DNA of 64,000 bases from an uncultured Parachlamydiaceae bacterium. GTDB taxonomy: Bacteria > Chlamydiota > Chlamydiia > Chlamydiales > Parachlamydiaceae. Shown here in pieces: positions 1 through 64,000 of the stretch. The stretch spans positions 1,216,001 to 1,280,000 of the forward strand of contig CAVULX010000004.1 in assembly GCA_963742415.1 (NCBI GenBank), given 5' to 3'. The notes under the pieces are model-generated. The model was not told the DNA's origin. It made no database searches and saw nothing but the letters and a program-made list of their open reading frames with translations. Position 1 is the first letter of the stretch. The number at the start of each line of letters is the position of its first letter. The translations under genes and the position numbers were made by a program.

Positions 1-320
1 TGCCGTCCTTACAGGACTCTGTGTTTTTTGCATTTTACCCAGGCCTTCGCTTCGCTACGACCTGGGCTATAACATTTCGGCCTTTCAGGCCGTTTTTCAG
101 CGCCGAAGGCGCGGAATATCATAGCCCAGGTCGTAGCGAAGCGAAGGCCTGGGCTATAACATTTCGGCCTTTCAGGCCGTTTTCAGCGCCGAAGGCGCGG
201 AATATCATAGCCCAGGTCGTAGCGAAGCGAAGGCCTGGGTAAAATGCAAAAAACACAGAGTCCTGTAAGGACGGCATAAAATTCTTTTTTTGTAGATATA
301 GATGTCAAATCAGCCTCGAC
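1..320. repeat. Long palindromic REP/REPIN-like element, family A, cut by the window edge, with an internal ~87-bp tandem duplication
   Basis: TGCCGTCCTTACAGGACTC...CCTGGGCTAT at 1-70 is inverted at ~207-276. Unit 61-147 repeats at 148-233. Tail 277-320 matches the reverse complement of 24263-24306. Confidence 0.9.
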
Positions 321-653
321 TAAATAGTTATAACCATTTGGACTTTAGGGTTTATTAGGGTTTTTTAGGTTGTTATAGATTAATCAACCTCAAGATCATT
401 CATTGGCTTATCGAGTAGTTGGACCTTTAGTCTTAGGAATCCACCCATTTTTCCCTATTCCTCCTATTGATTACCTATATAAATAATATTAAGTTAGTTA
501 AAAACAATATTCTGAGTCATATAAAAAAATTACTAATAATTTAATTATTGATTTTAAATATGTATATAAAATTAATTAATTTTTTTATAAAATAATGATA
601 GGTAAGTAAATTAAATTACCAATAAAAATAATTATATAAGTAGGGTATTTTTT

Positions 654-3600
654 ATGTCTGCACCAGGACAACAGCCAGGACAGCCGATTTTGCCTAATAT
701 TGCCAGCAAAGATATTTTTGCTTGGGAAAGCACGATTGAAACCAAAAAACAAACCAATAATAAATGGTTGGCTAGCGTTACTGTCAATTGGAATAACGAA
801 GAATATAAAATTACTGTTGCAGCTAATTCTAAAAATGAGGCTGTAAACAAGTTAAATGGAAAAATAGATACCGCTATTCTTTTATTATCCCGTTATGCTT
901 ATGAAGATATTAATACAATAAAATACAATGAATTAAAAGATCGGGTTAATGTTGTTTATACAGAACCTCGAAAATATCCGCGTAGAAGAAATCGTTCAGA
1001 AAAAACTGATACTTCTTTGCATTTCTCCAATCCGTCGCTATTGATTAATGAGCTGCAACAAGAACGCGCTAAAGCGAAGGGCAAATTTAAGGGAAAATCA
1101 AAAGTTGACGAGGAGGAAGTTACAGAGTCTCGAACAGACTTGCAAGAAATAAAATCCCGGGAACGAATAAACCGAATAGAAAGAACTATAAAGTATTGTG
1201 AAATTCTTACGGGCCGAGGCCAATCGGTTCCCTTCAAACCACAACCGCTCCCACCGCAGCCACAAGTACAGCAACAGGCACAGCCACAAGTACAGCAACA
1301 GGGGAGTATATCAACTCAGCTCCAACGACAACCATCTGTCGGAGGCCGTCAGTTACCCACTCCTTCTGATGCCCGGAAGCAACAAGTTGAAGATGATCTA
1401 TTAGGCAAATCAAGGGCCACTACCCCCGGAGCGACAATTGAAGTCGCACAACTCCGAGAACAACCGGCTCCCCCCCCTTCCGAAGAAGGCCAAGGCATCG
1501 AAGCAGATGTACAAGAATATATAAACCAAGCAGTACAACGTCAAAGTGATTTCGAAAACGAGATCACTCAACAGTTAGACAAATTATTAGATGCAAACAA
1601 AAAGTTACTTGAAGAAAACGTAACCCTCAATAATGAACTTGAAGAAACCAAAGTAAACCTCCAAGGCCGGACCGAAGCCTTAGAGCAGCAAAGTAATGAT
1701 TTTGATGCTCAATTCACCGAAGCTCAAAAAATTAACAAAAAACTCGAACAAGAACTCAACGAACAACAAAAAATTATTACTTCCCTCCGAAAAGAGCTAG
1801 AAGCCAACAAAGAAGAACCCGCAGAAAAACTTGAGGCCCAGACCAAACTCTTCGAAAAAAATAAACAACTCGTCAAAGACCTTAAAAAACAACTCACCGA
1901 AGCTGAAAATAAAAGCAAGGATGCCAAACATCTATTTGAAGAAGCTGTCAAAACAAGTAATACACTTGAAAAGAAACTCACTCGCCTTGAAGACGAACTT
2001 AACAAAGGAACAAAAGAACGTGAAGTTAATGAAAACAACATTAATCAGTTGAAATACCAAAATTCGAAAGCGGAAGCCCTGCTTCGCAACCAAGCCAATG
2101 ACCTTGTAGAAAAAGACAAAACTACCCATGACCTTGAGAGGAAGCTCAAAGAGTCTGAAAAAGCTAACACAGAAGCCAAGCAGCGATTTGAAAATGCTAT
2201 TGAGAACCTTAACAAACTAAAAAATGAACACGATCACCTTGCTGAACAACTCAAAAAATTTAAACAAAATGACCAAATCATTGGCAACCTTACAGAGAAG
2301 CTCAACGATGCTGAGGGCAAACTAGCCGAAGCTGAAAAAGCTAATACAGAAGCCAAACAGAAACTTGAAAAAGCTGTCCAAGAAAGTAAAGTGCTAGAAA
2401 ATGAACGCGCTCGCTTAGATGACGAGCTCAAACAAAAAACAAAAGAGTTTAAGGTTCAAGAGAAAAACATCACTCGGCTAGAAGAGCGAAATGCTCAAGC
2501 GGAAGCCCGGATTCAAGACAAAGACAAAGATTTTGTAGAAAAAGACAAAACTATCCGTGACCTTGAAAGGAAGCTCAACGAAACTGAAAAAGGTAACTTA
2601 GCTGCCAAACAGCAATTTGAAAAAACTGTAGAGGAACTTAATGCTCTAAAAAATGAACACGACCTCCTTGCTGGCGATCTCAAACGAAAAACAAAAGAGT
2701 TCGAGGTTCAAGAAAAAATCATTGCACAGCAGAAAGTCGAAAATGAGCAAGCTGTAGCCCGGATTCAAGACAAAGACAAAGATTTTGTAGAAAAAGACAA
2801 AACTATAGATAGCCTTGAAAGTAAACTCACCGAAACTGAGGGCAAACTAACCGAAGCTGAAAATGTTAGCAAAGAAGCCAAGCAGCAGCTGGAAGATCGA
2901 ACCAAAGAATTAGAAACCGCAAATCAAGATAAAAAAGAGTTTCAAGAGCAAATCAAAAAGGTCCAAGAGGAATTCGACAATACTGTCAAAGAGCATCAAC
3001 GCTTTGAACAAGAGCAAACCACAGTCACTGAGGAAAAAAACAAAACTATTGAAGATCTTAAACAAAATGACCAAATGATTGAAGACCTTATTGAGAAGCT
3101 CAAAGATGCTGATAGCAAACTTACCGAAGCTGAAAATGCTAGCAAAGAAGCCAAGCAGCAATTTGAAAATGCTGCTGAGAACCTTAACGAACTAAAAAAT
3201 GAACACGATGTCCTTTCTAACAAATTCAATGAAAAAGAAAAAGAGTTTGCAGTTCAAGAAAATAACATTACTCTGCAGAAAGAGCAAATTGATAAAATAA
3301 ACCAAGCTAAAGATGACGACATAGCTCAAATCAAACAGCAGCTAGAAGAGCAAAAGCAAACTGCTGAAAAAACTAAACAAGACCTTGAAGGTCAATTCAA
3401 TAATACCATCCGAGATAAAGATGCTGAAATTAAGCGTCTTGAAGAAGACTTAGAACAGAAAAAAGTTGAGACCCAGCAAGCTGTTAAAGACAGTAAAGAC
3501 AAAGACAGCACCATTACAGACTTCAAAACCAAAGTTGATGTTGCTAATGATGCTAAAGAAAAAGCCGAAGAAAAGCTTAAAGCTGCCAACGATGGGCGTG

Positions 3601-6206
3601 GCAAATTAGAAAATGATCTAATAAAACTCAATGAGCAATTTGAGGCCCTCAAGAATGAAAATGACGATCTCAATAATACTCTAGAGAAACAAAAATCTGA
3701 AGCTGATGAAGCTAATAAAATAGTCCGTAACGACAGTCAAGCAAAACTGGATGAGCTTACCAATAATAAAGACAAAGAGATCAAGAAGCTGGAAGAGAAA
3801 ATTCAAGAAATCATCAAGACTAAAGATAGCGATATCGCTAAAGCCAAGAATCTATTTGAAAGAGCTGTCGAAAAAAGTAATGCACTAGAATATGAACTCA
3901 CTCGCCTTGATGAGGAGCTCAAACGAAAAACAAAAGAGTTTGAGGTTCAAGAAAAAAATATTGCTCAGAAAGTCGAGGATGCGCAAGCGGAAGCCCGACT
4001 TAACGGCCAAGCCAAAGATTTGGAAAAAGACAAAACAATCCATGACCTAGAAAGGAAGCTCAACGAAACTGAAAAAGGTAACTTAGCAGCCAAAGAGCAA
4101 TTTGAAAAAACTGTCGAGGATTTTAATAAACTAAAAAATGAACACGACCTCCTTTCTAACAAATTCAATGAAAAAGAAAAAGAGTTTGCAGTTCAAGAAA
4201 ATAACATTACTCAGCTGAAAGAGCAAATTGATAAAGCTAAAGATGACGCCGTAAAAGCTAAACAAGAGTTTGAAGGGCAAATCAAAACAGTCACTCAAGA
4301 TAAAAATGCCGTCGACAAAGCTAAACAACGCATCCAAGATGCCTCCAAAGATAAAGATAACGACATTGCTCAAATCAAGCAGCAGCTGGAAAGTCGAACT
4401 AAAGAATTAGAAACCGTCAATCAAGATAAAAAAAAGCTGGAAGAGCAAATTAAAAAAGTTGCCGAAGATAAAGACAGCACCATTAAGCGTCTAAAAGGAG
4501 ACTTAGAACAGAAAAATGTTGAGGCCGAGCAAAAACTCCAAGAAAAAGACGTGGAGCTGGAAGCCCAAGCTGATAAGTTAGAAGAAGTTGAGAGAGCTCA
4601 TAAGGCGGACAGGGATAAGCTGGAGGAGTTCAAGCAAACTTTGAGTAAAGAGCAAGGCAAATTCGAAAATGCTCAGAAAATTTCGAAGAATGAAATTCAA
4701 GAAAAAGATAAAGAAATCATACATCTTCAAAATGAAAACGAGAACATGAAAGCAAAATCAGAAGAGATACGAGGTATATTAAAAAATAAAATTAAAGAAA
4801 GATCAGGTGAAGGAACTACTTTAGCTGAAGAACTCGAGATAGCTGGTGAAAAAGTTGGAGAAGAATCGCCAGAAGATGATATCACAACAATGCTTAATCA
4901 ACTATTACAGCAACAGGAATTATCTTCTGAAGAACATAAGCAACTACCAGAGACTTCGACCAAAATTAAAGAAACAGAGCCTAAATCTAAGGCTCTACGC
5001 AAACAGCGCCAACAAAATGCTAAGTTTAAAAAATTAGAGCAAGAAAATGAAAAATTAGGAAAACAAAATGAAAACTTAGAAAACAAATATCAAACTTTGC
5101 AAGTACGGATCGGACAACTTGATAAAGCTATATTAGAAGAACGTAAAAATTCACAAATTAGCAATGCTGCTTTGGCTAAGAGCAACAAAAAACTCACTGA
5201 AGAAAAAGAAAGATTAGTAGAAGACAATGATTTGTTGAAAAAACAATTGGAAAGCCAAAAAAAAATGAAAGCAGAAATCTTAAATAAAGCAGAGCAAAAT
5301 GAAATCTTACTGGAAGAAAATGAGCGTTTAACTAAAACCGAAAAGGAATTTGAGTCAGTTAATAAGAAAAATGCGCTATTGAAAAATGACTTAGAAGGTT
5401 TAACCACAGACTTAAATTTGGCAATAACACACATAGATAGCCAAAGCGAACAAATTGGCCGTCTCGAAATCAACAAAGGAAAACTTGAAGATCAACTTAA
5501 AGAGGAACAAATAAATTCTAATAAAAAAGACGAAGAAATTGAAGAACTTCAGAAAAACGTGGAAAAGTTGAAAGACGTTCTTGAAGGAATCCCCACTGAA
5601 GATCTTAAGGACATGCTTGATCCCGAAAGAAAACAGCTTCAAAAGAAATTAGACCTTGTGATCGAAAACTATGAGAATGAAAAAGAGAAAGTAAAAGAGT
5701 TGCAAGAAAAAAACATCAAACTTGATTCAGAAAGCCAAAATGCACATCAAGAAATGGAAAAAGCATTAGCTATATTGAAAGAAAATAGCGATAAAGCTCT
5801 ACAAGACATGCAAGAACAAATGGATAAATTGTTAGCAGATAAGAATCAAGCTCTGAATGAACTAAATAAGTTAAACAATGCTCTAAACTTTATTGAAGAT
5901 ACTACTGGTGCTGCTTTAGAAAAAAGCATTGGTTCAACAACTGTAAGACAAACTGAAAACGCTAACATTAACACTGAGTCTGAAAAGGTAGAAAAAGACA
6001 AAGTAGAAGCGATGCAAAAAGAAATTAATCGCCTTACAGAAGAAAATTACGACTTGAAAAAAGATTTGAATGTAGAAAGGAATGAATATATTAAGCTGAC
6101 CCAAAATATTAATAAACATTTAGAATTCCTAAAAAAAGACGAAGAAAATTACAAACTTTTCAAGCAAAAGATGAAAGAACAAGAGGAAAAAGATAAGGGA
6201 ATTTAA
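654..6206 (+). CDS. Giant (1850 aa) coiled-coil protein with internal repeats; possible secreted effector
   Basis: Long ORF with E/K/Q-rich heptads from ~aa 290, a P/Q-rich linker and DNA-level internal duplications. Confidence 0.85.
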   Translation: MSAPGQQPGQPILPNIASKDIFAWESTIETKKQTNNKWLASVTVNWNNEEYKITVAANSKNEAVNKLNGKIDTAILLLSRYAYEDINTIKYNELKDRVNVVYTEPRKYPRRRNRSEKTDTSLHFSNPSLLINELQQERAKAKGKFKGKSKVDEEEVTESRTDLQEIKSRERINRIERTIKYCEILTGRGQSVPFKPQPLPPQPQVQQQAQPQVQQQGSISTQLQRQPSVGGRQLPTPSDARKQQVEDDLLGKSRATTPGATIEVAQLREQPAPPPSEEGQGIEADVQEYINQAVQRQSDFENEITQQLDKLLDANKKLLEENVTLNNELEETKVNLQGRTEALEQQSNDFDAQFTEAQKINKKLEQELNEQQKIITSLRKELEANKEEPAEKLEAQTKLFEKNKQLVKDLKKQLTEAENKSKDAKHLFEEAVKTSNTLEKKLTRLEDELNKGTKEREVNENNINQLKYQNSKAEALLRNQANDLVEKDKTTHDLERKLKESEKANTEAKQRFENAIENLNKLKNEHDHLAEQLKKFKQNDQIIGNLTEKLNDAEGKLAEAEKANTEAKQKLEKAVQESKVLENERARLDDELKQKTKEFKVQEKNITRLEERNAQAEARIQDKDKDFVEKDKTIRDLERKLNETEKGNLAAKQQFEKTVEELNALKNEHDLLAGDLKRKTKEFEVQEKIIAQQKVENEQAVARIQDKDKDFVEKDKTIDSLESKLTETEGKLTEAENVSKEAKQQLEDRTKELETANQDKKEFQEQIKKVQEEFDNTVKEHQRFEQEQTTVTEEKNKTIEDLKQNDQMIEDLIEKLKDADSKLTEAENASKEAKQQFENAAENLNELKNEHDVLSNKFNEKEKEFAVQENNITLQKEQIDKINQAKDDDIAQIKQQLEEQKQTAEKTKQDLEGQFNNTIRDKDAEIKRLEEDLEQKKVETQQAVKDSKDKDSTITDFKTKVDVANDAKEKAEEKLKAANDGRGKLENDLIKLNEQFEALKNENDDLNNTLEKQKSEADEANKIVRNDSQAKLDELTNNKDKEIKKLEEKIQEIIKTKDSDIAKAKNLFERAVEKSNALEYELTRLDEELKRKTKEFEVQEKNIAQKVEDAQAEARLNGQAKDLEKDKTIHDLERKLNETEKGNLAAKEQFEKTVEDFNKLKNEHDLLSNKFNEKEKEFAVQENNITQLKEQIDKAKDDAVKAKQEFEGQIKTVTQDKNAVDKAKQRIQDASKDKDNDIAQIKQQLESRTKELETVNQDKKKLEEQIKKVAEDKDSTIKRLKGDLEQKNVEAEQKLQEKDVELEAQADKLEEVERAHKADRDKLEEFKQTLSKEQGKFENAQKISKNEIQEKDKEIIHLQNENENMKAKSEEIRGILKNKIKERSGEGTTLAEELEIAGEKVGEESPEDDITTMLNQLLQQQELSSEEHKQLPETSTKIKETEPKSKALRKQRQQNAKFKKLEQENEKLGKQNENLENKYQTLQVRIGQLDKAILEERKNSQISNAALAKSNKKLTEEKERLVEDNDLLKKQLESQKKMKAEILNKAEQNEILLEENERLTKTEKEFESVNKKNALLKNDLEGLTTDLNLAITHIDSQSEQIGRLEINKGKLEDQLKEEQINSNKKDEEIEELQKNVEKLKDVLEGIPTEDLKDMLDPERKQLQKKLDLVIENYENEKEKVKELQEKNIKLDSESQNAHQEMEKALAILKENSDKALQDMQEQMDKLLADKNQALNELNKLNNALNFIEDTTGAALEKSIGSTTVRQTENANINTESEKVEKDKVEAMQKEINRLTEENYDLKKDLNVERNEYIKLTQNINKHLEFLKKDEENYKLFKQKMKEQEEKDKGI

Positions 6207-6420
6207 AATCCTTATAAACTTAATTTAATTAGTAAATTTGTAATAAAGAAGAAGAAATAAAACCCCAAGGACGTGTAAGCAGCCATGGAATATGCTAATA
6301 TTAATTGAAATAGGTTTACCCCAACAGTATTCTCAAGTTCGTTTTTCGATCTTAATTTTTTTTCTTTTATTTAACATTAGTATCAGATTTTGTCCAGGCT
6401 AGCTCAAATAAGATAAGCCT

Positions 6421-6912
6421 TCGGAATTCTCGAGTTGGCACTTTTTTAAAAAATTATTTACATTATCACATCTCTGTCGCCGCTACCGCATATGCATCAA
6501 GCTAAGCAGATTGCCTTTTTGATCAGGCCGAAGGCCTGGTTTATAATAGCCTGGGGCAGCGCCCCAGGTTAAATTATTAAAGGCATTGCAGGCTGAAGGC
6601 CTGCCATATTTATGCACAATTTCGTAATGTCTAGGAAGTTAAAACTTCCAATTGCTACAATACCTGGGGCGTTGCCCCCAGGCTATTATATGGCAGGCCT
6701 TCGGCCTGCTAATGATTTTTATGACAATATCTGGGACGTTGCCCCCAGGCTATTATATGGCGGACCTTCAGCCTGGTAAAAAGGTTTTCCTTAGCTTGAT
6801 GCGTAAGCGGTAGCGGCGGCAGATATTCGTGAGAGGTTTTTCAAATATTTTGAGATAATAAATATAAATATTTTTACAAAAGTGCCAAACTCAAGATTCC
6901 CTTCGGGAATTT
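6421..6912. repeat. Nested palindromic element: family C shell around family A-like hairpins
   Basis: Outer IR CTCGAGTTGGCACTTTT / AAAAGTGCCAAACTCAAG. Inner IR TCGCCGCTACCGC / GCGGTAGCGGCGG. Core contains CAGGCCGAAGGCCTG and CCTGGGGC..GCCCCAGG motifs. Confidence 0.8.
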
Positions 6913-6987
6913 TTTAATAGATGCTAAAACTCCGGACCTAGGGCATTGCCCGGCTAGAATAAACCAGGCCTTCGGCCCAAATTCCGA

Positions 6988-7085
6988 TCATGCTTATCCT
7001 GCCGCTTGCGATCTTGCACATCCTGTTTCCGCTTGCTATCACGCTTATCCTGCCGCTTGCAGTCTTGCACACCCTGCTTAAATCC
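6988..7085. repeat. Degenerate tandem GCTTATCCTGCCGCTTGC repeats related to family B
   Basis: ATCAYGCTTATCCTGCCGCTTGC occurs twice ~51 bp apart and shares the CTTATCCTGCCG core with family B hairpins. Confidence 0.6.
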
Positions 7086-7114
7086 TTTCTATCTTGCATG
7101 CAACGGGGTCTGTT

Positions 7115-8071
7115 TTACTGCTCAGAAGATCCTGGAAAGGGGAAACCATCTTCCTCTTTAGGGTATTCGTTTGAATGCATTAGACGTGAAAAGAGAGTGC
7201 CTTTCCCTTCGCAAATAATATCCCCTTCGAATAGCGGGAATTCTTCTAAGCCGCTAATTTTAAAATAGTTTTTCATAGCAGACTTCATTAATAAGCCGTT
7301 GCAACGATTGCAAATGAGCATGGCTATATTTCTTCCTTCTACTTGGATCGTTTTGCCAGGATTCCCTTCAATAAGTATTTCTTGGTTAATTTTCGAAGAA
7401 GCCACAAAAGTAACTGAATCGGAGTCTATTTTGTCGACAACGAGCTTTTGAAGCCCCCCAAACACATTCGATGACGGAAGGTCTATGACCATCCCTTCTT
7501 CTAGCGGATACCCCTCGGTTATCGCTTTTTCTATTACTGGGACGAGAGCTGCATAAGACTCAAAGTCATTGATGGGAATAACGTCCGGGGAAGAGTTTAA
7601 AGCCTCTAAAAAAACTTCTTGATTGGTTGTTAGAGGGAGAGAAAAAGGTGTATTGCAAAAGCGGTGTAAAAGGTGCAATAAAAAGAAATCGTTTGGTTTT
7701 GAACTTAAATCCTTGATTTCAAATGCCAATGATATCCCCCCCATTTTAGCCAGGATAGAACCTTGGTTTAAAACGAATGAAATAGATTTCCCCCCATTTT
7801 TCTCCATAATTTGGCTGAAAAAAGTCATTTCAAGTTTAAAATTTAAAAATTCGGAAGAAGCTGAACCTAAAGAAGATATATGCTTAAATTTATATTCATA
7901 TTTGCCGGTATAAGCCACAGGTTGATTGGGAATAATTTTCCAGGTGGCTGAGGTGTCGCCTTGAAGAAAGGAAAAAGAAAAAACACTTAAAGAAAATATT
8001 ATCAGAATTGCAAGTTTCAATTTGTTTATCATAAACATCCTTTTATATTTACAAAAGTCAATCTTTGCCAT
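7115..8071 (-). CDS. Hypothetical exported protein
   Basis: 318-aa ORF with a basic then hydrophobic N-terminal segment; start may be a downstream Met. Confidence 0.7.
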   Translation of the reverse strand: MAKIDFCKYKRMFMINKLKLAILIIFSLSVFSFSFLQGDTSATWKIIPNQPVAYTGKYEYKFKHISSLGSASSEFLNFKLEMTFFSQIMEKNGGKSISFVLNQGSILAKMGGISLAFEIKDLSSKPNDFFLLHLLHRFCNTPFSLPLTTNQEVFLEALNSSPDVIPINDFESYAALVPVIEKAITEGYPLEEGMVIDLPSSNVFGGLQKLVVDKIDSDSVTFVASSKINQEILIEGNPGKTIQVEGRNIAMLICNRCNGLLMKSAMKNYFKISGLEEFPLFEGDIICEGKGTLFSRLMHSNEYPKEEDGFPFPGSSEQ

Positions 8072-8295
8072 AATTGGAGTGGCATCTATTCAAAAGGTGA
8101 AATGCTAACTAATATAAATAATTAGTTTCAAGGACTATTTCTCTTCCTGCCATTAAAAATCATTCCTAACCAAGTTTATTTTTCAACTTTTATCTAATAA
8201 AATCATCTTTATTTTAATTAATTTTAATAAGCATTACTTATTTAATATATTTTGCTATAATAAAATAAAGTTGAAATATTTAATTAATAAATATT

Positions 8296-9408
8296 ATGAC
8301 AATACAATCTAATTATAGTTATTCCGAGGGTTCTTCCCATGTTGAGTACAAATCAAAAATAGCGAAAGACCCCATAAATGCACTCCTCAATGGAAGTCAA
8401 AACCTAGAGGCTGCCCTTCATTTTCAGCAGATCAGCGTAATAGATCAAACACGCGATGGAACGGGAGCCCGTGGAATGGAAAATTGCGGCTATCATGCGC
8501 TAAGAAATAGTTTAGAGATTGGCACTTTACTTGCCTCTAATAGCCCGAAAGGTTTGGATCACTTAAAGAGTGTCAGCGAATTTAAAAAAGTTTATGAATA
8601 CTGGGAATCTCATGTTCCTTATGATGCTGAGGGTCAAAGAGATGTGAGTGTTGCTGCATTGCATGAGTTCAAAGAAGATATTTTGTCAGGAAAAAAGCAT
8701 AGAATTAAAACTCTTGATGATTACAAAAACACATTGGATGCGCTGATGCAAAAGCAACACGGCTTGCCTGTCATTAGCATCGCAACAGGAGTTATGGATC
8801 CCCATCATAAGTTCACATTCTCCTTTGGGGGAGGTGTCATCGGTTTAGAAGCTGCCTCTAACGTTTATCAATTGGCGCATGCTAATCAAGACTTTGTGCA
8901 TTTATTCGTGGTTGGTCTTACAGATTTCTCAAAAAAGGTTCCTGTTAACCATTGGTTATCTGTGGTTCTTTGTCAAAAAAATCGGGATTGGATCTGGTTT
9001 GGGATGGATTCCTTTCACAATACATCTGATAAGATATTACCTTTGATGGGAACTCTTCATGGCACAATGTGCAGAGCTAATCACTATTCAAAAGAAGCTT
9101 ATCATGAAATTATTGGGGACGTTCTCAGCCGGCGGGCAGGATGGCTGGATGATAGTGGGGAGCTCAACAAAGAACATGAAAAAGATAAGCAACAATTTCT
9201 CAAAGAGAAAGAATTTCATGTTAATTGCACAGCAGCTTATGAGTATATGAAAAAAGCAGAATGGTTTCGATTTCCCAATGAACATGCGCAGCCGATTGAA
9301 GAATTAGCCAAGATTGTCAAGTTTTATGCAAATCATCTCCCTGAAGGAAAATTAAAAAAATCTTTTCATCAGATGAATGATCACTTGCAAGAAATCAGTA
9401 GAGGATAG
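8296..9408 (+). CDS. Hypothetical protein; candidate papain-fold (Josephin-like) cysteine protease/deubiquitinase
   Basis: NCGYHALRNSL (C64), NHWLSV (H219), WFGMDS (D238). Confidence 0.55.
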   Translation: MTIQSNYSYSEGSSHVEYKSKIAKDPINALLNGSQNLEAALHFQQISVIDQTRDGTGARGMENCGYHALRNSLEIGTLLASNSPKGLDHLKSVSEFKKVYEYWESHVPYDAEGQRDVSVAALHEFKEDILSGKKHRIKTLDDYKNTLDALMQKQHGLPVISIATGVMDPHHKFTFSFGGGVIGLEAASNVYQLAHANQDFVHLFVVGLTDFSKKVPVNHWLSVVLCQKNRDWIWFGMDSFHNTSDKILPLMGTLHGTMCRANHYSKEAYHEIIGDVLSRRAGWLDDSGELNKEHEKDKQQFLKEKEFHVNCTAAYEYMKKAEWFRFPNEHAQPIEELAKIVKFYANHLPEGKLKKSFHQMNDHLQEISRG

Positions 9409-9409
9409 A

Positions 9410-9438
9410 ACAAAGTTCGTGCAGGCGCACGAACTTTG
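9410..9438. terminator. Hairpin between convergent genes; likely bidirectional terminator
   Basis: CAAAGTTCGTGC-AGGC-GCACGAACTTTG, 12-bp stem right after the stop at 9408. Confidence 0.6.
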
Positions 9439-9450
9439 CAAGAGAAGCTT

Positions 9451-9891
9451 TTAGCGGTGCAGGGCAAGGCTGGGTTCGATTTCGCCAATCTGTTCGAGCA
9501 GTCCTAGACGGTCCCATGATTGTGTAATTTCAGTGACTTTACCGTTGTTGTCGAAACGGAAAATAGTGATGCCTGTCACTTTGATACTTTTATTTGTTGG
9601 AGAAATCCCTTGAAGTTCCCCTTTATGCGCCCCTGTGCATGTCCAAGTGGCGACCACTTTGTCATCGACAGCAAAAATGTCATCGATTTTTAATTGTTTA
9701 TTCGGAAACGCATTCTTATACATCGTTTCCCGTTCTTTGTACTCTGATAGCCCTCCTTTAAAGCCTGGCGCCGCAGGATCGCGCAATTTAATGTGGCTAT
9801 CAAAGAATTCATTCAATAAGTTAAGATGGCCTTTTGAATAAATTTCATCAAAAAGCTTCTTTGTTTGTTGAATATTTTGTTGTGTTGACAT
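9451..9891 (-). CDS. SnoaL-like / ester cyclase (NTF2-fold) protein
   Basis: AFP..IDDIFAVDDKVVATWTCTGAHKGELQGISPTNKSIKVTGITIFRF pattern. Confidence 0.85.
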   Translation of the reverse strand: MSTQQNIQQTKKLFDEIYSKGHLNLLNEFFDSHIKLRDPAAPGFKGGLSEYKERETMYKNAFPNKQLKIDDIFAVDDKVVATWTCTGAHKGELQGISPTNKSIKVTGITIFRFDNNGKVTEITQSWDRLGLLEQIGEIEPSLALHR

Positions 9892-10115
9892 AATTATTCC
9901 TCTGATTTAGTTATTGTTTTAACTTTGCAAGAGCAACGTGACGTTTACTCTATAGCAGCATAACGATCTATGCTACAGAGGTGTTGAATAGAATTTGATT
10001 TCGATCAAGATTAAAGGTAAAATCCATCTAAAGACGACATTATAACCTCTAAATCCAATATATGAATGGAGGATCTTTTGTTGTCAACAAAGTTCAAGCT
10101 ACAAGGAAAATAGGT

Positions 10116-11417
10116 ATGAAAAAAAAGGACCACCCCCCTCTTCAAGAAATTCTTGCTTTCTTCAATGAGTCTCCTACAGCTTGGCATGCTGTTGACTGTA
10201 TGCTAGATAAGCTTGAGGAAAATAGTTTTGAAGTCTTAGATGAGAAAAACCCTTGGACTCTCAAACCCGGAGGGCATTATCTCGTCACTCGAAATGGTTC
10301 TTCCCTTATCGCTTTTACTTTGCCTCTGCAAACCCCTCAGGATGCAAAAATTGTGGGTTCTCATACCGATAGCCCTGCCTTTAAACTAAAACCTAATGCA
10401 GAATTTCAGAAGGAAAACATGGTCATGCTGGGGCTGGAGATCTACGGCGCCCCGTTATTGACTTCATGGCTCAATCGAGATTTAGGGATCGCTGGGAGGG
10501 TTGTCTGGCAAGATGCAAAAGAAAAGGTCCACACTTCTTTAGTAAAAATAGAGGATCATCCTGTGGTTATTCCTCAGTTGGCCATTCACTTGGACCGCTC
10601 AGTCAATGAAAGCGGCTTGACTTTAAATAAACAAGAGCACCTTGCCGCCTTGGCCATGCTTACGGCAAATGTCAAAACAAAACCTGAAAAAAAGAGCTAT
10701 TTGGACCGCCTCCTTCAAGAACAAATTAACTATCACTCGTTGCTCGCTTATGATTTGTTTGTTTATCCGCTAGAAAAAGCCCGTTTAATCGGTTTTAACG
10801 ACCAAATGATCTCCTCTTACCGCATTGATAGCCTGGGAAGCGTTTATGCTATTTTAAATGGATTTTTGCAAACCACTAAACCTCACCGTAATACGATCAA
10901 AATAGTCTCTTTTTGGGATAACGAAGAGGTGGGGTCTTCAACGAAACAAGGGGCCGGCTCCCCTTTTCTGCCCCAGGTATTGGAAAGAATTTGCCTTGCT
11001 TTAGGCCTCGATAGGGAACATTATTTGCGCTTAAATGCCCAATCGCTTTGCCTTTCTGTTGACCTTGCTCATGCCACTCATCCTAATTATCCAGATCGGC
11101 ATGAACCGCGCCATTCCCTATTGCTGGATGGAGGAGTTGCCATCAAATCCAATGCTCAAGAACGTTATGCGACAGACAGCGTTGGCTCTGGTAAAATCGT
11201 CGCCTTATGTGAAAAGTTTAAAATCCCTTATCAACGGTATGTTGCCCGAGGAGATATCCCATCGGGAACAACCATAGGGCCGATTCATGCTCATTTAACA
11301 GGGATGCCTACTATCGACATCGGCTGCGCACAGCTTTCCATGCACTCTTGCCGTGAAATCATGTCATGCACCGATCTTTTCAATATGTGCAAACTCATCC
11401 GCGTTTTTTTTGACTAG
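10116..11417 (+). CDS. M18 family aspartyl aminopeptidase
   Basis: SPTAWHA, TRNGSS, GSHTDSP, WLNRDLG, DNEEVGS, HATHPNY, GTTIGP and LSMHSCRE motifs. Start taken at MKKK. Confidence 0.92.
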   Translation: MKKKDHPPLQEILAFFNESPTAWHAVDCMLDKLEENSFEVLDEKNPWTLKPGGHYLVTRNGSSLIAFTLPLQTPQDAKIVGSHTDSPAFKLKPNAEFQKENMVMLGLEIYGAPLLTSWLNRDLGIAGRVVWQDAKEKVHTSLVKIEDHPVVIPQLAIHLDRSVNESGLTLNKQEHLAALAMLTANVKTKPEKKSYLDRLLQEQINYHSLLAYDLFVYPLEKARLIGFNDQMISSYRIDSLGSVYAILNGFLQTTKPHRNTIKIVSFWDNEEVGSSTKQGAGSPFLPQVLERICLALGLDREHYLRLNAQSLCLSVDLAHATHPNYPDRHEPRHSLLLDGGVAIKSNAQERYATDSVGSGKIVALCEKFKIPYQRYVARGDIPSGTTIGPIHAHLTGMPTIDIGCAQLSMHSCREIMSCTDLFNMCKLIRVFFD

Positions 11418-12787
11418 GCTTCAATTGCGCTTTCAGGAGGAGCGCCTGCTCCAAATTTGATGTTTTCAAGCAACCCCCCAACATCGATCAAATCTCCTGA
11501 CCCTCTCGCTTGATCAACATAAGCTCCTATGGAAGCCAGAAGTTGATCTGATTCCCCTTTTGGCAATTGGGCTTGCCAAGTGCGAAGTTGAGCCACAAGA
11601 TCTTTTTTCAATGGAGAATCAAGCAGACCATCATTTCCATTAACCATATCCAGAAATTCTTTACCGGTAATACCGCCCCCCTGCCCTTTAAAGCTGGACT
11701 CGGTCTTATACAAGAGAGCTAAAGCCGTTGATAGCAGGACTATTTTAAGTTTTTGGATCTGTTGTTGTGTGCGTTCTTCTGAAAGAGATCCCCCCTCTTC
11801 GGTCGATGCAGTCACTAAGGCCATCGCTAGAGAATTAAATTGGGAACCGTTCACGAGGTCTAGGACTTTTTGAGCATAATTTTTAGCAAATTCGTAGTTA
11901 ATCTCCGGAGGTGGGGCTGCTGCTTTGACGAGAGTTTGTCCAAAAGAAAAATAGGCTGCTCCTGCAGCAAATAATCCCCCGATATAGCCTAGCTCGGCTG
12001 CCTGAGTCCCTGTATTTTGGACTAAAATACGATCAGTGGCATCTTTAATGGGTTGGACGAGGATTTGGGAGCTAAGGGTATCCGGGATCGCGCCTGTGGC
12101 CAAGTTTACACCTCCGCTTATTGCTAACGTCGAAGCTAAGAAGGGCAAATCTCTATTTACAACGGGATCTGTGCTTGTCTTTATTTGGTTAAGGTAATCG
12201 CTCAATCCGAGGGACATCCCTTGATCAAGCTTTACCCTCTGATCAAAGTTGGGATACTGCTCTACTTGTAATCTTTGCTCGGGACTAAGAGTATTCATCC
12301 ACGCTTCATATCCCAATTTTCCGTGCCGCGCCTCCCAATCCTTGTAGACTTGGCTATTCATTTCCCGTTTGATGGCTTCCCCATTTTCCTTAACCGATTT
12401 GCTCCAAGCATTCAACATATTGATGCATATTTCATTGAGGGCATTTTTAGTCTGCAAATTAAATAATTCAGGATCGATAGCTTTGGATGAACTCCCGCTA
12501 GAAGAAACTCCGCCAATTCCTGCGGCTCCTGTAGCTGTTGCGTTTTGCAAAACCATATTATTGCCATTTGTTCCAAACCAGAGAACAAATAAGGCCTGCA
12601 TTAATTCAGGACTATAGGCATTAGCGGTCCCTTTTGATGCCTTACCGGGACTTGCCCCAATGGTGTCCTGGGCGCCTGTTCCGGTTGCTGCTGACGGTGG
12701 CCCACCTACAGTTGATGCACCCTGCGCTCCCGTAACGGCTCCGCCGCCTCCGCCTGTGAGTGAAATATCTGTCATAAGCATTACCAT
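11414..12787 (-). CDS. Hypothetical protein, Gly/Ala/Thr-rich N-terminus with a central hydrophobic helix; possible T3SS substrate
   Basis: 457-aa ORF with a low-complexity N-terminus and the hydrophobic segment LGYIGGLFAAGAAYFSFG. Confidence 0.7.
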   Translation of the reverse strand: MVMLMTDISLTGGGGGAVTGAQGASTVGGPPSAATGTGAQDTIGASPGKASKGTANAYSPELMQALFVLWFGTNGNNMVLQNATATGAAGIGGVSSSGSSSKAIDPELFNLQTKNALNEICINMLNAWSKSVKENGEAIKREMNSQVYKDWEARHGKLGYEAWMNTLSPEQRLQVEQYPNFDQRVKLDQGMSLGLSDYLNQIKTSTDPVVNRDLPFLASTLAISGGVNLATGAIPDTLSSQILVQPIKDATDRILVQNTGTQAAELGYIGGLFAAGAAYFSFGQTLVKAAAPPPEINYEFAKNYAQKVLDLVNGSQFNSLAMALVTASTEEGGSLSEERTQQQIQKLKIVLLSTALALLYKTESSFKGQGGGITGKEFLDMVNGNDGLLDSPLKKDLVAQLRTWQAQLPKGESDQLLASIGAYVDQARGSGDLIDVGGLLENIKFGAGAPPESAIEA

Positions 12788-12980
12788 CCTTTTAATTTAG
12801 AGTTTTTTGAAACTCTAAAAAAATTTATTACAGCATGAAAAAATCACTCCATTTATAACTCATTATATCAAATTTTTATTTTACTACCAAATCATCATTC
12901 ATTTTTTAACCGAGTAAATTTGTCTTGCACTCCTCGAGAAACCTGAGTATTTTAGAGCTTGCATTAAAAAAGGAAAAGAG

Positions 12981-13754
12981 ATGGCGCAAACATTGGATCC
13001 CAAAGGACCTGCCCATTTTAAAGGGAAAGACGCGATAGAGCATGTCGCAGAAGCTCAAGCTCAAGGGATTATCGCTTCAGCAGAAATTCATGGGACAGAA
13101 ATCCCGGGACACATCGCTGCTGCTTGTGATGCTGCCCGTGAAACAAGCGTTATTTTAATTCTGACATGGGCCCTTTTGAACCATTTATCTCTGCCCCCTT
13201 ATTCGATCTTTTTATTTTTATGCATTCTTGGAGGAAGCTGGATTGTTTGGAAGGGGGGGCGCAGTGCCTGGTTAGGTTGGTCCAGGCTCGAGAGGCTGCA
13301 TCGAGTGGTCGCACAAGAAAAATGGGAAATTGAACACCACCGCATTCAAGAAAGGGAAGAGCTTAAAGCCTTGTATGCTGCCAAAGGGTTCGAAGGCAAA
13401 TTGCTGGAAGATGTCTTAGATGTCTTGATGGCGGATGGAGATCGCCTGCTCCGTGTCATGGTGGAAGAAGAATTAGGCCTTTCCCTGGAATCCCATGAGC
13501 ACCCTCTAAAACAATGCGTTGGAGCGGCTTTGGGAAGCTTTTTTGCTGCTATTCTCTGCGTGCTAGGGGTGTGGGTTTTTCCCCCTTATGGGATATTATT
13601 CATGGCTGTTTTCTCCATTGGAATTGCAGCGGCTTTATCTGCGTACCATGAAAAAAATAAGATCATTCCTGCTATTGTCTGGAACCTCGCCCTCGGTGCT
13701 TTATCGTTTGGCTTTGTGCATTTTATGCTTCTCTATGTTTCTTCCTTAAGGTAA
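12981..13754 (+). CDS. VIT1/CCC1 family membrane protein (Fe/Mn transporter-like)
   Basis: E..EI..H...EREEL..LY.AKGFEG...M.EEELGL cytoplasmic segment plus flanking TM helices. Confidence 0.8.
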   Translation: MAQTLDPKGPAHFKGKDAIEHVAEAQAQGIIASAEIHGTEIPGHIAAACDAARETSVILILTWALLNHLSLPPYSIFLFLCILGGSWIVWKGGRSAWLGWSRLERLHRVVAQEKWEIEHHRIQEREELKALYAAKGFEGKLLEDVLDVLMADGDRLLRVMVEEELGLSLESHEHPLKQCVGAALGSFFAAILCVLGVWVFPPYGILFMAVFSIGIAAALSAYHEKNKIIPAIVWNLALGALSFGFVHFMLLYVSSLR

Positions 13755-13762
13755 GTTTACCT

Positions 13763-15784
13763 ATGCCGATTTTTAATCCCACTCCCTCTGCCCATCCTCA
13801 TCATCCGGTTGTATTTGAAGAATTTTTCGAACTCGGACAGCAAGAATCGGTGAGCCCCTTTTTGACACCTGAAACTCGACATTGGGGAACCAATCTCTAC
13901 TTGAAAGCGTCTATTTTGGCAGCTTTTTTGCTTGTGCTATCTTTTAGTTTTTCTTTTTTTCCTAAGCTGCACCCACTTTCAAACTTTATTTTAATCATTG
14001 TTTATTTTTTAGCCGGGATCCCCTCTTTAATCGAATCCCTCGAAAACCTGACCGACTTAGACATCAATATTGACGTTCTGATGACATTAGCAGCCTTTTC
14101 CTCTGTCCTTATAGGAAGCGGGATGGAAGGGGGGCTCCTCCTCGTTCTATTCTCTTTATCAGGTTCAATAGAAGAAGCTGTGGAAACAAAAGCTAAACGC
14201 GCCATCAGCAGCTTGCATAAACTGTCGCCGACAAGGGCATCTGTGATTGATGTTGATGGAACTTTGCTCGAAAAAGCGATCGACGATATCGAGGTAGGAA
14301 CTAAAATTCTGATTAAATCGGGGCAAGTTGTTCCTCTCGATGGCCTTGTCGTCGATGGGATCTCTTCCGTAAATTTAGTCCATTTAACCGGAGAAAGCAT
14401 GCCCATAACAAAAAAAATAGGGGATCAAGTGGGGGCGGGAGCGCTTAACCTCGAGGGCACCTTGACTTTGACAGTCGTTCGGACGAGTGCCGATTCTACG
14501 TTGGCTCGCATTATCCAACTGGTGACCCAGGCACAAGAAGCTAAACCCACCATTCAACGTTGGTTTGATAAACTAAGCCGCGCCTACGCCATTACCATCA
14601 TTTTGCTTGCTGCTTTCTTTGCTACGACTCTTCCCTTCATCCTTGGCCTCCCCTTCTTAGGGGTCGAAGGCTCTGTTTACCGTGCACTTGCTTTCCTCAT
14701 TGCAGCTTCGCCTTGCGCTTTAATCATTGCGATCCCCATTGCTTATCTAAGCGCGATTAGCGTCTGCGCCCAGCGGGGCATTTTGCTGAAAGGGGGGATT
14801 ACCCTGGATGCCATCGCCTCCTGCTCGGCAGTAGCTTTCGATAAAACGGGGACTTTGACAACAGGAAAGCTCACTTGTCTTGGGCTGGAGCCCCTTTTTC
14901 CCTCTGCCGAATCTGTTCATAATGTTTCGTCGGCTTTGGCAGCAGCCCATGCCATGGAGCGGAATGCTATCCACCCCATTGCGAAAGCCGTTCTAAACTA
15001 TGCTATTTCACAGCAGATCCCTCCGGCTCATTTGAAAAATTTTAAAGCTATTCCTGGCTATGGCTTAGAAGCTGTTGCCAACACTTCGCAAGGGGAATGC
15101 AACGCCTATATCGGACACCCTGAGTATATTGTCTCCCAACTATCTCCTCCCCTTGCAGCGCGATTATCCTCCCTTGTGGAAGAAGTAAAAAGCCACGGAG
15201 AACTCCTAGCCATCATGCTCTATGGGGAGCAGCTCTATTTATTCCGCTTTGAAGATGCTTTGAGGCCCGGCATTAAGAAAATGATTAAGGCCTTGAAAGA
15301 AAAATGGCATTGGAGATTAATTATGCTGACAGGCGACCATGAGAGCAGCGCCAAGAAGGTCGCAACAGAACTTGGCATCGATGAATATCATGCAGACCTT
15401 CGACCGGAAGACAAGCTTAAATACGTTTCTGAATTATCTCAAAAAGATGGGCTTGCCATGATTGGCGATGGGATCAACGATGCCCCGGCTTTAGCCAGAG
15501 CCACTGTAGGCATTGGAATGGGAAACATCGGGAGTACAGCGGCCATTGAAGCTTCAGATGTTGTTTTATTGCATGACAATATCGAAATGTTAGACTGGTT
15601 AATTGGCAAAGCCCATCAAACGAAAAGGATCGTCACCCAAAACCTTTCATTAGCTGTGTGTGCCATTTTAATCGCAGCACTTCCCGCCCTTGCAGGAGTT
15701 GTCCCTTTGTGGCTTGCAGTTGTGATGCATGAAGGCGGCACTGTTCTCGTAGGCCTTAATGCGTTGAGACTGCTGAGGCAGTGA
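13763..15784 (+). CDS. zntA: Heavy-metal translocating P1B-type ATPase (P1B-4 signature)
   Basis: LTGES, SPC, DKTGTLT, HP, TGD, GDGINDAP and HEGGT motifs. Confidence 0.9.
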   Translation: MPIFNPTPSAHPHHPVVFEEFFELGQQESVSPFLTPETRHWGTNLYLKASILAAFLLVLSFSFSFFPKLHPLSNFILIIVYFLAGIPSLIESLENLTDLDINIDVLMTLAAFSSVLIGSGMEGGLLLVLFSLSGSIEEAVETKAKRAISSLHKLSPTRASVIDVDGTLLEKAIDDIEVGTKILIKSGQVVPLDGLVVDGISSVNLVHLTGESMPITKKIGDQVGAGALNLEGTLTLTVVRTSADSTLARIIQLVTQAQEAKPTIQRWFDKLSRAYAITIILLAAFFATTLPFILGLPFLGVEGSVYRALAFLIAASPCALIIAIPIAYLSAISVCAQRGILLKGGITLDAIASCSAVAFDKTGTLTTGKLTCLGLEPLFPSAESVHNVSSALAAAHAMERNAIHPIAKAVLNYAISQQIPPAHLKNFKAIPGYGLEAVANTSQGECNAYIGHPEYIVSQLSPPLAARLSSLVEEVKSHGELLAIMLYGEQLYLFRFEDALRPGIKKMIKALKEKWHWRLIMLTGDHESSAKKVATELGIDEYHADLRPEDKLKYVSELSQKDGLAMIGDGINDAPALARATVGIGMGNIGSTAAIEASDVVLLHDNIEMLDWLIGKAHQTKRIVTQNLSLAVCAILIAALPALAGVVPLWLAVVMHEGGTVLVGLNALRLLRQ

Positions 15785-15793
15785 ATGATGTGT

Positions 15794-16453
15794 CTACTGA
15801 GCCCTTCGGCGTAAATTCTTTAATCCGAAGGCTACAGACAAGCAGGCTCCTAAAATCAACGAAAGGCCGGGCTCAGGAACCACCAGCGACATCCCTGGAG
15901 TTGGAATCCAATTTGTATAAACTGATCCCACTACAGTTTGCATGTAAGAATTATTATAAGAAAAGTCCTTTGATGCATTTGCGCCAAACGCCTCGAAAGA
16001 TCCCCAAGATGGTGCAAGCAGGCTGTCAAATGAAAAAGAAGCCCCTGGCGAACTAAAGGAAACGTAATCAAAACCGCTGTTCGTTTGAGGCGCAGACATA
16101 GTCGCGCTGGTATTGACGATGTAGTTGGTCCCGCTGGAATAGTAAGCATTGTATTCAGTCGAACTCACTTGCAGATATAATGTGTTCACAGGGTTAGTTA
16201 AGACATTTCCAGCCTGTTTGGTTAAGGTATAGACATAATGATAATATTGCGTCCCATTTTGGCTTGGAGATGTAATCGTCCAGCTAATTTTAAATCCGCT
16301 TGTCGGTTTAGTACTATAAGTTCCAGCACCTGTCAGCCCTGCCCCGGAAGATGTTGTTCGGTTGCCGGTAAAATCGGATGACCCTACGCTTACGTCCGCA
16401 TCGGCTAGAGAACACATAGCCATTAAGATGACTAAGCATGAAACTCTTAACAT
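15794..16453 (-). CDS. PEP-CTERM sorting-signal protein, Ser/Thr/Gly-rich
   Basis: N-terminal signal peptide; C-terminal VPEPG + hydrophobic helix + KNLRRRAQ; GAAGGAG RBS. Confidence 0.8.
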   Translation of the reverse strand: MLRVSCLVILMAMCSLADADVSVGSSDFTGNRTTSSGAGLTGAGTYSTKPTSGFKISWTITSPSQNGTQYYHYVYTLTKQAGNVLTNPVNTLYLQVSSTEYNAYYSSGTNYIVNTSATMSAPQTNSGFDYVSFSSPGASFSFDSLLAPSWGSFEAFGANASKDFSYNNSYMQTVVGSVYTNWIPTPGMSLVVPEPGLSLILGACLSVAFGLKNLRRRAQ

Positions 16454-16505
16454 ACATATTCTCCTTCGAGCCTAATTGTATATATATTTTTTTAATTTGT
16501 ACAAT

Positions 16506-16657
16506 AGACTTCTTTCGAAATTCGCCTTGATTAAAAAAATGAGCTATTTTTGAGCAGATTTTTTGAAAAATTTTGAGAGCATATGGTCGAAAAATTTTAC
16601 GAAAAAGATGCTAAAAAGAGCTATTTTAATAATCAAATGGAATTTCGAAAGAAGTCT
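16506..16657. mobile_element. MITE-like element with 18-bp perfect terminal inverted repeats
   Basis: AGACTTCTTTCGAAATTC ... GAATTTCGAAAGAAGTCT, flanked by AAT on both sides; non-coding interior. Confidence 0.65.
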
Positions 16658-16784
16658 AATAAATACCTTCTTTTATCGAGAAGACCATTAAAATGCCTAG
16701 ATGCTTGAAACTCAGTTTGCTAGACATAAATGTTTTTCTTGGTTAACTTTGAGCATGCTAGCATCAACAAAAGCCGGGTGACTT

Positions 16785-19700
16785 ATGTCCTCTACGCGAG
16801 ATGATTTGATCACATCCCATGAACAATTGCTCATGGCGATTCAAAATGAAAGCAGAAAATTTCAAGAATATTACGTTTGGCTTGAAAAAGCGATGCCCGC
16901 CACGTTTTTTAAGGAAGTCAGCCAAGAGAATATGATGCTCATTGCTCATAGCCTGATGGGGTTTCATCTGCAAGAATATTTTTCCATGATCCATTTAAAG
17001 CGTGCCGCTATCGTTCTTTGCCTTGATAGTGCCGATGCTGATCTGAAAGTGCTTGAAAAATATGCGATGTATGGAATTAAAAATTACCAAACTTATGTTT
17101 CTAATTCCCCCCCTCCTTTCCCGGGGGTCCACACCAACTTGCGGATTGCAATCATTTACTTTACCGAAGCCATCGAAACGGTAGAGACACCCTACCCATT
17201 AGAATCGAAAGAGCAATTGCGTGCCCTTGTGAAGCAACGGAATCCCCAGTTAACTGATGAGGAATTTGACAAACTCCTTTCGGGAATTAATACCCGCTTT
17301 TTGAGATCCCTTCCGATGGACCGGTTAATTATCGCCTTCGACATGTTATTCCGGGCACAAACTCACGACAATTGCCAATATGAAGTTCGCTATCAAGAAG
17401 ACTGGGAAGAAACAGGCTCTGCGTCAATGCAAATCGTTCTGGCTTGGAGGAATACCCCCAAGCATAATTTTCTATACCGCCTTGCACGCACTATTCACCG
17501 GCACGGTCTAGTGATGAAAGGGCTCAATGCCACTTACATCTACCCCTACAATAAACAAAACATCCTTATCATGGCGATAGGGCTGCAGGGAAGCAACGGC
17601 AAAGCCGCTTGGGATGTCGCAAATATCCCCGACTTTCTCCGTGAGCTCGTGACAGTCAAATATTTTGCCAGCTTTGACGTCATTGATCAGCAGCTTGTCA
17701 GCAAAAAAATTATCTCTGGCAATATGGGAAACTTGCTACGTGCAATGATGTATTTTATCCACCAAGCCTTAGTCCATTTAGATCCCAACCTCTATACTCT
17801 GGAAAATGTAGAAGAAGGGCTTTGCAAACACCCTGAGTTGACCATCCAGTTAGCAGAAGCCTTCAAAGCCAAGTTTGATCCCGATTTTGTCAATTATGAG
17901 AACTATCTCAAAATTCAAAAAACATTTCTCAACGATTTGAACAAATTAGACACAGGGCATGAAGAGAATGATATACGCCGTAAAACAATCCTCCGGCAAG
18001 CGATGAATTTCATTCACTACACCTTGAAGACAAACTTTTACCGATTAAATTACACGGCGTTGAGTTTTCGGTTAAACCCTCAATATCTCGAAGCCATCCC
18101 TTTCGATAGATCAAAAAAATTTCCAGAGCTTCCCTACGCAATTTTTTTTATTAAAGGGATGCACTTTTTTGGCTTCCACATCCGGTTTAAAGACCTTGCC
18201 CGCGGGGGGTTACGTACTGTCTACCCCGATCCGGAACACATGATTCAAGAAAGAAATCACGTTTTTACAGAGTGCTACAACCTTGCGTACACCCAGCATA
18301 AAAAAAACAAAGATATCCCTGAAGGGGGATCCAAAGGGATTATTTTCCTTCGTCCTTTTGACCGCCTAGAATCGGAATCACTGATTTTGCAGAACGAATT
18401 TGAAACCTCGAAAACTTCCCCTGAAGAAATTGAAGAGAAAATGGGGAAATTCCGCCAAGAGCAAAAAGTGGAGTACCTCTATCAAGCCCAAAGATCCTAC
18501 ATCGAAAGTTTAATCACGATTATCAACTGCGACCCTGATGGTAAAATGCGTGCTAAGTACATTGTGGACTACTGGAAAAGGCCCGAGTATCTCTATTTAG
18601 GACCCGATGAAAACATGCATGATGAAATGATCCAATGGATCGCTAATTTTAGCAAAAAATATGATTACAAGCCTGGAAGCTCTTTTATATCAGGAAAACC
18701 AAAAATAGGGATCAATCACAAAGAGTATGGGGTTACCTCGTTGGGGGTAAACGTTTATATGGAAGCTGTGTTGATCTATCTGGGAATAGACCCAAAAAAA
18801 CAAAGTTTTACTGTTAAAATGTCGGGAGGACCTGACGGCGACGTCGCCGGCAACCAAATCTGCAATTTGTATAAATATTACCCAAAAACTGCCAAGCTTG
18901 TAGCCCTAACAGATATTTCAGGAACTATTTATGATCCCGACGGGCTCGATTTAAAAGATCTGGTGGAATTGTTTAAGCAAGGGAGGGCGATCCGTTATTA
19001 TTCCCCTGAAAAATTGCATGAAGGGGGATTCCTTGTCGACAAATCAGGGAAGAGACACACGACGGCTTACACCCAACAAACATTATGCTGGCGCAAGCAA
19101 AAGAACAAATTGATGGAAGACTGGATCTCAGGCAGTGATATGAACCAGCTTCTCCGCAATAACGTCCACCAAACTAAAGCGGATATTTTCATTCCGGGAG
19201 GGGGCAGACCCCGCACGCTGAATGACGTGAACTACAAAGATTTTTTGGATGAAATGGGAAAACCCACCTCCCGCGCCATCGTCGAAGGAGCCAATCTTTA
19301 TCTAACCCCAAGGGCACGCTACGAGTTGGAAAAATTAGGGGTGTTAATCATAAAAGATAGCTCAGCCAATAAAACCGGAGTCATTTGTTCCTCTTTTGAG
19401 GTCCTCTGCGGCCTAGCTTTAGGGGATGAAAAATTCCTCGAAAACAAACCTGTACTTGTCGAAGAAATTTTGAAAAGGCTCAAACAGTGTGCTTCGAATG
19501 AAGCTCATTTACTCCTTAAGACTTTTAAGGAGACGGGGGAATTCCTGACGACCATTTCTGAAAAAATCTCTGAGAGGATCAATCATTTTACCTACCAATT
19601 GCTCGACTACTTAGATCCGTTGCCCTTATCAAATGACCCTACAGATCCCATGATGAGTACGTTTTTTTATTATTGCCCGCCATTGTTAAGAAATAATTTT

Positions 19701-19862
19701 CGAAATGAACTCATCCGCGAAATTCCCGACCATCATAAAAAAGCCATTATTTCTTGCCATATTGCCGCTCAGCTGGTCTATAAGAAGGGGCTGCAGTGGT
19801 ATCCAACCATTGTCGAAATTCTTCCCATCTTGGTCGAACACAAAGAGATCGAAGAGAACTAG
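16785..19862 (+). CDS. Large NAD-specific glutamate dehydrogenase
   Basis: GFHIRFKDLARGGLR, KNKDIPEGGSKG, LGPDE, HKEYGVTSLGV, GGPDGDVAGN, VEGANL and DSSANKTGVICSSFEV motifs. Confidence 0.92.
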   Translation: MSSTRDDLITSHEQLLMAIQNESRKFQEYYVWLEKAMPATFFKEVSQENMMLIAHSLMGFHLQEYFSMIHLKRAAIVLCLDSADADLKVLEKYAMYGIKNYQTYVSNSPPPFPGVHTNLRIAIIYFTEAIETVETPYPLESKEQLRALVKQRNPQLTDEEFDKLLSGINTRFLRSLPMDRLIIAFDMLFRAQTHDNCQYEVRYQEDWEETGSASMQIVLAWRNTPKHNFLYRLARTIHRHGLVMKGLNATYIYPYNKQNILIMAIGLQGSNGKAAWDVANIPDFLRELVTVKYFASFDVIDQQLVSKKIISGNMGNLLRAMMYFIHQALVHLDPNLYTLENVEEGLCKHPELTIQLAEAFKAKFDPDFVNYENYLKIQKTFLNDLNKLDTGHEENDIRRKTILRQAMNFIHYTLKTNFYRLNYTALSFRLNPQYLEAIPFDRSKKFPELPYAIFFIKGMHFFGFHIRFKDLARGGLRTVYPDPEHMIQERNHVFTECYNLAYTQHKKNKDIPEGGSKGIIFLRPFDRLESESLILQNEFETSKTSPEEIEEKMGKFRQEQKVEYLYQAQRSYIESLITIINCDPDGKMRAKYIVDYWKRPEYLYLGPDENMHDEMIQWIANFSKKYDYKPGSSFISGKPKIGINHKEYGVTSLGVNVYMEAVLIYLGIDPKKQSFTVKMSGGPDGDVAGNQICNLYKYYPKTAKLVALTDISGTIYDPDGLDLKDLVELFKQGRAIRYYSPEKLHEGGFLVDKSGKRHTTAYTQQTLCWRKQKNKLMEDWISGSDMNQLLRNNVHQTKADIFIPGGGRPRTLNDVNYKDFLDEMGKPTSRAIVEGANLYLTPRARYELEKLGVLIIKDSSANKTGVICSSFEVLCGLALGDEKFLENKPVLVEEILKRLKQCASNEAHLLLKTFKETGEFLTTISEKISERINHFTYQLLDYLDPLPLSNDPTDPMMSTFFYYCPPLLRNNFRNELIREIPDHHKKAIISCHIAAQLVYKKGLQWYPTIVEILPILVEHKEIEEN

Positions 19863-19924
19863 CCTTTTATCTTAAAATCGATTATGAATTTAATGATCTA
19901 ATTTATTCAAGTAGGTGAATTTTT

Positions 19925-22861
19925 ATGTTTTCTCCTTTTAAAGTGGCGTTTTTATTTGCCATTTTCTGCATTTCAACCTGCGGCTATTGCGCAGATACCC
20001 CCTCCTCTGATTATACAGTCATCCAAAATCAAGCCAAAATCCCCATTCTGACCCCCTCATTAGCGGAAACTGAAACAGTAAAAATCAGACTTAAAAATGG
20101 CCTCGAAGCCTACCTTATCTCCGATCCCCATGCAGATAAATCCTCGGCTGCCCTGACTGTCAAAGTAGGAAGCTGGGATGAACCATCCGAATATCCAGGG
20201 ATCGCCCATTTTTTGGAACACATGCTTTTCTTGGGGACAAAAAAATACCCCTCCGAATCTGAATATTCCCGCTATATCGCAGAGCATGGCGGATCGACAA
20301 ATGCCTTTACGAGCAGTGACTTCACATCCTTTCTCTTCTCCATCGATAATTCAGCTTTTGAAAATGCCCTGGATCGATTTTCTAATTTCTTTAAAGAGCC
20401 CCTTTTCAATCCCTCCGGTGTCGCCCGAGAGCTACAAGCCATAGACCAAGAGTACGCCAAAAATAGAGAAAACGATAATGTCCGAGAGTTATTCGTCTAC
20501 AAAGAACTTGCTTCCCCGGCGCATCCGTTCCACAATTTCAATACAGGGAATAGCACCACCCTTGCTAAAGTGTCTCAAGAGACTTTAAAAGATTGGTATC
20601 ATTCCCACTACAGCGCTCACCTCATGCGGCTTATGGTCATTTCCCCGCTTCCCCTTGAAAAATTGATTGAACTGGTCATAGAAGATTTTAAAGATGTTCC
20701 GACAGTAAGCTACCAACCCTCCTCTCTTGAAATGCCGATTTTTTCTCCCCAATTAAATGGAAAAATGGTTTATGTCGAACCAATCAAAAACATTCGAACC
20801 CTTACCTTAGTGTGGGATTTGCCGCCGCAATTTTCCCATATGGAACAAACTAAACCGGATGCCATCTTATGTTATGTTCTCGGAGATGAAGGGAAAAATA
20901 GCTTATTAGCATTGCTAAAAAAGGAAAACCTGGCAGAAAAACTCAGTTGCAGCAGCGGCAAGTTAGGCCCCAATAATACTCAATTTTTTGTTGAAGTCGT
21001 CCTGACAGATAATGGGATCAAAAATGTCGATAGCGTCATCGAGCGGATTTTCCAAACGATTGCTAACTTCCGGAAAAAAGGGGTTCCACAATACCTGTAT
21101 GATGACCTTAAACGGGTACAGACCTTCCACTATCAATATCAAACGCGAGACGATGCTTTTGACATCATTATGAAGCATGCCTTTTGGCTACCGCATGAAG
21201 AGATGGATACCTATCCTGAGGTAACTCAAGTCATTCAGAAATTTGATCCGCAGGCTGTCATTTCTCTTTTAGATTATTTAACCCCGCAAAACTGCCATTA
21301 CGATCTTTTAGTTCCTTCATCTTTAACGGGAATCAAGCCTGACAAAACTGAGCAATGGAACGGTGTTTCCTATGCCATTGAGCCTATCCCACAAAGTGTG
21401 ATGGAATCATGGGAACACGCTACACCCAATCCAAACATTGATCTCCCCCCTCCTAATCCCTATCTCCCCGAAAGTTTGTCCTTAGTGAATATTCAGCTCA
21501 AAAATCCGGGGGAGCAACCCATAGTTCCTCACCCAGAAACAATCCTTGATGATGAGAGAGGGAAAATCTACTATGCGGTAGACCGTCAATTCCTCACTCC
21601 CCAAATAGGATGGATCATCGAAATTGAAACTCCCCAAATTCAATTAGGGGACGCTGACAAAGTGGTTTGCGGGGATCTAGCTGTCAAGTGCATTACAGAA
21701 GCTTTAAATGCCGAAAGCTATGCGGCTACGATGGCGGGAATCAATTATGAGATTTCACGTGCTGACAACGGTATTAAAATAGAAATCGACGGGTACAGCG
21801 ATAAAGCTTTGCTTTTGCTAAAAACCATTTTAAAGCAGTTCCAAGATTTGCAAACCACGCCTGAACAATTCAAAATCTATAAGGCTTCCCAGTATCGGGA
21901 ATATCAAAATTTTGCGTTTGATCCACCCATCTCGCAAGCTGCGGAAAAAATGAAATCTGTTTTATATAAGAACTTTACAACCGAAGCTCAAAAAACGGTA
22001 GCAATCCGCAAGATTACTTTTGAAAAATTTGACGCCTACCTCAAATCATTGTTTAATAAAGTATACTTTAAAGGGTTATTGTACGGGAACATGACCGAAC
22101 ACCAAGCGAAAGAGATTAGGGATTTACTTGTTAATTCCTTTAAAGGTGCTAGCTATCCCCTAAAAGAACAACTTAAAACTGAAGCCATCATTCTTCCAAA
22201 TAACGCAGGGCCTTTTTACGTCGAAGAAAAAATTAAAGTGGAGGGAAATGCAGCTATCCTCGGCGTCGAATATCCCCTGTTCTCCTTTAAAAATCGGGCT
22301 GCTCAGCAAGTCCTCATGCAAGCCATCTCAGAGCCTTTTTTCGGGGAACTTAGAACCCGCCAGCAAACCGGTTATGTTGTCTATAGTACTGGAGAAGAAG
22401 TTGAACGGCGTCTTTTCAATTTTTTTGCTGTACAATCCAACAGCCACGAAACTCGCGACCTTCTAGCGCGCTTTGAACTTTTCATCGAAAGGTATCTCCA
22501 AGAAATACGCTTTGAACTTCCTGAAGAACGGTTTAATAAGATCAAACAAGCTTTATTCACCTCGCTAAAATCACCGGCCAAGAATATCAAAGCCATGGCT
22601 GAATTGATGAATACATTGGCCTTTAAATACGAAGGAGCCTTCGATTGGATCGATCGACGGATCGCAGGTTTGACAGAGCTGAGTCATGAAGATTGCTTAA
22701 AACTCTCCCAAGAATTCCTTGGACGTCATAATAGAAGGCGGTTTAGCATTCTGATGAATGGTATTTTGCCGGAAAGTGGGGTCAGCCCCTACAGCCGTTT
22801 GGGCAGCTTGCAACAATTGCGTCAACGTAGCACCTACCTTACAGATCAAGAAAACCCTTAA
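19925..22861 (+). CDS. M16 (insulinase/pitrilysin) family metalloprotease, exported
   Basis: Signal peptide; GIAHFLEHMLFLGT (HxxEH), NAFT and ELRTRQQTGYVV motifs. Confidence 0.93.
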   Translation: MFSPFKVAFLFAIFCISTCGYCADTPSSDYTVIQNQAKIPILTPSLAETETVKIRLKNGLEAYLISDPHADKSSAALTVKVGSWDEPSEYPGIAHFLEHMLFLGTKKYPSESEYSRYIAEHGGSTNAFTSSDFTSFLFSIDNSAFENALDRFSNFFKEPLFNPSGVARELQAIDQEYAKNRENDNVRELFVYKELASPAHPFHNFNTGNSTTLAKVSQETLKDWYHSHYSAHLMRLMVISPLPLEKLIELVIEDFKDVPTVSYQPSSLEMPIFSPQLNGKMVYVEPIKNIRTLTLVWDLPPQFSHMEQTKPDAILCYVLGDEGKNSLLALLKKENLAEKLSCSSGKLGPNNTQFFVEVVLTDNGIKNVDSVIERIFQTIANFRKKGVPQYLYDDLKRVQTFHYQYQTRDDAFDIIMKHAFWLPHEEMDTYPEVTQVIQKFDPQAVISLLDYLTPQNCHYDLLVPSSLTGIKPDKTEQWNGVSYAIEPIPQSVMESWEHATPNPNIDLPPPNPYLPESLSLVNIQLKNPGEQPIVPHPETILDDERGKIYYAVDRQFLTPQIGWIIEIETPQIQLGDADKVVCGDLAVKCITEALNAESYAATMAGINYEISRADNGIKIEIDGYSDKALLLLKTILKQFQDLQTTPEQFKIYKASQYREYQNFAFDPPISQAAEKMKSVLYKNFTTEAQKTVAIRKITFEKFDAYLKSLFNKVYFKGLLYGNMTEHQAKEIRDLLVNSFKGASYPLKEQLKTEAIILPNNAGPFYVEEKIKVEGNAAILGVEYPLFSFKNRAAQQVLMQAISEPFFGELRTRQQTGYVVYSTGEEVERRLFNFFAVQSNSHETRDLLARFELFIERYLQEIRFELPEERFNKIKQALFTSLKSPAKNIKAMAELMNTLAFKYEGAFDWIDRRIAGLTELSHEDCLKLSQEFLGRHNRRRFSILMNGILPESGVSPYSRLGSLQQLRQRSTYLTDQENP

Positions 22862-23047
22862 AGGAGAATCTTCTAAAATTTTTCTTTTTTCATAATTTAT
22901 TTTTTCTTTATTTTGTCTTAATCGATGAGGTGCATGAATAACCTTAGTTCGGGTTTATAATGCCCTGCCAAAAGTATAGAGCGTGTTTGCATGAGCTCAC
23001 GCTTTTATACTGAAGATAAAACATAGAACATAAATAAGGATGAACAT

Positions 23048-23806
23048 ATGAAATATTCAAAAAGCCTCTTAGCTAGTGTATGTGCAGTTCTACTTCTTTC
23101 ATCGCCTCTGATCGGTCAAGAACAGCTGTATGAAGAACAAATCGAGATTATCACGCTTGGTCCCGATGGAACAGATGTCGTTATTATTGATGATCAAATT
23201 GTTGTTATAGATGACCAAGTGATCGAAATTATTGAGGAAAGGGAAGACTACGAAGACAATGCTGTCAACGGCTTTAATCCCCGCTACACCTCTCACCCGC
23301 TCTCACGCCACCATGTCGACGCACTCGTTAACTACGGAAGTGAAGTAAAACTCGAAGATGGTTCCCATTGGCTAGTCCGGCCAGAACATCTTAGCCGCAT
23401 AGCAGACTGGAGGCAAGGGCATGTCATCGCGATTACACAAGCAAAGTCCCGCTGGTTTGGAAGCAAAGATGAATACCAAATTGCTTTGTACAACGAAAAC
23501 ACCGATGTTTTTGCAGATGTAAAAATCAACTATCTGCCAGAACAACACAACAAAAATACCCTGAGAATTGCCGACTTTAAAAATATTAATGGCGAGCTAT
23601 GCATGCTTTCAAGCGATGGTTTCTTTTGGCCTTTAAAGGAAAAAAATCGTAAAACATGGGAAAGATGGTTTGCAGGTGATTACATTGTAGTCGGTACAAA
23701 TAATACATGGGCTCCCTGGTGGAATGAACCCAACCTCATTATCAATATGAGCCGCGTTCACAACGGTGCCTGCACTCTCATCCCTGCAAAAACAAAAAAA
23801 TTGTAA
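23048..23806 (+). CDS. Hypothetical exported protein with two internal beta-rich repeats
   Basis: Signal peptide, TAAGGA RBS; LEDGSHW..W.QG and SSDGFFW..WFAGD repeats. Confidence 0.8.
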   Translation: MKYSKSLLASVCAVLLLSSPLIGQEQLYEEQIEIITLGPDGTDVVIIDDQIVVIDDQVIEIIEEREDYEDNAVNGFNPRYTSHPLSRHHVDALVNYGSEVKLEDGSHWLVRPEHLSRIADWRQGHVIAITQAKSRWFGSKDEYQIALYNENTDVFADVKINYLPEQHNKNTLRIADFKNINGELCMLSSDGFFWPLKEKNRKTWERWFAGDYIVVGTNNTWAPWWNEPNLIINMSRVHNGACTLIPAKTKKL

Positions 23807-23833
23807 ACGAAATTAATAATTAGGAGCTAATTT

Positions 23834-24175
23834 ATGTCACACGGAACACCTGGAGCCGGAGGATATGATCCTTCTCGCGTAGTAAATAACAATAGTTTTA
23901 CCCAAGGAACCCCGCAAGGGAATACAACTGGAGGTAACTATTATGGGGATAACTACGCCTCCCCCTCATATAGAACAAATAATGTAGGGCGGGAACATTT
24001 TAATTCGGTGAATGAGTCCGGCGGACCGTCTAATGTGATTAATGAACGTCGTGTAGATAACAACTCATTTACACAAGGCGGAGTCAACCCGATTTTTGGA
24101 AACCAAGGCTCAGGTTCCGGCGGATCTTTATCTGGCCGAGTCAGGCAAGGAAACATCAACCGTTTGAACTTTTAG
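23834..24175 (+). CDS. Small Gly/Asn/Ser-rich disordered protein
   Basis: AGGAG RBS, directly downstream of 23806; internal repeat RV.NN(N)SFTQG twice. Confidence 0.7.
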   Translation: MSHGTPGAGGYDPSRVVNNNSFTQGTPQGNTTGGNYYGDNYASPSYRTNNVGREHFNSVNESGGPSNVINERRVDNNSFTQGGVNPIFGNQGSGSGGSLSGRVRQGNINRLNF

Positions 24176-24203
24176 GGATTTCGGGTAGTGAATGCAACAG
24201 CCC

Positions 24204-24234
24204 AATTTGGAGTGCGGCGGCTTGACGCCGCTTT
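24204..24234. repeat. Short REP-like motif TTTGGAGTGCGGCGGCTTGACGCCGCTTT (family D)
   Basis: Small internal hairpin; inverted relative at 26730-26773. Confidence 0.65.
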
Positions 24235-24262
24235 CCCAGGCATTGCCTTGGCAATGCCTTAA

Positions 24263-24505
24263 GGTTGATGCTGATTTAACATCTATATCTACAACAAAAA
24301 ATTTTATGCCGTCCTTACAGGACTCTGTTTTTCTTTGCATTTTACCCAGGCCTTCGCTTCGCTACGACCTGGGCTATGATATTCCGCGCCTTCGGCGCTA
24401 AAAACGGCCTGAAAGGCCGAAATGTTATAGCCCAGGTCGTAGCGAAGCGAAGGCCTGGGTAAAATGCAAAGAAAAACAGAGTCCTGTAAGGACGGCATAA
24501 AATTC
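24263..24505. repeat. Family A palindromic element, second copy, opposite orientation
   Basis: ~78-bp arms (24300-24377 / 24427-24504), near-identical to 1-320. Confidence 0.9.
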
Positions 24506-24713
24506 TTCTTCCATAGAGGACAGTTTCAGGAAAAAATTTGCAAGCTTTTGAGGCTAAAAGCCATATTCTTTGCAAATTTATTTGGATCAAAAACACATGC
24601 ATACATCATTTTCAATGGGAAATTATTGCGAATTCAGGATCACCTTTAAATTTTCCAAGCCATGGAGCCTGGTCTGATGCCTTTGAAATTGAAATGAACA
24701 GTCTAGCGGCCGT

Positions 24714-26582
24714 TCACTGATTGAAAAAAATACTATCCCATAACGTATTAGAAAATCTATTTCGCATCTCATCCAGGGTATAGCCTCCGGCCTCAGCAAT
24801 GCTTGCCAGTTTTTGCTTGAATTCAGGTATGGCATCAGGATAAGAATCTCTCACAAAGCTTTCTGCATCCGTGTCGATAAATTGCAAACCATGCCATTCT
24901 TTCGCCCAATGTGTGCGTATTGCCAGAGGTTTATTGTCAGAATCTGTATAGGTTACCCAACAGGCAATGATTTTTTCAACAAGGGCCTTCCACTCCTCTT
25001 GAGGGGCTAATAAAGTGGATAGAACTTCTATGGAACAAGTATAAAGATTACCTCTTTGGGCTGCCATCGTAATGTCAGAACCACCCATGATCCGCATTTC
25101 CAGTGTTAGGTTGACCGGCAAGGTTCCTTTTTCTTCCAGGTTTCTATAAATGATGTTAATAGCATCCCACCAGGCTCTCTGGCAAATGGTCCAGTCAGGG
25201 TTTCCATCTTGCTTCAAACATATAGGTATTTCAATTTCTACATCTCTTGCCCGTACATGCCTAATTCCCCGTTGAAAGTGCAATGCCTCCGGCAATGGCA
25301 AGGTGCGTTTTTCTGTAATCAATAGACTCTTTATGACATCATTTGCAACCCTAACAAAAGGTTCTTGATATGGAGGAGAAGGCATTTTATTCCCCTCTTT
25401 ATCGAATAATTCAGCAAAACTGCTCGCGCCAACTTGGAGGGATGATAGTAGATTGGAATAGATTTCTTCCCCTCCATAAACCCAATCGTCCCGATTTTTT
25501 GCGTCGTTTTCAGGCTTGTCCTTTTTCCAAGTATTGATCCAACAATCTTTGGTTAAAATAAACCAAAACCACTCCGCATAATAATCCTGGCAACGCTCAA
25601 AAAAATCCGTGCTGTTTTGTGCGATGATAGAATCGAGAGTGCTTTGATCTGAAACGCCCAGATCTAATTGAAGTTTTAGCGGCATTTGATCTAAACGTGT
25701 TCCCAAAGGGGGTGGAATTGCTTGGGCTAACTTTACTAATTTGGGATCGCTTAAGGCATAACCCATCTTATCCAATTTTAGAGTGATTGAGGTAATAATT
25801 CCCATTAAACCAAAGCTGCCGGCTGCAGCCTGCATAAGATCTGGCTGTAATGTTTTATTAATAACTTGAAGTTCCCCTTTAGCGTTAACAAATTCGATCT
25901 CTTCAACTAAGTCAGACAACGTTTGGTTTTTATAACCAGCACCGTGGCAAATGGAAGAAACTGTCCCACTCAGAGTATTTTCCACTAAAATGACATTCCA
26001 AGGAATCGTCCAGTAGCTATTGGAGAAGGGATCTTGAGTCTTTAAAGAAAATTCACGCAACTCATCGTTTGTGACAGCTCCGCCAACTCTGCAAAAGATT
26101 TTGTCTGGCTCAGTGCAGCCGGGAACAAATTCGATGGTTTTTAATTCTTTTCCAGCACCTGTATGATCTTCTACAGTAGAAGAGGAGGCATCTGAATTTA
26201 CGTACTTTAGTCCAAGCAGCGAAATTAAGATTTGGCCCTCATCTGGATAGACTGGGTTCCAAGTATGGCGATAAGCGCTCACGCGAATTTTAAGGTTATT
26301 TTCCTCTGCGGCAGCCCATTTGACAACATTGCAAATGCCTTCTTTTGTTTGAGGAATAAACACATATTTAGGGCTAAAACTGATATTTTCGCCCCAATTT
26401 TTTAAAGTTCCATCAGTAAGATGTAGTTCACTTTTATGGTAACAGAGAACTTGCTCTCCATTTTTTTCGCTTATGGTTGGCTTGGTTATCTCGACAGCGT
26501 TGTCAGCCAGCCCAATCTGGGAAAAACTTAGAAATAAAAAAAATTGAAATAAGAAGTATTTTTCTAGCTTATTAGTGCTCAT
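24714..26582 (-). CDS. Secreted FAD-linked oxidase (VAO/ALO-like, cholesterol-oxidase-type C-terminal domain)
   Basis: Signal peptide; NWG..ISFSP, R.SAYRHTW, CHGAG, GSFGLMGII, LEMRIMGGS and HWAKEW motifs. Confidence 0.8.
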   Translation of the reverse strand: MSTNKLEKYFLFQFFLFLSFSQIGLADNAVEITKPTISEKNGEQVLCYHKSELHLTDGTLKNWGENISFSPKYVFIPQTKEGICNVVKWAAAEENNLKIRVSAYRHTWNPVYPDEGQILISLLGLKYVNSDASSSTVEDHTGAGKELKTIEFVPGCTEPDKIFCRVGGAVTNDELREFSLKTQDPFSNSYWTIPWNVILVENTLSGTVSSICHGAGYKNQTLSDLVEEIEFVNAKGELQVINKTLQPDLMQAAAGSFGLMGIITSITLKLDKMGYALSDPKLVKLAQAIPPPLGTRLDQMPLKLQLDLGVSDQSTLDSIIAQNSTDFFERCQDYYAEWFWFILTKDCWINTWKKDKPENDAKNRDDWVYGGEEIYSNLLSSLQVGASSFAELFDKEGNKMPSPPYQEPFVRVANDVIKSLLITEKRTLPLPEALHFQRGIRHVRARDVEIEIPICLKQDGNPDWTICQRAWWDAINIIYRNLEEKGTLPVNLTLEMRIMGGSDITMAAQRGNLYTCSIEVLSTLLAPQEEWKALVEKIIACWVTYTDSDNKPLAIRTHWAKEWHGLQFIDTDAESFVRDSYPDAIPEFKQKLASIAEAGGYTLDEMRNRFSNTLWDSIFFNQ

Positions 26583-26729
26583 AAGATCTCTTCGATTGTC
26601 CTTTTTGGTTGCTATTAAGGGTTTTTCATACCTTTCTTGACAATCCTAAGCATTTTTGGAAAATCTGACAATTTTTTCTTTTATTTAAAGCTTTCGTTAA
26701 CTTAGAGCCTCGACAAGTCGATGCTTGTC

Positions 26730-26773
26730 AAAGCGGCGTCAAGCGCATGCGGCAAGCCGCCGCACTCCAAATT
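26730..26773. repeat. Family D REP-like motif, inverted copy
   Basis: AAAGCGGCGTCAAGC...CAAGCCGCCGCACTCCAAATT. Confidence 0.65.
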
Positions 26774-26783
26774 TATCTGGCTG

Positions 26784-28148
26784 TTAGAAGCTGGGAAGAA
26801 ATTGGCAGCCTTCGGCAATTAATTTATCGACATAAGTCAAGTCGTAGTCGCCGGCTAAGAAGTTGCTGTCCTCAAGCATATAAAGATGAAAAGGGATCGT
26901 CGAATGCACGCCCCCAATGTGAAACTCCCTTAATGCCCTTTTTGCAACGGCAATCGCTTCTGCCCGATCTTTCCCTTTCACAATGAGCTTGGCAATCATG
27001 GAATCATAGTTCGGGGGGATCATATAACCGGAATAGCAGGCACTGTCAACGCGCACATGGGGACCGCCAGGGGGAAGATAATACTCTAAGCGCCCAGGCG
27101 ATGGGGAAAAATTGTGCGAGGGATCTTCGGCATTAATACGAAATTGAAAAACATGGCCGTTAAAATTAATATCTTTTTGGCTATAACGCAGCTTTTGACC
27201 TTGTGCAATGCGCAATTGCTCGACCACTAAATCTACCCCTGTCAACTCTTCGGTCACCGTGTGTTCTACTTGTATGCGGGTGTTGACCTCCATGAAGTAA
27301 AAATTGTGGTCCTTATCCAACAAAAATTCCACCGTACCTGCTGAAAAATAATGCGCAGCTTTAACGACATTGACAGCTGCCTGCCCGATTTTTTGACGCA
27401 ATTTGGGTGTTAAAGCCGGGCTCGGAGCCTCCTCGATCAGTTTTTGCCGCCGCCTCTGGATCGTGCAATCCCGCTCCCCTAAATGAATAAAGTTGCCTGC
27501 CTTATCTCCCAATACCTGCACTTCAATGTGTCGGGGATTAAGGATCATTTTTTCCAAATAAACATCGGGATTGCCAAAGTTGACTTCTGCTTCGGCACGA
27601 GCTGCTGCAAATTGTTTGGTAAAGTCCTCGTCATTTTGCGCTATCCGTATTCCTTTACCTCCACCTCCGGCAACCGCTTTAATAAAAATAGGATAACCCA
27701 ATTTTTTGGCTTCATGAAGAGCCTGTTTGATATCTGCCACAATCCCATCGGATCCCGGAATCACGGGGCACCCCGCCCCTTTTGCTGTTGCTTTAGCTTT
27801 CGCCTTGTCGCCTAATAAAGCAATCGCTTTAGGGGATGGCCCGATAAAGTTGAGCCCGCAACTTTCACAGATAGAAGCGAAATTGGAATTTTCACTTAAG
27901 AATCCATAGCCTGGGTGAATCGCATCTGCACCGGTAATCTCACACGCCGACAGGAGATGGGGGATCTTTAGATAGGATTTATTTGAGGGGGGTTCACCAA
28001 TGCAAATGGCTTCATCTGCATGTAAAACATGAAGCGCTTCAGCATCGGCTTGTGAATAGACAGCTACAGTTTGAAGCCCGAGATCGTGGCAAGCACGAAT
28101 GATCCGGACAGCAATTTCTCCACGGTTGGCTATGAGTACTTTTTGCAT
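26784..28148 (-). CDS. accC: Acetyl-CoA carboxylase biotin carboxylase
   Basis: MQKVLIANRGEIAVRI, HPGYGFLSEN, GGGGKG and FMEVNTRIQVEH motifs. Confidence 0.97.
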   Translation of the reverse strand: MQKVLIANRGEIAVRIIRACHDLGLQTVAVYSQADAEALHVLHADEAICIGEPPSNKSYLKIPHLLSACEITGADAIHPGYGFLSENSNFASICESCGLNFIGPSPKAIALLGDKAKAKATAKGAGCPVIPGSDGIVADIKQALHEAKKLGYPIFIKAVAGGGGKGIRIAQNDEDFTKQFAAARAEAEVNFGNPDVYLEKMILNPRHIEVQVLGDKAGNFIHLGERDCTIQRRRQKLIEEAPSPALTPKLRQKIGQAAVNVVKAAHYFSAGTVEFLLDKDHNFYFMEVNTRIQVEHTVTEELTGVDLVVEQLRIAQGQKLRYSQKDINFNGHVFQFRINAEDPSHNFSPSPGRLEYYLPPGGPHVRVDSACYSGYMIPPNYDSMIAKLIVKGKDRAEAIAVAKRALREFHIGGVHSTIPFHLYMLEDSNFLAGDYDLTYVDKLIAEGCQFLPSF

Positions 28149-28158
28149 AATCGATAGC

Positions 28159-28698
28159 TTAAGTGATTCGATATAGTTTTGTTCCAAATTCCACAGGGTG
28201 GCCGCTGTCTACGAGAATTTCTGCTACAGTTCCCGTGACTCCTGCTTTGATTTCATTCATCACCTTCATTGCCTCTACAATACAGACAATGGTATTTTTG
28301 TCGATTTTATCCCCTATCCTCACAAAGGGGGGATCATCCGGGGATGGGGAAGAATAAAAAGTCCCCACCATGGGTGATGTGACATATAAGCTTGAAATTT
28401 TGTCCCCTTTCTCTTGTTCGGCAGTTGCTGAAGAGTTAGGGTCGAGAAAGGGGGTCCCGCTTAAGGAGGCCACAGAATCTTTTGCTTTAGAAAGAGCAAT
28501 CGTGGCCCGCCGTGCTGCTTCACTCTGTTCGGTGATTTCATCGCTTAAATCTAAAGCGAGCGGTTCACGTGTTCCCCGAAAACTGCCGTTTTCAGCCCTT
28601 TCAAGGGAAAGTTCGAACCCATCTTTTTTTAATGAAAGCCGCTTTGTTCCGGTACGGCCCATGGCTGTCATTAATTCTTTGATATGTTTGAGTTCCAT
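28159..28698 (-). CDS. accB: Biotin carboxyl carrier protein
   Basis: SPMVGTFY; EAMKVMNEI biotinylation motif. Confidence 0.97.
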   Translation of the reverse strand: MELKHIKELMTAMGRTGTKRLSLKKDGFELSLERAENGSFRGTREPLALDLSDEITEQSEAARRATIALSKAKDSVASLSGTPFLDPNSSATAEQEKGDKISSLYVTSPMVGTFYSSPSPDDPPFVRIGDKIDKNTIVCIVEAMKVMNEIKAGVTGTVAEILVDSGHPVEFGTKLYRIT

Positions 28699-28707
28699 CT
28701 TCCTCCT

Positions 28708-29262
28708 TTATACCCTCTGGATGTATTCATCTGTCTTGGTATCTACCTTAATAATATCACCTGCATCGACAGATGGAGGCACTTCCACTTTGGCCCCTGT
28801 TTCTAAGAAAGCGATCTTGGAGCCATTGCCTTCAGCTTGGGCGCGCAGCTGCTCAATTTTGATGACCATAATTTCTAGGAACTGGGGAAGTTCAACAGCA
28901 AAGATCGTGTCGCCGTAGAAGGAAGCTTTGATTTCAACGCCTTCTTTAAGATAATTGGCCTTATTTCCAATGACATTTGCAGGAACTAAGACCTGTTCCA
29001 AGTTTCCCACATCTAAGCAAAGGTAATCTTTCCCTTCCATGTAAAGGAACTCGAGCTTCCGTTCTGTTAATGAGACGTCTGTAATGGATTGATTGAGTTT
29101 GAAATTTTTTTCGATCACCTCATTCGTCGTGACATCCCGCAGCTTTGTTTTGATAAAGGGTGTCCCTTTAGGAACCGTCACTTTGACACTTGATTCGACA
29201 CGGTAGAGTTTTCCTGAAAGGGAGAGGGTCATACCGGGTGAAATGTTGTTACTTGTTGCCAT
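28708..29262 (-). CDS. efp: Elongation factor P family protein (atypical loop)
   Basis: EF-P size; EFLY, LETGAKVEVP and GDIIKVDT..EY..R motifs; chlamydial rpe-efp-accB-accC order. Confidence 0.9.
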   Translation of the reverse strand: MATSNNISPGMTLSLSGKLYRVESSVKVTVPKGTPFIKTKLRDVTTNEVIEKNFKLNQSITDVSLTERKLEFLYMEGKDYLCLDVGNLEQVLVPANVIGNKANYLKEGVEIKASFYGDTIFAVELPQFLEIMVIKIEQLRAQAEGNGSKIAFLETGAKVEVPPSVDAGDIIKVDTKTDEYIQRV

Positions 29263-29275
29263 ACAGTTTTTTTAC

Positions 29276-29995
29276 CTATGATGGGTTTTTTCCGCGAAGC
29301 GCGCCAATGGCTTCGGCCATATTTTTTGATTCGAAAACATATGTGCCCGCCACAATGACATTGGCGCCTGCTTCAACGCAGAGCCGGGCTGTTTCCTCAT
29401 TAATTCCCCCATCTACCTCGATTTCAAAAGGGGGAAGATCCTGCTTTTTCTGGTCGGGCTTTGGGGTTACGCCTCCAGCTCGAATGTTCAATTGATTACA
29501 GATATCCCGAGTAAATTTAATTTTTTCTAACACTTCAGGCATGAAGGCTTGTCCCCCAAAGCCTGGATGGACAGTCATGAGCAAGAGCAAATCACATTTA
29601 TCTAAATACTTAGGAATAAAGGACATCGAAGTTTCTGGACAAAAAGCCAAACCGGCTTTAATGTTGCATTTTCTTATATAGTGCAAAACCTCTTCCACGT
29701 CTTCAGTGGCTTCAAAGTGAAAGGTCAGACAGTCTGCCCCTGCTTCCACAAATCGTTCCACATAATCGAAAGGGTTATAGACCATGATGTGGACGTCTAA
29801 AAACATGTCTGTTGCTCGATTTATAGCGGCGACTGCTTGGGGGCCAATGGTCAAATTAGGCACAAAATGTCCATCCATCACGTCGAGATGGAGATAATCT
29901 GCACCAGAATCTTCTATCCGTTTAGCTTCATCAGCCAAATGTCCAAAGTCGCCGGCAAGGATTGATGGTGCCACTTTTATGTTGTGTCGGTTCAA
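29276..29995 (-). CDS. rpe: Ribulose-phosphate 3-epimerase
   Basis: APSIL, HLDVMDGHFVPNLTIG, MTVHPGFGGQ and EVDGGIN motifs. TTG start at 29995 after a GGGAG RBS. Confidence 0.95.
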   Translation of the reverse strand: MNRHNIKVAPSILAGDFGHLADEAKRIEDSGADYLHLDVMDGHFVPNLTIGPQAVAAINRATDMFLDVHIMVYNPFDYVERFVEAGADCLTFHFEATEDVEEVLHYIRKCNIKAGLAFCPETSMSFIPKYLDKCDLLLLMTVHPGFGGQAFMPEVLEKIKFTRDICNQLNIRAGGVTPKPDQKKQDLPPFEIEVDGGINEETARLCVEAGANVIVAGTYVFESKNMAEAIGALRGKNPS

Positions 29996-30069
29996 TGTTT
30001 TGCTCCCGATTCCATTGAATTTAACTCCGATTGTACCCAAAGTGAATATTATGTACAAACGGTATCCGT

Positions 30070-32070
30070 CTAAGGGAGAATTTTTTGATAGGCCAACCGT
30101 TTGTGTTCCCAAGCTTGAGTTACGTTGTGAATCGTTTGGCAAAACTGCCTTTGCCTCTGTGTGTCATCGCACCGGTAAATAAATCCGATATAAGGGGTGT
30201 CATAAACTTTGACATAGGAATTGGCCAGATCTGAGGAGGGAACTTGCAGCTTTGTAAAAATCCGGTTGATCTCTTCTTTGACGCTTCGATCTTGCGCTTT
30301 AATCATGACATAGACAAATCCGGGATCATTCTTCATCTTCATGCTGTATCCTTCTCCAGCAAAAAAGCCGCTATCAATCATCTCTAACTGCATTAAAAAC
30401 AATGTCTTCAAAGCTTCTGGAGCCATGACTGTGCGCATCATGACAGGTGTTAAAGAGTAGAAAAAATTCTCCAACAACAACTCATTAAACTTCGCATGAT
30501 TGCCCAATAAATTTCTAATATTGCAAAGCAACTCATTTTGCTTAGAGATCATTCCCCCATTGAAATCGCGCAACTCCCCTACGATTCCCGTCAGCTCGTC
30601 GAATACGGCTTGCCGCGCTTTATAGAGATCGATGGAATGGTCGCGGCGCAAGAATTTTTCTTTGGGCAATTTGACCCTAAAAATCGTCGCCTCTTTCAAA
30701 TATTTTTTACGCAAATACCCCAAATTTTTGGTGCGGTCATGAATATATTCTAAAAAGCTGTTGTTTTTAGGGGGGTAGCGGAACATATCTTGAATGGAAA
30801 TGCTCCCGGGCTTGATGACCCTAACGAGAATCACAGTAAAGAATAAATTCGCATAGGTCTGCTCATCAAAAGAGATCGTCACTTGGGGAATATCCCGCAT
30901 GTACTTAATTTGGCTGCTCAAGCTCAAAACATTGCGCATCACCTCCTCTTCATTTCGAGGCATGAAGACGGGATGCATCAAATGTTCAATCCGATCCTTT
31001 AAGTCCATCGGAAGTTCTCGGCGCAAGACTAAAATCTCATCAGCTGTGAAATCCTGCCCATTTGTTTTTTCGATTTCAAGATAAAGGGAACAGATGTTTT
31101 CAGCTCCTCGGCGGTTTGCAAAGAAAGAATCTTCGATGGCTTGAGCATCGGGGATATAATTCTGGATGGCTGTCAACAGATGCCTTTTTTCAAAAACTTC
31201 TTTGTCTTGTAAAAAATTGATCCCGACCAAAATCCCTAAAGCTTTTTTGTCCCCTTCAGGCAGATGAAGATTGGTTCTGAAGAGTTTTAAGCTGAGATGC
31301 CTTTTTTCAGGGGCTAATTTGACCGCTGTTCGAAGCCATTTTCTAAAGAGATAGTGGATACTGATAATCCGGCTTAAATGGCGGGGGGTGCGCACAGTCT
31401 TAAAGTCATCCCGGCACATAACCAAGACGTGTTGCATTTCAGTTAATAAATCGATATCAAACTCTTTTGGCAACCGGCGAACCAGATAAGCCATATATTC
31501 TTGGACAAGAGCTGTCTTTTCATCAACCGAAAGGCCCCTAACTTCTAGGATGCGTCGCGCGTAATAGCTAGACTCAACTCCAAGCTTCGCCTCCATTTCG
31601 ATAATGGGTAAATTGCGGTAAATTTGTTCCAAGTCTTCCTTGTCGTCGACATGCAGCATCACCTCGCAGATCGTGTACAGCTCATCGCTGAACTCAGGCA
31701 TCCGGAAATCGGCAGCAAAGACCATAACCACGTTCAAACGCTTGCCAGGAACCAGCCATCGGCTGATCATCTCGAAAAAAAACTTAAAAGCGTTGGATCT
31801 GTATTTATAAAGGATGTAAAAAGACTGATTGGCTGGTGTTTGAGAGACTAAATGGCAGCCAACTAAAGGGAGAACAGCATGAAAATGGGCACATTGATCG
31901 GCTTGAAAATCGGCATCGGCTTCTTGAATTGTAAAAATATCTTCAGGTAAAATTTGTTGCAGTGCGTTCCGAATCGAAGCCACATAAAGTGCATTATTTT
32001 CATTTCCGGCCGGCAAATCAAAGCTTGTGACAATTTTTGGGATGCAGCTTTCTTGCAACATATCCGTCAC
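30070..32070 (-). CDS. Hypothetical 666-aa cytoplasmic protein
   Basis: Long ORF with AGGAG RBS and GTG start; no catalytic motif recognised. Confidence 0.8.
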   Translation of the reverse strand: MTDMLQESCIPKIVTSFDLPAGNENNALYVASIRNALQQILPEDIFTIQEADADFQADQCAHFHAVLPLVGCHLVSQTPANQSFYILYKYRSNAFKFFFEMISRWLVPGKRLNVVMVFAADFRMPEFSDELYTICEVMLHVDDKEDLEQIYRNLPIIEMEAKLGVESSYYARRILEVRGLSVDEKTALVQEYMAYLVRRLPKEFDIDLLTEMQHVLVMCRDDFKTVRTPRHLSRIISIHYLFRKWLRTAVKLAPEKRHLSLKLFRTNLHLPEGDKKALGILVGINFLQDKEVFEKRHLLTAIQNYIPDAQAIEDSFFANRRGAENICSLYLEIEKTNGQDFTADEILVLRRELPMDLKDRIEHLMHPVFMPRNEEEVMRNVLSLSSQIKYMRDIPQVTISFDEQTYANLFFTVILVRVIKPGSISIQDMFRYPPKNNSFLEYIHDRTKNLGYLRKKYLKEATIFRVKLPKEKFLRRDHSIDLYKARQAVFDELTGIVGELRDFNGGMISKQNELLCNIRNLLGNHAKFNELLLENFFYSLTPVMMRTVMAPEALKTLFLMQLEMIDSGFFAGEGYSMKMKNDPGFVYVMIKAQDRSVKEEINRIFTKLQVPSSDLANSYVKVYDTPYIGFIYRCDDTQRQRQFCQTIHNVTQAWEHKRLAYQKILP

Positions 32071-32176
32071 CTCCTAGGGAAGTGGATGCTTTTCAGCTAA
32101 ATTGAACTAGAAACGCGCAAAAATATTTCAGCCACATTATTTTCAATGTAGCAAGTGTCATTTTAACAAAAAAGGA

Positions 32177-32294
32177 AAAAGAGCAAGATCAGCAAGATCG
32201 CCTTGAAATACTCGTACCCATGCCCTTGTACATGCGGATGTACAAGGGCATGGGTACGAGTATTTCAAGGCGATCTTGCTGATCTTGCTCTTTT
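32177..32294. repeat. Perfect hairpin with 57-bp arms and a 4-nt loop; family B-like outer ends
   Basis: 32177-32233 is the exact reverse complement of 32238-32294. An 18-bp tandem duplication follows (32287-32322). Confidence 0.9.
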
Positions 32295-32430
32295 ATTGAA
32301 TTGAGCTCTTTTATTGAATTGAGCAATGTTATATTAAAATCATTATTATTGACAAAAATAATCTATTTAATATAAAATTTTGTTAATTAATTTAAGTTGA
32401 AAATTACGAGTGTAATCGAGTTTAAAAAAC

Positions 32431-32498
32431 CTCTGTGTTCTCTGTGATCTCTGTGGTTTATTAAAATTCAACCACAGAGTTCACAGAGATCACAGAGA
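32431..32498. repeat. CACAGAG-type imperfect palindrome (family E)
   Basis: CTCTGTGTTCTCTGTGATCTCTGTGGTT ... AACCACAGAGTTCACAGAGATCACAGAG. Confidence 0.75.
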
Positions 32499-32554
32499 GA
32501 CAATAAATTTAATTATTTGCAACTTACGTACTTATTTATAAAGTTGAGGATTCA

Positions 32555-32740
32555 ATGTTATTTCGCTTTTTATTAATATGTTTTGGCACACTTTTATTAA
32601 CAGCGTGTGCATCATCATTTTATAACCAAAATGAAACTGACTACGCCCAATTTGACTTCGAATCTTCGGAATTTTCCGTTGAAGACGAACCCAATGATGA
32701 TGAAGATCATGCGGACGATTCGATAACTTGGATCAATTAA
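32555..32740 (+). CDS. Small acidic lipoprotein
   Basis: GAGG RBS, lipobox LTAC, D/E-rich mature part. Confidence 0.6.
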   Translation: MLFRFLLICFGTLLLTACASSFYNQNETDYAQFDFESSEFSVEDEPNDDEDHADDSITWIN

Positions 32741-32800
32741 TTGACAAAGATTATCTAGTAATAAAATTAAATTAATATTTACCTTTAAAAGGTTATTTTT

Positions 32801-34444
32801 ATGGACGCAAAAGATGTAACTTATTCCCCCAATCTTTCGTTAATCCTTCCATCCCAACATAAAACAGACAGTGATTTAATCAATTTATTGCCCGATGAGC
32901 TGATCCTTAAAATTTTTGAATATCTTAATTATAATTCTTTTTGTTCAGCATCTTCAACTTGTGTAAGATGGAAAACTATCTCTAAAGACAGTTCATTGTT
33001 CCAAGAAGAGTTGCTTATAAAAGCTCTCCAGAAAACTACACCTCAATGCTCTCCCTGGATTCATGAACCTGGGGGCTCAAATCATTTCATACCTCGAGCT
33101 CACATTGTTCATGAAAATAAGGGTCTATTGATGGTGGTATCCGAGTCTTTATACCTCATGACTGTGTCTTCAAAAAATCCCCCTCCGCCTCTTTTAGGCG
33201 AATGTTCTTATATAGGGATCTTAAATTCCAATTTATGGTTTCATAAGCCACCTGACACCTTGATCAAAATAAAGAAAGAAGAAATTATATCAGGAGTCAA
33301 AGAAGAAATAGGCTCATCTAAAGATGGAGAAAAAATAACCAATGAAATTTCAATTCAAAAAGCTCTTAATGATTCCGGTATTCCCGATTACAAATTTACC
33401 TTTTTGCAATATTTTCCCTATTCACAAGATCAATTGATTATAGTTGATCACGAAGGTCTTATTTGCTTATGGGATGCTAAGTCTGAAAAAATTACCAACA
33501 GCCAAAACATTTTTTCTGACACCAGTGTTATTCAAGCTTCCACTCAAAAAAAAACCATTAATCTAACCCAGAGAGTGGGGAATTTTCTGATTTTGCTATT
33601 AAGCGGGGCGCAGTTTCGTTATGCCTGGTTCGATCTAAATCTATTTCTCCGAGATGAATACGCCTTGAAAAAAATTATTCATCCTTCTCTAGCTCTTGCT
33701 GACGGGTGGAAATTAACAAATTCTTCCCATCTTTTCGTTTCCGATGACGAAAACTGTGTCTCAAGCCTTGCCATCGGTGATTATAAAAATGACGAAGAAT
33801 TTACCGAGGGTTGCAAATCGGTTTGGCAATATCAAGTGCAATCCACCCTAGTAGATGGCCGCATTCTACTCGATAAATTGCCCTCTCCAACTCTAAAAAT
33901 CGTTAACGATGAATGGGTCATCTTCACCTACAAATCTTATTCAGAAAATAATGAAGGAAGAGCAATCTCTGTCTTAGAAGCACAAAAGGGTGGACATGTA
34001 TTTGATATCGACTTAGGTAATGCATATAATGCCAAGATATGGTTATTTAAAAATATTCTTATTCATCAAAAAGAGGTGCCAACTCAGATTGAATTATGGT
34101 CTATATCGCACAAAGAATGTTTAGGAACCATCGACCTGGCTAAATATATGGAGAACGAGATCGGAGAGTTTGACATCACCGACTTCAAGTTTTTTGGAAA
34201 AAAATGTTACATTGTTTTAGCTACAAAGCAAAATTTTACCGTTTTAATGTATGACTTACAATTAAATTCACCTTCTTCCAATGACACAACCACCCCAACA
34301 AGAGTCATTCCCCCAATTCCACAAAATAACGCTCACCTATTTTCCTCTATCAATGTTTGGAACAGTTTTGTCAGGCTTGTCACGTGGATTAAAGACTCTT
34401 TTTCACCCATTACCCGTCTTGCTAGACGGATATTGGGTTTTTAA
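32801..34444 (+). CDS. F-box domain protein with probable beta-propeller C-terminus (eukaryote-like effector)
   Basis: LLPDELILKIFEYL...S.TCVRWKTISKD F-box; GLICLWD and IELWSI WD-like strands. Confidence 0.85.
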   Translation: MDAKDVTYSPNLSLILPSQHKTDSDLINLLPDELILKIFEYLNYNSFCSASSTCVRWKTISKDSSLFQEELLIKALQKTTPQCSPWIHEPGGSNHFIPRAHIVHENKGLLMVVSESLYLMTVSSKNPPPPLLGECSYIGILNSNLWFHKPPDTLIKIKKEEIISGVKEEIGSSKDGEKITNEISIQKALNDSGIPDYKFTFLQYFPYSQDQLIIVDHEGLICLWDAKSEKITNSQNIFSDTSVIQASTQKKTINLTQRVGNFLILLLSGAQFRYAWFDLNLFLRDEYALKKIIHPSLALADGWKLTNSSHLFVSDDENCVSSLAIGDYKNDEEFTEGCKSVWQYQVQSTLVDGRILLDKLPSPTLKIVNDEWVIFTYKSYSENNEGRAISVLEAQKGGHVFDIDLGNAYNAKIWLFKNILIHQKEVPTQIELWSISHKECLGTIDLAKYMENEIGEFDITDFKFFGKKCYIVLATKQNFTVLMYDLQLNSPSSNDTTTPTRVIPPIPQNNAHLFSSINVWNSFVRLVTWIKDSFSPITRLARRILGF

Positions 34445-34456
34445 TTAATGGCTATG

Positions 34457-35110
34457 TCATTTAAACACTCGCGCCCATTGATTTACACTATGAAGAGTTG
34501 TCCGGCTAAAAAGGGTATTGAATGAAGCCGTCAGTTGGACTCTCAAATTCTGGATTCTCACATCTGTTGCCCCAGCTATAGAACCCGCCCCCACCGAATT
34601 TGAAGATTGAACGCTTGCTCCATTACAAAAGGCTACAAATTTACGTGTAACCCACTCTCCCCCATCCACAACAGATTTGATTAAAGCAGGGAGCCCAAGA
34701 ACACAGGCAGCTACGTTGGCAATATGCCTGGGGTGATAAGGATTAACCGCAAAAATAGTGTTAGGCCCAAACAATTGCAAAAGTCGCGCTTGAGAAAACA
34801 CTCTTCCCGCTGTCCAAGAGCAAATATCTGCCCCTGGCTTGCTGGTCAAGAGGCTCAATACCAAAGAGATCCGTGCCATGACAAAAGTGGCCTTGAGCGC
34901 TGTTATTTCCCAACCAGAATCGTCTTGTTGTGCCAAAGAAGCCCTTTTCCTATTCTGCCAAGCTTCCTTAAGATCGATGGCATTATCATAGATCTCCCAA
35001 ACTCCGAATCCAAAGGCAGCATAGCTAGCCACACTTTTGATTCCATTTTTAACTGCAGGATTATTCAAAAATGACACTGATAACTTAATAGGATTAAAAG
35101 AAACTGACAT
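34457..35110 (-). CDS. Hypothetical membrane-associated protein
   Basis: 217-aa ORF, GGAG RBS, hydrophobic segments. Confidence 0.7.
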   Translation of the reverse strand: MSVSFNPIKLSVSFLNNPAVKNGIKSVASYAAFGFGVWEIYDNAIDLKEAWQNRKRASLAQQDDSGWEITALKATFVMARISLVLSLLTSKPGADICSWTAGRVFSQARLLQLFGPNTIFAVNPYHPRHIANVAACVLGLPALIKSVVDGGEWVTRKFVAFCNGASVQSSNSVGAGSIAGATDVRIQNLRVQLTASFNTLFSRTTLHSVNQWARVFK

Positions 35111-35230
35111 AAAGAAACTCCAAACTTTATAAAACTTTTAGAGTAAAAGAATAAACTGCGACGGAGATATTGTCAATAATCTATGCATTTGCGATAAAAA
35201 GGGCTGCATCATTAAATTGGGACACATGGC

Positions 35231-36085
35231 ATGGAAAACAAAAGCACAGATTTTTTACTGACCCCTCCCCATTTCCAACCCCAACTTAATTATGTTTATA
35301 CCTATTCCCAATGGGCGCAACCCCAATTCAACTGGGCCCTCAAATTTCTAGATAAAATAGACTTAAGCCATGCCTCTCATATTGTCGATATGGGATGCAG
35401 AGAAGGAAGTACCACGCTAGAAATCGCCAGGCGCTATCCCGGCTCTCACGTCATCGGCATTGATAATTCCGCAAGCTTCCTTGAATTAGCCAACGAACAT
35501 CTGGCGAAGCACGTAGTCCCCAACGTCGAATTCCGTTTCCAAGATCCTGTGCAAATGGACTTCCAAGAAAAAATTGATGCTATTGTTTCTTTCTCAATGT
35601 TCCATTGGATCGAAGACAAATTAGCCGCTTTAAAAGCCATTTATAGGAGTCTTAAAAATGGGGGCAAAGCGTATCTCCTTTTTTATGCCGATGCTCAAAG
35701 GGAGCGTTTTGATGATTGTCTCAACACCGTCATGCAGTATCCAAAGTGGCAAGATTACTTCTCCCACAAGCCTAAGGAACTCAAAGACATTCGCCTTGCT
35801 TCTTTAATTCCTCTCATTGATGCTTCCGGCTTGGCTGTGAAGCGCTTGGAATTTGTCGACATCGAAGATATTTTTGCTACCGAAGAGCAATTTGTCAATT
35901 GGTTTACAACCTGGTTTCAAGAGTTGAAATTTTTGCCGGAAGATTTACATGTTTCTTTTCTTCAAGAAGTGGTGGCAAAATATTTAGAAAAACATCCCGC
36001 TGATGCCCATGGAAACTATCACCGGTATGATTATTTACTTGAACTTGAGTTATTTAAACCCGCAATTCGGGATCAAATATTTTAA
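35231..36085 (+). CDS. Class I SAM-dependent methyltransferase (Tam-like)
   Basis: VDMGCREG, VIGIDNS, DAIVSFSMFHW and LKNGG motifs. Confidence 0.85.
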   Translation: MENKSTDFLLTPPHFQPQLNYVYTYSQWAQPQFNWALKFLDKIDLSHASHIVDMGCREGSTTLEIARRYPGSHVIGIDNSASFLELANEHLAKHVVPNVEFRFQDPVQMDFQEKIDAIVSFSMFHWIEDKLAALKAIYRSLKNGGKAYLLFYADAQRERFDDCLNTVMQYPKWQDYFSHKPKELKDIRLASLIPLIDASGLAVKRLEFVDIEDIFATEEQFVNWFTTWFQELKFLPEDLHVSFLQEVVAKYLEKHPADAHGNYHRYDYLLELELFKPAIRDQIF

Positions 36086-36163
36086 AACTTCATCTCAACT
36101 TTATTTACACTCACAAGAAATTTTATATATTCTTAACAATTTCACCCTATAAAGCAATTAACA

Positions 36164-36319
36164 ATGAAAAAAGAGCAACAAGAGCCTAAAAATCAGCAAT
36201 ACCAACAAGACCATGCAAGGCTCATCCAGAAGTTAGCTTTGCGTCTTCCATGGTTGGTTGTGAGCGTCATTTTTGTGGTTGTTATTTTGACTATATTACA
36301 AATTTTGTGGGGGGTATGA
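36164..36319 (+). CDS. 51-aa single-TM small protein (below the ORF-track cutoff)
   Basis: MKKEQQEPKNQQYQQDHARLIQKLALRLPWLVVSVIFVVVILTILQILWGV*; its stop overlaps the next start (ATGA). Confidence 0.6.
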   Translation: MKKEQQEPKNQQYQQDHARLIQKLALRLPWLVVSVIFVVVILTILQILWGV

Positions 36320-36723
36320 TAATGGTTTCAGCTTTATATGACCAAGCTTTAACAGGCTTTGAAAAAACAGTTGCCGCCGTATCCACCGCATGGATTCCCA
36401 GAAAGCCCTGGATCGGTTTTGTAGGGGTCTGCGCTTGCTGGTATGGGAGACGGGTCGCTTTAACTTATGCGCCGGGCTACGTTGCCAATTATTTTATCCA
36501 AGCTACAATTGTATTTACCGGCTCTGCGACAATAGGCAAAGCGACAGGCATTGCTTTAGTCGCCCCCATGTTTACTCCAAGTGTTGTTCCATGGGTTGCA
36601 ACAATTACCGGACTTGCTTTATTATATAGCGTTGTCCTCATTTGTAATCTTTTTCAACAATATGTGATTGAAAAGATCGGCCAAAATACCAAAATTGCTG
36701 ATAGCAAAAAATCTGAGATCTAA
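36316..36723 (+). CDS. Hypothetical membrane protein
   Basis: Several hydrophobic helices; start likely 36316 or 36322. Confidence 0.65.
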   Translation: MIMVSALYDQALTGFEKTVAAVSTAWIPRKPWIGFVGVCACWYGRRVALTYAPGYVANYFIQATIVFTGSATIGKATGIALVAPMFTPSVVPWVATITGLALLYSVVLICNLFQQYVIEKIGQNTKIADSKKSEI

Positions 36724-36724
36724 T

Positions 36725-37087
36725 ATGCGCCCCTTTATTTTTTTTATTACTATTTTTTTACCCCTCTTTTCTTTTGCAGCTCATTTTGAAAATCTTGTCG
36801 ACTTAACGATTAAGATTGAAGACGTTAACCTTAAGATAAAAATCACAAATCTTAACTTCAATGGGGAAGAGGTAAAATTAGATGAACCCGATCTATTTAA
36901 ACCTCGAAAAATAGCCCGTTACCGTTTACCGCCAGGAAGATATATGCTTAACTGGACAACGGAAAAAGCGGGTACAAAGTTTGCCAACGAATCCCCTTCT
37001 GAAAATCATGAACGGATTTTGGTCTTAGAACGAGGCGATATCACCATAAATGTCACCATCAAAGGAAATGCGATCAATCTTTTTTGA
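36725..37087 (+). CDS. Hypothetical exported protein
   Basis: ATG 1 nt after the upstream stop; signal peptide MRPFIFFITIFLPLFSFA. Confidence 0.7.
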   Translation: MRPFIFFITIFLPLFSFAAHFENLVDLTIKIEDVNLKIKITNLNFNGEEVKLDEPDLFKPRKIARYRLPPGRYMLNWTTEKAGTKFANESPSENHERILVLERGDITINVTIKGNAINLF

Positions 37088-37120
37088 ATGTATCGCTTCA
37101 ATTGTGTATATACATTTCTT

Positions 37121-37978
37121 ATGAGGACGGAGACACTTACTCTACAGCACCAGGAGCTTTTAGAAAAACGTTTCCTTGAAATGGAAATAGAGATTTCCGA
37201 ATATACTTTCGCCAATCTCTATTTATTCAGGGATGTGCACCTGTACGAAGTCGTCTACTCAGAAGATCTTTATGTAAAAGGAAAAAGCCGAGACGGGTTT
37301 TCCTACTTGATGCCCACTTCCCCGAAAGAAAAGCTCAGTTTAAAGGATATTGCCTTGTGCCTCCGTGGAATTGATTTTTTGTTTCCGATTCCACAAGAAT
37401 GGAGCCCTTTATTTCCTTCATCCCAATTCCAAACAAGCTTTTTGGAAAATGACTGCGATTATTTTTATTCTGTGGAGCAGATGAGCACCTATGCTGGAAG
37501 ACATTTGAGCGGCAGGAGAAATCTCGTTAAACAATTCAAAGAGCAGTACGCTGCGCATCAAGATTACCCACTTGACAAATCCCGCATAAAAGATGCCTTG
37601 CAAGTATTGGAGGAATGGCATGAGCATGCCAAGGAAGATGTGACACGCTTTACAGATTATGCCGCTTGCCGTGAAGCTTTGAATCTCTTCGAACGTTTGC
37701 ATCTGACGGGTCACATTACCTATGTGGACGGGAAACCCATTGGAATTCTTCTCGGAGAACCCCTAAACCAAAAAGTTTATGTTATTCACTTTGCAAAAGC
37801 CCTGATCGCATACAAAGGAGCCTATCAATACCTTTACCAAACATTTGCAAAAACCCTTGAAAATAAATATCAAATGATTAATTTAGAGCAAGATTTAGGG
37901 ATGATGGAATTAAAGCACGCGAAACGAGCCTATCTTCCCGATCATTTGGCCATCAAATTAAGGATAAAGCCATTATGA
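37121..37978 (+). CDS. Stand-alone DUF2156 / aminoacyl-tRNA-dependent (LPG synthase C-terminal-like) GNAT protein
   Basis: SEYTFANLYLF, DYFY, GRHLSGRRN, IHFAKA...KGAYQ and INLEQDLG..L..AK.AY.P motifs. Confidence 0.85.
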   Translation: MRTETLTLQHQELLEKRFLEMEIEISEYTFANLYLFRDVHLYEVVYSEDLYVKGKSRDGFSYLMPTSPKEKLSLKDIALCLRGIDFLFPIPQEWSPLFPSSQFQTSFLENDCDYFYSVEQMSTYAGRHLSGRRNLVKQFKEQYAAHQDYPLDKSRIKDALQVLEEWHEHAKEDVTRFTDYAACREALNLFERLHLTGHITYVDGKPIGILLGEPLNQKVYVIHFAKALIAYKGAYQYLYQTFAKTLENKYQMINLEQDLGMMELKHAKRAYLPDHLAIKLRIKPL

Positions 37979-38394
37979 AAACCAGATACCCTCTGCTGAT
38001 CTCTATTTTTCTTTGCTTGGCCCCAACTTCTTTAAGCTTCGCGCACGCTTCAGCGGAAAAAAAAGACGCTGAAATCAATACCAAAGGGATGGAAGCATTA
38101 GTTAATTCCAAAATCCCTATGGTTATTTTAGATGCCAGGCCAGCCAAATTTGCTCCAGAAGGGCGGATACCCGGTGCAAAGTATATGTCGGACCAGGTTA
38201 AGCCTGAGCAAGCCGTGGCCTTGATCAGCTCGAAGGACGCCTTAATCGTCACTTATTGCGACGGAATAGACTGCCCTTTAAGTGTTGACCTAGCAGAGCA
38301 TATGAAAAAATTAGGCTACAAAAATGTCATCGAGTATCGGGAAGGGATCGAAGGATGGCTAAACGCTGGCCTTCCGGTCGATAAGGTCAAATAA
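37975..38394 (+). CDS. Rhodanese-like domain protein with signal peptide
   Basis: ILDAR, GRIPGA, IVTYC and GY.NV..Y.EGIEGW..AGLPV motifs. Confidence 0.88.
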   Translation: MKTRYPLLISIFLCLAPTSLSFAHASAEKKDAEINTKGMEALVNSKIPMVILDARPAKFAPEGRIPGAKYMSDQVKPEQAVALISSKDALIVTYCDGIDCPLSVDLAEHMKKLGYKNVIEYREGIEGWLNAGLPVDKVK

Positions 38395-38570
38395 CCTGTT
38401 CAGCACAGCTCAAAGTCAGCTGCTAGTACTTTCTCCACTTTTTTTAAAAAGTTTTCTTGACATACCTTTATTGAACAAGTAAAAATTTATTTTCTGCTAT
38501 CCAAAAAAAATTTGACGCAAAGGTATTCTCTCTAAAAACAAAATAACCTTAACCACAAAGGAAAAAAACA

Positions 38571-39401
38571 ATGAAAAAATACGCCTTTTTTTGCTCCATT
38601 CTGTTAGCTTTTTCAGTAACCACTTGTTGGGCAAAAGACTCTCTACAGCTTCCAAAAGCAACAAATAAAGTTGAATGTCTTGTAAAACGGATTAACCGGG
38701 GCGGAAAAGAACGGAATTTAACCGGAAATGCCCACCTCAAAGTGCGCAACGGCACAAGTTCTAATTGGAGCGGATATGTCGCTGCGACGAATATAAATCG
38801 TCCCAAGAGGAATTCTATTTCGGCCATATCGGGCGCATGGACAATACCTGCTCTTTCTCCAACTATTGGAGACGCCTACTCATCTATTTGGGTTGGAATT
38901 GATGGATATACTGATGGGACTGTAGAACAAATCGGAACTGAGCAAGATTGGTCTAGCGGCAGCCAACAAAACTACGCTTGGTTTGAGATGTATCCTCGGG
39001 GTTCTTTTGAAATTGTCGGCTTTCCCGTAGATGTCGGCGATCAAATTTCCGCCTCTGTTCAATACTTGCAAAACAACCAGTATGAATTAAGCATTCATAA
39101 TATCACTAAAAATGTCTTTTCCGTGATCCCAGTTTCCAAAACAACATCACGAAAAGCACAAAGAAGTTCTGCTGAATGGGTTGTTGAAGCTCCTACTAGC
39201 TCTTCTGTTCTACCTCTGGCCGACTTCTTAAATGTGACTTTCACTAATTGCAGCGCAACCATCGGAGGAGTCCAGGGAGCGATCAATCGCACCAATCCAG
39301 ATAAAATCAATATGGCTGATCAAGGGGGAGTTGTCAAAGCGGTTACATCAGATTTAACTGATTCCGGAACTACATTTACCGTATCTTGGCAACATCTATA
39401 A
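38571..39401 (+). CDS. Secreted G1 family glutamic endopeptidase
   Basis: Signal/propeptide; SSNWSGY, WVGIDG, EQIGT, AWFEMYP and SAEWVVEAP motifs. Confidence 0.9.
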   Translation: MKKYAFFCSILLAFSVTTCWAKDSLQLPKATNKVECLVKRINRGGKERNLTGNAHLKVRNGTSSNWSGYVAATNINRPKRNSISAISGAWTIPALSPTIGDAYSSIWVGIDGYTDGTVEQIGTEQDWSSGSQQNYAWFEMYPRGSFEIVGFPVDVGDQISASVQYLQNNQYELSIHNITKNVFSVIPVSKTTSRKAQRSSAEWVVEAPTSSSVLPLADFLNVTFTNCSATIGGVQGAINRTNPDKINMADQGGVVKAVTSDLTDSGTTFTVSWQHL

Positions 39402-39459
39402 AAAAATAACAAAGATACAATGCAATGCAAAATAACCCTTAGAGAAGGAAAAAGAATTC

Positions 39460-39602
39460 AACGCAGAGGCGCAAAGACCGCAAAGGAACAGGATAAGCAG
39501 AATCGCTTTCGGCGGCAGGATAGGCAGGATCTATTAATTTTACAAATAATAAATCCTGCCTATCCTGCCGCCGAAGGCGATCCTGCTTATCCTGTTCCCT
39601 TT
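39460..39602. repeat. Family B palindromic element between convergent genes
   Basis: GGAACAGGATAAGCAG.ATCGC.TTCGGCGGCAGGATAGGCAGGAT with its inverted arm. Confidence 0.85.
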
Positions 39603-39609
39603 GAGCCTG

Positions 39610-40857
39610 TCAATAACTGATGATGTTGATTTTCCCGTCTTCGAGAGTGCTTTCTAGATTAAGCTTTTGTTCAGCTCCCACAAACAATCTCAATCTTTGT
39701 GTGTAATCCTTAAATCTCTTGCGGATTAAGCTCTCCCTTTTTTTTGGAAGCGTATTGGCTCCCCCCTTGCTTCCACTAAGGTGGGTCACAAGATAAGCCA
39801 CATAAGTGTCTTCTAATTCTTTGGGATTGATCACTTCAAGACTCCACTCAAGAAACTCCCGCTCCCTCTGCGGAGCTGCAATAAAAGTAACTAGAAGATT
39901 ATCCCGCACAATGCTCAGAAAAAGCTTGCTGACATCTTTGACATAAAGTGGAATAGAAAAAATGGGAATATTATTTTTCATTTGCACATATTTCCCAACA
40001 GCTATTTGACAATTTTGAGGATTAAACATGTCACTGGTGTGTAAAGGGAAAAATATAGACAAGGGGATCTCCCTTTCGAGAGGCAGTGTTTGCTTTTGTA
40101 AAAAATAAATGCGCAAATTGTGAGCTTCAGGATCATTGATTTCTTCCAAAGCATTATTGTGAAATGGGAGTGAAACCATTTTCCATTTGTTGGGAACAAT
40201 ATAACGGATCTCATCGTCATGAAAGTTGCCCGAGGAACGCTCAACACTGTCCAATTCCTCTTTAGAAATTTCGTTTAAATCAAAAACGAGGTCCAACCCT
40301 TTTGACTTAAGTTTTTGGATCTCTTCTTCAGGGCCATTGACAGTTTGTATCAATTTTTGAGGCCAAAAATCCAGGTATTCATACCCCGGAGGAGCTTCAC
40401 CGATGGGGGGAAGGATAGTGATAGGAATCCTAGCCGTAACGAGATGGCTCAGCTTGATCACAAACTCATTGTGTTCTACGCTTGTGATATGGGAGAGAAG
40501 ATCTATATTGGGATTTAAGCTCACCAAATTTTTTTTTGTAATGTTCACGATCCATTCATCACTGCTCGCTGATGAAGCATCTAGGACCACTTCTAAATCT
40601 TCAGGCTCAAGCTCAGCAATTACATCTTTGGTCCCGCTAAGAGCAAGATTGACTCTTTTACTGAGAACCCCATTAGGAAGCAGGCCAACCACAGTTTTAT
40701 CTGGAGGGAGATTAATGATCCGTAAGGGAATATTAGTGATCGTTTTTGAGTCGATGATCGAATGGTTGACAAAAAACCAAATGATAGTGGCCGTAATGAT
40801 AGCAATTATTTTTCTTTGCCAGTTCTCAATAAAAATCCTTTTTATGATTGCTTCCAC
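39610..40857 (-). CDS. ybbR: YbbR/CdaR-like regulator of diadenylate cyclase
   Basis: N-terminal NWQRK + TM helix; downstream of and overlapping dacA. Confidence 0.8.
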   Translation of the reverse strand: MEAIIKRIFIENWQRKIIAIITATIIWFFVNHSIIDSKTITNIPLRIINLPPDKTVVGLLPNGVLSKRVNLALSGTKDVIAELEPEDLEVVLDASSASSDEWIVNITKKNLVSLNPNIDLLSHITSVEHNEFVIKLSHLVTARIPITILPPIGEAPPGYEYLDFWPQKLIQTVNGPEEEIQKLKSKGLDLVFDLNEISKEELDSVERSSGNFHDDEIRYIVPNKWKMVSLPFHNNALEEINDPEAHNLRIYFLQKQTLPLEREIPLSIFFPLHTSDMFNPQNCQIAVGKYVQMKNNIPIFSIPLYVKDVSKLFLSIVRDNLLVTFIAAPQREREFLEWSLEVINPKELEDTYVAYLVTHLSGSKGGANTLPKKRESLIRKRFKDYTQRLRLFVGAEQKLNLESTLEDGKINIISY

Positions 40858-41660
40858 GACTTAAATACTCCTAGAAAATTCAATCCTGTTTTTAAATTAT
40901 TGGAAGGGGGTGTAAAGACGCTGCGGATAATTCCTTTAAACCGGTCTATTTTGACACCGCGGGTCATGATCCCATCGCGGGCAATGGAAACCTTTCCGGT
41001 TTCCTCAGAGACAACGATGATAAGAGCGTCTGTGACTTGGCTGATCCCAAGGCCGGCGCGGTGGCGGGTTCCCATCGATTTTGCCAATTGGGTGCTGTCA
41101 TCTGCGAGGGGTAAAATCGTGGCTGCCGACAAAATTGTCGTTCCCCTTATTAGGACAGCCCCATCATGCAAAGGCGTTGTCGTCACAAAAATCGATTCTA
41201 AAAGTTCAGGGGAAAAATTCGCATTGAGAACCACAGCTTTGTTGGCATACTCATCCAAAGTATCTTGGTTTTCAAGGACGACCAGAGCGCCAATCCTCCT
41301 TTCTGCCATCCGATAAACCGACTGGGCAATTGTATCGAGGAATTTATCGAAATCAGCTTTTGTTATCTCTTTATATTTTTTCCCTTTAACACTTAGCCTG
41401 GAAAGTGCAAGCCGAAGTTCAGGCTGAAAAATAATCAACATCGCAATGACAGCGACATTGACAAAGTAAAGCATCAGTTTTTGCAATACCGGCAACGAAA
41501 ACCATGTAGAAGCGGCATATAAGGAAAAAAAAGTCAACAAGCCAAAGATCAAATCCATTGTGCGGGTGTTCCAAAAGAAAGAAAGGAGGTAGTAAATCAT
41601 GATTGCAATAATCATAATTTCTAAACCCGGCACCAAAAGCTGTTGCAGCAGTTTAAGCAT
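40842..41660 (-). CDS. dacA: Diadenylate cyclase CdaA/DacA
   Basis: Three TMs; IIFQPELR, PLHDGA, GTRHRAG and VVSEETG motifs. Confidence 0.95.
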   Translation of the reverse strand: MLKLLQQLLVPGLEIMIIAIMIYYLLSFFWNTRTMDLIFGLLTFFSLYAASTWFSLPVLQKLMLYFVNVAVIAMLIIFQPELRLALSRLSVKGKKYKEITKADFDKFLDTIAQSVYRMAERRIGALVVLENQDTLDEYANKAVVLNANFSPELLESIFVTTTPLHDGAVLIRGTTILSAATILPLADDSTQLAKSMGTRHRAGLGISQVTDALIIVVSEETGKVSIARDGIMTRGVKIDRFKGIIRSVFTPPSNNLKTGLNFLGVFKSWKQS

Positions 41661-42444
41661 TGTTAGTTAACCATTCCAACATCTTCATCACATCGCGATG
41701 ATCTTTTACGTCATGAGTACGGATAATTTTAACCCCTGCCAGCATAGCTTGAGTGTGAATGAAAAGGGTTGCTGGCAATAATTCCTCGCGGGGCTTATTG
41801 AGAATGACAGACATAAACGATTTTCGGGAAGCCCCTAGGAGCACTGGAAATCCTAGTGTCTTTAGTATTGGCAAATTGTGTACAATTTTAAGATTATCGG
41901 CAACGGTTTTTCCAAAACCGATACCAGGGTCAAGAATGATCTGCTCCTCTTTGACCCCGTCTTTTAATAAGCAATCGATCCGGCTTCGAAACCAAGAGAT
42001 CAGGTGGGAGATAATCCCTTCGGGATAAAAGGGATTATTTTGCATAGTTGCCGGATTCCCTAACATGTGCATGACGCAGATGGGAACTCCCGAAGCTGCA
42101 GCCAAACGGCGCATCGCCGGATCGCTGAATCCGGAAACGTCATTGATGAATGAAGCCCCTGCTGCTAAAGCCGCTTCTGCCACTTTGTGTTTCATGGTAT
42201 CGATGGAGAGAGGAATAGGAATTAAGTTTTTTAAAGCCTGAATGACAGGAACGACCCTTTTAAGTTCTTCTTCCTCGGGTACCGGAATGGCATTGGGCCT
42301 TGTGGATTCCCCCCCAATGTCAATGATGTCAGCTCCTTCCCGCCACATCCTAAGTCCGGCTTCCACCCCCTTTTCCAACGTTTCGCAACAGCTCGGAGCA
42401 TAACAAGAATCGGGCGTCGCATTTATAATTCCCATGATCCGCAT
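41653..42444 (-). CDS. folP: Dihydropteroate synthase
   Basis: MGIIN.TPDS, IDIGGESTRP, INDVSG, DPGIGFGK, SRKSF and RTHDV motifs. Confidence 0.95.
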   Translation of the reverse strand: MRIMGIINATPDSCYAPSCCETLEKGVEAGLRMWREGADIIDIGGESTRPNAIPVPEEEELKRVVPVIQALKNLIPIPLSIDTMKHKVAEAALAAGASFINDVSGFSDPAMRRLAAASGVPICVMHMLGNPATMQNNPFYPEGIISHLISWFRSRIDCLLKDGVKEEQIILDPGIGFGKTVADNLKIVHNLPILKTLGFPVLLGASRKSFMSVILNKPREELLPATLFIHTQAMLAGVKIIRTHDVKDHRDVMKMLEWLTNNA

Positions 42445-42588
42445 ACAATGAATTCATGTATTTAAAGTGAGTTGACATTATGCAATAGAATAAGGCGGCA
42501 GTCAAGGGACTTTATCTGCACATTTCCTTTCTCTATTAATCCCTGTTCTTTTAATCTCAGAAATTATTATTTATTCTTTTGGAAAGCC

Positions 42589-43971
42589 ATGGAAGTTGAG
42601 TTTTTAGCGCGGTTTCAGTTTGCACTGACGATTATGTTCCACTACATTTATCCCCCTTTGAGCATAGGACTGGGCCTAATTCTCGTCCTCATCGAAGGGG
42701 CTTATCTTAAAACCAAGAATCCCCTCTATCTCCAAATGTCCAAATTTTGGACAAAGGTGTTCGCCCTCACTTTTGCCATTGGCGTGGCAACGGGGATTGT
42801 CATGGAATTTGAATTTGGCACAAACTGGGCCAGCTATTCCCGGTATGTAGGAGATGTCTTTGGCAGCGCTTTGGCAGCCGAAGGGGTTTTTGCTTTTTTC
42901 CTCGAATCGGGATTTTTAGCGATCCTCCTTTTCGGATGGAATAAAGTGGGACCAAAAATGCACTTCTTCTCCACTTTAATGGTCGCCTTAGGCGCGCACT
43001 TCAGCGCGATTTGGATCATCGTGGCAAACTCCTGGATGCAAACTCCTGCAGGCTACCATATTGTCGGGGAAGGATTGAACGCCCGTGCTGAAATCACCGA
43101 CTTTTGGGCGATGGTTTTTAACCCCTCCTCTGTCGATCGTTTGCTCCATTCGGTGATCGGAGCTTGGCTTGCAGGTTCGTTCCTTGTGATCAGCGTGGGA
43201 GCCTATTACCTGCTCAAAAATAGGCATATAGACTTTGCACGCGCTTCTCTCAAAGTGGGGTTAATTGTTGCGGCCGCTGCCGTTTTTTTACAGCTCCTCA
43301 CTGGCCACATGAGCGCCCAAGGGGTCGCCCGCAATCAGCCGGCCAAATTAGCCGCCTTCGAAGGGATCTTCAAAACCCAGCTAGGAGCTCCTCTAGGGGT
43401 CATCGGGTATGTCGACATGAAAAACGAAAAAGTCATTGGAATTGAAATCCCCTATTTTCTCAGTTTTCTTGTCTCCAACGATTTTCAAGCTGAAGTCAAA
43501 GGATTGGATCAATATCCAAAAAAAGATTGGCCTAACGTCCCTGTCGTCTTCCAAACATACCACCTGATGATCATGATGTGGGGCCTGATGTTCGCGACAG
43601 TGATCATCGCCATCCCCATGTGGAGGAATGGCTCCCTATTTAAGAGCCCTTGGATGCTTCGCTGGCTAGTCCTTTCGGTCCTCTTTCCCCAAGTGGCTAA
43701 TCAAGCCGGTTGGGTTTCAGCAGAGATGGGACGCTATCCATGGATTGTTCAAGGCCTTCTCCGCATTTCAGAAGGGCTCTCAAAATCTGTCCAGGCCAAC
43801 CAAGTGTTGGGCTCAATCTTCCTCTTTGGAATCGTCTATTTTTTCTTGTTTATCCTTTTCATATATTTGTTAAATGAAAAATTCAAACACGGACCTAGTG
43901 AAGAGGATAAAGCCTCCCCCTATCATCAATTGCAATATGTGAAGGAGTTTAATGATGAGCTTGGCCAATGA
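42589..43971 (+). CDS. cydA: Cytochrome bd ubiquinol oxidase subunit I
   Basis: [45 protein letters not shown] and EMGRYPW motifs. Confidence 0.96.
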
Positions 43972-44986
43972 CCTTGAATTCATCTGGTTTACGGCTTTTG
44001 TCCTATTATTGACCGGTTACGCTATTTTGGATGGGTTTGATCTAGGGGTGGGGATGCTCCATCTTTTTTCCAAAAAAGATATCGAACGGCGTTTGATGCT
44101 TAACTCTATTGGACCTGTCTGGGACGGCAACGAAGTCTGGTTGGTGACTGCAGGAGGAGCCTTATTCGCCGGTTTCCCCGATGTTTATGCTACGGTATGC
44201 TCCGCCTTTTACCTTCCCCTCATGGTGCTCTTGAGTGGTTTAATCTTCCGCGCTGTAGCCATTGAATTCCGCAGCAAACAACCGATGGGGTGGTGGAGAT
44301 GGATGTGGGACATTTTTTTTAGCTTAGCCAGCTTGCTTATCGCCATGGCTCTCGGAATGATCTTGGGAAATTTGATTCGAGGGATCTCCCTGGATGAACA
44401 AAAAGAGTTTGTAGGAACGCTCTCAGAGCTGTTCAGCCCCTATGCTTTCCTTATCGGCATCTTGACAGCCTCGATGTTTTTTATGCATGGGTCGATTTAT
44501 CTGATGATGAAGACGGAGGGGGAATTTCACGATAAAATGCGCCGCTGGGTTAACCCTTCCATCATCGCGTTTATCATGTGTTATGCAATAGCTACCATGG
44601 CGACTCTGATCTACATGCCCCATATGGCAGAAGCGATCAAAGAGCGTCCGGTCTTTTTTCTAATAGCCATCATCAATATGCTTGTAATCGCAAATATTCC
44701 TCGTGAGATTTATCATGGCCGGGACAAGCTTGCCTTTTTTTCATCCAGTTTGAATATCGTTTGCCTCTTAGCCTTGTTTGCCGTGGGGATGTATCCCAAT
44801 GTTGTGCGCGCAATCAATGATCCTGTAAATCTCAGCTTGACAATTTACAATTCAGCTTCTTCGGTTAAAACCCTGCAAATCCTTCTAATTTTCGCCATTA
44901 TTGGGATTCCTCTGGTGGTGAGCTATACCGTTGCTATTTATTGGATTTTCCAGGGAAAAGTCAAGCTCGACTCTACAAGCTATTAA
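43952..44986 (+). CDS. cydB: Cytochrome bd ubiquinol oxidase subunit II
   Basis: LDGFDLGVG, GPVWDGNEVWLV and R.VAIEFR motifs. Confidence 0.96.
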   Translation: MMSLANDLEFIWFTAFVLLLTGYAILDGFDLGVGMLHLFSKKDIERRLMLNSIGPVWDGNEVWLVTAGGALFAGFPDVYATVCSAFYLPLMVLLSGLIFRAVAIEFRSKQPMGWWRWMWDIFFSLASLLIAMALGMILGNLIRGISLDEQKEFVGTLSELFSPYAFLIGILTASMFFMHGSIYLMMKTEGEFHDKMRRWVNPSIIAFIMCYAIATMATLIYMPHMAEAIKERPVFFLIAIINMLVIANIPREIYHGRDKLAFFSSSLNIVCLLALFAVGMYPNVVRAINDPVNLSLTIYNSASSVKTLQILLIFAIIGIPLVVSYTVAIYWIFQGKVKLDSTSY

Positions 44987-44988
44987 AG

Positions 44989-45132
44989 ATAAGAAGAACA
45001 GGATAATAGGATCGCCCTTCGGGCGGCAGGATAAGCAGGATATAAACAATTTGAAAGAAAAATCATTCAAATTGTTTATATCCTGCTTATCCTGCCGCCC
45101 GAAGGGCGATCCTATTATCCTGTTCTTCTTAT
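44989..45132. repeat. Family B perfect hairpin, 67-bp arms and 10-nt loop, between convergent stops
   Basis: 44989-45055 is the exact reverse complement of 45066-45132. Confidence 0.92.
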
Positions 45133-45545
45133 TTTTGTTGCTGTTGTTGCTGTTGTTGCTGCTGGTCTTTGTCGGTGTCTTCCTTTTCTAGGTAATCTTG
45201 CACTTTCTTCTTATACGTACCGAATTCCTGCTTCAAATTCTCATACGTCTTTTCCAACTGCTCCATAAGGGGCTTCTCTTCTGACGATGAAGATGTTGGA
45301 GTGCTATTCGCTTTATAGGTACTCTCCGCGGATTTGCCTTGTCCCCCTTTTTGAAAGTAACCTCGAATTGCCTCTTGATTCGCAACCCCAAAGGAAGCTC
45401 CTAGCGCGACAAGAAGCAAGAGAACAGCAACAGAAAACCCAATTACCCTTGTAGCTGTCAGAATCAATGTGATAAGAAAAATAATAACCCCGGTACCAAA
45501 AGCCATGCCGTTGTTAGTAATGAGACAATCAAACAGATCTTTCAT
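45129..45545 (-). CDS. Small two-TM protein with C-terminal poly-Gln (Inc-like topology)
   Basis: GAGG RBS; bilobed hydrophobic region at aa 14-54; Q9 tail. Confidence 0.75.
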   Translation of the reverse strand: MKDLFDCLITNNGMAFGTGVIIFLITLILTATRVIGFSVAVLLLLVALGASFGVANQEAIRGYFQKGGQGKSAESTYKANSTPTSSSSEEKPLMEQLEKTYENLKQEFGTYKKKVQDYLEKEDTDKDQQQQQQQQQQK

Positions 45546-45604
45546 AAATACCTCAAAAAGTATGATCGTTTTGGTTTAAAATTTATTTATATAATTAAAC
45601 CATA

Positions 45605-45744
45605 TCGGTATAAAGATGCTATATTTTTTTTGAGTCGGCAGAAAGAAATACCTCATTTACCGCAGGCTCATCTTTCGGTATAAAGATGCTATATTTTTTT
45701 GAGTCGGCAGAAAGAAATACCTCATTTACCGCAGGCTCATCTTT
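45605..45744. repeat. 69/70-bp tandem duplication at the folC 3' end
   Basis: TCGGTATAAAGATGCT...GGCTCATCTT at 45605 and 45675; the copies differ by one T. Confidence 0.9.
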
Positions 45745-46920
45745 AGGATCTTGAAAGCCAATGGCCTCTCGGGCCTCTGCCATGATAAAAAAACTTCCAC
45801 ATACCACGACCATTTCTTGGGAAGCTTGAGCTTTTTTGACGGCGGAACTCATGGTATCAAAAATAGTGGAACAAACAGGCTCATAAGGGAGCCCCATTTG
45901 ATCAAGAGTGCGGGTCAATAAATCTAAAGAAGCAGCACGGCTGCTGCAAGAAGCCACTAAGTGGAGACGCTTTGCATGGCGTGAAATAATTTTCAAACAA
46001 TGGGCAATATCCTTATTTGAAGACAATCCGCACACCACCCTTAAAGAATATTGGGGAAATTTTTGCCTAGTAGCCTGGAATAAATGTTCAAGTCCATCCG
46101 GATTATGCGCTACATCAAAAAGAATAGGAGGAGAACCATCGTGCAATTCAAAACGGCAAGGGGGAAGAATGGTTAAACCCTGCTCGATACTATTTGGCGA
46201 TAAAGACAGAATTTGCAGAGCTTTTCGAGCAATGGCGCAATTTTCTTCGTCAAAAAATAAAAAATTGTCTGAAACTTGAAAACATCGGCTTTTTTTCTCT
46301 TCCGCAATTGGAAAGATGATATTTTTAGGAACTCTCGGACCGATGACAACAGGAATATTGGCCTTGATGATCCCCCCTTTTTCATAGGCTATCTCATCTA
46401 ATGTTTGGCCTAAGATTTCAGTATGTTCGAGACTGATTGAAGTAATCACCGAAAGAAGCGGTATGACCACATTGGTGGCATCTAGCCGGCCTCCCAATCC
46501 TGTTTCCAAGATAGCGACATCCACGCCCTGCTCTGCAAAATAAATAAAAGCTAAAGCGGTTGTCAGCTCAAAAAAAGTGGCCGGAATTTTAAACTTTTCT
46601 ACAACCGAAAAAAGGGAAGACAAAATTCTTACAGTATCGGCTTCATGGATCATAACCCCATTAACGCGGATCCGCTCACGGAATGTCGCTAGGTGGGGGG
46701 AGGTATAAAGCCCTACCCGTTTTCCTCCCCATTCATAAGCTGCGGCCATTTTTGTGCATACGGAACCCTTTCCATTGCTTCCGGCAACATGAATAGAAGG
46801 AAAAGTTCTTTCAGGATGTCCAAGCAAGGCCATCAAAGCCTGCATATTCTTCAGACCCAACTTCACGCCATTGCTTGAAGTCAATCCAAAAAGACGTTTC
46901 AACAAGTTATGGTACGTCAC
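45619..46920 (-). CDS. folC: Folylpolyglutamate/dihydrofolate synthase
   Basis: HVAGSNGKGS, YTSPHL..FRERI, ETGLGGRLDATN, DVAHN and GSF motifs. Confidence 0.95.
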   Translation of the reverse strand: MTYHNLLKRLFGLTSSNGVKLGLKNMQALMALLGHPERTFPSIHVAGSNGKGSVCTKMAAAYEWGGKRVGLYTSPHLATFRERIRVNGVMIHEADTVRILSSLFSVVEKFKIPATFFELTTALAFIYFAEQGVDVAILETGLGGRLDATNVVIPLLSVITSISLEHTEILGQTLDEIAYEKGGIIKANIPVVIGPRVPKNIIFPIAEEKKSRCFQVSDNFLFFDEENCAIARKALQILSLSPNSIEQGLTILPPCRFELHDGSPPILFDVAHNPDGLEHLFQATRQKFPQYSLRVVCGLSSNKDIAHCLKIISRHAKRLHLVASCSSRAASLDLLTRTLDQMGLPYEPVCSTIFDTMSSAVKKAQASQEMVVVCGSFFIMAEAREAIGFQDPKDEPAVNEVFLSADSKKYSIFIPKDEPAVNEVFLSADSKKI

Positions 46921-47743
46921 CTTTCATCCAATCCTTCAAAACTTGAAAGGTGGTTTCATCCACCCAAGAGCACCCCAAATGTACTGCCGGCTTGATTTCA
47001 CCATGAAAATCTGAACCCCCTGTCATTAGCCACCCTTTTTTTTGAGCGATTTGCACCCATCGCTCATTTTGCACTTGTTGGAATCGGCTGTAAAAACATT
47101 CAATACCATCAAAATTCATCTCCAACAAGTCTCTGAAAACTTTCTGATGATTGATTAAATGGGGATGAGCAATCACTGCAAGCCCATGGGCTTCATGAAT
47201 GACCCCGAGGGTTTCTTCGATAGAAAACAGCTGGCCCGGAGCATAAGCTAGTTTACCTTCACCGAGGTAACGCCTAAAAGCTTCCTGGGCTGTCTCCACA
47301 TATCCTTTGGCCAACATCACTTGGGCAATATGAGGCCGGCCGATTGAACGGGGTATCTTGGCGACCGAAAAGAGATCTTCTTCAGTTATTTTGATCTCCA
47401 GCTTATTCAACTTACCGATGATTTCCCTATTCCGATCTCTCCGCCGTATAGAATGCCTTTCACAAAAAGAGATCAAGGAAGGGTGCCCCAGGTGGAAAGC
47501 ATAGCCTAAAATATGCACGCTATGCCCCTTGTGGGAGGCGGAAAATTCCACTCCAGGAATGAGATTGAATTGATGCCGGGCAGCGAAATTCATAGCATCT
47601 TTGTAGGCGTCAACAGTGTCATGATCTGTAATGGAAAGACCGTTTAATCCAATTTCGATCGCATGATTGATCAATTCTTCCGGAGATAGCGACCCATCGG
47701 AGCAATTTGAATGGCAATGCAAATCGGCACGGAAAGCGTTCAC
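46907..47743 (-). CDS. PHP-domain phosphoesterase (TrpH/YciV-like)
   Basis: DLHCHS..SDG, ITDHD, GRPHIA, AHP and GGSDFHG motifs. Confidence 0.9.
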   Translation of the reverse strand: MNAFRADLHCHSNCSDGSLSPEELINHAIEIGLNGLSITDHDTVDAYKDAMNFAARHQFNLIPGVEFSASHKGHSVHILGYAFHLGHPSLISFCERHSIRRRDRNREIIGKLNKLEIKITEEDLFSVAKIPRSIGRPHIAQVMLAKGYVETAQEAFRRYLGEGKLAYAPGQLFSIEETLGVIHEAHGLAVIAHPHLINHQKVFRDLLEMNFDGIECFYSRFQQVQNERWVQIAQKKGWLMTGGSDFHGEIKPAVHLGCSWVDETTFQVLKDWMKGDVP

Positions 47744-48630
47744 TTGGCCTCCAAGCGATAGGGAATGATCCTCACTTCACTTTCCAATTCAATGTCCATT
47801 TTTTCTTTAACCGTCTTCTGTACCAATGCAATGAGCTGAACAACATCGGATGCTGTGGCCTCCCCCTTATTCACGATGAAGTTGGCATGCATCGGGGAAA
47901 CTTGGGCGCCTCCTATGGAAACCCCCTTCAGCCCAGCCTTCTCAATGAGCATGCCGGCCGGGGCGGATAAGGGGTTACGAAAAATACACCCAGCCGATTT
48001 GTCCGAATAAGGCTGCGTGCTTTTCCGGTATTGAATGATTTCAAGTTGTTTCGAGCGAGCTTCTTCCAACGAAACCAATGTAAATGTCGCTCCTACGATC
48101 GCTCCCTTCATATTCTGAAATGAAGAGTAACGATAGCCAAACAGCAACGCTTCCTTTTTTAAAACCAGCAATTCCCCATGTTCATCCAGATAATCCACCG
48201 ATGACAAATGATTGCAAGTTTCAGCGCCGTTGGCCCCCGCATTCATAAAAACGGCCCCTCCAACCGAAGCTGGAATCCCTGAAGCAAATTCAAGCCCTCC
48301 CCATTTTTGCCTGGCTGTTTGCACACCTAGCAGCGAAAAGCTATAACCTGCACCTACATGGAAAACCCCTGGAGAAGGATTTTCAAAAAAGTCGATCTTG
48401 TTTCCGATGACAACTCCCTCGAATCCCCTATCGTCAAAAAGAACGTTGGATCCCTTGCCAAGAATTAAGTAGGGAAGATTTTCTCGGCGGCTAAACAAAA
48501 GAGCCTCTTGCATTTCTGCAATAGAATGAACCTCTAAAAAAAAACGGGCAGGGCCGCCAATTCCTAAAGTCGTAAGGGAGCTTAGAGGCTTATTGATTTG
48601 AAGTTGGCTTGGCCCATTGCTAATTGTCAT
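47740..48630 (-). CDS. murB: UDP-N-acetylenolpyruvoylglucosamine reductase
   Basis: GKGSNVL, GLEFASGIPASVGGAVFMNAGA, SAGCIFRNP and HANFIVN motifs. Confidence 0.95.
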   Translation of the reverse strand: MTISNGPSQLQINKPLSSLTTLGIGGPARFFLEVHSIAEMQEALLFSRRENLPYLILGKGSNVLFDDRGFEGVVIGNKIDFFENPSPGVFHVGAGYSFSLLGVQTARQKWGGLEFASGIPASVGGAVFMNAGANGAETCNHLSSVDYLDEHGELLVLKKEALLFGYRYSSFQNMKGAIVGATFTLVSLEEARSKQLEIIQYRKSTQPYSDKSAGCIFRNPLSAPAGMLIEKAGLKGVSIGGAQVSPMHANFIVNKGEATASDVVQLIALVQKTVKEKMDIELESEVRIIPYRLEAK

Positions 48631-49153
48631 CCTCATCCTCATCCTGATCCTCAATAGGTTTGACCCGGGCGACTTCTTCAGCACGGCTTTCACTTTGGAT
48701 CAGCGCTTCAGAGGTTGTGGAAATTTGATTTTGGTCTATTTTGATCCCTTGAGTGTCTTTGTAAATATTATCCAAAATTGCATTGACAAAAGCCGCTGAT
48801 TCGGGTGTACCAAACTTTTTAGCTAAACGGAGGGACTCTGTTATCGCAACCTTTGGTGGAACTGCAGGATCATAAACTAGCTCGAATAATCCCAAACGCA
48901 AGATATTTCGTTCGACACTTTGTATTCTTTCAAAAGCGTAAGAAAAAGAGGCTTTCGCAAGCATCTTATCAAGGGCCTTGAGGTGGCCAAGGATTTTATT
49001 CACATACTCTTGCGCTTGCCGAACCGATTTTCGCGTGACAGACAATTGCTTCATAAGCAAAGGGATCATATCCTCTTCATCGGCTTTCCCCATATCTTTG
49101 CTATATAAAAGCTGAAAGACAATTTCTCGAAATTTTTGTTGTGGCAATGACAC
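48620..49153 (-). CDS. nusB: Transcription antitermination factor NusB
   Basis: ERNILRLG, VAITE...AKKFG and FVNAILD motifs; GTG start. Confidence 0.92.
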   Translation of the reverse strand: MSLPQQKFREIVFQLLYSKDMGKADEEDMIPLLMKQLSVTRKSVRQAQEYVNKILGHLKALDKMLAKASFSYAFERIQSVERNILRLGLFELVYDPAVPPKVAITESLRLAKKFGTPESAAFVNAILDNIYKDTQGIKIDQNQISTTSEALIQSESRAEEVARVKPIEDQDEDEDDN

Positions 49154-49291
49154 TTTAAATCCCCATTTTAGAATAAAGGATGTTAACACAAAGAAAACAT
49201 AGATAGAAATGAAAAAGTCAGTAAGAAATTTTTCTTTTCTCTTTAATCCTCATCTATTAACGTATAAGTAGAGGACTTAAAAGGTTTTTCC

Positions 49292-51544
49292 ATGTTATTC
49301 GACATAGAAATGATTCGAAACTTTTACCGTTCCCTCCCCGAAAAGTTAAAGCAGGCACGCGCCTTAGTCAAGCGCCCTTTAACGCTCACGGAAAAAATTT
49401 TATATACCCATCTCGCCTCGCCCTTAGCATCCCCGGCAATCAGGGGTAAATCCTATGTGGATTTCAATCCCGACCGGGTCTCCATGCAGGACGCCACCGC
49501 TCAAATGGCTTTGCTGCAATTTGCGACCGCCGGGAAAAAGCGAACGGCTGTCCCCTCAACCGTGCATTGCGACCATCTCATTCAGGCCGAAACAGGGGCT
49601 AAAGAGGATTTGGACCGGGCCACCCATGAAAGCAAAGAAGTTTTCGACTTCCTTCAAAGCATTTCAAATAAATTTGGGATAGGCTTCTGGAAGCCCGGGG
49701 CAGGGATCATCCATCAAGTCGTTTTGGAAAATTATGCTTTCCCGGGTGGAATGATGATCGGCACCGACTCCCACACCCCCAATGGAGGTGGATTGTGCAT
49801 GATCGCCGTAGGTGTCGGAGGGGCCGACGCTGTGGATGTCATGGCCGGCATGCCCTGGGAGCTCAAATTTCCCCGCATCATCGGGGTCAAGTTGACTGGG
49901 AAAATGGAGGGGTGGACCTCAGCTAAAGACGTCATTTTAAAACTGTCCGGCATTCTCACTGTGAAAGGGGGTACAGGTTCCATCATCGAATATTTCGGAG
50001 AAGGTACCCATTCCATTTCATGCACAGGCAAAGCCACCATTTGCAATATGGGAGCCGAAATCGGGGCCACCACCTCAATCTTTCCCTACGATTCCCGCAT
50101 GTTCGATTATCTTAAAGCTACAGGGCGCGAAGATGTGGCCCAATTAGCTAATGAACTCTCTTCTTCGTTAACGGCTGATCCTGAAATCGAGCAGCAGCCC
50201 GACCAATATTTTGATCAAATTATCCATATCGATCTAAGTGAACTGGAACCTCACGTCAATGGACCCTACACACCCGATCGCGCATGGAAAATCTCTGAAT
50301 TAGGGGAAGCGGTCCGTAAGAACGGATATCCTGAAAAAATTTCAGTAGCCCTCATCGGATCCTGCACAAATTCAAGTTATGAAGATATCGAACGGGCCAC
50401 TAGCATCGCCCACCAAGCCTTGAAGCATGGGTTAAAAGCAAAATGCCCTCTCACCATCACTCCGGGATCGGAACAGATCCGCGCCACCATCGAACGGGAT
50501 GGCCTTTTAAAAGCCCTTCAAGACATCGGCGGGCTCGTCCTTGCCAATGCTTGCGGCCCTTGCATCGGACAATGGAAACGGCACGATGTTAACTTCGGAG
50601 AAAAAAATTCCATTTTAACCTCTTACAACCGTAACTTTTCCGGCAGGAACGATGCAAACCCGGGAACGCATTCTTTCGTAGCAAGCCCTGAAATCGTCAT
50701 TGCTTTAGCTTTGTCGGGCAAACTTACATTCAACCCCATGACAGATACACTGATTAATGAAGAAGGATTGCCAGTCAAGCTTCAGCCGCCTACCGGTGAA
50801 GAGCTCCCCCGTAACGGCTTTGACCAAGGGGATAGCGGTTATATCGCCCCCGCAAAAGATGGGTCTTTAGTCGAGATCAAAGTAGACCCCCAAAGCACCC
50901 GCTTACAATTGTTAGAAGCTTTTCCCTCTTGGCAAGGAAAAGATTTAACAGGATTACGCGTTCTCGCCAAGATAGGGGGAAAATGCACAACAGATCATAT
51001 TTCCCCGGCAGGAAAGTGGCTCAAATATCGAGGACATTTGGATAACATATCAGATAATCTCTTAACCGGAGCTGTCAACGCTTTTAGGGAAGAGATAGGC
51101 AAGGGAAAAAATATGCTAACCGGAGATGTGGAACCTTTCCCGAAAGTTGCCCGGGATTACAAGAAACAGGGTATTGGGTGGGTGATTATCGGAGATGAAA
51201 ACTATGGGGAGGGTTCTTCCCGCGAACATGCTGCCATGGAGCCTAGGCATCTCGGAGGAGTGGCTGTGATCACAAAGAGTTTTGCCCGCATCCATGAAAC
51301 TAATTTAAAAAAGCAAGGGGCACTGGCTTTGACATTTGCCAACCCCTCCGATTATGACAAAATTCGGGAAGATGATCTTCTTTCCATCGAGGGTTTGACC
51401 TCTTTTGCACCGGGGGCCCCTGTTACACTCAAAGTGGAGCATTCTGATCACTCTGTTGAACTTATTCCATTGAACCACTCCTACAACGAACATCAAATTA
51501 AATGGTTCCAAGCGGGCAGCGCTTTGAATCTCCTTCGCCATTAA
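49292..51544 (+). CDS. acnA: Aconitate hydratase (mitochondrial-type AcnA)
   Basis: [47 protein letters not shown] and [12 protein letters not shown] motifs. Confidence 0.95.
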
Positions 51545-52056
51545 TCTTCGTTTCGGTTTATTTTTCTTGCGACAACTTTAAACGGAAAAGCCATTTTTTC
51601 TAAAAAATGGGGAACTAAACTAGCGGCAGCAAAAGCGCAGACTGTCAAAGTCATAGCGTCCGAACGTGAAATGGGCGTTGTTATCATACCCGTTTTGAAG
51701 CTAGCACATTCAACACCATAAGCACACGCCCCGCTAAAAATAAAAGAAACAAGGAAACCGATTGTTCGATCCACTTCTTTTAAGTTTTTAATGCCTCTTG
51801 TACCCCCACATCCGTTGACCATCAAACTTATTGCCATCGTAAAGAATAAAGCATGAAGAGGGCTAACTCTCGGCAAAATGTTAAAATGGGAATTTTTTAA
51901 AGGGATGCTTTTATTGATAGTTTGACCCTGTTCTCCAAGAATTGGGAGGGCTGCAACCATAACTTTGGAAACATACTTCACGTAAATGAAACCGGAAACA
52001 CAAGAACCAAAAAAACTCATCGCTTTTTTTGTGGTCGAGAATGTCGTGTTTTGCAT
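51541..52056 (-). CDS. Hypothetical multi-pass membrane protein
   Basis: 171 aa with about four hydrophobic segments. Confidence 0.6.
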
Positions 52057-52189
52057 TTCTTGGCTTTATTAAGTTATGAGTTTTGAAACGTAGCTATATC
52101 CCTCAAAAATGTCAATTTTAAACTCCCAGTTTTAACCCATTCCAAGGGGCAAGGCATCAGGTTAAGAAAAACCATTAAATTTCTTAAAT

Positions 52190-52975
52190 AAATTCCCGAA
52201 GGGAATCTCGAGTTTGGACATTTCCAAATTGGTCTTTCTATCGCCGCTACCGCGGCTCCCTATTTATTGCACAGTTTCCCCACGTTTCAGCCTGCGCTTC
52301 GCGCATGGCTTTCACGCGGGGCTCCCCACTTACCTCCCTTCCGGGAGGTTTTGCCGCTATCAAGGACAACCGTTTGTTCAAGCCAAAGGCCAAGAATTTT
52401 CTTGGAGGTTGGGCATTTCTTGAAAAATTTATTTATATTAATACATCTCTGTCGCCGCTACCGCGGCTCCCTATTTATTGCACAGTTTCCCCACGTTTCA
52501 GCCTGCGCTTCGCGCATGGCTTTCACGCGGGGCTCCCCACTTACCTCCCTTCCGGGAGGTTTTGCCGCTATCAAGGACAACCGTTTGTTCAAGCCAAAGG
52601 CCAAGAATTTTCTTGGAGGTTGGGCATTTCTTGAAAAATTTATTTATATTATTACATCTCTGTCGCCGCTACCGCGGCTCCCTATTTATTGCACAGTTTC
52701 CCCACGTTCCAGCCTGCGCTTCGCGCATGGCTTTCACGCGGGGCTCCCCACTTACCTCCCTTCCGGGAGGTTCGAGAGGGCTCTTTTATCCAATTCAAAT
52801 AATAAGAACATTTTTACAACTCTACGGTAAATATCAATACCTCCCGGAAGGGAGGTAAGTGGGGAGCCCCGCGTGAAAGCCATGCGCGAAGCGCAGGCTG
52901 GAACGTGGGGAAACTGTGCAATAAATAGGGAGCCGCGGTAGCGGCGACAGATCTCTGTGAGAGGTTTTCAAATTT
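52190..52975. repeat. Composite element: family C shell, 211-bp tandem units (two full, one partial) and one inverted arm
   Basis: TCGCCGCTACCGCGGCTCCC at 52241, 52452 and 52663; inverted copy at ~52839-52950. Confidence 0.92.
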
Positions 52976-53197
52976 AAACTTTACCCGAGGAAATAATGAC
53001 CTTAAGAAAAGCAGTTGAGCCAATAAACAATGCCTTATTGCAACCGCAAGGTCCTATAGCTTTTAAGTAAATGAAGGGATTTAAACTCGGAGGTTCAGGG
53101 TGGCAAAGAAGCAAAAAGATGATTAATAAATTTTTTTATAGAATTTTAATATTATTTGTGCTAAACTATAATAAATTAATTTAATTTATGGTGCATT

Positions 53198-53876
53198 ATG
53201 AAGATTTGGTTAGAAATAAACAATTTGATAGGAATAAAATATAATGACTTAGATAGCTTACGCAAAGCTATAATAAATCAACCTTGGCATAAATTCAATA
53301 AAGCCCACGTTGTAAAATTATCAGCAGAAGATGTAGATACAAAAATTGCCATTGTAACTTTCAATATATTTGAAAGATTTATAAATTATTTGTATAAAGA
53401 CAACAATTTTTATTTGCTCAGTTTACGTACCGCGTTTCCAACATATAATATTGAGATAATCGAAAATAATAATGTGGCTGATTTTTTTAGAGAATTTTAT
53501 AAGGAACAAATAGACAAAGTTGACCAAATAGACAAAGAAAAAAACGAAATAAAAGAAGAAGCACCACAAATCAGAAAAATCTCAAAAGTTAATGATGCGG
53601 AAGGCTGTTCGGGAACCTATACAACAAATAAGACCGAAGGTCAATCTACTCAGCACAAAAATGAAGAAGTCCCTCAAAGCTGCAAAGACAGCACTGAAGT
53701 CTAAAGTACTTGAACAACAAAAAACATTCAATAACCCTATATGTAGAGATAAAAATACAACCTATATGGCTCGTATTCGAGCAACTCTGCTATCATCGAT
53801 CGATGATCCTGAAATTTGGAACAAGTCGATGCTTAATAATTTCCCACATTTAATGAGTCAAACTCGGAGGCTCTGA
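53198..53876 (+). pseudogene. AT-rich orphan split over two overlapping frames (53198-53704, 53592-53876); possible frameshifted gene
   Basis: Overlapping same-strand ORFs; the second runs into the convergent gene. Confidence 0.4.
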
Positions 53877-54279
53877 GTGAGGAAGAGGCATAACAGGGTT
53901 GGGATTGGAGCTTTATTTCTACTCCCCGCTCTTGTTTGATCGATTTATGGTGAAGATAGAGGCGGCGAAGACGGGAATCGTTATCAAATTCAAGCATAAA
54001 TTCCATCCACCCTTCCGTAAAATAAAAGGAAAAAAGGGTGCTATTTTTAAAAGTCTCCCTGCATTGGGCATGTTGAAAAGCTTCTTCCGCTTTGTTTCGC
54101 GGCATAAACTTGACTAATTGGGTAACTTTAAACGTAGGGGAGGTTAGGGTATTAACAAATTGCTCAAAAGTGATGTAGTTAGAAATTTCTAAACCTAGAG
54201 CTCGGGCAACATCTTCGGGTAATGAAACTGGGTATCTAAATCGGAGGAAGAAACGACACAATTGGTCAAATGCTTTCAT
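53833..54279 (-). CDS. Hypothetical protein
   Basis: 148-aa ORF with globular composition (FRYPVSLPEDVA, FYF.EGWMEF.LEFD). Confidence 0.75.
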   Translation of the reverse strand: MKAFDQLCRFFLRFRYPVSLPEDVARALGLEISNYITFEQFVNTLTSPTFKVTQLVKFMPRNKAEEAFQHAQCRETFKNSTLFSFYFTEGWMEFMLEFDNDSRLRRLYLHHKSIKQERGVEIKLQSQPCYASSSLRASEFDSLNVGNY

Positions 54280-54420
54280 AAGCCCTGCCTCATGTTGTGT
54301 AACCCGCTCTCTAACGGCGGGGATGTTATGTTCAATTCGGTTTTGATACTCTTATTAGTTCCAAGCCTAACACGCTCCTAAAAAAACCGTCAATAAAAAT
54401 TATCTTTTACCTGTTACATC

Positions 54421-55245
54421 CTATTTAACCGTTAGCGTATCCCAATACACCTTCATTTCCTCGGATAAATAGGGGCGGATAGTCCCATAATCTGAATGCG
54501 TATGTGGGTATTCCGTATCGATAAAAGAAAACTTTCCATTTTTACTTAAGCAAATATTATCCGGTCGATAGCTCGATCCCCCTGCTAAAGTTATAATAGA
54601 ATGAAGCTCTCGCAAATGTTTTTTCCTGATTTGAGTGCGCCATGCGAATTTAGATTCCCTCTCTGAACAGATATTCATATCTTCCACGATCAAAATGACA
54701 GGTTGCTGTTCATGCCCCTTCGCCGAGGGTGAAGAATCTGGAGATAACAAATAAAGCCATTTACCTGGAACTTGATAATATTCCGACCGAACCTTTTTAA
54801 TCGCATTTCTAACCCGATCAGCCCCTCGACAACGATTGACAAGCCATTCCCAGCCGGGTTTTCCCTGCTTTTTGCGCTCTTCAGAATCGAGATAAATTTT
54901 CATTAAATATCCCTCTAACAAAGGATGCTTGACAACCCGAACATAGCTGCGCGGCTTTACGTACAAGGTCTTAAACCCTGCGGCTGCGAGTGTTTCCGAG
55001 TTTCTGGTTGGGCGCTGATTTAAAAATAAGCTGTCAAGGATCTTCTTTGTTGGGTGGGATGGGGGGAGAAGATAAGGCTTAATCTTTTTTCTGATGCTAC
55101 CATCAAGAAACTGACATTGTGCACATTTTTCCAAAGAGAGATGGCTCTCTTGGTCAACAAAAGCAGCTCCCCTTTCCATCCCGCATAGGGCGAGAACAAG
55201 ATAAAAAAAGAAAATCATTTTAAAGGATTGAACTTTCATACACAC
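54421..55245 (-). CDS. Exported protein with kinase-like motifs
   Basis: Signal peptide; YLMKIY, ILIVEDM, RPDNI and FIDTE. Confidence 0.65.
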   Translation of the reverse strand: MCMKVQSFKMIFFFYLVLALCGMERGAAFVDQESHLSLEKCAQCQFLDGSIRKKIKPYLLPPSHPTKKILDSLFLNQRPTRNSETLAAAGFKTLYVKPRSYVRVVKHPLLEGYLMKIYLDSEERKKQGKPGWEWLVNRCRGADRVRNAIKKVRSEYYQVPGKWLYLLSPDSSPSAKGHEQQPVILIVEDMNICSERESKFAWRTQIRKKHLRELHSIITLAGGSSYRPDNICLSKNGKFSFIDTEYPHTHSDYGTIRPYLSEEMKVYWDTLTVK

Positions 55246-55307
55246 GTCCTTACAATTATATTAAATACTGTCAAAAATCTAAATCGTTTAGAAAACTAGG
55301 AATCCTC

Positions 55308-56507
55308 TTGGCTAATACCGAAAAAGCTCTCCAACTATTCTTACAGCGCAATGTCAAAACGTTGCGCCCTTTTCAAGAAATTCAATTGAGGTTTTGCTCC
55401 CATTTTTCGGAAGTCTTTCTCTCTCATCCACAAATAAAACAATATCCCGAGTATGTCAAGCTTGCTTTGTGGTTGAAACCTTCAAATCTTGAGGAGCTTA
55501 AAAAAGACTTCCAATGTTATGAAAGACCCAATCTTTTACTTGTCCCCCGCGGCACTGCCTTTCATCTCATCATGCACGATACCGATATCCTATTCATCTA
55601 TGCTTGGATTCTTTCGCTGTTAGTAGGAAATGCAAATATCATTTGTGTCCCTCCCAAACTTCCATCGGGCTTAAAATTGCTTGTTGATGAAATTCAACGG
55701 ATCTCAAACCACCCTACCCATCCTTTAATACAAGAAACAAATTGCCTGATCGAATGCAGTGACGATGAAAAAATGGCGGCATCTATTTCTCAAGCGGCCG
55801 ATATAAGAATTTTGTGGGGGGAAGAGGCGGAACTTTTGCAAATTCAAAGGCAATATCCATTGCCCAATTTAGCTAAAGAAATCCCCTTTCCAGATCGTTA
55901 TTCTTATGCCCTCATCGACGCTTCATCTTATTTAAATGGGGATGAGGATGAAAAGAAACTTCTCGCTCAAGAATTTTACTTGGATGCTTACACTTACGAC
56001 CAAAAAGCCGCCCCTTCTCCCCGTGTACTCTTTTGGTGTGGCAGTGAAAACGAGGTTTTTCAGGCCAGTGAACTTTTTTATAAAAACCTCCAAACAACTC
56101 TTCTTGAAAAAAAGTTTTTTCTTCCTTTAAATCTAGCCCTTCAAAAAGAGACGTACATTTACAATCAGGCTTTAAAGATCCCCATCAAAAAAATTAAGAG
56201 ATTGAGCAATGAGTTGACTGTAATCGAATTGGAAAAATGGGATCCATCTTGCCGTGCTCACCAAGGAGGAGGCCTTTTCTACCATTTGCGTCTGAATATG
56301 TGGCAAGAAATATGTGACTTCGTCATTAATAAAGACCAAACATTGACCTATTATGGGTTGGATATCCATACTGTCCAACAATTGGCATCTCTATTAAATG
56401 GCAAAGGGATCGATCGGATTGTCCCTTGCGGGCAGGCCTTGAATTTCGATTACTTTTGGGATGGATATAACCTTTTGCTGGAATTGACCAAAAATGTGAG
56501 ATATTAA
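55308..56507 (+). CDS. LuxC-like acyl-CoA reductase family protein (degenerate active site)
   Basis: PRG..FH, SLLVGNANI, AD.RILWG, FPDRYS, D.Y.YDQ.A.SPR, QTLTYYG and GIDRIVP.GQAL.F...WDGY motifs. Confidence 0.8.
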   Translation: MANTEKALQLFLQRNVKTLRPFQEIQLRFCSHFSEVFLSHPQIKQYPEYVKLALWLKPSNLEELKKDFQCYERPNLLLVPRGTAFHLIMHDTDILFIYAWILSLLVGNANIICVPPKLPSGLKLLVDEIQRISNHPTHPLIQETNCLIECSDDEKMAASISQAADIRILWGEEAELLQIQRQYPLPNLAKEIPFPDRYSYALIDASSYLNGDEDEKKLLAQEFYLDAYTYDQKAAPSPRVLFWCGSENEVFQASELFYKNLQTTLLEKKFFLPLNLALQKETYIYNQALKIPIKKIKRLSNELTVIELEKWDPSCRAHQGGGLFYHLRLNMWQEICDFVINKDQTLTYYGLDIHTVQQLASLLNGKGIDRIVPCGQALNFDYFWDGYNLLLELTKNVRY

Positions 56508-56525
56508 ACTTACACACACAAACTT

Positions 56526-57494
56526 ATGCATAAATATGGGATTGGAATCGATATCGGCGGCACAAAAATCGAAGCAGCCCTCATAGACAAAAATGGAAAG
56601 ATAATCCAACGGAAAAAAATAGCCTCCCGTGTCTCTGAGGGATATTTACGCATCCTTAAAGATATCGTCGAGCTTGTCAAAGCGCTTCAGGCTTCTACAA
56701 AGATCTCTTTTTGCCCTGTTGGCGTTGGAATGGCCGGACAAATAAAGGCGGATACGGGCGGAGTCGCCTTTGCCCCCAATTTAGGTTGGCACAACGTCCC
56801 TTTGCAAAGCGATCTTTCAGACGCGCTTCAACTTCCCGTAATTGTCACCAATGATGTTCGCGCAGCCGCCTGGGGCGAATGGTTATATGGAGCCGGTCAA
56901 GGGTTTCAAGACCTTCTTTGCCTCTTTATTGGAACAGGAATTGGAAGCGGCATCATTGTAAATGGTCAAATGATTTGCGGAGCTAACAATGCCGCGGGAG
57001 AATTGGGGCATACAACGTTGATTCTAAATGGGCCCAAATGCACATGTGGAAACTTCGGATGCCTGGAGACTGCAGCTGCCGGGTGGGCCATCGCCAAAAT
57101 AGCAAAATCGGAAATAAAAGAAAAGACGCAGACAGCAAGCACGATCCTTCGAGAAGCCGAGGGGCAATTGGAAAACATTACGGCACAACATGTGGTCAAG
57201 GCAGCCATCAATGGGGATTCGATGGCTCAAAAAATCATCCAAGGAGCTTCAGATGCTCTTGCAGCGGGATGTATCAGCTTTGTCAATGCTTTTAATCCCA
57301 GCCGCCTCATCATCGGCGGAGGATTGGGTTTAGCTATACCTGGCCTTTTGGAACACATCGAGAAAGAGGTGAAGAGCAAAGCGCTGCAAGCAGCTACGCA
57401 GCATTTAACTATCGTTCCTGCAAGCCTCAAAAATGATGCCGGCCTCGTAGGAGCCGCTAGCTATGCTCTAGACAAGTTATTGCAAGAGGATTAA
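56526..57494 (+). CDS. glk: ROK family glucokinase
   Basis: GIDIGGTK, NDVRAAAWGE, GTGIGSG, GELGH and CTCGNFGCLE motifs. Confidence 0.88.
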   Translation: MHKYGIGIDIGGTKIEAALIDKNGKIIQRKKIASRVSEGYLRILKDIVELVKALQASTKISFCPVGVGMAGQIKADTGGVAFAPNLGWHNVPLQSDLSDALQLPVIVTNDVRAAAWGEWLYGAGQGFQDLLCLFIGTGIGSGIIVNGQMICGANNAAGELGHTTLILNGPKCTCGNFGCLETAAAGWAIAKIAKSEIKEKTQTASTILREAEGQLENITAQHVVKAAINGDSMAQKIIQGASDALAAGCISFVNAFNPSRLIIGGGLGLAIPGLLEHIEKEVKSKALQAATQHLTIVPASLKNDAGLVGAASYALDKLLQED

Positions 57495-57723
57495 ACGCAA
57501 AAGCGCAAAGACGCAAAGGAACAGGATAAGCAAGATCGCCTTCGGCGGCAGGATAAGCAGGATATTGAATAAAAAGGTTCAGGATGTGGGAATATAATTA
57601 AGTTTAAACGATTTTAAAAGAATAATTTTTTTTCTTTTATCCTGCCTATCCTGCCGCCGAAGGCGATCTTGCTTATCCTGTTCCTTTGCGGTCTTTGCGC
57701 CTTTGCACCTTTGCGTTTAATCC
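57488..57723. repeat. Family B palindromic element with ACGCAAAG outer arms, between convergent genes
   Basis: GGATTAAACGCAAA...CAGGATA / TATCCTG...TTTGCGTTTAATCC. Confidence 0.9.
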
Positions 57724-57748
57724 TTTTCCAATAGCGCCAAGGGCGAGA

Positions 57749-58465
57749 TTATTTAGCATTAAAATTAACAAATTGCATCAGCGGACTACACGTCGATCGC
57801 CCCCCTCCAGAATAAGCATCGACGACAACACCCGATTCTAAAAGATAGGCTTTTTCCAGAAGTTGAGAAGCAAAAGACATATCTTGCGTGGAAATCACAA
57901 CCCCTTTTCCCCTCTTGCACAAATCGCGTAAAATTAAGGCTAAGCTTTGCGTATTTTGAGGATCTAAAGCCGATGTCGGTTCATCGAAAAGCAACATCTG
58001 CGGATCCAAGGCTAAAGCACGGGCAATGGCGACACGCTGCTGCTGCCCGCCCGACAATTCATTCGGGTAAGCATCTCCATAAGAATCCATTCCCAACAAC
58101 TTAAGGACCTCCATCGCCTTGCTTCTGGCCTTATCAAACTTTTCCCCATACACTACTTTCAAAGGCTGCGCACAATTGTCTTGAGCTGTCAAATGGGGAA
58201 ATAATGCATAAGATTGTGGAATATAACTCACCAAGTGGGCCCTTTCCGGAGAAGACAAGCCTTTTAATGATCTCCCTTCATACTCAACAGCTCCTTCGTA
58301 ATCCCCTTCAAGCTGTGCTAGACATCGCAACAGGGAACTTTTTCCCGCTCCACTTTTTCCTAATAATAGAGTGATTTCCCCTCGAGGTACTTCAATTGAT
58401 ATATTCTGAAGGATTTCTTTCCTCTTAGTCCCCTTTGATAAATACAAATTTTTAGTTTTTAACAT
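57749..58465 (-). CDS. Polar amino-acid ABC transporter ATPase
   Basis: GKSGAGKS, LSGGQQQRVAIARAL and FDEPTSALDP motifs. Confidence 0.92.
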   Translation of the reverse strand: MLKTKNLYLSKGTKRKEILQNISIEVPRGEITLLLGKSGAGKSSLLRCLAQLEGDYEGAVEYEGRSLKGLSSPERAHLVSYIPQSYALFPHLTAQDNCAQPLKVVYGEKFDKARSKAMEVLKLLGMDSYGDAYPNELSGGQQQRVAIARALALDPQMLLFDEPTSALDPQNTQSLALILRDLCKRGKGVVISTQDMSFASQLLEKAYLLESGVVVDAYSGGGRSTCSPLMQFVNFNAK

Positions 58466-59123
58466 ACCGGAATCCTTTTTCTAGGTATTTTGAAAGATAA
58501 TTAAGGGCTCCTGAAATCCCCACATAAAAGAGCGCCACGGAAAGATAAACCACCAAGGGTTCCATTTCCCTAGAAACAATATTCATCCCCATTCTTGTTA
58601 GTTCCAAAAGTCCAATGGAGGAAAGGATGGCAGTGCTTTTCAACAGCGCATCCAGTTCATTGGTCAAGGCAGGCAAAACATTGCGCAACATTTGGGGAAA
58701 GATAATATGCCTGACACAATCCTTTGTGGAATAGCCTAGCGTCATGGCTGCTTCCCATTGATCAACAGGGATCGAATTGATTCCACAACGCACTACTTGC
58801 GCAACATAGCCTGAAGAGCAGATGCCCAACGCCAATACGGAAGCTGTAAAAGCTTCCATATGGATATTCAAAATATCGGGAATGACAAAGTAAGCAATGA
58901 GCAATTGCACATAAAAAGGGACCGCCCGCAGCACAAAAGTGATCCCCTCCAGGAAAGAAGAGAGCACGTTTATTCTTAGTCGATAGCATGTCAAAATCCC
59001 AAGGAGAGACCCAAGGCAAAGGCTAATGCATCCAGAAATTAACAAAATTTGCAACGTCATCCATGCCCCTTTCATCAGAAGGGGCATGGAACGGTAGACG
59101 AGGTCTAAATAGTTACTGTCCAC
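58452..59123 (-). CDS. Polar amino-acid ABC transporter permease (HisM/GlnP-type)
   Basis: R.VP..VQL, QWEAA.TLG, IIFPQ.LRNVLPAL.NE and LK.TAI motifs. Confidence 0.92.
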   Translation of the reverse strand: MDSNYLDLVYRSMPLLMKGAWMTLQILLISGCISLCLGSLLGILTCYRLRINVLSSFLEGITFVLRAVPFYVQLLIAYFVIPDILNIHMEAFTASVLALGICSSGYVAQVVRCGINSIPVDQWEAAMTLGYSTKDCVRHIIFPQMLRNVLPALTNELDALLKSTAILSSIGLLELTRMGMNIVSREMEPLVVYLSVALFYVGISGALNYLSKYLEKGFRYVKN

Positions 59124-59126
59124 TTG

Positions 59127-59897
59127 TTACCCTCCCGCTAAATTCCATTTTTTCTCCAGCTCTGCAATGACCCCTTCTTTACGCAGCTCATCGACAGCTT
59201 TCTTTACCAGAAGAATCAGCTTGCAGCTTTTTTTGTTGAGACAAACTCCATAGCCTAGAGATTGTTCTAAAGGGGGAAGAGGGGCTTCCATCACTTTTAG
59301 TTCAGGAAATTGCTGGGTTACAGTTGCAAGCAAAGAGGGATCGATCACCGTGGCAACCGATTTTCCATATTTGATTTCCATCATGGCATCCGTTACCTTG
59401 TCCACTTGCTTTAAGGCCAATCCCGGTACTTTCTGCAAAAAACTGTCTTGAAAAGAGCCGGCTTCAGCACAAATCACCATTTTGGGATTATTGGCCATCG
59501 ATTCCAGAGAAGTGACATTCTCAGGGATCTGTTTCCAAAAAAGCATCGGAAGTGAGGTCATTTTTCCCCCCTGATAATAGATCATCTCCATCTGCTTTTG
59601 TCGATCCTGCGTAATCGACATCCCCCAAATAAGGGCATCAATTTTTCCCTGCTTCAAAGCGAGAATCAAAGCGGGCATGCTGCCAAGATCTTTGAGGACC
59701 AAATCCCGATTGAGCTTTTTACTCAGCTCATTGGCAAAATCTATATCAAATCCCACATAGTCCCCCTTTTCATCTAGACTGACATAGGGAGCATAGGCGC
59801 TTGATGTTCCGACAACAAAATCTTCCGCAAACAGGGAAGAAAATAAACAGCTTCCAAAAAGGAGAGTAGAAATTGAATAAACAAAATAATTTTTCAT
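59127..59897 (-). CDS. Family 3 amino-acid ABC substrate-binding protein
   Basis: Signal peptide; VGTS..YAPY, GFDID, L.QGKID, MSIT.DR and L.KKW motifs; AAGGA RBS. Confidence 0.92.
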   Translation of the reverse strand: MKNYFVYSISTLLFGSCLFSSLFAEDFVVGTSSAYAPYVSLDEKGDYVGFDIDFANELSKKLNRDLVLKDLGSMPALILALKQGKIDALIWGMSITQDRQKQMEMIYYQGGKMTSLPMLFWKQIPENVTSLESMANNPKMVICAEAGSFQDSFLQKVPGLALKQVDKVTDAMMEIKYGKSVATVIDPSLLATVTQQFPELKVMEAPLPPLEQSLGYGVCLNKKSCKLILLVKKAVDELRKEGVIAELEKKWNLAGG

Positions 59898-59987
59898 GGT
59901 TTTTCCTTATAAATTTAAACTCGTTTAGCAAAAAAAAATTGCTAAGAAAATTAATAAAATCTAATAAACTAAAATATAACTTAGAAT

Positions 59988-60024
59988 TTGTAAGACTTTA
60001 GAGCGCTGCGCTTAAAGCTTACAA
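59988..60024 (-). promoter_or_regulatory. RNA hairpin immediately after the His leader stop codon (candidate attenuator structure)
   Basis: mRNA UUGUAAG CUUUA AGCG-CAG-CGCU C UAAAG U CUUACAA; second hairpin at 59925-59945. Confidence 0.6.
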
Positions 60025-60028
60025 TAGA

Positions 60029-60127
60029 TTATGAATGATGATGATGATGATGGAAGGAACGGAAAGAAAAAGCAAGATCAAGAGATAATTTTTGCTTATA
60101 ACTAAAATAACACATAATTTTACTCAT
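60029..60127 (-). CDS. His6 leader peptide (hisL-like), 32 aa
   Basis: MSKIMCYFSYKQKLSLDLAFSFRSFHHHHHHS*, GGGAGG RBS, 131 nt upstream of the SBP start. Confidence 0.75.
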   Translation of the reverse strand: MSKIMCYFSYKQKLSLDLAFSFRSFHHHHHHS

Positions 60128-60168
60128 GGTTTTAAATTCCTCCCATATAAAAGATAAAATTTTTCGTT

Positions 60169-60375
60169 TTATCTGTTTTTACAACGATTTTCTTTAATCA
60201 AATCGATAAACATCTCATAGAGTCTATCTGTTCTTTGTGACTGTTGAGTCATTTTTGCATCAAGGCTTTGTATTTGAAAATATAGAATACCAAAGCAAGC
60301 AATGACTGATGTTAAAATCGTTATCCATTCTATTATTACTGTTCTTTGAATATTCTTACTGTTTTCTTGATCCAT
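60169..60375 (-). CDS. Small single-TM coiled-coil protein
   Basis: 68 aa: TM helix, then QIQSLDAKMTQQSQRTDRLYEMFIDL. Confidence 0.6.
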   Translation of the reverse strand: MDQENSKNIQRTVIIEWITILTSVIACFGILYFQIQSLDAKMTQQSQRTDRLYEMFIDLIKENRCKNR

Positions 60376-60478
60376 AATCTTTTCAAATCTTTATTAATGC
60401 AATACTAGAAAAATCATAAAAAAATCTACCTTTAAATGCAAAGAAAATCTAATCTATACAAAAGTCAATATCACCTTT

Positions 60479-61201
60479 ATGCCGGCGGAACGCTATTACT
60501 ACCCTTCCTCACTTGCTGAATCGGAAGAGATCTCCCTTCAAGATCAAGAATTCCATCACCTCACCCGAGTCATGCGCGGCAAAATCGGCGATACCATCGA
60601 GCTCGTTAACGGACAAGGTGCTTTAGCCAAAGCCAAAATTAGGACCATCGAGAAACGGCAAGCCGTTCTGCATATTAAAAGCTGCCATCAAGACCCTCCT
60701 CCTTCTTACTCATTTATCCTTGCCCAGGCAATCCCAAAAATCAATCGTCTCGACTTCATTGTCGAAAAGGGAACCGAATTGGGGATGACACATCTTTGGT
60801 TATTCCCCGGGGAACTCAGTGAAAGAAAGATCATCTCAGAAAATCAACACCATCGTCTCCACTCCATCGCCATTTCAGCTATGAAACAATGTGGAAGCCT
60901 CTGGTTGCCGCAGATCGAAATTAAATCCCCTATACATGAATGGAAATCGGTGGATTGCCCTGCCTTTTTTGGCGATGTCAACCCTAACGCTGAACCTTTG
61001 ATAAAAGTTTTGTCTCGGCGTGATGCCGCAAAGAAGATGATTTTTTTCATCGGGCCCGAAAGCGGCTTTACTGACAGGGAAGAAAAAAAGCTCCGAGAAA
61101 TCGGAGCTTTAGGTGTGAAGCTGCATCCGAACATCCTTAGAACGGACACAGCTCCTATCGTCGCATTAGGGATTTTAACCCACTTAAACCTTTTCAAATA
61201 A
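60479..61201 (+). CDS. rsmE: 16S rRNA m3U1498 methyltransferase
   Basis: HHL.RVMR, EKGTELG, AMKQC, IGPESGF and ILRTDTA motifs. Confidence 0.95.
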   Translation: MPAERYYYPSSLAESEEISLQDQEFHHLTRVMRGKIGDTIELVNGQGALAKAKIRTIEKRQAVLHIKSCHQDPPPSYSFILAQAIPKINRLDFIVEKGTELGMTHLWLFPGELSERKIISENQHHRLHSIAISAMKQCGSLWLPQIEIKSPIHEWKSVDCPAFFGDVNPNAEPLIKVLSRRDAAKKMIFFIGPESGFTDREEKKLREIGALGVKLHPNILRTDTAPIVALGILTHLNLFK

Positions 61202-61209
61202 GCGAGTTA

Positions 61210-61779
61210 TTATACTCTCTTAAACAGATTAGCAATGTAATTGTATGAAGCCTTCGACAGCTCAAAAGCAACAGGATAAACCACATTTTTCAAGGCTGAT
61301 GAGAAAAATCGATAGCCTATCAGAGCACCTGAAAGAACCTCTGTTCCCAAAGTAGCTTTACTGAAGATGGAAAACCCGCTCTCAGTTGTTGATGTTGGAA
61401 TTTCTTCATCAAACTCATCTGTTTCATCTATTTCAACATCAGATTTTTCTTTTTTACCTACATTTGCATATTCATCAAGGTGTTTTGAGTATTTGTCTGC
61501 TTTATTAAACAATTGATTAGTTTTATTTTTTGAATTTAGATCTGAAGAGTAACTAGCCAACAGAGCAACACTGTATTTATTGAGATCAATTTTGTGGCCC
61601 CTAAAAGTTGTACCTCGCATTTCTGCAGACTCACCCTCTATTTTTTTAAGAAATTTTGCATCGCTTTTTTTTCGATCATTTCGAGATAATTTAAACTTTT
61701 TACCTTCAGTATGATTTTCATAGCGGTGTAAATCTCCTGTAGTAGCCACATCATACATACCCATATTATATATACCCAT
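61210..61779 (-). CDS. Hypothetical protein, charged, with a C-terminal hydrophobic segment
   Basis: 189-aa ORF, GGAG RBS, AT-rich upstream region. Confidence 0.7.
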   Translation of the reverse strand: MGIYNMGMYDVATTGDLHRYENHTEGKKFKLSRNDRKKSDAKFLKKIEGESAEMRGTTFRGHKIDLNKYSVALLASYSSDLNSKNKTNQLFNKADKYSKHLDEYANVGKKEKSDVEIDETDEFDEEIPTSTTESGFSIFSKATLGTEVLSGALIGYRFFSSALKNVVYPVAFELSKASYNYIANLFKRV

Positions 61780-62090
61780 ATTATAAACTCCATTTATTAT
61801 ATTAATATTATTTTTAAAATAATTATTATATTATCTTTTTATTTTTTTGTAAATAGAAAAAACCTTGATATTACTAAATTTGTAAAATAAATGCAAGAAA
61901 ATAGTTAATAAAACATAAACATTTTCTTAATGTTAGCTTTAAATAGGTAGAAACTTACTCGGAAATAGAAAAATAGCTTTTATTCAAATTCTAATTTTTT
62001 TTTGATGATCGTTGGAATGAAAAATTTCCTCAATTTTCTCATAAATCCTCAATGATCTCGCTGGCTCCTCCTAAATAACTAGGTACAGGA

Positions 62091-62248
62091 AAGAACAGGA
62101 TAAGCAAGATCGTAAACGGCAGGATAAGCAAGATATTGAATAAAGAGTAAGAACATGCGGATATGATTAAGTTAAGATTGTTCAAAAAAATCGTTTTGTC
62201 TTTTATCCTGCTTATCCTGCCGTTTACGATCTTGCTTATCCTGTTTTT
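62091..62248. repeat. Family B palindromic element downstream of pyk
   Basis: AACAGGATAAGCAAGATCGTAAACGGCAGGATAAGCA with inverted arm; loop homologous to the 57488 copy. Confidence 0.88.
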
Positions 62249-62305
62249 TTCTTCTCTGTGTCTTCTAGACTAACTTCTCTAAAGTTTTTACATTCTTACA
62301 AGACT

Positions 62306-64000
62306 TTACAAGACAATTCCCTTATAAACGAGCTTTTTTTCAGGATCGAGAGTCACAAGCTGCCCCTCTTTGAGAATGCGCATCGCGGCATCGGCGCGTA
62401 CAATGAACGGTTTCCCCAATTTTTTCCCAATTTCAATCAGGTATTTTTCCGATTCATTATCATCGATATGATTTTGGAGAACGACCGCTAAAGCTTCCTG
62501 AATCAAGGGCAGGTAAGATTCATCGCAGCGAGGAATTACGAGAATTTGGTCCCTTACTGTGTAAGTTTTAACAGATTCAGGGGAGAGCACAATGCTCACG
62601 TTGCTGTGCACCTTCTTCCCCTGCCCATATTCCCCTCTGACAAGGACTTCCCCAATATTTTCGACGATCATCATATTGGTCGTCCCTGCAAAGCCAAAAG
62701 GGGAACCCGCCGTGACTACTACGAGATCCCCATGTTCCACAATTTTATGGTCAAGAGCATAAGCGCTGATCTTTTCAAAAGCTTCCGAAATTGTTGTACA
62801 GGCATCTTTAAGGACTGGGATCACCCCCCAGTTAAAAGCCATTTGGTGATAACACTTTTCATTGGGGGTCATCGCTATGATCGGCATAGAGGGGCGCAGC
62901 CTTGAAAGAAGACGCGCTGTCGAGCCGCTGCTTGTAAAAGCAAAAATCGCTTTGGCATCGGAACTGTAGGCTGTTTTGACTGCAGCTAAAGTCAAAGCCG
63001 AAGGGACATCATGATACACTAGTTGGGAGTGTTGATCGAAGAAAATGCGGTAATTAAAATCCCCTTCAGAAGCTTTGATGATGCTTTGCATCACATTCAC
63101 TGTTTCAAGGGGATATTTCCCCACAGCAGTTTCCCCGGAAAGCATTACTGCAGAAGTGCTGTCATAGATCGCATTGGCGACATCGGAAACCTCTGCTCGG
63201 GTAGGCCTCGGATTTTTAATCATCGACTCAAGCATCTGCGTAGCGGTGACAGAAGGTTTTCCGGCCAAGTAACTTTTCCTGATCATCACTTTTTGCAACC
63301 TGGGCACTTCGCTCAAAGGAACTTCGACTCCTAAATCTCCACGGGCGATCATGACCCCATCGGCCGCTTGGACAATCCCATCAAAATTTTGAACGCCTTC
63401 ACTGTTTTCAATTTTAGCGATCACCAAAATATCTGATTTTTTTTCTTCGGTTAATAGCTTTTTTATGGCCAAGATATCTTCAGGAGTGCGCACAAAAGAA
63501 GCTGCTATAATGTCGACATCATGTTTGCAGCCAAAACGTATATCCTCTTCATCCCTTTTCGTCATCGAAGGGAGATCTAGATCTACGTTCGGAACATTGA
63601 CTCCCTTCCCGGATTTCAGAATCCCTTCGTTTTCCAATTCGATAAGAACCCCTTTTGGAGTGACTTCCAGCACATGAGAACCAATATAACCATCATCAAA
63701 TAAAACTCTGGCGCCAGGGGTTAATTGATTAAGAATGGAACTGGGCAAAATAGTCAAAAAATGATCATCCCCTTCCACCTCTTCCTTAACTAGAAGCAAC
63801 TGGTGCCCTGCATTAAGGGAAAGATGCCCCCCTTTAATTCTGCCGATCCGGACTTCAGGCCCTTTTGTATCGAGCATGATCGCCAAAGGGACTTTGAGCT
63901 CGGCCCGAGCTTCTTTGAGATAGTAAATGACCGTTTGATGGTGAACATGGGTTCCATGACTAAAGTTAAGGCGGGCCACATTCATGCCGCCCTTAATGAG
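62306..64000 (-). CDS. pyk: Pyruvate kinase with C-terminal PEP-utilising-type extension; 5' end lies outside the window
   Basis: MNVARLNFSHG, DTKGPE, AKIE, MIARGDLGVE, ATQMLESM and MLSGETA motifs. Confidence 0.97.
   Translation of the reverse strand, partial: LIKGGMNVARLNFSHGTHVHHQTVIYYLKEARAELKVPLAIMLDTKGPEVRIGRIKGGHLSLNAGHQLLLVKEEVEGDDHFLTILPSSILNQLTPGARVLFDDGYIGSHVLEVTPKGVLIELENEGILKSGKGVNVPNVDLDLPSMTKRDEEDIRFGCKHDVDIIAASFVRTPEDILAIKKLLTEEKKSDILVIAKIENSEGVQNFDGIVQAADGVMIARGDLGVEVPLSEVPRLQKVMIRKSYLAGKPSVTATQMLESMIKNPRPTRAEVSDVANAIYDSTSAVMLSGETAVGKYPLETVNVMQSIIKASEGDFNYRIFFDQHSQLVYHDVPSALTLAAVKTAYSSDAKAIFAFTSSGSTARLLSRLRPSMPIIAMTPNEKCYHQMAFNWGVIPVLKDACTTISEAFEKISAYALDHKIVEHGDLVVVTAGSPFGFAGTTNMMIVENIGEVLVRGEYGQGKKVHSNVSIVLSPESVKTYTVRDQILVIPRCDESYLPLIQEALAVVLQNHIDDNESEKYLIEIGKKLGKPFIVRADAAMRILKEGQLVTLDPEKKLVYKGIVL

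Follow-up and report, generated by a model that had tools for sequence, protein, structure and literature searches.

A short open reading frame (ORF) that ends in a run of histidine codons, located upstream of an amino-acid ABC transporter operon in the analyzed 64,000-nt stretch of DNA from an uncultured Parachlamydiaceae bacterium (below, the window), belongs to a family of leaders conserved in environmental Chlamydiota. The comparative analysis suggests that the His-run leader senses charged tRNA-His and switches on a predicted histidine importer when histidine is short, probably by shielding against Rho, and we consider this complete reading somewhat better than an even guess. Its core, sensing of histidine with expression turned on at starvation, is very likely, and a Rho-dependent or Rho-assisted output takes rather more than half of the confidence placed in that core.

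The leader and the operon in the window

The first-pass annotation of the locus had reported a His6 ORF with a GGGAGG ribosome-binding site, two hairpins and an operon encoding a substrate-binding protein (SBP), a permease and an ATPase; the coordinates and folds of all these elements have been reproduced (Table 1). The spacing between GGGAGG and the leader ATG is 11 nt, which is slightly long. The leader contains the sole run of six His codons on both strands of the 2.69-Mb genome, and this run is among just three perfect trinucleotide repeats of at least six units genome-wide. Moreover, it is the sole His match among the 35 rows that passed the filter in a scan of intergenic short ORFs (n=2677). 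The other His run in this genome, at C4:406799, is antisense within a 425-codon frame and was rejected as a leader. Short dispersed sequences are also found in this genome: a short repeat reading like ILLILPFTILLILFF occurs at 62039-62273 of the window and at C3:852574 and C4:130484, and three near-identical 12-aa ORFs starting with MLSKFFKKS (C4:547392, C4:84557 and C4:1232544), having downstream sequence in common, form a small dispersed repeat.

Table 1. Features of the His-run leader locus in the window and leader-bearing loci of other genomes
Feature	Position	Strand	Basis
Promoter-like site TTTGCA-18-TATGAT, the nearest one	60413..60442	minus	9/12 consensus matches
68-aa orphan ORF with a hydrophobic stretch, between the promoter-like site and the leader	60375-60169	minus	ORF list; unremarked in the first-pass annotation
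Leader Shine-Dalgarno (SD) sequence GGGAGG (60144-60139), part of the stem A 5' strand	60136..60146	minus	sequence, folding, covariation
Stem A, 11 bp, pairing the leader's own SD (60146-60136) with the 3' end of the tract (60060-60050)	60146-60136 with 60060-60050	minus	folding; new relative to the first-pass annotation
Leader ORF, 32 aa, ending in FRSF-HHHHHH-S-stop (TAA)	60127-60029	minus	sequence and ORF list
Pyrimidine tract 5' of the His run, candidate part of a Rho loading site	60053..60076	minus	composition over 61 leaders
Sensor, six CAT codons, G-free C-rich single strand	60052-60035	minus	sequence
Hairpin B, 16 bp, beginning 4 nt past the leader stop	60024-59988	minus	folding
U-rich tail 3' of hairpin B, likely release zone	59946..59987	minus	sequence
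Second small hairpin	59945-59925	minus	folding (-6.4 kcal/mol, z -3.5); also seen in some orthologues
SBP, family 3, ArtJ-related, predicted His-binding; SD AAGGA at 59908-59904	59127..59897	minus	PF00497
ABC permease, polar amino-acid type	58452..59123	minus	PF00528
ABC ATPase	57749..58465	minus	PF00005
his operons with a leader	L141, L159, L160, L161, L162 (genomes G405, G287, G304, G140, G290)		
Arg-run leaders before ArtJ-like SBP genes	L009, L010, L011, L128, L129, L132-L134, L136, L137, L125, L126, L007		

Hairpin B folds at -14.2 kcal/mol in a 46-nt piece (z -4.0), and none of 200 shuffled sequences equals it. It is likely a pause or weak terminator hairpin: a clean U-tract was not found directly after it, and the window leader does not pass a crude intrinsic-terminator test.

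Promoter-like sites are weak evidence taken alone, with three observed at the locus vs 4.1 in shuffles. Such a site is located within 130 nt of the leader ATG in 51 of 64 orthologous leaders and in three of 59 controls, the controls being coding DNA of unmatched composition. None was seen at this distance from the window leader, and transcription of the 68-aa ORF, leader and operon together likely begins from the site at 60413..60442. The 68-aa ORF has no match in Pfam or NCBIfam, occurs once in the genome, was not found at the other collected SBP loci, and occupies the position where orthologues have just the spacer between promoter and leader. It is probably a lineage-specific insertion outside the switch.

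Conservation of the leader upstream of SBP genes

In total, 140 loci were collected around relatives of the window SBP, of which 135 have a tblastn match and 124 are distinct (five loci with no match and 11 duplicates were left out). The relatives come mostly from Chlamydiae/Parachlamydiales metagenome-assembled genomes, some being labeled Verrucomicrobia or uncultured, and are treated here as environmental Chlamydiota. A leader was defined as a short upstream ORF with at least three His among its last ten codons. According to this definition, a His-run leader is present in 62 of the 124 distinct loci, all of them with the His-type binding pocket or a part thereof (see below); related loci are non-independent, and these counts include kin. 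A search for His runs upstream of orthologous SBP genes had been proposed in the first-pass annotation as a check, and it finds the leader at 58 of the 73 close orthologues (defined by a score of 200 bits or more and an upstream sequence of 250 nt or more), with one more at a locus with a shorter flank. At lower SBP scores there are two leaders among 23 loci with 140-200 bits and one among 22 below 140; these three fit the His group as well, since two share the pocket and the third, a fragment at a contig end, has 66% identity with the query. The remaining 42 loci below 200 bits, none of which has a His-type pocket, contain no leader.

The run is located 0-3 codons from the stop in all 62 leaders. 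The peptides are 17-44 aa long (median 25), contain 3-8 His and end 44-326 nt before the SBP gene, sharing little in length or sequence outside the run. The second downstream gene encodes an ATPase in 53 of 61 leader loci, as assigned by a crude motif tagger. The 58 leader-bearing genomes examined represent eight families and 38 genera.

No leader precedes 15 SBP genes that belong to the His-pocket group, and re-examination of 1.8-4.8 kb upstream of 14 of them revealed none; two His-rich short ORFs seen there are kilobases away in an unrelated context and were rejected. One leaderless gene (L181/L116 in G256) is divergent from what looks by eye like a hisS-aspS pair; upstream of this gene there is a His-rich stretch that may have decayed. 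In the SBP tree, from which L077 and L023 were left out, the base of the His group is poorly supported (0.195). A pattern scan across 401 genomes yielded 17 matches: four SBP leaders already found, two his-operon leaders, and 11 others rejected because leader anatomy is missing.

Leaders of histidine biosynthesis operons

The hisD gene was found in five of 400 Chlamydiota genomes scored, and in all five a His-run leader directly precedes the purH-hisI-G-E-D-C-B-H-F-A operon (gene names were assigned by Pfam for one operon, that of G405). Three of the five leaders are closely related to the MKQ-type SBP leaders, with which they have the hairpin in common. The G405 operon is flanked by transposase-like frames, as seen by eye, which suggests that it was gained laterally. 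In G290, near the his operon, there is also a His/Ser-rich 20-aa ORF (L162:12352-12414) before a permease of the Trp/Tyr family (PF03222; L168:475-1686).

A leader gating biosynthesis should open on starvation, and hence the same sign is expected for the importer. Among the 58 genomes with SBP leaders, hisD is present in one and urocanase in two. The genome considered here (84% complete) has no hisD match and contains a hutH-hutU-hutI-hutG-like operon (C4:1309469-1314879, plus strand). No run-type leader was seen upstream of this hut operon, of two tyrP genes or of two other SBP genes of this genome.

Arg-run leaders and the binding pocket

Thirteen ArtJ-like sister loci (32-38% identity) have a leader with an Arg run, and the leader of a fourteenth locus is a decayed one. 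All 58 Arg codons of these leaders are CGN, the pyrimidine tract is as in the His leaders, and His-run and Arg-run leaders are never mixed at one locus. Pocket residues of the SBPs change together with the leader type: proteins with His leaders have Ala36, Val39, Met74 and Trp91 in 58-60 of 60 cases (Val39 in 58, Met74 and Trp91 in 59 each), while those with Arg leaders have Pro36, Glu or Asp39, Phe74 and Ser91 in 13 of 13. The Arg leader at L133 is downstream of an argR-like gene, as judged by eye.

According to the available part of the description of the Thermotoga maritima arginine-binding protein (PMC4022495), Asp37 and Glu42 bind the guanidinium group, the chain lies sandwiched between Phe38 and Phe76, and Arg101 and Asp183 keep the backbone in place. 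The chain 6SVF, whose sequence fits the published numbering, served as the reference, and its alignment with the window SBP matches Asp37 to Ala34, Glu42 to Val39, Phe38 to Tyr35, Phe76 to Met74, Arg101 to Arg99 and Asp183 to Asp186. Compared with ArtJ and other arginine-binding proteins, the window SBP thus has neither the guanidinium-binding acids (Ala34 and Val39 instead) nor the second aromatic residue corresponding to Phe76 (Met74 instead). As judged from this alignment, the residues anchoring the amino acid are retained and the acids specific for Arg are lost, and the leader type suggests that the protein binds histidine.

The nearest solved relatives of the window SBP are chlamydial ArtJ structures (PDB 3DEL, 3N26, 3QAX; E 5e-45 to 3e-40), from which its pocket differs by APYV in place of PPFE, Met in place of Phe, and Trp in place of the small residue before GMS. 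The HisJ model gives 59.8 bits with the cut-off of 459, and an AlphaFold model from the single sequence (pLDDT 37) was left unused. For ArtJ in family f28, none of the four genomes examined, out of 29 matching, has a leader. A distant SBP paralogue group (L016-L019 and, in this genome, upstream of C4:534942, plus strand) has an argR-like gene directly upstream, as seen by eye, and no leader.

The first-pass annotation had proposed that a His-responsive leader controls an importer. The in-frame run in 62 of 124 loci, its presence at all five his operons, the occurrence of hisD in only one of 58 genomes and the loss of the Arg-specific acids in the SBP speak for this proposal, with the histidine specificity of the SBP being predicted.

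Other candidate leaders in this genome

Three brnQ genes of this genome have run-type or residue-rich ORFs upstream. The one before brnQ at C1:42291 (C1:42054-42155, plus strand) encodes a 33-aa Thr-rich peptide and is followed, after its TAA, by six U and a long hairpin, so that it is a candidate Thr-sensing leader of a similar layout. A Val-run leader (C3:883146-883015, minus strand) precedes another brnQ and has no clear terminator, and an Ile-rich leader (C3:556216-556136, minus strand) before a further brnQ has a classical GC terminator.

Composition and structure of the leader RNA

Composition, folding and terminator counts refer to 61 leaders unless another total is given, as L077, which has no SBP start, was left out. 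The 24 nt preceding the His run are 79% pyrimidine, with 32% C and 9% G. Four-fold degenerate sites in this tract are 82% pyrimidine vs 57% in SBP genes, and Ser codons of the leaders are TCN in 128 of 132 cases. The His codons are CAT in 269 of 305 cases (36 CAC), vs 68% CAT in the long ORFs of this genome. The stop context UAA-U is found in 42 of 61 leaders vs 138 of 1038 long ORFs of this genome, and at least five U occur within the first 8 nt past the stop in 46 of 62 leaders. The Arg leaders, having G-rich codons, have a C-richer strand past the stop (26% C and 6% G vs 18% C and 10% G in the His leaders). Judged by composition, a C-rich, G-poor single strand is thus present beneath or beside the stall site.

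Stem A is conserved among the His leaders. In 60 leaders, its cognate pairing averages -10.4 kcal/mol vs -8.7 kcal/mol for non-cognate combinations; among 28 representatives with less than 66% identity, cognate pairing is better in 24, and none of 5000 permutations is as good. The stem is present in 48 of 61 folding ensembles. Counted from the first His codon, its 3' strand has a median position of -11.5 to 0, and the footprint of a ribosome stalled at this codon would span it. In a subfamily of 13 members, RNAalifold recovered stem A with no guidance, and the A-U/G-C exchanges there change both sides. Fourteen Arg-type leaders show no cognate signal for this stem (p 0.65), and in one of the five his-operon leaders the pairing is worse than the non-cognate one.

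Of 60 orthologues, 54 have a hairpin of -4 kcal/mol or stronger in the first 75 nt past the stop, at a median distance of about 9 nt. Hairpin B has compensatory changes among orthologues, though they were counted on a structure drawn from one member, which favours this hairpin, and RNAalifold on subfamily 1 returned stem A and not hairpin B. For stem A plus hairpin B in one subfamily, the covariation score is reached by no shuffle out of 500, the control ignoring relatedness. The strand between the two elements is 20-59 nt long (median 32 nt).

Across the leaders, hairpin B forms with a probability of 0.84 in the free RNA and of 0.84-0.86 when a ribosome masks the His codons, and placing the ribosome at the stop gives 0.68. 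A drop in hairpin probability exceeding 0.3 results from a His-stalled ribosome in one of 54 leaders at most and from a ribosome at the stop in 15 of 54, leaving 39 undisturbed; in the window, the pairing probability falls from 0.96 to 0.55 with the ribosome placed at the stop. Neither the 5' end of the leader nor the segment from the tract to the stop shows cognate pairing with the hairpin arms or tail (p 0.06-0.99). The pairing of the tract with the SD of the SBP gene is no better for cognate than for non-cognate pairs (p 0.92; 0.20-0.35 in a second test), and masking of the leader changes the accessibility of this SD by 0.06 on average and raises it by more than 0.2 in just nine of 59 loci (L097 and L135, with doubtful starts, were left out of these SD analyses).

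The crude intrinsic-terminator test, which requires a hairpin and a U-tract, is passed by 16 of 61 His-SBP leaders, failed by 45, and passed by two of the five his-operon leaders; 38 of 1528 gene ends pass it at similar but non-identical settings. The expectation of the first-pass annotation that the output is not a classical terminator is supported: there is no clean U-tract and no antiterminator upon folding with the ribosome masked. Its suggestion of a translational output, in the form of occlusion of the SBP start, finds no support, and its other suggestion, a Rho-dependent output, is favoured as the probable one.

Proposed mechanism and alternative explanations

Since neither a hairpin swap nor occlusion of the downstream SD is supported, while the C-rich strand, the fast stop, stem A and the pause-like hairpin are conserved, we read the element as Rho-dependent or Rho-assisted attenuation. 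In this model, transcription of the pyrimidine tract would follow the loading of a ribosome at the leader SD. When histidine is plentiful, it would clear the CAU run and depart at UAA-U, and stem A would close and block re-initiation; for the E. coli trp leader, a stem that stops re-initiation at the leader has been reported. The bare G-poor CAU repeat and the U-rich strand would then load Rho, which would release the polymerase paused at hairpin B and the imperfect U-tail. When histidine is short, the ribosome would stall on the run and occupy the stem A 3' strand together with the C-rich strand; the SD would stay open, ribosomes would queue, and the polymerase would proceed into the SBP gene.

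Several observations count against the Rho output. In the OFF state, part of the pyrimidine tract is buried in stem A, and a quarter of the leaders resemble intrinsic terminators. Moreover, the Rho loading strand is usually quoted as 60-90 nt; the free strand is shorter than that, so Rho would need to bridge hairpin B. The rho gene is present in 56 of the 58 leader-bearing genomes (48 of 48 high-quality ones), and, being found in nearly every genome searched, it does not discriminate between the explanations. Also on the negative side are stem A, which has no cognate signal in the Arg leaders and pairs worse than non-cognate sequences in one his-operon leader, the 15 leaderless His-pocket genes, and the C. 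trachomatis ytgCR case with its opposite sign (PMC7755916; see below).

With the same sensor and sign, hairpin B and the U-rich tail may instead act as a weak intrinsic terminator, perhaps assisted by NusA or NusG, which stalled or queued ribosomes suppress in a Rho-independent way, either sterically or via a pairing missed by the folding model. Conservation of the hairpin with compensatory changes and the leaders that do have a hairpin with a U-tract (16 of 61, and two of five before his operons) agree with this, but the leader segments show no cognate pairing with the arms or tail, a stalled ribosome disturbs the hairpin in at most one of 54 cases, and the 45 leaders failing the terminator test include the one in the window, in a genome where a brnQ leader has a textbook GC terminator. 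We regard this explanation as unlikely. Control of RNA stability, with a stalled ribosome guarding the AU-rich strand past the stop from an RNase E-type cut or blocking nuclease scanning, and with hairpin B protecting the processed end, would account for the U-rich single strand that follows the stop at once (46 of 62 leaders) and precedes the hairpin; UAAUUU presumably fits the RNase E consensus. Such control leaves unexplained the pyrimidine selection at synonymous sites 5' of the run, as well as the C-rich strand past the stop in the Arg leaders, and is rather improbable. Metal binding by a small His-rich peptide, or a nascent-chain metal sensor like CruR, has even less in its favour: His runs, often with Cys, can bind metals, but the peptides have no conserved length or sequence outside the run, the run switches to Arg along with the pocket, the leader heads his operons, and synonymous sites are under selection at the RNA level, so that we give this function hardly any weight.

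The sign of the response could also be inverse, with a ribosome at the stop melting hairpin B and the importer being made when histidine is plentiful, to feed histidine catabolism. The hutHUIG genes in a genome with no hisD match keep this reading alive, and the fall of the hairpin probability with a ribosome at the stop (15 of 54 leaders, the window included) agrees with it; on the other side, the leader heads five of five biosynthetic his operons, urocanase is found in just two of 58 other leader-bearing genomes, and 39 of 54 hairpins are undisturbed, which makes the inverse sign very improbable. Finally, translational attenuation of the mycobacterial poly-Cys type, in which the vacated leader pairs with the SBP gene's ribosome-binding site, has a precedent in the available text of 10.1101/834739, and the pyrimidine tract is anti-SD-like. 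However, cognate pairing with the SBP SD does not exceed non-cognate pairing, and leader masking raises its accessibility by more than 0.2 in few loci (nine of 59), so that this output has only a small chance of being correct.

Relation to known leaders

The enterobacterial hisL leader senses charged tRNA-His through ribosome stalling. The window leader resembles it in being a short ORF with tandem His codons near the end, found before his genes in five relatives, and the signal and sign are likely shared. It has an SD and tandem cognate codons, as hisL-type leaders do; its position before genes of cognate synthesis or import is seen directly at the five his operons and, for the importer, follows the predicted specificity. 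Unlike hisL, it has no antiterminator, usually no clean intrinsic terminator, and a covarying stem over its own SD, and it is mostly found before an importer. An Rfam search up to E 10 gave eight weak matches, all far below the gathering score and none to a leader family, and the His_leader model was unmatched. As two defining hisL features and the Rfam match are lacking, the leader is not filed as a member of the hisL type.

In Proteobacteria and Firmicutes, his operons, transporters and hisS are already known to be preceded by His leaders that have a terminator and an antiterminator. The available parts of PMC9413887 and PMC2965389 describe this architecture in both phyla and, in Firmicutes, leaders before his operons, the hisZYX transporter and hisS paralogues. 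By these descriptions, the Firmicutes attenuators are similar to the window element in placing transport or synthesis under a His leader outside Proteobacteria, and differ in their terminator/antiterminator hairpins and in phylum. The proposed output, a ribosome near the end of an upstream ORF masking a Rho loading site, has precedents in tnaC, speFL and cruR as described in the consulted part of PMC12360218; cruR controls an importer with the sign proposed here. According to that text, these leaders sense a free ligand via a conserved arrest peptide, whereas the window leader has a codon run in an unconserved peptide and its use of Rho is predicted. No conserved arrest peptide was found in the 61 His leaders, as the peptide upstream of the run varies. 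For a charged-tRNA sensor combined with Rho output, the same text offers a partial precedent only, in hisL itself. The mycobacterial poly-Cys short ORFs (10.1101/834739, available text) are alike in the C-terminal codon run, the absence of a terminator/antiterminator pair, and reuse before several genes of the same amino acid, but they pair with the downstream SD, while the window leader pairs with its own.

For Chlamydiota, the literature search, which covered main texts, found no description of such an element, in agreement with the first-pass annotation; details relevant to novelty may also lie in the attenuator tables supplementing PMC2965389, in the lists of leader genes accompanying PMC4833913 and in subscription papers on comparative attenuation. 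In the parts seen, PMC4833913 and PMC8632094 mention Chlamydiota in passing only, and PMC2965389 assigns a function to almost none of the predicted chlamydial attenuators. In Chlamydia trachomatis, the available text of PMC7755916 describes trpL as atypical and untested, and ytgCR as a case where stalling at Trp codons leads to Rho-independent termination, with the opposite sign. New here are the link to his operons, the Arg sister group with the pocket switch, the covarying stem over the leader's own SD, and the tested absence of an antiterminator.

Implications

In a broader and more tentative reading, which we find a little more apt to fail than to hold, environmental chlamydiae may have phylum-wide, swappable codon-run attenuators that work with no antiterminator, where a self-silencing stem leaves a single pioneer ribosome to shield against Rho. 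The cassette would have been re-targeted between His and Arg (the Thr and Val leaders may belong here as well), and his operons acquired by horizontal transfer would have received it from importers. The run would name the substrate of the transporter, in this case a new His-binding branch of ArtJ.

Validated leader-peptide attenuation is considered to be missing from chlamydiae. The leader run may assign substrates to transporters annotated just as Arg/Gln-like, and the pairing of His and Arg leaders with their SBPs may represent a natural specificity switch. For a histidine auxotroph, such a leader would provide direct matching of uptake to host supply.
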